A DNA stretch of 31,594 bases from Candidatus Sulfobium sp. (GTDB taxonomy: Bacteria; Nitrospirota; Thermodesulfovibrionia; Thermodesulfovibrionales; UBA6898), in contig JARRRI010000012.1 of NCBI GenBank assembly GCA_037380845.1, forward strand, positions 73,635-105,228, written 5' to 3'. Made by a program: the position numbers and the translations under genes. This document shows, one piece after another, positions 1 to 31,594 of this stretch. Each line of letters begins with the position of its first letter. The first letter of the stretch is position 1. The notes under the pieces were generated by a model. The model was not told where the DNA came from and did no database searches. It was given only the letters and a program-made list of their open reading frames with translations.

Positions 1-1721
1 TCCCTGGCATGAGCAATGTAATTGCGGCCGTCTTCCCGCAGGAGGCGGACACGTCTGTCGTTCATCCAGTCAGATGGGAAGTATTTCCGGATTACGTCGA
101 AAACAGCGGGTTCGATATCGACACAGTCGAGGCGATCGATGCTGTACATGAGGAAACGACTTGCTGTCTGGCCTGCGCCTGCGCCTACCAAAAGTACCGA
201 GTGAGGGTCCGAGCGGAGCAGCATCGGGACGTGTGCGGCAACTATCTGGTGGTTCTTTACATCCTGGCCCTGCCACAGCCGGTTGATCTCCAGAACCCTG
301 GTTCCCCATGGCCTTTGGATGACGGCCAGGTTCGAAGAAAGCCCTTCGCGGTGGGCGATAAGCCGGTCACCCTTCTTATTATTGACAAGGAAATCCGCAG
401 GGAGACGGGTGCCTGAGGCAATCGGCAGGACAAGCCAGACGATAAGCGAGGTCAGCGTTGCCGACCAGCGCAGCGTCGCCGGGAAATTTCGATCGAGCAT
501 GATCCAGGCGACTAATCCGCCGGCCAGACTGAGGCCGGTAGTAAATAGCAGGGTCGACTGTTGACCCAATAATGGAAGTAAGACGAAACCTACGGTCAGC
601 GAACCCGCGATCCCCCCCACGGTGTTAAGAGCGGACAGCTTCCCGACACTGACGCCCGCAAAAGCCGGGTCGTCAAGTACCATCCGGATGCCCAGTGGAA
701 AGGCAGCCCCGGATAAGACGGCGGGCGGCACGAGAAGTAAGAAGTAAGTCGTGAGGGGCAGCGGCTCGAAACGATACCAGAAACCGGCCGGTATTAACAT
801 GAGTCCCAGCGTTACCAGCCCTATGGCAGCCTGAAGTGAGCCGAACCAGAAGCCCCTCGATTTCGCACGGTCGAAGTGAAGGCCGGCGACAGCACTGCCC
901 AGAACAATACCCAGCAGTACTGCCGTGAGTGTGAGGGTGTATGTATAGACAGTGTTCCTTAAGAGCAAAGCAAGGTGTCGGGTCCAGAGCACCTCGTTAC
1001 CGAGAGCGACGAATCCGGTCAGAAAGAGAAGTGCAGAAACTGCGACATGGTTGGTCGTGGGAAGGATCCGGTTTTCCTTTTTTTCTGTCTTTGGCGAAGG
1101 CTGTGCGCGAAGGCCGAGAAAACCTGTGGCCAGAGCTACTGCAAGATCGAGCGAGGCTCCAACACAGATAGAGCCGAACATCCCGAGGGCGGGAAGCAAT
1201 ACCAGCCCGGTCGCTGCGCAGCCGATGGCAGCTCCCAGCGTGTTGACGCCGTAAAGAAGGCCGACAGAGCGGGCAATCCGGGACTCCTCATCCACGAATT
1301 GCCTGCAAAAAAGCGGAAGTGTTCCGCCCATCAGGACAGTGGGAGGGAGGAGGACTACGCAGACAAGCCCTATCCTGGCGAGCATCAGCAGGGCAAACTG
1401 CTCGCCGATTGCGCGATAGGCCATTCCATAAAGAGAGTCAAGTACTTGAAACGCGAGAGGACTTGCAAGCGCCAGTACTGCCACGGCAACTTCCATCAGT
1501 GCAAAGAGCCTCAGGGGACGGTCGATCCGCTGGGAGATGCGCCCGAACAAGTAACTTCCGAGCGAAATCCCGAGAAAGAAAACGGCGAGGATGGCGCTCA
1601 AGGCATAGCTTGTGGAACCAAAGACCAGCGAGGCACTCCGAATCCAGCACACTTCATAGATGAGACCGGCAGAGCCTGACAACAGGAAACATATGGTCGC
1701 AATGGCATTCTTTCGCTTCAT
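1..1721 (-). CDS. Fused multi-TM (MFS-like)/spermidine synthase-like SAM-binding protein, 3' end runs off the window
   Basis: Not in the ORF track because it has no stop in the window. Manual translation from ATG 1721 (GGAGG upstream) gives MKRKNAIATICFLLSGSAGLIYEVCWIRSASLVFGSTSYA, a second repeat GNEVLWTRHLALLLRNTVYTY, NTVGGIAGS, then the SAM-fold motifs VLLVGAGAGQT, DCVDIEP and EDGRNY. Confidence 0.88.
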   Translation of the reverse strand, partial: MKRKNAIATICFLLSGSAGLIYEVCWIRSASLVFGSTSYALSAILAVFFLGISLGSYLFGRISQRIDRPLRLFALMEVAVAVLALASPLAFQVLDSLYGMAYRAIGEQFALLMLARIGLVCVVLLPPTVLMGGTLPLFCRQFVDEESRIARSVGLLYGVNTLGAAIGCAATGLVLLPALGMFGSICVGASLDLAVALATGFLGLRAQPSPKTEKKENRILPTTNHVAVSALLFLTGFVALGNEVLWTRHLALLLRNTVYTYTLTLTAVLLGIVLGSAVAGLHFDRAKSRGFWFGSLQAAIGLVTLGLMLIPAGFWYRFEPLPLTTYFLLLVPPAVLSGAAFPLGIRMVLDDPAFAGVSVGKLSALNTVGGIAGSLTVGFVLLPLLGQQSTLLFTTGLSLAGGLVAWIMLDRNFPATLRWSATLTSLIVWLVLPIASGTRLPADFLVNNKKGDRLIAHREGLSSNLAVIQRPWGTRVLEINRLWQGQDVKNHQIVAAHVPMLLRSDPHSVLLVGAGAGQTASRFLMYSIDRLDCVDIEPAVFDVIRKYFPSDWMNDRRVRLLREDGRNYIAHAR

Positions 1722-1898
1722 CCCCCCTCCATCAGATCCCTGATCAAAGTTGGTCGAAGAACTCCTGTGCAGCATCATATTCCACGGGACACAAAATGCG
1801 ACTCATCACCTGAAACAAGATCACAAATTCTGTTCTCTCCGATCCACTATTATACAGATAAGACAGCCTTCCCGGGTGAACGCAATTTGTGCATTGTG

Positions 1899-1907
1899 TG
1901 ATAGAAT
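1899..1907 (+). promoter_or_regulatory. Extended -10 element (TGnTAGAAT) for the cyclophilin-like gene
   Basis: TGATAGAAT ends 9 nt before ATG 1917; no Shine-Dalgarno is present. Confidence 0.5.
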
Positions 1908-1916
1908 GACATTTAT

Positions 1917-2291
1917 ATGCCTGACCGGATAAAGATCATCATTGGGAATGTTGTTCTGGATGCCGAGCTCTTCGACACCCACACTGCAACGTCCATCGCC
2001 GCTGCGCTGCCTATCGAAACCGAACCCGGAGAGTGGGGTGAGGAATTTTATTTTGAGATCCCGGTCAGGCTGCCTCTGGATGAGACGGCGACAAGCAAGG
2101 TTTCCGTGGGGGACATAGGGTACTGGCCGCCCGGGAATGCCCTTGCACTGTTCTTCGGTCCGACGCCCATGAGTAGCGGTCGCGAACCGGTACCTGCAAG
2201 TGCGGTGAATCTCGTCGGAAAGATCACCGGCGATGCGACCCTTCTCAGAAGCGCCAAGGGCGCAACCCGAATCCGGATAGAGAGGGCGTGA
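1917..2291 (+). CDS. Cyclophilin-like fold protein (DUF369/TM1367-like)
   Basis: Motifs WGEEFYFEIP and GDIGYWPPGNALALFFGPTP, 124 aa. Confidence 0.85.
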   Translation: MPDRIKIIIGNVVLDAELFDTHTATSIAAALPIETEPGEWGEEFYFEIPVRLPLDETATSKVSVGDIGYWPPGNALALFFGPTPMSSGREPVPASAVNLVGKITGDATLLRSAKGATRIRIERA

Positions 2292-2322
2292 TCCGATTTA
2301 TCTTCAGGCGGAACCCGTCCCC

Positions 2323-3333
2323 TCAGCTGACCTTCACACATATCTTGCCGAAGTGCGCCCCCTGTTCCATGTAGCGTAAGGCTTCTTTTACCTCATTGAA
2401 CGGAAAAACGCGGTCTACCACGGGACGGAGACGGGCGGCCGAGACTGCGCGGTTCATTGTCTCGAACATAGCCCGTGAACCGACGAAGATGCCCTGTACG
2501 CAGATCTTCCTCATCACTATGGGACGGGGGTTTATTTCCCCCTCTGCGCCGGTCAGTACGCCTATCAGGCTTATCCGCCCACCCCTTCGGACCGCCCCGA
2601 GGGACTGCGGCAATGTGCCTGCCCCCCCTACCTCGACGACGAGGTCCACCCCGGCGCCTCCGCTGAGTTCCCTGGCCCTTTCTCCCCACTGGGCTACAGA
2701 GCGGTAATTGATACCGGCGGCTGCTCCCAGTTTTTTTGCCCTGTCGATTTTTTCGTCCCTGCTCGAGGTAATGATCACTGTCGCCCCTGCCAGACGAGCG
2801 AACTGGAGAGCGAAGATCGAGACACCTCCGGTGCCCAGCAGAAGGACAGTTTCCCCCGGTTTAAGTCCCTGCAGGACCGTGGCATGCCAGGCAGTTACCC
2901 CGGCACAGGGAAGGGCGGCGGCTTCTTCGTAGGAGAGGTGACCGGGCAGGGGGACAACTCCGTCTTCGTCGAGGACGACATACTCGGCCAACATTCCGCC
3001 CCTTTCTCCGCCCAGCGCGGACTTCGCACCCGCCGAGGTCAGTTCTCCCGCCAGCCATGACTGCATGAAGATACCCGCAACCCTGTCGCCCTCCTTTACC
3101 CGGCTCACACCCTCACCGACTGCAACGACATCCCCCGCGCCGTCTGAAAACGGGACCAGAGGCAAGGGGAGTTTGGGGTTATAAAGACCTTTCACCATCA
3201 GCAGGTCCCGGTAGTTCAAAGATATTGCTCGTATTTTCACCAGTACCTGACCATGAGCGGGAGCGGGTTCAGGCCGCTCGGCAGGTTTCAGATTGTCCAG
3301 TCCGAAGGCGCCCCTGATCTCGAAAACCTTCAT
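2323..3333 (-). CDS. NAD(P)-dependent medium-chain (zinc-ADH-like, quinone-reductase-type) oxidoreductase
   Basis: SLNYRDL, PFSDGAG, LPCAGVTAW, GTGGVS and HFGKI motifs. Start MKVFEI at 3333 has AAGGAG upstream. Confidence 0.9.
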   Translation of the reverse strand: MKVFEIRGAFGLDNLKPAERPEPAPAHGQVLVKIRAISLNYRDLLMVKGLYNPKLPLPLVPFSDGAGDVVAVGEGVSRVKEGDRVAGIFMQSWLAGELTSAGAKSALGGERGGMLAEYVVLDEDGVVPLPGHLSYEEAAALPCAGVTAWHATVLQGLKPGETVLLLGTGGVSIFALQFARLAGATVIITSSRDEKIDRAKKLGAAAGINYRSVAQWGERARELSGGAGVDLVVEVGGAGTLPQSLGAVRRGGRISLIGVLTGAEGEINPRPIVMRKICVQGIFVGSRAMFETMNRAVSAARLRPVVDRVFPFNEVKEALRYMEQGAHFGKICVKVS

Positions 3334-3806
3334 AACATTTCTCCTTTCGCAAGGCAATTGGTGCCGGTCATCAGTGTCTGTGTCAGGGATTAGTCATGGC
3401 AAAGGACAAAGAATATTGAAAAGAGGGTACTAATCACTGAGCTGACACTAAAGAGACCTTCTCTCTTCAGACTTTACCATGGTCAGCTCCGGCTTTCCAT
3501 TGGTACCGGGGAAAACCTCTGAATAATTCCGGTAATATTTCCGGTGAGGGAGTCCTGTTTCCACTATTAGCTTTCGCCGGATTCGAACTGTTGAGAATGA
3601 AAGAACCTTAATCCCTCCTTAATGTGAGATTAATTTTGGACTAATAGAATTATTGAAACGAAAGCCTGTAGTGGGGCAGGTGAATCAGGAAACCGTCCGA
3701 ACGATCTGAAGATTCGCTGCTCTGCAGCTAACGCTTAATTCCGGGTCTGTGTGCGGGCCTGTGTCTGTCTTCATGTATATCTGTTTATTCCACATGCAAC
3801 GGCAAG

Positions 3807-3832
3807 GTAAAGAATTGTAAAGGCGAGGTAAA
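3807..3832 (+). promoter_or_regulatory. Three GTAAA direct repeats (GTAAA-N5-GTAAA-N6-GTAAA), CpxR/OmpR-family-like box
   Basis: GTAAA at 3807, 3817 and 3828, about 110 bp upstream of the DUF3300 gene. Confidence 0.5.
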
Positions 3833-3942
3833 GTCTGTTGCGGCATTCATCGTGGAGTGAGATAATTTGAGCAGATGATGACGATTCAAGGTCTATTGTT
3901 GGTACACAACCCCGAGTATGAGGCATCCGGAAAGGAGGCGAT

Positions 3943-5286
3943 ATGAGGGCTGCAGAAATTCTTAAGAGGGGACTGGCACTGGTAATTGTCCTGATGCTTG
4001 CCCTTCCTCCAGCGGCAATGGCTCAGGACTCGGCAGAAACGTCCGGGCCGGTCGAATTTACGCGAGAAGAGCTGGCTCAGATGCTTGCGCCGATTGCCCT
4101 TTATCCTGATTCACTGATAGCCTCGATACTCATGGCATCGACATACCCGGTGGAAGTCGTAGAAGCCGAACGCTGGCTGAAACAGAACGAGGACCTCGCG
4201 GACGACGAACTCGATCGGTTGCTTCAGGAAAAGAGCTGGGATTCCAGCGTGAAAACCCTTTGTCATTTCCCCAAGGTCCTTTATGCGATGAGCGACGACC
4301 TTGAGAGGACGACGAGACTGGGAGATGCCTTCCTGGGCCAGCAGGATGACGTCATGAACATGATACAGGAACTGCGAAGGAGGGCAAGGGACGAAGGGAA
4401 CCTCAGTACAACAAGAGAGCAGAGAGTAGTTGTCGAGCAGGGCGTAGTCCAGATCGAGCCGGCTGTTCCGGATGTCATTTATGTCCCGGTATACAATCCG
4501 CTGTATGTATACGGCCCCTGGTGGTACCCGGCTTATCCTCCATATTACTGGTATTACCCCGCCGCCGGCATTATAGCGAGCAGTTTTATAAGCTTCGGGT
4601 TCGGGATTGTTGTCGGCGCAGGCATATCGTCCTGGTGCTGGCCTGATTGGCACCGTCACAGAATCGACATAGATATTCACAAGACGAGGCGGTTCAACAG
4701 GTTCGACAGGGGAAGATGGAACTTAAACAGGCATGTCTGGAGACATAACCCGGTTCACAGGCGGGGTGCCGCTTACAGATTCAGCACGACGCGCCGACGT
4801 TTTGGAGAACAGATTCCCAGGATGTCCAGGATCAGACCGGAGACCCGGGGATATGAAGGCGCCAGACGGGCTCTGCCTTCCAGAGGGACGATCCGGAGGC
4901 GTCAGGTCCCCGGGCAGGCAACACAACCGCCTTTCCGAGGGACGATCCAAAGACGGGAGACCCCAAGGCGGGTAACACAGCCTTTCCGGGGCACGATCCA
5001 GAGGCCGGAAGCTCCCCGGCCGTCGACACAACCTTCCCGCGGTATAATTCAAAGACGGCAGGCTCCCGTAACGGGAACTTACAGGAGATCTCCTGTGCAA
5101 CCATCCCGTGGGAATATCTTCCAGGGAGTCGGCCAGGGCAATTTTGAGCGAAGGTCAAGCCGGCGAGGGTTCCAGAGCAGGCAGAGCGGCCGGCAGTCGC
5201 TTGTTCCGGGCGGAGGCGGGATCCGGAGAGGCAGCCCTGCCGGTGGGACGCGGGGTGGCGGACGCAGTGGAGGCTCCCGCAGATAA
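3943..5286 (+). CDS. DUF3300 domain protein with signal peptide and Arg/Gly-rich repetitive tail
   Basis: LAQMLAPIALYPDSL, ASTYP, WDSSVK, LGDAFL and IYVPVYNP motifs; AAGGAGG RBS; AMA-Q signal cleavage site. Confidence 0.9.
   Translation: MRAAEILKRGLALVIVLMLALPPAAMAQDSAETSGPVEFTREELAQMLAPIALYPDSLIASILMASTYPVEVVEAERWLKQNEDLADDELDRLLQEKSWDSSVKTLCHFPKVLYAMSDDLERTTRLGDAFLGQQDDVMNMIQELRRRARDEGNLSTTREQRVVVEQGVVQIEPAVPDVIYVPVYNPLYVYGPWWYPAYPPYYWYYPAAGIIASSFISFGFGIVVGAGISSWCWPDWHRHRIDIDIHKTRRFNRFDRGRWNLNRHVWRHNPVHRRGAAYRFSTTRRRFGEQIPRMSRIRPETRGYEGARRALPSRGTIRRRQVPGQATQPPFRGTIQRRETPRRVTQPFRGTIQRPEAPRPSTQPSRGIIQRRQAPVTGTYRRSPVQPSRGNIFQGVGQGNFERRSSRRGFQSRQSGRQSLVPGGGGIRRGSPAGGTRGGGRSGGSRR
4876..5118 (+). 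repeat. Imperfect in-frame tandem repeat, about 5 units of 51-69 bp, encoding P(S/F)RG(T/I/N)I
   Basis: Units begin at 4876, 4930, 4981, 5032 and 5101 (PSRGTIRRR, PFRGTIQRR, PFRGTIQRP, PSRGIIQRR, PSRGNIFQ). Confidence 0.85.
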
Positions 5287-5330
5287 ATTCGCAGACGCCG
5301 ATATGAAAAGATAGGGGACGGAGGAAAGGG

Positions 5331-6305
5331 ATGAAGATAATTATACCTTCTAAGGAAAATGCTTCAATCTGTCTGTTTGCGGCGGGCGTTGTCATAGCCG
5401 TAGCCCTGGTAGGCTGGGCCTTTTCGCCTTCGTTTGCCTGGAGCGCGAAGCAGCGGAGCTTCGATTCACCTGAGAAAGCCGTGAAGGCCCTTGTATCTGC
5501 CGTCAGAGCGGACGACGAGAAACAGATGCTGTCTATTCTCGGACCCGGCAGCGAAGAACTGATATCTTCCGGCGACGAGGCTGCAGACAGGGCCGGGCGA
5601 CAAAAATTTATCAGGTCTTATGCCTTGAAGAACAGGATCGAGAAAGTATCTCCCGGCAAGGCGGTCCTCCACGTCGGCAAGGACGACTGGGCGATGCCTA
5701 TACCGATCGTGGAAAGAGATAACAGATGGTTGTTCGATTCAAAGGCCGGGAGGGAGGAAATTCTGGACCGGAGGATAGGCAGGAACGAGTTGAATGTTGT
5801 GGAGGTCCTTCGCGCTTCTGTGGCTGCGGAATATGCATATGCCGACGAAGACCGCAGCGCCGGGGGGTGCGGTCAATTCGCCCGGAAGATAGTCAGCACT
5901 CCGGGTAAACATGACGGCCTTTACTGGGAGGCAAAAGAGGGTGAGAAGATGAGCCCGCTCGGTCCCCTGGTCGCACAGGCGTCCAGGGAGGGGTACGCCG
6001 GCAATACAGGCGAGATAACACTTTCCCCGTTTCATGGCTATTTCTTCAGGATACTCAAAGGACAGGGGAAAGACGCCAGGGGAGGCGCATACGACTATGT
6101 GGTCAAGGGCAAAATGATCCTGGGCTTCGGGCTTGTAGCTTATCCCGCCCAGTATGGGAACTCGGGCGTCATGACCTTCATGGTGAACCAGGGAGGAGTA
6201 ATTTACCAAAAAAATCTGGGAAGAGACACCATCAGGATAGCGGAGTCCATGAAGGTGTTCAATCCCGACAAGACATGGAAGAAGTTCGAGGAAAAACGAA
6301 AGTGA
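5331..6305 (+). CDS. DUF2950 family exported protein
   Basis: F.SPE.AV.AL, RRIGRNEL, GKHDGLYW, PFHGYFFRIL and AYPAQYGNSGVMTFMVN motifs; usual partner of DUF3300. Confidence 0.9.
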   Translation: MKIIIPSKENASICLFAAGVVIAVALVGWAFSPSFAWSAKQRSFDSPEKAVKALVSAVRADDEKQMLSILGPGSEELISSGDEAADRAGRQKFIRSYALKNRIEKVSPGKAVLHVGKDDWAMPIPIVERDNRWLFDSKAGREEILDRRIGRNELNVVEVLRASVAAEYAYADEDRSAGGCGQFARKIVSTPGKHDGLYWEAKEGEKMSPLGPLVAQASREGYAGNTGEITLSPFHGYFFRILKGQGKDARGGAYDYVVKGKMILGFGLVAYPAQYGNSGVMTFMVNQGGVIYQKNLGRDTIRIAESMKVFNPDKTWKKFEEKRK

Positions 6306-6346
6306 CCAGACGGCGGCAATACGGCCTTAAGTTGAGAAACGCTGCC

Positions 6347-7297
6347 CTACCACAGCCTCTTGCGTGTTACCCTGTTGTCGAGCCTTGTGATGCCTTCTTC
6401 CAGGGCTGCCGTTAAAGCATCTTCATACTCGGAAGCGGTTATGCTCCGGTCCAGCGGCGCATAGCGACAGGCGTTGCCGCATGGCCGGTATTGGCCCATG
6501 ATATTGACATAAGTTTCGGGTGAGACCTCGCGGGCTACGAACCTCATGATCTCCCGCGTTCCGGCTGCCCCTCCAGGCATAACCAGATGTCTCAGAAGAA
6601 CCCCTCTTCGGGCTATCCCCTCTTCATCCAGGATGAGGTCACCGACCTGGCGGTGCATTTCTTTTAAAGCCTCGCGGGCCCTCTGGGGATAATCCGGGGC
6701 CTTCAGATACTTGAGCGACATCCCGCTGTCCCAGAACTTGAAATCGGGCATGTAGATGTCGAAAATGCCGTCCAAAAGCCTTATGCTTTCAACGGAATCG
6801 TAGGCGCTCGTATTGTAGACCAGAGGCACTTTCAAGCCATCCTCGACGGCATAGCTCAACGCATCCAGTATCTGGGGGACAACATGAGTCGGGGTGACGA
6901 AATTGATGTTATGACATCCCTCTCTCTGGAGTTCAAGCATCATCCCGGAGAGCCCCTTCGGTCCGACTTCCCTGCCTTCGCCCAAATGGCTGATTTCCCA
7001 GTTCTGGCAGAATACGCAGAGAAGGTTGCAGTTGGTGAAGAAAATAGTCCCTGCCCCATGAGTCCCTACCAGAGGATCTTCTTCACCAAAATGCGGGCTA
7101 TAGCTCGAAACCATGGCCAGTCGTCCGGTACGGCATATCCCCCGTTCATCCTCCAGCCTGTTAACTTCACAATTCCTTGGGCAGAGACGGCAGTTCTTCA
7201 GTATCCCATGAAAAGCCTCAGCGGATTGCGCCAGTTTCCCTGTCTCGAAGGCCCTTATATATGACGGCAAAAAAGACAAATATCCATCCTCCACCAC
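6347..7297 (-). CDS. Radical SAM protein, PflX-like (pyruvate formate lyase activating enzyme-like)
   Basis: CRLCPRNC, HFGEE, CNLLCVFCQN (CxxxCxxC), HNINFVTPTH, DIYMPDFKF and RHLVMP. Confidence 0.9.
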   Translation of the reverse strand: MVEDGYLSFLPSYIRAFETGKLAQSAEAFHGILKNCRLCPRNCEVNRLEDERGICRTGRLAMVSSYSPHFGEEDPLVGTHGAGTIFFTNCNLLCVFCQNWEISHLGEGREVGPKGLSGMMLELQREGCHNINFVTPTHVVPQILDALSYAVEDGLKVPLVYNTSAYDSVESIRLLDGIFDIYMPDFKFWDSGMSLKYLKAPDYPQRAREALKEMHRQVGDLILDEEGIARRGVLLRHLVMPGGAAGTREIMRFVAREVSPETYVNIMGQYRPCGNACRYAPLDRSITASEYEDALTAALEEGITRLDNRVTRKRLW

Positions 7298-7309
7298 GAC
7301 GAACGCTTC

Positions 7310-8326
7310 CTATTCCATGCCGAGCACCTTCGTTATCTCGTCCCTGTCAAAGACAGACAGGTCTGAAAGCCTGCCACCCCTTCTTTTTATCTTCACCCCG
7401 CGTTCCTTCGGCAGGACCCGGCCTATCCTCGATGCCGGCACGCCCCTGCTGTCTAATGCCCTCAGGATCCTGTCGCTGTCGCGCGGGTTTGTCATGACAA
7501 GCAATGACCCCGAGGCTATGAGACCTAGAGGATCCAGACCATAGTGCCGGCAGATGTACTCACACTCTGGCAAAACGGGGATACGTTCTTCTTCCACCGT
7601 CAACCCGACCCGTGCGGCCCTTGCAATCTCGCGGAGGCCGGTCGCCAGCCCCCCTTCTGTCGGGTCGTGCATGGAGTGAATATCTCCATTTTGCACGGCG
7701 ATTTCGGCGTCCCTTAGCACACTGATGCCGGGCCGCTCCGCAAAGCCCCTGCATTTCCGGACGAAGGCCGGGCCAAAGACGGCTTCCAGCTCCCTTGCCC
7801 TTCGGCGGGCGATGACCGACACGCCTTCGATTGCTATTGCCTTAGTAAGAATTATGTCGTCCCCGGGCTTTGCACCACCTGTCGTAACAAGTCTGTCTTT
7901 TTTGACATCACCGACCATCGCTCCGGTCACAATGACCCTGTCGATTCCCGGAGAAATCTCCGTATGTCCCCCGCAGAGAGAAATGCCGGACTCTCTGCAG
8001 GCGGATGAGAGCTGCCGGAATATCTCCTCCACCAGTTCTTCAGTGGCATGACCTTCAGGCAGCAGGATTGTTGCAAGGAACCAGAGGGGCCTGCCTCCCA
8101 TGGCAGCTATGTCGTTGGCATTGATCCTTACCGTGTAAGCGCCTATGTCTTCGGCTACAAATGTTATAGGGTCCGTTTTCAGGAGAAGATACCTGTCGCC
8201 AATGTCTACGGCCGCCGCATCCTCCCCGACGGACGGGCCGACCTTGACCCTCTCGTCTGAAACCGCGTAGGACTCAAGCATCTTCGCGAGTATGTCGGGC
8301 GGCAGCTTTCCAGCAGGCAGCAACAT
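7310..8326 (-). CDS. AIR synthase/HypE-like (PurM superfamily) protein
   Basis: Likely start MLLPAGKLP at 8326. Motifs GEDAAA, KTDPIT, NANDIAAMG, GGHTE and MHDPTEGGL. The ORF-track extension to 8743 overlaps tauE and is probably spurious. Confidence 0.85.
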   Translation of the reverse strand: MLLPAGKLPPDILAKMLESYAVSDERVKVGPSVGEDAAAVDIGDRYLLLKTDPITFVAEDIGAYTVRINANDIAAMGGRPLWFLATILLPEGHATEELVEEIFRQLSSACRESGISLCGGHTEISPGIDRVIVTGAMVGDVKKDRLVTTGGAKPGDDIILTKAIAIEGVSVIARRRARELEAVFGPAFVRKCRGFAERPGISVLRDAEIAVQNGDIHSMHDPTEGGLATGLREIARAARVGLTVEEERIPVLPECEYICRHYGLDPLGLIASGSLLVMTNPRDSDRILRALDSRGVPASRIGRVLPKERGVKIKRRGGRLSDLSVFDRDEITKVLGME

Positions 8327-8451
8327 AGACTTTCCTTGGCGTCGGTGTCTCAACCCCGGTTTTTTAAGATATGCTTCATCCTCTGCCGGCGCGTTCAGTG
8401 ACAGCAGATTTTCGCTCAAATACCTCTTTTTTATACTATAACACCTGAAAT

Positions 8452-9483
8452 CTAAAGAAAAAACAATATGATGTATCTCAGGGCGACGTAAAGTATGAGG
8501 ATGCCGAGCATGGCCTTGATGATCTTTTGTGGCATATATTTCTGGAACCTCGCGCCCAGGTAAATGCCCGCAAAGCCGCCGGCCCCGAACAGGAAGCCCA
8601 GCATCCAGTCCGGCGAGGTGGCAAGCCCGCTCTTCAGCGGAACTGTGGTGTAAAAGGCGATGCCGGCGATCGAGGTCAGGAAGGTGCTCAGGAGGGCCGC
8701 CCCGGCGACCGTATACACCGGCAAATGAAATACGGCGACACATACCGGCGCTATGATTGCGCCTCCCCCTATACCGTAGGCCCCGCCGATTGTGCCGACA
8801 ACAAAAGCGAGCATGAACATCGAAGGGGTGCTGAAGGAGAACGTTTCACCCCGGAACTCGTATTCCACTTTCGTGGCGGAGAAGGAAATCGTCTTCACCA
8901 CCGCCTCCGGAGGCAACTTCGCCCTGGGCCTGGAGATGAAGGAAGACCAGCCGGCAATGAGTGGACGGTTGCACGCATCGTCGGCCTCAGGCGTACGGGA
9001 TGGCTTCGAGAGGGCCGCCCAGGGTCTGAATTTGTCGTCAAGAGCGGTCCCTCCAGACTTTGAGTGGACGACTTTTCCGGCAAGCTCGTACAACAAACGG
9101 ATAGCAATATAAAGCAGCACACACCCGACAAAGAGCTTGAACGTACGCGGGTCCGGCAGAAAAGCCACACGCAGATAGTAACCTATGAAAACCCCGGGGA
9201 GCGTCCCTGTTGCCAGTACGATTGTCAGAGGCCAGGCCATTCTGCCCTCCCTGATGAAACGGCATACTCCGCTCGGTATGGCGACTACGTTATAAAGAAA
9301 ATTCGTGGAGCTTACGGCAGGGCTCGTGAAATTGAGATAACTCATCTGAAAGGGCAGCAGCAGGAACGCTCCGGATACCCCGCCCATGGAGGTGAAGAAG
9401 GACAGAACAAACGCCACAAGAGGAGGGATGAAGGCATAGGTCTTAACACCGGAGACAGGGAACATCATATAAAACAAATCCAT
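8452..9483 (-). CDS. Sulfite exporter TauE/SafE family membrane protein
   Basis: FFTSMGGVSGAFLLLPFQ and GGAYGIGGGAIIAP repeats, multiple TM segments; GAGG upstream of ATG 9483. Confidence 0.88.
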   Translation of the reverse strand: MDLFYMMFPVSGVKTYAFIPPLVAFVLSFFTSMGGVSGAFLLLPFQMSYLNFTSPAVSSTNFLYNVVAIPSGVCRFIREGRMAWPLTIVLATGTLPGVFIGYYLRVAFLPDPRTFKLFVGCVLLYIAIRLLYELAGKVVHSKSGGTALDDKFRPWAALSKPSRTPEADDACNRPLIAGWSSFISRPRAKLPPEAVVKTISFSATKVEYEFRGETFSFSTPSMFMLAFVVGTIGGAYGIGGGAIIAPVCVAVFHLPVYTVAGAALLSTFLTSIAGIAFYTTVPLKSGLATSPDWMLGFLFGAGGFAGIYLGARFQKYMPQKIIKAMLGILILYVALRYIILFFL

Positions 9484-9685
9484 CCGTACCACCTCAAAAA
9501 AGAAGCTGAGGTAGTTTACCCTATATTAACGACAGTCACAATAGTGACTTCGTCGCTGCCGGGTACGCGGGAAGGAAGGGCTTTGCTATGTAATCCGAAA
9601 AGCCATATTCTACGAGATACCAAGGCGGTCCGTCTGCCGTTACACGGACTGGAGCATCCCGGATTAATACCCGAAGCAGTATTGA

Positions 9686-9701
9686 CATGAGGTACCTCAT
9701 G
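9686..9701. promoter_or_regulatory. Perfect 16-bp palindrome CATGAGGTACCTCATG, candidate operator
   Basis: Self-complementary, in the intergenic region upstream of tauE, overlapping a TTGACA hexamer (9682-9687). Confidence 0.45.
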
Positions 9702-9741
9702 AAACATTGTCTCATATACTGAAGCGGGTGTTCAGTACAGA

Positions 9742-11460
9742 TTACAAGCCCCGTCCGATGGAGAAATAGAACGTTGTCCCTTTCCCGGGCGCGCTTTCGG
9801 CCCGGATGTTCCCCCCGTGCCGGTGTATAATTCGATACACTGTGGAAAGGCCGATGCCGGTGCCGGGGAATTCAGAGGACCGGTGCAGCCTCTGGAAGGG
9901 TTTGAAAAGCCTGTCGGCATAACCCATGTCGAACCCTGCCCCGTTGTCCCTAACAAAATAAACGGGACAGCCCCGGTCTTCAAAAACTCCGAACTCTATT
10001 CGTGCACAAGGTTGCCCTCCCGTGTACTTCACCGCGTTTCCCAGCAGGTTTTCCAGGACCGTTCTGAGCAGGTGGGGGTCGCCCCTGCCGGTAATTCGGG
10101 GCGGGATTATGAAGTCTACCCGTCTTTCCGGATTGTTTGCGAGCAGGTCGACTTTTATGGAGTTTGCGACGGAACTCAGGTCGATGTCCTCAAAGCGGAT
10201 TTCCGCTCGGGAGACCCGTGAAAGCATGAGGAGGTGGTCGATCAGGTCCGACATCCGTCCGGCTGCTGCAGACACACGCTGGAGATAGTCTTTCCCGGTC
10301 TTGTCGAGTACGCCCGAATAGTCCTCGACCAGCGCCCTGCTGAAACCATCAATGCTTCTCAGCGGCGCACGAAGGTCGTGGGAGACGGAGTAGCTGAAAG
10401 ATTCAAGTTCACTGTTGGCTGCCTCCAGCTGCCGGGTGCGTTCCCTCACCCGCTGTTCCAGTTCTTCGTTCAGCTCTCTGACCTCCTCCTCTGCTTTCCT
10501 GCGCTCGCCGATTTCACGCTCCAGTTCTTCATTCAGCTTCTTCAGTTCCAGCGTCCTCTCGCAGACTTTCATCTCGAGTTCGTCGTGGGCCTTCTTCAGG
10601 GACTGTTCGCTCAGCTTGAGCTTTCTGAAGATCAGGCTGTAAGGTTTTACGATGCCTGTTTCGATCAGTGCCTTATAGATGGAATAAACGGCGAAGATCT
10701 TCAGGAAGTGCCCAGCCAGGTTGGAAAAGCCATAAACACTTATATAAAAAGTGAACATCAGTTCGGAAGAAACGGTAAGGAGCAGGGACAACGCAAGCAG
10801 CCCGAAGACCGCCGGGTCGAACGCATTACGCTTGCGGTAAAGGAGCAACAGCGAGGACAATAAAAGCAGGGAGATGATATATTCGCTTGTCTTTTTGAAG
10901 GTTGTAAGTCCGGAAGCCGGGGTGTAACAGTCGGGGAATATTTTCCAGTAGAAGATCGAACAGATGATGAGGGCAGTTGCGGCGATGTAAGCGGCCAGCA
11001 TTCTTTTTTCGTTCAGTTTCCTGTATACAAAAAAAGTGGCCAGAACGAAAGAAATGCCCTGAAGGTAGCGGGATGCAATCCATAACTGCGTGGGGAGGTT
11101 GGCCCCGAAACCGTAGAATACTCCCATGCCCTTGTAAGACAGGGTGTGCAGCAGGTCCAGGCCGCCGACAAACAGGTACGAGATCCCGAGCAGAAGCAGA
11201 TAGTCGTTGTCCAGCAGGCGGCGGGATTTCCAGGCGATTACAAAGATGATCCATGCGACAACGATGCTGAACAACTCGGCGAGACTATGGAAGAGGTTAT
11301 AGCTGTAAAGACTGGTAAGATACAGGCCGAAGACGACTGCCGCCGCGGTCAGGCCGGACTGGAAGAAGCGGACCGGTCTGACTTCGGCGAACGCTGGATT
11401 GTTTGCATCAGAATTCATGGGCAAATTCTTTTTCTGATTATCCGACGGTCGAGTAACCAT
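9742..11460 (-). CDS. Membrane sensor histidine kinase with N-terminal MASE3 domain
   Basis: YNLFHSLAELFS, LDLLHTLSYKGM and NLPTQLWIASRY (MASE3); SHDLRAPL H-box, NLLGNAVKY, DNGAGF and GTGIGL. Start may be at 11418. Confidence 0.92.
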   Translation of the reverse strand: MVTRPSDNQKKNLPMNSDANNPAFAEVRPVRFFQSGLTAAAVVFGLYLTSLYSYNLFHSLAELFSIVVAWIIFVIAWKSRRLLDNDYLLLLGISYLFVGGLDLLHTLSYKGMGVFYGFGANLPTQLWIASRYLQGISFVLATFFVYRKLNEKRMLAAYIAATALIICSIFYWKIFPDCYTPASGLTTFKKTSEYIISLLLLSSLLLLYRKRNAFDPAVFGLLALSLLLTVSSELMFTFYISVYGFSNLAGHFLKIFAVYSIYKALIETGIVKPYSLIFRKLKLSEQSLKKAHDELEMKVCERTLELKKLNEELEREIGERRKAEEEVRELNEELEQRVRERTRQLEAANSELESFSYSVSHDLRAPLRSIDGFSRALVEDYSGVLDKTGKDYLQRVSAAAGRMSDLIDHLLMLSRVSRAEIRFEDIDLSSVANSIKVDLLANNPERRVDFIIPPRITGRGDPHLLRTVLENLLGNAVKYTGGQPCARIEFGVFEDRGCPVYFVRDNGAGFDMGYADRLFKPFQRLHRSSEFPGTGIGLSTVYRIIHRHGGNIRAESAPGKGTTFYFSIGRGL

Positions 11461-11487
11461 CCGCTTTTAGGTTCAACTATCCGAAAC

Positions 11488-12396
11488 TCATAAGTCAACC
11501 TTATCCCCGCCGGAAGATTCTTCTTCCAGGAGGTTGAGAAACTCTCTGGCCGGTCGGGAGAGAAACTTTTCTTTCAGGTAGATGACACCCAGTCTTCTGG
11601 TGAAGACGGCATCCGCCGGCCGTGCCCTGCCAAGGACCCCCGATTTTACCTCCTGCTCCACAGCCTTGTCGGGAAGTACGGAGATCCCGAGCCCCGCCTT
11701 GACGAGTCCCTTGATCGTTTCTATATAGGCGACTTCCATGGCAACGTTGGGCGTTAGCTTTTTGTGCGAGAATGCAAGATCTATGGTCTTCCTGGTTGTG
11801 GTATCGCTTTCCGGCAGTATCATGCCGTAATTGGCGATGTCACGGAGCCTCACTACAGACATCTTTTCCAGAGGGTGTCCCCTGGGGAAGACAAGGGACA
11901 TGGGATCTGACCAGACGGTCGTGGATACCAGGCTGCCGCCGTGGAAGGCGGGAAGAGTGATGACGCCCAGATCGACGGCATTACGGGCCACCATATCGAG
12001 TATGGTCTCTGAACGGTGGCACTGCAGTTTGAGGTCGACCCTGGGGAAGGTCATGATATATCTTTTAAGCAAATCCGGCAGCCGGTGAAGGCTTATGTGG
12101 TCGCTGGTGCCGATTACCAGCTTGCCCGAACACTCTTCCGCCATATCCCTGACAGCCGTCTTTGCGGCCTCGACCGACCTCAGTATCTTTTCCGCGTGTG
12201 CATAAAGGACCTCGCCCGCCCTCGTGAGAAAGACCCTTTTGCCGAGTCTGTCGAAGAGCCTCTCACCCAGTTCTTCTTCGAGTGCCTTTATCTGTTTGCT
12301 TACGGCAGGCTGGCTGATGAAAAGCTCGGCAGCCGCACGGCTGACACTGCCTGTCCTGGCGACTTTGCTGAAGTACGAGAGTTGGTAAAAATCCAT
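11488..12396 (-). CDS. LysR family transcriptional regulator
   Basis: Likely start MDFYQLSYF at 12396. HTH signature SVSRAAAELFISQPAVSKQIKALEEELGERLFDR and a substrate-binding domain; divergent from leuC. Confidence 0.93.
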   Translation of the reverse strand: MDFYQLSYFSKVARTGSVSRAAAELFISQPAVSKQIKALEEELGERLFDRLGKRVFLTRAGEVLYAHAEKILRSVEAAKTAVRDMAEECSGKLVIGTSDHISLHRLPDLLKRYIMTFPRVDLKLQCHRSETILDMVARNAVDLGVITLPAFHGGSLVSTTVWSDPMSLVFPRGHPLEKMSVVRLRDIANYGMILPESDTTTRKTIDLAFSHKKLTPNVAMEVAYIETIKGLVKAGLGISVLPDKAVEQEVKSGVLGRARPADAVFTRRLGVIYLKEKFLSRPAREFLNLLEEESSGGDKVDL

Positions 12397-12430
12397 ACTA
12401 ATAGTTATCGGTTTTATGAAAATAATGACT

Positions 12431-12460
12431 TTGAATAAATGTATATTGCTATGATATGCT
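12431..12460 (+). promoter_or_regulatory. Sigma70-like promoter for leuCD
   Basis: TTGAAT (12431-12436), 18-bp spacer, TG-a-TATGCT (12452-12460) in an AT-rich divergent intergenic region. Confidence 0.55.
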
Positions 12461-12491
12461 AAGATCAATTGAGGAGTCAAACAGATTTCCC

Positions 12492-12521
12492 AAAAGACTA
12501 TATAAAAGACTATATAAAAGA
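12492..12521 (+). repeat. 12-bp direct tandem repeat AAAAGACTATAT x2.5 in the leuC leader
   Basis: AAAAGACTATAT AAAAGACTATAT AAAAGA directly precedes the RBS. Confidence 0.85.
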
Positions 12522-12531
12522 AGGTGCTGAA

Positions 12532-13830
12532 ATGGCTATGACATTGGCGGAAAAAATTTTCAGTTCCCATTTGAGGGACGAACCGTTCCCGGGAGCGAAG
12601 GTACTGGATATCGATGTGGTGATGTGTCACGAGATAACAACCCCTGTCGCCATCAACGATCTTGTCGCAAGGGGGAAGGACAGGGTCTTCGATCCCTCTA
12701 AGATAAAGGCCGTCATCGACCACGTCACCCCTGCGAAGGACAGCAAGACGGCGCAGCAGGGGAAGATCCTTCGGGACTGGGCGGTCCGCCATAACATACG
12801 CGATTTCTTCGACATCGGGAGGAACGGGGTGTGCCACGCCATCTTCCCCGAGAAAGGGTTTATCAGGCCGGGCTATACGGTGATCATGGGTGATTCCCAT
12901 ACGTGTACACACGGCGCTTTTGGCGCATTTGCGGCAGGGGTCGGCACCACGGACCTGGAAGTCGGAATATTGAAAGGTGTCTGCGCCTTCAGGGAGCCCA
13001 GGACGATTCGGATAAATGTGAACGGGAAGGTTCCCGACGGCGTCTACGCAAAGGACGTTATACTGAGAGTTATCAAGGAGCTCACCGTAAAAGGGGCGAC
13101 AGACTGCGTGATTGAATTTCGTGGCGATGTAGTGAAGGGGATGTCGATGGAGGGGAGGATGACTCTCTGCAATATGGCCATCGAGGCGGGGGGCACGTCG
13201 GGTGTCTGCATGCCGGACGAGGTTACCGTTGACTACCTCTGGCCCTTTATATCGTCGGAATATAAGGACAAGGGGGCTGCCGTTGACGACTTCAGAAAAT
13301 GGTGGTCCGATGAAGACTGCGGGTATGTGAAGGTCATCGATATCGATGTGACCGGCATGGAGCCGCAGGTCACTTACGGTTATAAGCCGGACGAGGTGAA
13401 AGATGTCTCCGGGATGGAGGGGACGCCGGTGGACCAGGTTTATATAGGTTCATGTACAAACGGCAGGCTGGAAGACCTCCGTGTCGCCGCTTCCTATATA
13501 AGGGGCAGGCAGATTGCGCCGACGGTGAGAGGAATCGTGTCGCCCGCTACCCCGAGGATATTCAGAGAGGCTGATGAGGAGGGGATTATCAGGATTTTTA
13601 TGGATGCAGGGTTCTGCGTAACGAATCCCACGTGCGGCGCCTGCCTCGGTATGTCAAACGGCGTGCTCGCGCCGGGCGAGGTCTGCGCATCCACGACGAA
13701 CCGCAACTTCAACGGAAGGATGGGGAAGGGCGGCATGGTCCACCTGATGAGCCCGGCTGTCGCGGCTGTCACCGCAATCGAGGGCAGGATAGCCGACCCC
13801 AGAAAATACATCGAGGAGAGCAGAGCATGA
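12532..13830 (+). CDS. leuC: 3-isopropylmalate dehydratase large subunit (LeuC type 2/HacA-like)
   Basis: Start MAMTLAEKI. Motifs DHVTP, GDSHTCTHGA, GSCTNGR, CGACLG and STTNRNF.GRMG. Confidence 0.92.
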   Translation: MAMTLAEKIFSSHLRDEPFPGAKVLDIDVVMCHEITTPVAINDLVARGKDRVFDPSKIKAVIDHVTPAKDSKTAQQGKILRDWAVRHNIRDFFDIGRNGVCHAIFPEKGFIRPGYTVIMGDSHTCTHGAFGAFAAGVGTTDLEVGILKGVCAFREPRTIRINVNGKVPDGVYAKDVILRVIKELTVKGATDCVIEFRGDVVKGMSMEGRMTLCNMAIEAGGTSGVCMPDEVTVDYLWPFISSEYKDKGAAVDDFRKWWSDEDCGYVKVIDIDVTGMEPQVTYGYKPDEVKDVSGMEGTPVDQVYIGSCTNGRLEDLRVAASYIRGRQIAPTVRGIVSPATPRIFREADEEGIIRIFMDAGFCVTNPTCGACLGMSNGVLAPGEVCASTTNRNFNGRMGKGGMVHLMSPAVAAVTAIEGRIADPRKYIEESRA

Positions 13831-14351
13831 AGACATTCGGCGGAAAGGTCCTTTTTCTTGACAGGTCCGATATAAACACGGACGAGATAATACCGGCCAA
13901 ATACCTGACCGAGATATCAAAGGGGGCTTTGAAACCCCATATGCTCGAAGATCTGAAACTCGAGGGTTTTGATCCCGGCGATCCGTCCGTGCGGGAAGCC
14001 CGGGTAATCGTGACCAGGGCGAATTTCGGTTGCGGCTCTTCCAGGGAACACGCCCCCTGGGTTTTTGAAGTGAACGACATCAATGTGGTCATCGCTTTGA
14101 GCTTCGCCCGGATATTCAGGCAGAACATGTTCAACTGCGGCATGCTCGCCATAGAGCTGCCGGAAGAGGACATCGAAAGGCTTTTCGCCCACCGGGACAG
14201 TGAAGCCGTCCTTCATGTGGATTTTGAAAACGACCGGATTACCATTGAATCGGCGAGGGGAAAAGAGACCTTGTCGTATCAAATTTCCGGCTTCGACAAG
14301 GCGCTGGTTAAGGCCGGAGGATGGGTCGACTTCGCGGATGCAAAGTACTAG
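13827..14351 (+). CDS. leuD: 3-isopropylmalate dehydratase small subunit
   Basis: ATGA overlap with leuC; DINTDEIIPA, NFGCGSSREHA and SFARIFRQN. Confidence 0.92.
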   Translation: MKTFGGKVLFLDRSDINTDEIIPAKYLTEISKGALKPHMLEDLKLEGFDPGDPSVREARVIVTRANFGCGSSREHAPWVFEVNDINVVIALSFARIFRQNMFNCGMLAIELPEEDIERLFAHRDSEAVLHVDFENDRITIESARGKETLSYQISGFDKALVKAGGWVDFADAKY

Positions 14352-14580
14352 ATGAAATCTTGCAGTGCAGCTCCCGAGGGCACCACAAAAGTCTTGTAAT
14401 GACGACATGATTTTATATATCTTTGACGTAAACGCAGCCATAGCGCAATGAATTGCCGGCTGACTTCTCCGGAGGGCTTTAAGTCGTCGTCACAAGATAT
14501 TTCCCGAGCCCCTCGCGAGCCATAGTCGTCGTGAGTGCGGCTATTGCGGACGCTCCGCGCTTTTTTAAAGGAGGGAACAC

Positions 14581-15042
14581 GTGACACCTGAAGAAAAAAT
14601 TGATTCGATGGGCATTACACTGCCTGCGGTCGCGAAGCCTCTTGGGTCCTACGTGCCGTTTGTGAGAGCCGGGAATATCGTCTATCTGAGCGGGATACTG
14701 CCGCTCAGGGAGGGGAAACTCACGAAGACCGGTAAGGTTGGGGAATCGGTCACGCCCGAAGAGGCCGCCGGTGATGCACGTACCTGTGCCGTAAATGCAG
14801 TGGCCATCCTGAAGTCTGCTGTCGGAACACTGGACAGAGTGAGGAGATGCGTGAGGATTTCCGGTTTTGTGGCCTCTGCCGGGGATTTTACGGGCCAGCC
14901 GAAGGTGATCAACGGCGCGTCCGATTTAATGTTCGAAGTCTTCGGCGAGGCCGGCAGGCACGCCAGGTCGGCTGTTGGCGTGAACGTCCTCCCCCTTGAC
15001 TCGCCCGTTGAGATAGAGTTTATCTTCGAAGTGGAGGATTAG
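14581..15042 (+). CDS. Rid (YjgF/YER057c/UK114) family protein, Rid1-like
   Basis: GTG start with AAGGAGG; YVPF, QPKVINGASDL and GRHARSAVG (catalytic Arg present), PVEIE. Confidence 0.9.
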   Translation: MTPEEKIDSMGITLPAVAKPLGSYVPFVRAGNIVYLSGILPLREGKLTKTGKVGESVTPEEAAGDARTCAVNAVAILKSAVGTLDRVRRCVRISGFVASAGDFTGQPKVINGASDLMFEVFGEAGRHARSAVGVNVLPLDSPVEIEFIFEVED

Positions 15043-15167
15043 TTACACGAGGGGGGTCTGCAGCGCAGGGGCTGTGAGCTTGCCTCTTTCTCTCTCGTAA
15101 CCATCCTTAGTACTGCAAAAGTCCGCCGGCTCGCCTTTACAGCCGCTCTTCTGCAGTCTCTTTCTTT

Positions 15168-15818
15168 TTACGTTCCGGCCTGAACGAATCCGGCGGCCAT
15201 CTGGAAGGCCCTGTCGCAATCAAGGGGAAACACTTCCTCCCGCCTCTTTGCCTTCTTCACGGGATCGAAGCGGGTTGACACCACCTTCGAATAGTCGTCA
15301 AACTGCAGCGTATCGTAGCTGCAGATGTATTCAGAGGACCCGAAGATCATTTTCATAGTACCTGCCTGCTGGTTGAAAAGCTGGAAGTATCCCGATTCCC
15401 TCATTTGATCTTCCGTTACATTCATGGTATAGATAAATCCGGTTTTAATGCGATTTGGGAAAAGGGAAGCGGGAGGATCGGTATAAGTCAGGAAAGGAAA
15501 GAGCAGGCGTTCCATGAATGACCTCATTTCTCCCGTGACATTTCCGAAATAGATAGGGGAGCCCAGAATGATGGCATCGGCCGTCTCAATATGCTGAAAG
15601 ACGGGCGTCAGATCGTCCTCGACCGCACACCTGCCATAACTCTTGCCGCCCTTGGCCTTGCAGGCAAAACAGCTTATGCAGCCCTTATAGTCGAGATCAT
15701 ACAGATGGACCAGTTCCGTTTCCGCCCCCTTTGAGGCTGCACCTTCAAGGGCCTTCTCAAGCAATGTCGCCGTGTTCCATTTTTTTCTCGGACTTCCGTT
15801 AAACGCCAACACCTTCAT
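15168..15818 (-). CDS. Iron-sulfur flavoprotein/NADPH-dependent FMN reductase (flavodoxin-like) family
   Basis: NGSPRKKWNT, CISCFAC-x8-C and GSPIYFG; GAGGAG RBS. Confidence 0.9.
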   Translation of the reverse strand: MKVLAFNGSPRKKWNTATLLEKALEGAASKGAETELVHLYDLDYKGCISCFACKAKGGKSYGRCAVEDDLTPVFQHIETADAIILGSPIYFGNVTGEMRSFMERLLFPFLTYTDPPASLFPNRIKTGFIYTMNVTEDQMRESGYFQLFNQQAGTMKMIFGSSEYICSYDTLQFDDYSKVVSTRFDPVKKAKRREEVFPLDCDRAFQMAAGFVQAGT

Positions 15819-16010
15819 TGTTTCGTCTCCTCAACGGTATATTCTTCCTTTATTATAGTGGAAAGCCGTCGAGCCAAGGGACGTAGAGACCGGCAATTGC
15901 TAAAAAGGCCGTAGCTGCTGAAGTCATATCTGTTCCCCTTTCTCTTCTCTCATACCGCCGAATAAGATCAGGCACTTAATTGCGACAGAGAAAGTAAAGG
16001 GGTCACCCAT

Positions 16011-16070
16011 TAAAGGCATCCTCCAGCATAGTAGGTGACTGATCATCTGCTATGCTGGAGGATGCCTTTA
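16011..16070. repeat. Long hairpin/inverted repeat (21-bp perfect arms, extendable to 28 bp with G-U pairs)
   Basis: TAAAGGCATCCTCCAGCATAG (16011-16031) is the exact reverse complement of 16050-16070; loop CTGA. Confidence 0.9.
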
Positions 16071-16275
16071 TATGATTATCAGTCCTTGAACCGTGAAAGT
16101 TTCCGGGGCTCAAAAAATGGGGACAGATCCTACTCAGTTTCTTTCGTAATCTTCATTTCAAAGATGACGGCTACAATGATGACTCTCAGTCAAAGTACAG
16201 GGCCGGGCAGAAGTCCCTGGCCGGCATTTGGACAGCCAGGCTCCCCCCGTCCTTCAGCGGGCGGAAAGAGGGTCT

Positions 16276-16305
16276 TTGCATGCGTATATTCCCGGCAGGT
16301 ATAAT
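16276..16305 (+). promoter_or_regulatory. Sigma70 promoter abutting the pfkB start (leaderless)
   Basis: TTGCAT-18 bp-TATAAT, with the ATG 5 nt after the -10 hexamer and no SD. Confidence 0.65.
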
Positions 16306-16310
16306 TTCCC

Positions 16311-17216
16311 ATGCATGTCACCGGCCTTGGACAATGTTCATTGGATTATCTCGCCCTGGTAGATGCCTACCCCGGAGTCGACACCAAGAAAGAAGTGCTG
16401 GAGTGGCATGAGCAGGGGGGAGGCCCTGTAGCCACCGCACTGGTCGCGTTGTCCCGTCTCGGGATAGATTGCCGGTTTTACGGCGTGACCGGTGACGATC
16501 CTGAAGGAAAAGAGATACGGCAGTCCCTGGTCGATGAAGGTGTTGACGTAAAAGGGCTTAAAGTGCGGAAAAACTCTTCTTCCCAGATAGCGTTTATTGC
16601 GGTTGAGGAGGGTTCGGCAAGGAGGACCGTATTCTGGAAACGACCCTCCGGCAAAGCCGTGACGACTGAAGAGATCGGGGATGATTTTTTTGAAGGATGC
16701 GACTTTCTTTTGCTGGATGGCCTCATGAAAGAAGCATCACTTCAAGCCGCCAAAGGGGCGCGCCGGAGAAATATCCCGGTAATGCTGGATGCCGGAAGTG
16801 CGCGGCCCGGCCTGCTCGAAATAGCGGCACATGCAGACTACCTCGTTGCCTCCGGGACATTCGCGAAAGGTAGCGGATGGGACCTTTCTCCGGAATTCCT
16901 CGCTGGCATGAAAAATGAGCTGGGTCTCAGCGCCCTGACTGTAACTCTTGGCGAAAATGGGAGTATAACCGTTTCGGATGACGCGGTAGACCGTGTGCCC
17001 GCCTTTGCCGTGCACGCCGTTGATACGACGGGGGCCGGCGATGTCTTCCACGGCGGCTACATATACGGGCTTCTGCGGGGCTGGACTATCCGCAATACCG
17101 TAACTTTTGCCTCTGCCCTGGCCGCCATGAAATGCCGGAAGATGGGGGGCAGGGAGGGGATTCCCGGGCTGGACGAGGTGAGGGCTTTCCTGAAGCAAAG
17201 AGAACATATGATATAA
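16311..17216 (+). CDS. PfkB/ribokinase family carbohydrate kinase (YihV-like)
   Basis: GGGPVATALVALSRLG, VTLGENG and VDTTGAGDVFHGG PfkB signatures. Confidence 0.92.
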   Translation: MHVTGLGQCSLDYLALVDAYPGVDTKKEVLEWHEQGGGPVATALVALSRLGIDCRFYGVTGDDPEGKEIRQSLVDEGVDVKGLKVRKNSSSQIAFIAVEEGSARRTVFWKRPSGKAVTTEEIGDDFFEGCDFLLLDGLMKEASLQAAKGARRRNIPVMLDAGSARPGLLEIAAHADYLVASGTFAKGSGWDLSPEFLAGMKNELGLSALTVTLGENGSITVSDDAVDRVPAFAVHAVDTTGAGDVFHGGYIYGLLRGWTIRNTVTFASALAAMKCRKMGGREGIPGLDEVRAFLKQREHMI

Positions 17217-17217
17217 T
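17209..17217 (+). promoter_or_regulatory. Extended -10 (TGATATAAT) overlapping the pfkB stop, putative promoter of the CobD-like gene
   Basis: Consensus TGnTATAAT about 95 bp upstream of 17311. Confidence 0.5.
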
Positions 17218-17310
17218 CCGGTTGTTACAGGCTGTCAGGCCGGCAAGCTTTCAGCCGCCGGCTTCAACCCTGTGAAGGTTCTTCGGTGTTTTGTGGAAAG
17301 TGACCGGTAA

Positions 17311-18351
17311 ATGGAAGACGACATCTATAGTTTTGCGAGAGAGCGGGGCATTAGTGAACGGAAAGCCGTCGACGTGAGTTCGGGGATATGTCCCTGCGGG
17401 CCGTCCGGGAAAGTCAGGGCGGCCATAAGAAAGGCGATAAGGGATATACGGTTTCCCCCTGAGCCTTCTTTATCGAGGCTGAGAAGGACGGTCTCGTCCA
17501 AACTCGGGGCTGCCGGCAACAACGTCTTTTTTGCAAACAGCGTTGAAGAGCTGCTCCGTTTGATTTCAGGTGTATTCAGACCTCAGAAGGTGACGGCCCT
17601 TGGCCCCGTACTTGATGTCCACTCAAGTGCACTGACATCCTCCGGATCCGAAATAGAATGCGCCAGATGGGGGGACGGGGGGGAGACGGGAAGCGGCGGG
17701 CTCGTCTTTGTCTCCCAACCCAACCGCATTAGCGGCAGATTGGTGGACCTGGACCGGATGGACCGGATGTTTGATTCCGGCGGGCACGACAACCTTGTCG
17801 TTGTGGATGAAAGCCTCATCGAATTTACCGGTGACCCCGGCAGCTGCGAACGGGCTTTCCGGGAGGAGAGAGTGATAGTCCTCCGTTCAACTGCGAATTT
17901 CTATGGTCTGCCCGGGCTGGGGGTTGCCTACGCCATTTCGTCCCCGGGGATTATCGGCAGACTGAAGGAGAAGAAGTCCTGTGAAGTCAATACCCTGGCT
18001 GCCGCCGCTGCCCGGGCCGCGCTGATCGACAAGACTTACAGGGAGACGGCAAGAAAATATGTCGCGGAAGAAAGAAAATTGCTCTGCCGGTCGATTGAGA
18101 GGATCGGGGGCTTCAGGTGTTTTGATTCCGACTCCAATGTCTTTCTTATCCAGGCATCTTGTCCTGCAGAGGAGATTTCGTCGATCCTGGCAAGAAAGGG
18201 ATTTCTGATAAGACCCTGGAAGACCGGAGATGCTCCCGGAGGGGTTTTTCTCAGGATGTCGGTCATGGAGCACGAGAAGAATGTCAAATTCCTGAGAGTC
18301 CTGAAGCAGGCTGCCGGCGTTGAGCGGACATCCGGTGGCAGTTGTCAGTGA
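17311..18351 (+). CDS. CobD/HisC-like class I/II aminotransferase-fold protein lacking the PLP-binding lysine (probable pseudoenzyme)
   Basis: Overall layout matches CobD/HisC (VVVDES, LRS..FYGLPGL, SDSNVFL, GFLIR, FLRMSV), but LRSTANFYGLPGLGVAY has Asn at the Lys position. Confidence 0.8.
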   Translation: MEDDIYSFARERGISERKAVDVSSGICPCGPSGKVRAAIRKAIRDIRFPPEPSLSRLRRTVSSKLGAAGNNVFFANSVEELLRLISGVFRPQKVTALGPVLDVHSSALTSSGSEIECARWGDGGETGSGGLVFVSQPNRISGRLVDLDRMDRMFDSGGHDNLVVVDESLIEFTGDPGSCERAFREERVIVLRSTANFYGLPGLGVAYAISSPGIIGRLKEKKSCEVNTLAAAAARAALIDKTYRETARKYVAEERKLLCRSIERIGGFRCFDSDSNVFLIQASCPAEEISSILARKGFLIRPWKTGDAPGGVFLRMSVMEHEKNVKFLRVLKQAAGVERTSGGSCQ

Positions 18352-18398
18352 TTAGAACCTGTTTTAAGAATTGCATTTTCTATTACCGGGTTGTTTGC

Positions 18399-18489
18399 GT
18401 CATTGCCGCCCAGGCGGGAATCCGTGTTTTTCAAGGTTTAAAGTGGACCCCCGCCCCCGCCTGGCGGCAGGCAGGAGCGCGAGGGTGAC
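18399..18489. repeat. REP/RS3-like palindromic element (GTCATT.CCGC..AGGCGGGAATCC ... TGGACCCCCGCC/GCGCGAGGGTGAC) with a nested short palindrome
   Basis: The ends resemble the widespread GTCATTCCCGCG-GCGGGAATCC...GGAT-CCCGCC-GCGCGGGAATGAC repeat. CCCGCCTGGCGGCAGGCAGG (18456-18475) interrupts the right arm. Confidence 0.65.
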
Positions 18490-18649
18490 GGATTCTTCGG
18501 AACGTTTGATCTTGAGATAAGTTCCAGTATATCTGCCTCGAAAATACCTCGGCCTTTCCGGTACCGTCCGCTGACATCGGCAATGTCACCGATACACGAG
18601 GCCCTTCCGCGAAATGAAAATTGTCTCCGGAATAGGTTAGAATTAAGAT

Positions 18650-19690
18650 ATGTCGGGCAAGTTCGTCCTGAGGGGCGTGCGGTATATATTGGTGGTGTCT
18701 GTGATGGCACTGATCTGGGTAGTTCTAGGTATGGTCTATGCCGACCGCTTCATCCCCCCGTTCAACCATCTGATCCCTTTCCTGATGCCGTGGAAGGCCC
18801 TTAACGCCATACCTTACGACGCAAGCGTCGCCCAGCGTCTGGGGATGATGCACGGAATGATTTATGCCTCCAACAGGGTGGCGAATTATGCCCTTGGTAC
18901 GCTGATCGTATCATTTGCAATGTTCAGTATCTACCTGACACTCGTATACCAGCAGAAGCAGAGAAGGGCCCGCGAAAACAGGATGCTTCTGCTCAAGAAC
19001 CAGGAGATAGCGAGACGAAATGAATTCATACGCTACATATCGGCCACTATAGGTCATGAGTTCAAGAACAACCTCGGTCGAATAAAGCGAAGGGTGGACC
19101 TGCTCCCGGGCATCCCCGGGGACGCGAGGACACGCCTTCACGACAATCTCGAAAAGCTGTTCGCCGATATCGATATTTTCAAGAAGATCTCGGACGAGAG
19201 AGAGGCGGGGCTGATTGATTTCGCGCGCGTAAATCTCCGGGACATACTGGTTGAACTTGGACAGCATTACGGCGATCTCGCCGAATTCAGGTTCGAGGAC
19301 AAAATGCGTGTGCCCGCCATCTTTGCCTCTCAAACCCTGTTGAAGACCGTTTTTGAGAATCTGGTGGACAATGCCATCAAGTACAAGAAGCCCGGACAGG
19401 CACGGGCCAGAATATCGGTGTCGTGGTCAGTCGATGTGGATGTGAGACGGAAGTATGTTTCTTTGTCCTTCAGGGATGAGGGGATAGGCATGGACGAGCT
19501 GGAGGCGGACCAGTGTTTTTATAAGTGGAAGGGCAACCAGGAAGGCTGGGGGGAAGGGCTTTATTTTGTGAAATACGTGATAGGTCTTCATGCAGGTAAG
19601 ATCCGGGTGGGCAAGGAATACACTTCGCCGGGGGTGGGAACGGAGATAATCATCAATCTCCCCTTTGTCGAGGAGGCCATCAATGTTTAG
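18650..19690 (+). CDS. Atypical membrane sensor histidine kinase (2 TM, short loop)
   Basis: H-box IGHEFKNNL, N-box ENLVDNAIKY, G1 RDEGIGM and variant G2 GWGEGL; two hydrophobic segments at the N-terminus. Confidence 0.9.
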   Translation: MSGKFVLRGVRYILVVSVMALIWVVLGMVYADRFIPPFNHLIPFLMPWKALNAIPYDASVAQRLGMMHGMIYASNRVANYALGTLIVSFAMFSIYLTLVYQQKQRRARENRMLLLKNQEIARRNEFIRYISATIGHEFKNNLGRIKRRVDLLPGIPGDARTRLHDNLEKLFADIDIFKKISDEREAGLIDFARVNLRDILVELGQHYGDLAEFRFEDKMRVPAIFASQTLLKTVFENLVDNAIKYKKPGQARARISVSWSVDVDVRRKYVSLSFRDEGIGMDELEADQCFYKWKGNQEGWGEGLYFVKYVIGLHAGKIRVGKEYTSPGVGTEIIINLPFVEEAINV

Positions 19691-20576
19691 GGTCCTGATT
19701 GCCGATGACGATTACGAGGACCGGGAATTGCTGAAGCTGGAAATCCAGCAGGCGCTCAACGAAAAAAATCCCGATCTGAGGTTTTACGAGGCGGTCAGCG
19801 TGAAACAGGCCAAGCAGCTTCTCACCTCTCAGGTTTTCGACCTCATGACACTCGACATTGAATTTGACCGGATGACGGAGGGTATAGACGCCCTTCCTGA
19901 GATCTTCGAGAACTACCCGACACTCAATATTATCGTTATCAGCGGCAAGTTGAACAAGAGTGAAGTCTCGGAGCAGTTGTTCCGTTTCACGAAAGACAAT
20001 GTGCTGAAGGGAAAGCGCTGGGCGCGACATTTCGATGTTCTCGACAAGAAGGACGACAAAAGCGAGGCGCTCAGGCGTGCGTATTCTTTTGCCTTCACTC
20101 AGAAGGAGGGTATGGACAACATACGGGAACTTTTTCTGCTGGCGGAGTCATACCTGGAAAAAAATATGATCGACAAGTGTCTGGAAGTGTACCAGAAGAT
20201 CCAGAATATCGCCCCCGGCGAGAGGGAGTCCAATGAAAATATACGTATTTTTGAGGGCGCTATTTCCGTAGAACATGCGGTGGAATATTACCGGAACGGT
20301 GAGAAAACGGTGGCGGCCCTCCTCCTGGGTCATTATCTGGAAAATCAGCTGAAGATGTTTACTGCGACTATGCTGGGCTGTTCTTTCCCGGCGCTGTACG
20401 ACTGCCTCAAGGCGCTTGAAAGCAACCGGCGTATAGGGCAGTACAGGAGAGGACTGTTTCACAAGCTGCTGAGGCTGCGAAACAAGGCGATCCATCAGCC
20501 TATGTCCATCGCGGAAAGTGACTTTGAGGCGGCTGTAAAGAACCTGCGGCTGCTGGAGGACGCCCTGTCATCATGA
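19683..20576 (+). CDS. Response regulator: receiver + TPR-like helices + C-terminal HEPN/DUF4145-like domain
   Basis: Start MFRVLIADDD with GAGGAGG RBS. Phosphoacceptor D58 (LMTLD), S87 and K122 present. C-terminus has HYLENQLK and LRLRNKAIH (Rx4H). Confidence 0.85.
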   Translation: MFRVLIADDDYEDRELLKLEIQQALNEKNPDLRFYEAVSVKQAKQLLTSQVFDLMTLDIEFDRMTEGIDALPEIFENYPTLNIIVISGKLNKSEVSEQLFRFTKDNVLKGKRWARHFDVLDKKDDKSEALRRAYSFAFTQKEGMDNIRELFLLAESYLEKNMIDKCLEVYQKIQNIAPGERESNENIRIFEGAISVEHAVEYYRNGEKTVAALLLGHYLENQLKMFTATMLGCSFPALYDCLKALESNRRIGQYRRGLFHKLLRLRNKAIHQPMSIAESDFEAAVKNLRLLEDALSS

Positions 20577-21220
20577 ACATGGATTCTTTTAAAAAATATA
20601 TGCTGCCCCCGGGGCCGATTCTCAGTCTGACGCTTATAGGTCTGATGTTTCTCAGCGCCCTTCTGTATTACCGGGCCATCAAGATACAGAGATTTCTCGA
20701 ACCGGCCTTTGCCATTTCCGAGCCGAGGATACAGTTTGCGCAGAATGTGAACGACCTTCTCGTAAGGGAATTCGGCGGAGGGAATGTCGACGGCATAAGG
20801 TTCGGAGGAGGGTCCATCTTTGCGGAACAGGCGCTCTTACTGGAGAGTGAACATCACGAGAAGGGTTTGGATTCAGGAGTTATCGAAAAGCTGAGCAGGG
20901 TTTTTCTCGCCGCACTTCACGACCCGGATATAAGAGGTCATGTCAGCCTTATACTTGTTAATGCAAAGTACAGGATCAGCAAGGACAGTGATTTGAACAG
21001 AACGATGAGGTCCCGGGCGCAGCATATGGCAGACATGGTTCTGAATGCTTTATATGCAGCGGAACCCAGGCTGGAAAAGTATTACGGAGGATACTTTGCT
21101 GCATCGGCCCTGCCGGTGGCCGCTGCGGCCAGGGAATCGGGCTGGATCGAGTTCAGGATTGTACCCACCGAGCGGATGCATATCGAAGTGTTACAGAGGT
21201 TGGGTAAATACGTGCAGTAA
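20573..21220 (+). CDS. Single-TM membrane protein with degenerate OmpA/MotB-like C-terminal domain
   Basis: ATGA-coupled to the regulator; TM at about aa 15-33. LILVNA..LNRTMRSRAQHMADMVLNALY..WIEFRI follows OmpA-like spacing but lacks GHTD and RR. The domain call is inferred. Confidence 0.6.
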   Translation: MNMDSFKKYMLPPGPILSLTLIGLMFLSALLYYRAIKIQRFLEPAFAISEPRIQFAQNVNDLLVREFGGGNVDGIRFGGGSIFAEQALLLESEHHEKGLDSGVIEKLSRVFLAALHDPDIRGHVSLILVNAKYRISKDSDLNRTMRSRAQHMADMVLNALYAAEPRLEKYYGGYFAASALPVAAAARESGWIEFRIVPTERMHIEVLQRLGKYVQ

Positions 21221-21349
21221 TGTCCGCCGATTGAGCGTGCCGGCGGCCGCTACGAGGCTGCCAAACGGCAAATGGATATGCTACAATACACAATCGGAAG
21301 AGAGGTGTGAATATCCGCCCGTGATTAACAGTCTCCGGCGAATATTCAT

Positions 21350-21479
21350 TGCTTTTCTGCAGTCTGTAAACGGCCCTGCGCAACAGGGCGGTGTGAACCT
21401 CGTCAGGTCCGGAAGGAAGCAGCGATAAGCATTTTTCCTGTGTGCCGCGGCAAGTCGTTTACGGGCTGCAGTAAGGCAG
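21350..21479 (+). ncRNA. ffs: Signal recognition particle RNA
   Basis: Conserved domain IV GTCAGGTCCGGAAGGAAGCAGC (21402-21423) inside a long stem (CTGCAGTCTGTAAACGGC / GTCGTTTACGGGCTGCAG); typical position upstream of dnaX. Ends are approximate. Confidence 0.92.
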
Positions 21480-21558
21480 AAGGGATGTGGTTGAGGGGTC
21501 AAAGTGAGGCGTAAAGTGAACCCCCCGCGCCCTCCTCATTACTCGCAAGGTATTTACT

Positions 21559-23226
21559 ATGAGCTACCTCGTCCTGGCAAGAAAATGGAGACCCCGGGAA
21601 TTCGACGACCTCGTCGGTCAGGAACCGATTATGCGCATTCTGAAGAATGCGGTCTCCCAGGGGAAAATCGCACACGCCTATCTTTTTTCAGGCCCCAGAG
21701 GCGTAGGCAAGACATCTTCCGCCAGGATTCTCTCAAAGGCTTTGAACTGCAAGGAGGGGCCGACTCCGGTCCCCTGCGGTGTCTGTGAATCGTGCACTGC
21801 GATAGCCGACGGTTCATCCGTCGATGTCATGGAAATCGACGGGGCGTCCAACAACAGCGTTGACGATATAAGAGACCTCAGGGAAAGGGTGCGCTATGCG
21901 CCGTCGAGCGGGAGATATAAGGTGTACATCATAGACGAAGTGCACATGCTTTCCGGTTCCGCCTTCAATGCGCTGCTGAAAACGCTTGAAGAGCCTCCTT
22001 CTCATGTCATCTTCGTCCTCGCAACCACCGAGATGAGGAAGATACCGGCCACAGTGGTTTCACGGTGCCAGCATATGCCTTTCAGGAGGATACCCAGCGG
22101 CGCTATACGAGACAGGCTCGGAAAGGTGTCGGAGTCGGAAGGCATCAAGGTTTCTCCCCGGGCGTTGGGTCTTATAGCGAGGGCCGCCGACGGGAGCATG
22201 CGTGACTCCCTTACCATACTTGACCAGCTGTCTTCCTTTTCATCCGAGGTGTCGGAAGAAGATGTAAGAGGCCTGCTCGGTATAGCCGATCTTGGTCTCC
22301 TGTCTAAAGTCTCAAAGGCGCTGATTGCCGGAGAGAGGGTCGAGTTGCTCAAGGCCGTGGAAATTCTTACGGAGCAGGGTGCTGACATCAGGGCTTTTAC
22401 CAAGGGGCTCGTACAGTTTTTCCGGGACCTCCTGGTGGCGAGCGTGATGAGGCGTTCCGATGAGGTCCTTGATCTGGGGGCTGAGGAAATGGCCGCCGTA
22501 AAGGAGATAGCGGCGATGTCATCCGAAGACCAGCTCACTCTTGTTCTCTCTGAAATGATGAAGGCCGAAAACGACGTAAGGACGTCTTCTTCGCCAAGGC
22601 TCGCACTTGAATTGAGCCTTTTAAAGGCAAGCTTCCTCAGCACGATGAAGCCTCTTAAGGACGTGATCGAGAATATCAGCCGTCACGGAGTAAAGTGTAC
22701 GGGAGGATTATCATCCGTCGTCCCTGAAGATGTAAGAGAGGCCGAAGATACGAATGAACAGGAAGAGCGGGAACATGGCGGGAGACCGGTAATGGAAGCG
22801 CAGGGGCAGCCGAAGGCAGCCGGTTCTCCTTCCGGTGATGGGGATGCAAAAGACAAGGCGGAGGAAGAAGACGCGTCCGGGGCATGGGAGAGAACCATCG
22901 CGAGGCTGGACCCCCGCCTCTCATCGCAGCTCGGTCAGGCCGAGGTGGAATTGAGGGGGAATGAGCTTTCCCTAACCCTTAACGGGGGGCATGCGACGCT
23001 GTTCGGGGACTCCATAAAGAACAACCTGGAGGCTATAGGGAAGGTAGTGAAGGACGAGTACGGCCGGGATATTTCGGTCCGTTTCGCCGTTGCGCAAAAA
23101 AAGAAACAGAAAGTCATGAATGAACCTTTGATCAAGGAGGTGCTGGAACTCTTCGGGGGGAGGATTGTGGATGTTTCCCCGGCAGGAGATCCCGTAAATA
23201 AGCAGAACGGAGGAAAATATGTCTAA
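21559..23226 (+). CDS. dnaX: DNA polymerase III subunit gamma/tau
   Basis: MSYLVLARKWRP, GPRGVGKT, zinc-site Cys residues, IIDEVHML, LLKTLEEPP and SRC. Confidence 0.97.
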   Translation: MSYLVLARKWRPREFDDLVGQEPIMRILKNAVSQGKIAHAYLFSGPRGVGKTSSARILSKALNCKEGPTPVPCGVCESCTAIADGSSVDVMEIDGASNNSVDDIRDLRERVRYAPSSGRYKVYIIDEVHMLSGSAFNALLKTLEEPPSHVIFVLATTEMRKIPATVVSRCQHMPFRRIPSGAIRDRLGKVSESEGIKVSPRALGLIARAADGSMRDSLTILDQLSSFSSEVSEEDVRGLLGIADLGLLSKVSKALIAGERVELLKAVEILTEQGADIRAFTKGLVQFFRDLLVASVMRRSDEVLDLGAEEMAAVKEIAAMSSEDQLTLVLSEMMKAENDVRTSSSPRLALELSLLKASFLSTMKPLKDVIENISRHGVKCTGGLSSVVPEDVREAEDTNEQEEREHGGRPVMEAQGQPKAAGSPSGDGDAKDKAEEEDASGAWERTIARLDPRLSSQLGQAEVELRGNELSLTLNGGHATLFGDSIKNNLEAIGKVVKDEYGRDISVRFAVAQKKKQKVMNEPLIKEVLELFGGRIVDVSPAGDPVNKQNGGKYV

Positions 23227-23560
23227 AAAAATGCTCGGTGATCTGATGCGCCAGGCGCAGAAGATCCAAGAAGAGATGCAGAAGACGCAGGAGGAGGCAA
23301 AGAAAAAAACGGCTGAAGCGGCTGCGGGAGGCGGCATGGTAACGGTGGTCGCCAGCGGGGCGGGGGAACTCGTATCGATAAAGATAGAAAAAGATGTCGT
23401 CAATCCCGACGATGTCGAGATGCTGCAGGACCTTATACTTGCGGCCGGCAACGAGGCCCTCAGAAGAGCCCAGGAGATGGTCAATGAAGAAATGTCCAAA
23501 CTGACCGGGGGGCTGCAGCTGCCGGGAATCGGGGGGCTCGGGAATATGTTCGGGAAGTGA
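23219..23560 (+). CDS. ybaB: YbaB/EbfC nucleoid-associated protein
   Basis: MRQAQKIQ, AGGGMVTV and DVEMLQDLILAA; lies between dnaX and recR. Confidence 0.95.
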   Translation: MSKKMLGDLMRQAQKIQEEMQKTQEEAKKKTAEAAAGGGMVTVVASGAGELVSIKIEKDVVNPDDVEMLQDLILAAGNEALRRAQEMVNEEMSKLTGGLQLPGIGGLGNMFGK

Positions 23561-23619
23561 CGGGTTGAAGGCTTTTTCCACTATGAATACCCTAAACCAT
23601 TGCGATTGGAAGTAAGGAA

Positions 23620-24210
23620 ATGCAGGGAATCATCGATAACCTGATCAGTGAGCTGATGCGGCTGCCGGGCATCGGCAGAAAGAGCGCCCAGCGGCTTGCC
23701 TTTTTTATACTGGCGATGCCTGACGGGGATGCCCTCTCCATAGCAAAGGCCATAGAGAATGTAAAGGAGAAGGCGAGGTTCTGCGGCCGGTGCTTCAATA
23801 TAACAGAGAATGAAATATGCGGAATATGCAGTGACGGTTCCCGCGACAGAAGCAGGTTATGTGTCGTAGAGGAACCGAGTAACATACTTGTCATCGAGCG
23901 GGTCAAGAGCTTCAACGGTCTTTATCATGTCCTGCTCGGGGCATTGTCGCCAATAGATGGAATTACCCCGGACAAGCTGAAGATAAAGGAGCTTGTTGAA
24001 AGGGTAAGGGGCAATGGCGTCCGGGAAGTGATAATCGCCACCAACCCGAATACAAAGGGAGAAATAACCGCGCAGTTCATAAAGGAAGAGCTGGGTCCGC
24101 TTGGCGTCAGGGTGACGCGTATAGCTTACGGATTGCCTATGGGGAGCGACCTGGAATTTGCAGATGAGGTAACCCTGGGCAAGGCCCTGGAGGGGCGCAG
24201 GGAGATCTGA
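23620..24210 (+). CDS. recR: Recombination mediator RecR
   Basis: LPGIGRKSAQRLAF HhH, C4 zinc finger, Toprim YHVLLGALSP and ADEVTL. Confidence 0.97.
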   Translation: MQGIIDNLISELMRLPGIGRKSAQRLAFFILAMPDGDALSIAKAIENVKEKARFCGRCFNITENEICGICSDGSRDRSRLCVVEEPSNILVIERVKSFNGLYHVLLGALSPIDGITPDKLKIKELVERVRGNGVREVIIATNPNTKGEITAQFIKEELGPLGVRVTRIAYGLPMGSDLEFADEVTLGKALEGRREI

Positions 24211-24336
24211 GGCCGGCCGGATTTATTGTCCATTTCAGCTTTATCTTTCCACTTAGCGCCGATTATTCATAAACGTACAGGGGACACAACCCGCATTATG
24301 CCGTAATTTTTCGGGGATTAAGAACGGCCGAAGGAG

Positions 24337-24365
24337 TTTACAACGACCCGGGAAAGATGTATATT
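24337..24365 (+). promoter_or_regulatory. Sigma70 promoter for the small Cys-rich gene
   Basis: TTTACA-17 bp-TATATT. Confidence 0.6.
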
Positions 24366-24407
24366 TTGATCAGAAGCGACTGAAAGGACAAATCCGGAGG
24401 TGCCCAG

Positions 24408-24605
24408 ATGGTAAAAATCGCGGACATCAGGAAGATCGCACGGCAGCAAGGGATTAACAGCTGGAAATTAAACAAGACAGATCTTATCAGAACGATCCAG
24501 AGAGCGGAGGGCTACAGCGACTGCTTTGCGACGGCCGGTGTCCGCACATGTGATCAGTTCGATTGTCTTTGGCGCGAGGACTGCGCTAATGCGTTCTCCT
24601 CATGA
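24408..24605 (+). CDS. Small SAP/Rho-N-like domain protein with four Cys
   Basis: GGAGG RBS; IRKIARQQGI..KTDLIRTIQRAEG.SDCFAT....CDQFDCLWREDC pattern. Confidence 0.8.
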   Translation: MVKIADIRKIARQQGINSWKLNKTDLIRTIQRAEGYSDCFATAGVRTCDQFDCLWREDCANAFSS

Positions 24606-24646
24606 ATCCTCCCGGCTCTTTTCAATTGACGGGCGGGGCTTTTTTC

Positions 24647-24694
24647 AAAAAAGCCGCTTCAGCGGCGGCCCTGCATCCGGACCACCACTGAAGC
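24647..24694 (-). terminator. Intrinsic terminator after the NosL-barrel gene
   Basis: Minus-strand stem GCTTCAGTGGTGGTCC/GGGCCGCCGCTGAAGC followed by GGCTTTTTT. Confidence 0.6.
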
Positions 24695-24710
24695 TCTGAA
24701 CAGAGTCCTC

Positions 24711-25964
24711 TCAGAACACCGGGAAGCGTCTTTTGAAGCTGATCATGGCGCTGCCGAAATAGCCTCCGCCGAGCTTTACCTTCTCTGCTGTTCCCATACT
24801 GTAATGGTTGAAGTCCTCATAAACAGGCATCCCGGCTGTTAAGCGCAAGCTGAAGTTTCCGCCGTAGGCGGTAATGAATTTCCAGTCCACGACACCCGCC
24901 AGGTTGGTCTGTAACCCACCGGTATTGCCCACGTTTTCTCCCCGGTATTTGTCCTTTGCGCAATACACGGCATCTAATTCAAGGCCTGCCATAAGGTCAT
25001 AGTTTGGAGTGTAGTGCACTGCGGCCCCCATATGAGCCGTATCCCCGAACCTGTAATTGTCGCTGTTCTCAAATCTGGCTGTGTAACTTGCCAGGTAATG
25101 GAACCAGAAGTTTCTGTAGCGGTTGGAGAACAGAAGGCCCCCGGTGAAGGCCAACGCTCCCGCTCCCGTCTGAAGACCGGGCATCGATATGTACTTCTCC
25201 CTGAAATCTCCTGTCGGAAGGGTGGTTCCGGCCAGGAGGCTGAAAAATTTGCTGTAGAAAACGTTTTTCCAGAGATTATATCTCACTGTTATGTTAATGT
25301 CTCCGAATCCGCTGTTCCTTTGTGTCTCGGTCTGTTTACCCCCCATCTTGTAGACTTCCATCTTCTTCTCCAGATAGGAGGAGGCTACGCCGAGGGCAAG
25401 ATTATCGGTTAAACCGTAATTTACCATCAGCAATTTGACCTTATCCATGGTCATGTTCATGTAGCTGATCCCCGCGCCAAAAGCACCTTTCGGAGGCAGG
25501 ACGGCGGTCTTGATTCTGGTCGGTATTGTCATGCCCATGGGAGAGATACTCAACAGGGCCTGGGTGAAATCGATTATCTGTCCGCCCTCTTTCAGCCTGA
25601 AGTTCTCTGCTTCGGCTCTTGTTCCGAAGGCGATTATATTAGGGATCATGTCCGGCACTGTCCTGCTTCCGATTACGTATGTTGCGGTCTCTGCCGGTAT
25701 GAGGGCCTTGCTTTTCCAGTCATGGACCATGATCGAGGAAAAAGCATCCGGCCCGCCTTCGTCATTTACGACCCTGAGCATGCAGGACACGCCGCATGTC
25801 TCGACCTTTTCACCGTTTTTCAGGGTCAGTTGAGTAGAGGTATTATGGTACTGGTCGATGTACATTCCGCAGACTCTGCAGCCGGGTCTTGTCCTGTTGG
25901 CGGCCTGTATTGGCTGCGGCGCAATCAGCAATAATACGACAATAAACATTAAAAATCTTTTCAC
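24711..25964 (-). CDS. Exported NosL-like metal-binding domain fused to a putative outer-membrane beta-barrel (MetA-pathway/transporter-like)
   Basis: Signal peptide; CRVCGMYI, CGVSC and YVIGS..AFGTRAEAENF (NosL-like). Then alternating beta-strands with SGFGDI and TTLPTG, and a C-terminal Phe. GTG start with GGAGG. Confidence 0.75.
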   Translation of the reverse strand: MKRFLMFIVVLLLIAPQPIQAANRTRPGCRVCGMYIDQYHNTSTQLTLKNGEKVETCGVSCMLRVVNDEGGPDAFSSIMVHDWKSKALIPAETATYVIGSRTVPDMIPNIIAFGTRAEAENFRLKEGGQIIDFTQALLSISPMGMTIPTRIKTAVLPPKGAFGAGISYMNMTMDKVKLLMVNYGLTDNLALGVASSYLEKKMEVYKMGGKQTETQRNSGFGDINITVRYNLWKNVFYSKFFSLLAGTTLPTGDFREKYISMPGLQTGAGALAFTGGLLFSNRYRNFWFHYLASYTARFENSDNYRFGDTAHMGAAVHYTPNYDLMAGLELDAVYCAKDKYRGENVGNTGGLQTNLAGVVDWKFITAYGGNFSLRLTAGMPVYEDFNHYSMGTAEKVKLGGGYFGSAMISFKRRFPVF

Positions 25965-26138
25965 GTCTTCCTCCTGAAAGTGTGGCCTGTGTTATCCTTT
26001 GCCCGTCTCAACAAATCTGGGACGGCATCGACGCGCTTTACGCCGGGTGGCAAAGGCGGCAACACTGACCTGATTGCCTTCAAGGCAGACGGTTCCGGCC
26101 GATGGCCGGCCTGTTGCCCCGATCTGTTTTGTGAACTT

Positions 26139-26528
26139 TCAGGAAAGGCGGGGAGGTTTTTCTATGGCTTTGGAATAAACTGATGAAGGAAGGGCATCAT
26201 AAGGGAACCCATCAAAATTGTCTGAAGCAGATGTTGAAGAAAGAATGCCTTTTTCAACAAGGGTGATATGAGTCAGGCCGTGACACACAATCCCCTCGGT
26301 TTCGTCTTCCATGCAGCCAAGAGGTCTTATACATGGCGACGCAGCCGGATTTCGGGCGTGAGTTTCCTTCCTGCAGCAGCGGCAGGATTTCATGGCATGG
26401 GAGCAATGACAGCGCAGGGAGCAATTCTCCGCCTCTGCGTTTTGGGAAGGCAGGGGCAGGGCGAGGTTGAATATGAACAGAAAAGCGAGCAGGATGAATG
26501 AAATTATCTTGTTGTAGCGCCTCATCAT
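26139..26528 (-). CDS. Small secreted Cys/His-rich protein ending IEKPPRLS (DUF2946-like leader)
   Basis: N-terminal signal/TM, CSLRCHCSHAMKSCRCC, further Cys residues and a C-terminal PP motif. Confidence 0.65.
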   Translation of the reverse strand: MMRRYNKIISFILLAFLFIFNLALPLPSQNAEAENCSLRCHCSHAMKSCRCCRKETHARNPAASPCIRPLGCMEDETEGIVCHGLTHITLVEKGILSSTSASDNFDGFPYDALPSSVYSKAIEKPPRLS

Positions 26529-26762
26529 TTGTTGTAACTTCGGAGCCGAATTTTACTATAATACACGAACCGGAAGGAATTTGCAGCCTTATTCGTTGTT
26601 GCCGGCTGCGGATAAACCTTTCAACGGACAACAATTGCATTTCAAGGTCCTGGTCGGCCCGAAAATATGTCCTTCCAGTGTTGCCATGCCCTGTCTCAAT
26701 GGACCCCGGATACGGCTTCGCGGTATGACAGATGAGGCTTTTTAAATTCTCCTTTTTGGACC

Positions 26763-27395
26763 TCAGATGTCTTTTGAGGGACAGATATTATAGAGAACAC
26801 ATTCCTTGTGCTTCGGTTTTTTTGCCTGGCATATTCTGCGGCCGTGGAAAATAAGAAGATGGGATATGCTGCCCCATTGATCCCTGGGCGTGATCTCCAT
26901 AAGGTCTTTTTCTATCTTGACCGGGTCCTCATTTTTTGTAAGTCCGAGGCGCTGGGAAAGTCTCCTGACGTGAGTGTCTACGGCAATCCCTTCGTTGATC
27001 CCGTAAGCGTTGGAAAGCACAATGTTGGCGGTTTTTCTGGCAACTCCCGGAAGGCTCGTAAGTTCTTCCATGGTCTGCGGCACTTTTGAGCCGAATTTTG
27101 CGACTATGATCCTGGCCGCTCCCTGAATGTTCTTTGCCTTATTGTTGTAAAAATTTATGGAACTAATGTCTTTCTTCAGGGCATCAAGCGGGATGCCGGC
27201 ATAATCCTCCACACTGCGGTATTTCCCGAACAGGGTTTCGGTTACCTTATTTACATGCGCATCCGTCGTCTGGGCCGACAGGATGGTTGCCACAAGCATT
27301 TCGAAGGGAGATGTGAAATTAAGAGCCGTCTTCGGTTCGGGATATTCTTTTTTGAGTTTTTTTAAAATCTCTCTGATTTTCTTTTTGCTGTCCAT
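26763..27395 (-). CDS. nth: Endonuclease III
   Basis: Start MDSKKK with GAGGAGG. ILSAQTTD, LPGVARKTAN (catalytic K), AVDTHV (catalytic D) and a C-terminal Fe-S motif. Confidence 0.96.
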   Translation of the reverse strand: MDSKKKIREILKKLKKEYPEPKTALNFTSPFEMLVATILSAQTTDAHVNKVTETLFGKYRSVEDYAGIPLDALKKDISSINFYNNKAKNIQGAARIIVAKFGSKVPQTMEELTSLPGVARKTANIVLSNAYGINEGIAVDTHVRRLSQRLGLTKNEDPVKIEKDLMEITPRDQWGSISHLLIFHGRRICQAKKPKHKECVLYNICPSKDI

Positions 27396-27498
27396 TATTT
27401 CCTCCTCAAGAATTAACCTGACCAATTAATCTACGGTTTATACAATTATGCACGCTGCCGCAGCTTCTTTCCAGCACCCGGACTTCTTCAGCGGACTG

Positions 27499-30400
27499 TC
27501 AGACAGGGACTATCTTCCTGAAGCCTTGACTGAAAGTCTGGAAGTTGTCTAGAATTACCAGGGCCTTTCTGCTTCCTGTGTAAGAATGATGTTTCTGGAT
27601 GAGGGACCTCAGAATTTCCATCTCCTGCGCCTCTTCCAGACAGAGAGACTTTACATAGGCGGAATTCAGCCGTCTCCGGAGTGTTTTGCCGGGATCAAGG
27701 AGGTAAATGAGACCGCCCGTCATTCCGGCCCCGATGTTAAAACCGGCCTCTCCCAATACTACGACAATGCCCCTGGTCATATACTCACACAGGTGGTGGC
27801 CGGTCCCTTCCACTACGGCGGTCGCCCCGCTATTCCTTACCGCAAACCGCTCCCCGGCCCTGCCGGCTGCATAGAATTCTCCCCCGGTTGCGCCATAGAG
27901 TATGGTATTGCCCGCTATTATCTGGTCCTGAAGCTCCCGTTCCGCCGGGGAAGGCATGATGACCAGCCTGCCGCCGAACATGCCTTTGCCCACGTAGTCG
28001 TTGGCTTCCCCGATCAACGTCAGCGACAGTCCTTTATGGTTGAAGGCTCCAAAGCTTTGACCTGCAGTCCCCCTGAAGGTCAGATTTATCGTATCGTGGG
28101 GAAGACCTCTGTCCCTGTACCGGCGTGCAATGTGATAATTGAGCTTCAGAGGTATGCTTCTTTCGGTATTCCTGATTTCATATTCCCGGGAGACACGTTC
28201 GGCTTTCTCTACATGTGGGAGCAAATCCTCAATGATCCTGTCGTTCATCGATGAGGAGGGATTATCATTTCGCTGCCGCGTGCACTTCCGCGTCTGATCT
28301 TCCCGATAACCTCCCAGAACCGCATCAAGCTTGAGCCGTCCGGACCCTTCCGGCAGGCCGGCGGCAGCCGGCTTCAACAGATCGGACTTTCCTATGATCT
28401 CCTCCATCGTCCGGAAGCCGATCCCGGCCAGTATCTCCCGCACCTCTTCAGCCACGGCGCTGAAATAGGAAACGACTCTATCGGCGGTGCCCCTGAATTT
28501 CCGCCTGAGTCTTTCATCCTGAGTGGCGATTCCCGTGGGGCAGGTGTTCAGGTGACATTGCCTTGCCATGACGCAGCCCAGTGCGATCATGGTGGCCGTG
28601 CCGAACCCGAATTCCTCGGCTCCCAGAAGGGCCGCCGTGACAACATCACGGCCGGTCCTGAGACCTCCGTCGACCCTTACTCTTATGCGGTCTCTCAAGC
28701 CGTTTTCCACGAGGACCTCCTGGGTCTCGGCAAGACCTGTCTCCCAGTAATTGCCCGCATTCTTTATAGAGCCGATGGGAGATGCCCCGGTTCCGCCCTC
28801 GCAGCCGCTAAGCTGGACTATGTCGGCGTATGATTTTGCTACTCCGGCGGCGACCGTCCCCACGCCGCTTTCGGAGACCAGCTTTACGCAGACCCTTGCC
28901 CCGGGGTTTATCGCCTTGAGATCGTTTATGAGCTGGGCCAGGTCCTCGATGGAGTATATATCGTGATGCGGCGGCGGTGATATGAGAAGGGTATTCGGGC
29001 TGCAGTGCCTCAGGGTGGCGATGTAAGCGGTCACCTTGTTTGCGGGGAGGTGGCCGCCTTCTCCCGGTTTCGCGCCCTGGGCGATTTTTATTTCGAGTTC
29101 TGCTGCTGATGCCAGGTACGCCGGGGTGACCCCGAACCTGCCTGAAGCTATCTGTTTGATAGCGCTGTTCCTTATCGTCCAGTACCTCGCGGGGTCTTCG
29201 CCCCCTTCTCCGCTGTTGCTCCTGATGCAAAGGAAGTTGCAGGCTTCCGCAATGGTCTCGTGGGCCTCGGGTGAGAGGGCGCCAACGGACATGGCGCCTG
29301 AAAAGAATCTCTTCAATATCATTTCCGGGGATTCGACCTCTTCGAGCGGTACGGGCTTCCCCTTCCTGTAATCCAGCAGATGACGTATAAAGACCGGCCT
29401 TCCATATGCCATTTTCGAAAACTCACGGTACAATCCTCTGTCGCCGCTCCTGACGAATCTGATCAGGGCCGCCACCGAAGACGTGGACCACTGGTGCCAT
29501 TCTCCGCCCTTCCTGTGTCTGAGATTGCCGCCGAAATCAAGTTCAGGCCTCCCCCCTTCAAAGCCCTGCGCATGTCTTTTCAGCAAAGATTGCTCCACTT
29601 CCACCAGACCGTCGGCTTCGAGCGTAACCGGGACATCCCTGAAGAATTCCTGAATGAAGTCGCGGTTGAGACAGACCGCGTCAAAAAGTCTGGCACCCCA
29701 GTAGGAATTGAGTGTAGATATCCCCAGGCGCGACATGACCTTGCGGAGTCCCTCTTCCAGGGCCTTCCTGTAGTTCGCCAGCGCGTACTCACAGGTCACT
29801 TGAAAGGTCCCGTTTTTACACGACTCTCTTATTGTATGGAGTGCAAGATAGGGGACCACGGCAGATGCGCCGCACCCTATCAGACACGCGAAATGGTGGA
29901 CGTCCCTTGCCTCTCCTGTCTCTATTACAATGCTGGCCCTGTTGCCGAGGCCTTCATTCTGCAACGCGGTAAAAGAAGCGGAGACCGCCAGAAGACTCGG
30001 AATTGCCGCCCGCTCTCCGGAAAGGTCCCTGTCTGAGAGTATAATGATCTCAGTCTTTTGTCTTACCGATAAGATCACTTTTCTCCGGAGGCGCCTCAGG
30101 GCAAACAAAAGAGGTGGCTCTTTTCCAGGAATACAGCAGGTCATGACGCCCTCTTCCTGGACCGGATCCAGGACATCTTCCATCCCTTTCAGGGAATAAG
30201 TTGTTTCGATCCTCTGCATTTTCAGGGGATTTTGGTCTTCCATCGCAGTCAGTTGGCTTTCAAAGAGTAGCGGCGAGCTTATCTGCAGTCTGGCGGCGTG
30301 GTCCGGCGTTTCCATGAGGAAGTTCCTCTTATGCCCGAGAGCCATTCTGAGCGACATGACCGTCTCCTCCCTGATCGGGTCGATGGGTGGATTCGTGACC

Positions 30401-31594
30401 TGGGAAAACCTCTGTTTGAAATACCGGAAAAGAAGTTGAGGTTTTTCTGAAAGCGGCGGGAGCGGGGTGTCATCGCCCATGGAGTAAGTCATCTCCTTTC
30501 CGTCTTCCGCCATTGTCTTAAGGGAAGTCTGTATTTCCTCGGCCGTATAGCCGAAGGCAGCCTGTTTGGCGGCGGCATCCTGCACGGGGACGGTCTTTCG
30601 GATATCTTCCCCGAGCCTGTGTAACCGGCTGTCGAGCCATCGCCTGTAGGGCTTCCTGGCGGAGAGCTCTTTCAGTATTTCGTCGGTATGCCTGACAGAG
30701 CCGTTCGAAGTATCTACGCAGAGAACGTCTCCCGGACCGAGTCTTCCCTTTTCTTCCACTCGTTCGCTCCCCATGTCCACCATGCCGGTCTCGGAACCCA
30801 GGATCAGGAAGCCGCTTTCGGTCCGGGTATACCTGAGCGGCCGCAGACCGTTTCGGTCAAGATGGGCACATACCTTTACGCCGTCCGTCAGGACGAGAGC
30901 TGCCGGCCCGTCCCACGGTTTCATCATCAGCGACTTGAATTCCAGGAAGGCTTTAGCACTTTCACCAAACCCGGATTCTTCCCATGCCGGCGGAACACAC
31001 ATGAGAATGGAGTGTTCCGGCGACCACCCTGCGAGCACAAGTAGTTCTATGATCCTGTCGAGGGATGCCGAATCGCTCTCTCCAAAAGAGATCAGGGGCC
31101 TGATCACTTCATTATCTTCTTCGAAGACCTCGTGTCTGATTTCATGCTCTATGGCGGACATCCAGTTCCTGTTGCCCTTGATGGTATTGATTTCCCCGTT
31201 ATGTGCCAGAACCCGGAAAGGCTGGGCGAGTTCCCAGACCGGGAAGGTGTTGGTAGAAAACCTCTGATGAAAGAGACAGAACGCCGAGTCGAAGCGGTCA
31301 TCCTGGAGGTCGGGGTAGAACCTGTGCAGCTGGGGAGCAGCCAGCATCCCTTTGTAGACTATGGTCTTCGTCGACAATGAGGGTATATAGACCTTTCCTC
31401 CGCGGGTATTTTCTATTTGCCTCCGTGCGATATAGAGCCTGACCTCTCTCTTTTCGGGCGGCACGTCCACAGCGTCAATCAGCAGCTGTCTTATCGCCGG
31501 TTTTACGGAAAGGGCCGAGTTTCCGAGGGCTTCGTCATTTATCGGAACATCTCTCCAGCCGACTATTTTGAACCCGCAGCCAATCAGGGTTTCT
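27499..31594 (-). CDS. gltB: Glutamate synthase large subunit, 5' end outside the window
   Basis: Frame stays open to the window edge (GWRDVP). HQRFSTNT, HNGEINT, PWDGPA, QVTNPPID, AQGAKPGEGG, CVMARQCHLNTC [3Fe-4S] and GXGXG C-terminal domain. Confidence 0.97.
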   Translation of the reverse strand, partial: ETLIGCGFKIVGWRDVPINDEALGNSALSVKPAIRQLLIDAVDVPPEKREVRLYIARRQIENTRGGKVYIPSLSTKTIVYKGMLAAPQLHRFYPDLQDDRFDSAFCLFHQRFSTNTFPVWELAQPFRVLAHNGEINTIKGNRNWMSAIEHEIRHEVFEEDNEVIRPLISFGESDSASLDRIIELLVLAGWSPEHSILMCVPPAWEESGFGESAKAFLEFKSLMMKPWDGPAALVLTDGVKVCAHLDRNGLRPLRYTRTESGFLILGSETGMVDMGSERVEEKGRLGPGDVLCVDTSNGSVRHTDEILKELSARKPYRRWLDSRLHRLGEDIRKTVPVQDAAAKQAAFGYTAEEIQTSLKTMAEDGKEMTYSMGDDTPLPPLSEKPQLLFRYFKQRFSQVTNPPIDPIREETVMSLRMALGHKRNFLMETPDHAARLQISSPLLFESQLTAMEDQNPLKMQRIETTYSLKGMEDVLDPVQEEGVMTCCIPGKEPPLLFALRRLRRKVILSVRQKTEIIILSDRDLSGERAAIPSLLAVSASFTALQNEGLGNRASIVIETGEARDVHHFACLIGCGASAVVPYLALHTIRESCKNGTFQVTCEYALANYRKALEEGLRKVMSRLGISTLNSYWGARLFDAVCLNRDFIQEFFRDVPVTLEADGLVEVEQSLLKRHAQGFEGGRPELDFGGNLRHRKGGEWHQWSTSSVAALIRFVRSGDRGLYREFSKMAYGRPVFIRHLLDYRKGKPVPLEEVESPEMILKRFFSGAMSVGALSPEAHETIAEACNFLCIRSNSGEGGEDPARYWTIRNSAIKQIASGRFGVTPAYLASAAELEIKIAQGAKPGEGGHLPANKVTAYIATLRHCSPNTLLISPPPHHDIYSIEDLAQLINDLKAINPGARVCVKLVSESGVGTVAAGVAKSYADIVQLSGCEGGTGASPIGSIKNAGNYWETGLAETQEVLVENGLRDRIRVRVDGGLRTGRDVVTAALLGAEEFGFGTATMIALGCVMARQCHLNTCPTGIATQDERLRRKFRGTADRVVSYFSAVAEEVREILAGIGFRTMEEIIGKSDLLKPAAAGLPEGSGRLKLDAVLGGYREDQTRKCTRQRNDNPSSSMNDRIIEDLLPHVEKAERVSREYEIRNTERSIPLKLNYHIARRYRDRGLPHDTINLTFRGTAGQSFGAFNHKGLSLTLIGEANDYVGKGMFGGRLVIMPSPAERELQDQIIAGNTILYGATGGEFYAAGRAGERFAVRNSGATAVVEGTGHHLCEYMTRGIVVVLGEAGFNIGAGMTGGLIYLLDPGKTLRRRLNSAYVKSLCLEEAQEMEILRSLIQKHHSYTGSRKALVILDNFQTFSQGFRKIVPV

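Follow-up and report, generated by a model that had tools for sequence, protein, structure and literature searches.

A Nitrospirota two-component module whose response regulator carries a predicted HEPN domain with a complete ribonuclease signature

Analysis of a 31,594-nucleotide stretch of a Candidatus Sulfobium sp. contig (JARRRI010000012.1; hereafter the window) uncovered a three-gene two-component module whose response regulator, judging from conserved motifs and a structural model, ends in a domain of the HEPN fold with a complete and conserved E…R-N-x3-H signature. The module comprises a membrane histidine kinase, the regulator, in which a receiver, a helical linker and a TPR-like hairpin precede the HEPN domain, and a single-pass membrane protein termed P3 (Table 1). 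We consider it slightly more probable than the contrary that this is a self-contained two-component module, in which phosphorylation would switch a putative RNase whose target would be a conserved RNA of the cell.

The kinase gene ends at 19690 (…AAT GTT TAG) and the regulator begins with the ATG at 19683, giving an 8-nt overlap (ATGTTTAG), while an ATGA at 20573-20576 is common to the regulator stop and the P3 start; the coordinates of the open reading frames and the reading of the DNA agree on this coupling. A Shine-Dalgarno element, GAGGAGG, lies 6-7 nt 5' of the regulator ATG. A start of the regulator at the TTG at 19665 was rejected, because the MF[RK]V start at ATG 19683 is conserved in orthologues, with variable residues upstream of it, and GAGGAGG precedes that ATG. 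The order kinase-regulator-P3 is kept in 37/37 loci, in all of which the cognate kinase adjoins the regulator (4 loci are cut by contig ends).

Table 1. Genes, domains and motifs of the three-gene module (positions in the window)
Feature	Position	Strand	Basis
Sensor histidine kinase, 346 aa	18650..19690	+	ORF read; HATPase_c match
Response regulator, 297 aa: receiver, helical linker, TPR-like hairpin, predicted HEPN domain	19683..20576	+	ORF and Pfam
P3, 215 aa, single-pass membrane protein	20573..21220	+	ORF read; TM helix ~aa 15-33
Receiver domain, aa 1-125	19683..20057	+	Pfam Response_reg, profile, Foldseek
Hyper-conserved charged receiver segment, aa 99-125	19977..20057	+	96% mean pairwise identity
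TPR-like helical hairpin, aa 144-176	20112..20210	+	Model helices, weak Pfam TPR matches
Predicted HEPN domain, aa 193-297 (approx.)	20259..20573	+	Domain model, Foldseek, VIA-align, DUF4145, hhalign
E220-N-Q-L-K224, E-x3-[KR] motif, HEPN helix 2	20340..20354	+	Conservation; definition in the accessible part of PMC3710099
R266-N-K-A-I-H271, putative Rx4H catalytic signature, end of HEPN helix 3	20478..20495	+	DNA read

The first gene encodes a histidine kinase, in that it combines a HATPase_c domain (58.3 bits against a Pfam cut-off of 26.4, aa 228-339) with a DHp helix bearing a phospho-acceptor histidine. Two predicted TM helices (~aa 12-30 and 79-100, as read from the sequence) enclose a loop of ~48 aa, and the DHp helix, whose H-box is SATIGHEFKNN (His136), directly follows the second of them and is in turn followed by HATPase_c; neither a HAMP nor a PAS domain is present in the protein. 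Pfam HisKA was not reported at E<=1, and the DHp assignment is therefore based on the H-box together with partial alignments to numerous NCBIfam models of kinases. Across 27 orthologues the H-box is nearly invariant and identity in the DHp region (aa 102-200) amounts to 80%, whereas the first TM helix, the loop and the second TM helix reach only 41-57%.

The regulator opens with a canonical receiver: Pfam Response_reg is matched at 38.6 bits (cut-off 30.2), the family profile aligns aa 3-122 to CheY structures, and the model of the whole regulator matches receiver structures in Foldseek with TMt 0.7-0.79. The acidic pair D8 and D9, the phospho-acceptor D58, S87 and K122, which together with the fold define a receiver (acidic pair, phospho-acceptor Asp, Ser/Thr and Lys), are invariant in 28 aligned homologues and 35 genome orthologues; one orthologue additional to the 35, L028, has D8-N9. 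No DNA-binding family of Pfam matches the regulator at E<=1. Downstream of the receiver the model places hairpin helices at 144-159 and 163-176, coinciding with weak TPR matches at aa 149-179 (TPR_6 and TPR_2, E 0.006-0.06, below their cut-offs); the family profile also matches designed consensus TPR proteins of the PDB over aa 151-206 with an E-value of 3e-10, which is inflated by the repeats. The original prediction had described an intact receiver, a TPR-like hairpin and the want of a DNA-binding helix-turn-helix in a regulator joined to its neighbours by overlapping frames, and on all of these points our analysis concurs.

The AlphaFold model of the C-terminal domain (pLDDT 90.4, pTM 0.84) has helices at residues 11-19, 23-46, 53-62, 68-86 and 93-107, a predicted four-helix core with the third of these as a short insert helix between core helices 2 and 3. 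In Foldseek searches with this domain at least 19 of the best 25 matches listed (all E <= 1.4) were HEPN or HepT proteins, including 2hsb (E 0.062, TMq 0.59), 7bxo, 6m6w, 1wwp, 4nqf, 1o3u, 1ufb, 7ae6 and 5yep, with no match at E<=1e-3 and every E-value at or above 0.06. VIA-align comparisons with 48,161 chains returned 2hsb (Z 10.1), 1wwp (9.1), Roquin (9.0), SO_3166 (8.7), LsoA (8.2) and 4nqf (7.9), values that the tool itself warns are weak for helical bundles, where Z lies below about 13; all the structural scores thus fall in a range in which helical bundles can match by chance. At the sequence level the best Pfam match is DUF4145 (PF13643), at 22.0 bits in hmmscan (E 1.7e-4) and 23.8 bits in a six-frame search, on either side of the cut-off of 23.1. 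Alignment with 26 genuine DUF4145 domains by hhalign gave an E-value of 4.4e-4, at a probability of only 34%, over 86 columns with N-x3-H in register, compared with E 0.11-0.21 for three unrelated control pairs. HepT-like (in two family members), HEPN_Swt1 and RiboL-PSP-HEPN match other members weakly at the same place, and the Atlas neighbours of the domain, taken as a lead only, are DUF4145 and RnlA/LsoA clusters (0.79-0.86). A sequence-profile search of the PDB matched no HEPN chain.

The accessible part of PMC3710099 defines HEPN domains by 1) R-x4-6-H where helix 3 ends, extending into the loop that leads to helix 4; 2) a polar residue (N, D or H) right after the Arg; and 3) an acidic residue upstream in helix 2, typically in the form E-x3-[KR]. 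All of these, along with the predicted fold, are found in the regulator. Positions 20478-20495 read CGA AAC AAG GCG ATC CAT, encoding R266-N-K-A-I-H271, which occupies model residues 81-86 at the predicted end of helix 68-86, while E220-N-Q-L-K224, part of HYLENQLK (aa 217-224), falls inside model helix 23-46. R-N-x-A-[IV]-H occurs in 37/37 loci (35 + 2) and R-[NH]-x3-H in 119/120 homologues listed; N267 itself is present in all 37 loci and in 118 of the 120 homologues listed, the others being one H and one not parsed. E220 is invariant, and E-x3-[KR] is seen in 31/35 locus orthologues (M in the other 4) and 120/120 homologues listed. It had been proposed earlier that the regulator has a HEPN-type output, with the conservation of R266, H271 and the gene order in homologues as points to check; the motifs lie where expected and both kinds of conservation hold, alongside best structural matches that are mostly HEPN, with weak scores, and a DUF4145 match at threshold.

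Comparison with known systems shows the module to share features with several of them without coinciding with any, as had been supposed: no named system in PADLOC and no publication in the literature searched matches the three-gene architecture. The closest parallels are: 1) Ire1 and RNase L, which are activated by dimerisation or oligomerisation. In these, as predicted here, a phosphorylation- or ligand-controlled signalling domain is fused to a HEPN-type RNase with R-x4-6-H, and the accessible part of PMC3710099 places their KEN domain in the HEPN superfamily and assigns catalytic roles to its Arg, the polar residue next to that Arg and the His. The eukaryotic proteins are fusions to a kinase or pseudokinase of the Ser/Thr kinase fold, whereas the present regulator has an Asp-phosphorylated bacterial receiver served by a separate histidine kinase, and its HEPN domain is of the small DUF4145/HepT-like type, with no detectable sequence relationship to KEN domains. 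2) The HepT/MntA (HEPN-MNT) toxin-antitoxin systems, such as SO_3166/SO_3165 (5yep) and 7bxo/6m6w, whose small HEPN domain with an R-N-x3-H-type motif is among the top structural matches. Here, in contrast, the HEPN domain shares a chain with a receiver, phosphorylation would take the place of AMPylation as the means of control, the context is neither mobile nor toxin-antitoxin-like, and no MNT nucleotidyltransferase partner is found in the operon (Pfam gave no nucleotidyltransferase match for the kinase or P3) or among 36 flanking proteins scanned. 3) Csm6 and Csx1, the CARF-HEPN effectors of type III CRISPR systems, in which a sensor domain lies N-terminal to a HEPN RNase and a signal gates RNA cleavage. 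The sensor of these effectors binds cyclic oligoadenylate, whereas the regulator has a phospho-receiver and no CRISPR context. Csx1-type HEPN domains are listed in the accessible part of PMC3710099. 4) Response regulators of the CheB, GGDEF/EAL/HD-GYP and ANTAR types, which likewise pair a canonical receiver and an adjacent cognate kinase with an output other than DNA binding. ANTAR outputs bind RNA but are not known to cleave it, and no HEPN or RNase output of a response regulator was found in the literature searched. 5) DUF4145 proteins, in which the aligned N-x3-H is mostly part of R-x2-G-N-x3-H in the genuine domains sampled, whereas the regulator family has the Arg directly before the Asn, the arrangement of HepT/DUF86. 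A receiver is not among the fusion partners that the accessible part of PMC3710099 gives for DUF4145 (REase, helicase, TIR and others).

The RNase activity, phosphorylation, oligomeric state and substrate that we infer for the regulator would fit together as follows. The kinase, which spans the membrane twice with a short outer loop in between and lacks a cytoplasmic sensor domain, would autophosphorylate His136 and pass the phosphate to D58, a transfer proposed because the kinase and receiver motifs are intact and co-conserved. In place of a DNA binder, the regulator has as its output a HEPN domain, as the modelled fold and the motifs show, with the complete signature of a metal-independent RNase, catalysis being predicted from what is known of HEPN RNases. 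Phosphorylation would most likely turn this putative RNase on, either by dimerisation of the receiver, such that two HEPN domains could build a composite site, or by freeing the HEPN domain from an inhibitory contact. The co-translated P3 would probably be an accessory that feeds a signal to, or restrains, the kinase-regulator pair. The putative target might be tRNA, rRNA or certain mRNAs, cleaved in response to stress or to control growth; a conserved cellular RNA is a likelier target than phage RNA, because the regulator is extremely conserved, single-copy and situated among housekeeping genes.

The distribution of conservation along the regulator has to be weighed against catalysis. Among 35 orthologues the mean pairwise identity is 96% for aa 99-125, a charged receiver segment made up of alpha4, an insertion and beta5. 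The rest of the receiver (aa 1-98) reaches 77%, and the HEPN domain, the least conserved part of the regulator, 59%; hence, selection may be directed mainly at a protein contact and not at catalysis. The HEPN domain could accordingly be a non-catalytic binding module, like the nucleotide- or protein-binding HEPN/KNTase_C domains, and the regulator a phosphorylation-controlled adaptor that binds a protein partner through its TPR-like hairpin and receiver patch in the manner of RssB. The hairpin preceding the HEPN domain, being of a typically protein-binding kind, agrees with such a role, and the top-scoring HEPN-annotated structure, 2hsb, comes from a group that typically lacks the motif His, according to the accessible part of PMC3710099. 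Domains of this non-catalytic sort, however, typically lose all or part of the signature (same source, same part), whereas the Arg, the polar Asn, the His and, upstream of them, E-x3-[KR] are kept family-wide, in the 37 loci and in 119 of the 120 homologues listed, and we regard the adaptor role as unlikely but not negligible.

The third gene bears on how the signal might enter the system. P3 consists of a TM helix (72% conserved), a juxtamembrane segment with the motif YYRAxKIQRF[LM]EPA (82%) and a divergent domain of ~160 aa (38%), the only invariant columns of which are L107, F194, R195, H203, K212 and Y213; searches of Pfam, NCBIfam and PADLOC gave no match. The original prediction had called it MotB/OmpA-like, a label that remains a lead. 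Like those proteins, P3 has one N-terminal TM helix ahead of its large domain, which a weak hhalign match aligns collinearly with the OmpA-like domain of 22 MotB proteins over 147 columns (E 0.02, probability 2.3%; controls 0.11-0.21), and the neighbours of P3 by Atlas language-model features, which serve as leads only, include OmpA (0.89) and MotB (0.85) clusters. In contrast, OmpA (PF00691) and MotB_plug (PF13677) match 0/28 family members at E<=10, and a six-frame MotB_plug search of genome G000 found nothing. The TM helix of the protein from the window has no Asp, whereas the motor Asp, D22, is invariant in the 22 aligned MotB proteins, and the peptidoglycan-binding motifs GHTD, N-x2-LS-x2-RA and NRR are not kept in P3, where they face non-conserved columns of the hhalign alignment. 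The MotB/OmpA label is thus weakly supported, though the middle domain may be a degenerate OmpA-like domain. The topology of P3 is not fixed by charge, because the two sides of the TM helix are balanced (+1.97 N-terminal to it, +2.00 C-terminal to it).

The regulator family occurs in Nitrospirota alone, where its distribution is patchy: the module was found in 12/41 relatives and in 50/401 genomes of the phylum searched, and is therefore not essential. This patchiness, the weak resemblance of P3 to MotB/OmpA and the frequency of defence or toxin effectors among HEPN RNases (PMC3710099, accessible part) would suit an anti-phage abortive infection system, an option raised in the original prediction. 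In such a system P3, as a MotB/ZorB-like envelope sensor, would together with the kinase detect phage attack at the envelope, and the HEPN RNase would shut the cell down. Several observations speak against it. None of the three proteins matched a named defence system in PADLOC-DB 2.0.0, which includes Zorya/ZorB models; the kinase and P3 matched 0 families, and the regulator only two candidate models, PDC-M60B/C, in faint rows restricted to the receiver (aa 3-61, E 0.0025-0.0043). The flanks, which differ between loci, consist of housekeeping genes, and the 36 flanking proteins scanned include, with the exception of one DUF3800 protein, none linked to defence or to mobile elements, and no MotA/ZorA-type partner. 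The regulator is single-copy in genome G000, and between that genome and four genomes of another class it is 68-72% identical, compared with 62-65% for the kinase, 56-58% for RecR and 47-51% for DnaX; fast-evolving defence effectors are usually less conserved than housekeeping proteins such as these last two. We therefore regard the anti-phage option as improbable.

Slightly more doubtful still is a sequestration scheme in which P3 would be a direct regulator of the RNase rather than the sensor of the kinase, its juxtamembrane segment tethering or inhibiting the regulator at the membrane until phosphorylation releases or recruits it: the ATGA overlap coupling translation of the two proteins, the conservation of that segment at the level of the cytoplasmic kinase DHp region and of the receiver as a whole (81%), the divergence of the kinase TM helices and loop and the topology left unfixed by charge all accord with it, but the large domain and juxtamembrane segment of a MotB/OmpA-like P3 would be periplasmic and out of reach of the regulator.

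Two-component systems are the main signalling devices of bacteria. The great majority of their outputs are transcriptional; enzymatic outputs, such as methylesterases and cyclic-di-GMP enzymes, form a minority. HEPN RNases, for their part, are known to be controlled by AMPylation, cyclic oligoadenylates, antitoxins and eukaryotic kinase domains. If the preferred reading, a phosphorylation-switched RNase, is true, a receiver gating an RNase would constitute a post-transcriptional and potentially very fast class of two-component output, linking a membrane signal to direct RNA cleavage, and would at the same time be a new kind of switch for HEPN RNases. In its fullest form the proposal makes the module a first among two-component systems in having a ribonuclease as response regulator, and a bacterial equivalent of Ire1/RNase L: a membrane kinase would phosphorylate the receiver Asp and thereby directly gate HEPN cleavage of a conserved cellular RNA. 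The hyper-conserved receiver patch and a membrane protein conserved along with it would make up an undescribed control interface. This we advance tentatively, as having a little less than an even chance of being right. Clear residues for point mutants (D58, R266, H271 and E220) in a small, uniform family with strong conservation make the idea directly testable in vitro. Judging by the names 'Candidatus Sulfobium' and Thermodesulfovibrionales, the hosts are uncultured sulfur-cycling Nitrospirota. The physiological trigger of the module could hence be informative about the way in which these organisms deal with envelope or redox stress.

The three genes of the module encode a sensor kinase, a response regulator and a membrane protein, here termed P3, and lie on the same strand. 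The original prediction that they are coupled by 8-nt and ATGA overlaps was confirmed on the DNA of the window: the regulator gene begins inside the kinase gene, the two overlapping by 8 nt (ATGTTTAG) with GAGGAGG close 5' of this overlap, and the regulator ends, and P3 begins, within ATGA. Codon reading likewise confirmed the motif R266-N-K-A-I-H271 at its predicted place. A TTG at 19665 was dropped as the regulator start because the protein is conserved in orthologues solely from MF[RK]V onwards. Upstream, the module is flanked by genes for a PfkB-type kinase and an aminotransferase, and downstream by a small SRP RNA gene followed by dnaX, ybaB and recR. The SRP RNA fills the gap between P3 and dnaX, giving an ffs-dnaX-ybaB-recR block (21367-24210) directly 3' of the module. 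A consensus-based scan returned promoter-like sites 5' of the kinase (18342-18371 and 18614-18643) and no terminator-like site 3' of P3; these being consensus matches only, neither outcome was counted as evidence.

Table. Coordinates of the module genes, the regulator motif and the adjacent RNA gene in the window.
Feature	Position	Strand	Remarks
Sensor kinase	18650-19690	same strand as other two	346 aa ORF
Response regulator	19683-20576	same strand as other two	297 aa from ATG at 19683
P3	20573-21220	same strand as other two	215 aa ORF
R266-N-K-A-I-H271 motif	20478-20495		codons CGA AAC AAG GCG ATC CAT
Bacterial small SRP RNA	21367-21464	+	Rfam RF00169, 71.9 bits, E 2.4e-14

The kinase and receiver form an intact pair. 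The kinase contains a HATPase_c domain (Pfam, 58.3 bits), and its sequence runs from a first TM helix through a loop of ~48 aa to a second TM helix, followed immediately by the DHp H-box SATIGHEFKNN, with neither a HAMP nor a PAS domain. Its conservation is highest in the DHp region (80%) and lowest in the TM helices and loop (41-57%). In the regulator, Pfam recognizes a Response_reg domain (38.6 bits, aa 4-99) and, weakly, TPRs (aa 149-179), and the NCBIfam matches of the module proteins are restricted to partial kinase and receiver hits. One orthologue, at locus L028, has D8-N9 in place of D8-D9, and retains D58, E-x3-K and R-N-M-A-I-H. A K/R/W-rich segment of the receiver (aa 99-125; window 19977-20057), comprising alpha4, an insertion and beta5, shows a mean identity of 96% over 35 orthologues from two classes. 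This far exceeds the remaining receiver (77%) and the HEPN domain (59%), and is also higher than RecR and DnaX. The segment, in which AlphaFold is unsure of aa 104-107, may constitute a docking or RNA-binding surface.

The central question concerns the output domain, which had been predicted to be a HEPN ribonuclease domain. A model of the whole regulator was of moderate confidence (pLDDT 75.5) and retrieved only receiver matches in Foldseek, which was uninformative on the output domain; the C-terminal domain was therefore folded alone, on the basis of an alignment of aa 186-297 from 30 orthologues, yielding a model with pLDDT 90.4 and pTM 0.84. Foldseek searches of the PDB with this model gave no row at E<=1e-3, and at least 19 of the first 25 rows listed were HEPN proteins. 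The matches included 2hsb (E 0.062, TMq 0.59), the HepT toxins 7bxo, 6m6w, 7ae6 and 8yuf, and 1wwp, 4nqf, 1o3u, 1ufb, 5yep and 1wol. In VIA-align comparisons with 48,161 chains, the unannotated protein 3mfn ranked first (Z 10.9), followed by 2hsb (10.1), 1wwp (9.1), the HEPN-containing N-terminus of Roquin (9.0), SO_3166 (8.7), LsoA (8.2) and 4nqf (7.9). As Z-scores below ~13 are weak for helical bundles, structure comparison of the model is by itself suggestive of a HEPN domain, not conclusive. A homodimer prediction from two copies of the same alignment scored 0.03 against a mark of 0.42; it was run without controls and counted neither way.

Profile comparisons pointed in the same direction. 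Pfam matched DUF4145 to aa 211-288 of the regulator with E 1.7e-4, at 22.0 bits against a cut-off of 23.1, while a six-frame search placed the window's regulator above the cut-off at 23.8 bits and matched the same position in 9 further orthologue-bearing genomes (18-24 bits). Weak matches to HepT-like, HEPN_Swt1 and RiboL-PSP-HEPN fell at this position in other family members. When the alignment of the C-terminal part was compared by hhalign with 26 genuine DUF4145 domains from the phylum, the two aligned over 86 columns with N-x3-H in register (E 4.4e-4, probability 34%), as against E 0.11-0.21 over 1-46 columns for three unrelated control pairs. Language-model neighbours of the domain, treated as leads only, were DUF4145 and RnlA/LsoA clusters at 0.79-0.86; sequence-profile searches of the PDB gave one chance-level match each for the HEPN-domain and P3 profiles (E 0.16-0.17). 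Within the HEPN superfamily, the output domain is nearest to DUF4145 by profile. The DUF4145 domains sampled, however, mostly carry R-x2-G-N-x3-H, unlike the R-N-x3-H of the regulator, a form of the motif that we take to be HepT-like.

The most telling evidence, in our judgment, is the placement of the motifs on the model. In the consulted portion of PMC3710099, the HEPN domain is defined by 1) an R-x4-6-H motif at the end of helix 3, with a polar residue following the R; 2) an acidic residue conserved in helix 2, typically within E-x3-[KR]; and 3) an insert that usually separates helices 2 and 3. In the predicted structure of the regulator, the long second helix carries E220-N-Q-L-K224 and is followed by a short insert helix, and R266-N-K-A-I-H271 ends the third core helix, so that the modelled positions correspond exactly to the published definition. 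Conservation of R266 and H271 had been singled out beforehand as a check, and R-N-x-A-[IV]-H is present in 37/37 orthologous loci (35 by pattern and 2 by eye); R-[NH]-x3-H occurs in 119 of the 120 database homologues listed. The E-x3-[KR] motif is found in 31/35 orthologues and in all 120 of the listed database homologues. From structure, profile, motif placement and conservation together we conclude that the output domain is, with high probability, a HEPN domain with an intact catalytic-type signature. The HEPN part of the original assignment is thereby upheld by a fold and structural matches that are mostly HEPN, albeit with weak scores, and by motifs in their proper places.

P3 had been described as MotB/OmpA-like, a claim that fared less uniformly. 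It matches no family in Pfam, NCBIfam or PADLOC; neither OmpA nor MotB_plug was detected in any of 28 P3 homologues scanned with Pfam, nor was MotB_plug detected anywhere in genome G000. The Asp invariant in 22 aligned MotB proteins is missing from the TM helix of P3, and the GHTD, N-x2-LS-x2-RA and NRR motifs are not retained. On the other side, the P3 family and these MotB proteins gave a weak, collinear hhalign match of 147 columns over the OmpA-like domain (E 0.02, probability 2.3%), with an E-value better than those of the unrelated controls (0.11-0.21), and the Atlas feature neighbours of P3 include OmpA (0.89) and MotB (0.85) clusters. Given this mixed evidence, a degenerate OmpA-like main domain is kept only as a lead. 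Conservation in P3 amounts to 72% in the TM helix, 82% in the juxtamembrane YYRAxKIQRF[LM]EPA and 38% in the main domain; the charges on the two sides of the TM helix do not favour either topology.

The regulator family is compact. A search of 5.8 billion proteins gave 653 homologues (E<=1e-3). The 120 of them that were listed range from 291 to 299 aa, with 70-91% identity; among these the named sources are Nitrospirota, Thermodesulfovibrionales or 'Candidatus Sulfobium', with one exception. This is P0020, a regulator labelled Syntrophobacteraceae, as is the P3 homologue P0230; the two are probably from the same contig, since the longest contig is 22,807 bp for each, and the label stems from misbinning or from a transfer. 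On clustering at 50% (1.84 billion representatives) the whole family collapsed into one full-length representative plus fragments, and a whole-regulator search of these representatives otherwise yielded generic receiver proteins, none of the matches being a distant relative of different architecture. When proteins of 59-196 aa were searched by profile for stand-alone relatives of the HEPN domain, 26 matches resulted, 25 of which are family-level (67-191 aa, E <= 1.4e-18) and mostly from contigs < 2.3 kb; the remaining one, P0313, is weak and partial, with E 6.9e-6 and a query coverage of 27%. P0132, a 218-aa metagenomic protein, fuses the C-terminal end of the regulator in frame with the beginning of P3 and has degraded motifs; a frameshift or misassembly that reads through the ATGA junction is its probable origin.

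Full-length regulator orthologues occur in 12/41 genomes of relatives and in 50/401 genomes of the phylum. They are present in 35/64 genomes of one family of another class, and in 0/75 and 0/28 of a second and third family. One genome of the same genus (G003) has two copies, both sharing 94% identity with the query and located on the short contigs C399 and C477; as this assembly is ~6% contaminated, they may represent a strain mixture rather than a duplication. The public sequencing runs found comprised DNA runs from marsh metagenomes, possibly the source, and no RNA run. The order kinase-regulator-P3, likewise named in advance as a check, is kept in 37/37 loci (5 genes are cut by contig ends), and the three-gene linkage is obligate.

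Beyond the three genes themselves nothing recurs across the window and 18 wider loci. A link to replication through dnaX was rejected because dnaX adjoins the module in just 2/19 wider regions (the window and L120); at L116 it lies on the same stretch, 6 genes away. A radical-SAM protein (~480-534 aa, in some cases B12-binding) is encoded close upstream of the kinase in 6/18 wider loci (L110, L114, L119, L121, L124 and L125), mostly of the other class and in most directly adjacent; this position is taken by an aminotransferase in the family to which the window belongs.

An anti-phage role was one of the options originally put forward. PADLOC matched neither the kinase nor P3, and gave two faint, receiver-only matches for the regulator. 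With a DUF3800 protein as the sole possible exception, the 36 nearest flanking proteins scanned are housekeeping or metabolic, including pantoate ligase, GyrA, histidinol dehydrogenase, DnaX, MsrAB, ThiF, cytochromes, a TolC-like protein and radical-SAM/B12 enzymes, and none of the 36 is of a restriction, Abi, transposase or MotA type. The genomic context is thus non-defence. Between genome G000 and four genomes of the other class, the regulator is 68-72% and the kinase 62-65% identical, as compared with 56-58% for RecR, 47-51% for the N-terminal part of DnaX and about 40% for P3. The module is under strong purifying selection, and this pattern of conservation along each protein and between classes is unlike that of a fast-evolving defence effector. 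It fits a tightly co-adapted signalling core acting on a conserved cellular partner.

The regulator is a response regulator with a predicted enzymatic output. His136 of the kinase would pass its phosphate to D58 of the regulator, and phosphorylation would switch on the RNase, either through receiver-driven dimerization, which would build a composite HEPN site, or by relieving an inhibitory contact. P3 would be an accessory that senses or restrains, and the target would be a conserved cellular RNA. The nearest functional analogues are Ire1 and RNase L, in which a kinase-type module accompanies a KEN/HEPN RNase, the CARF-HEPN effectors (Csm6/Csx1) and the HepT/MntA toxin-antitoxin pairs. The view that this is not a named system has held: no description of a receiver-HEPN regulator was found in searches of the open full-text literature. 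The consulted portions of PMC3710099, PMC8195603, PMC11229360, PMC2701414 and PMC11090510 contain none, though their supplements may list one; the nearest statement, in that portion of PMC3710099, is of one TM domain that occurs in fusion with HEPN domains or with receiver domains. The module is real and conserved and, apparently, an undescribed variant of two-component system in which the output is of the HEPN RNase type. For the full reading, in which we infer the phospho-switching and the target, the balance tips slightly in favour of a phospho-switched RNase that would serve a cellular rather than an anti-phage role.
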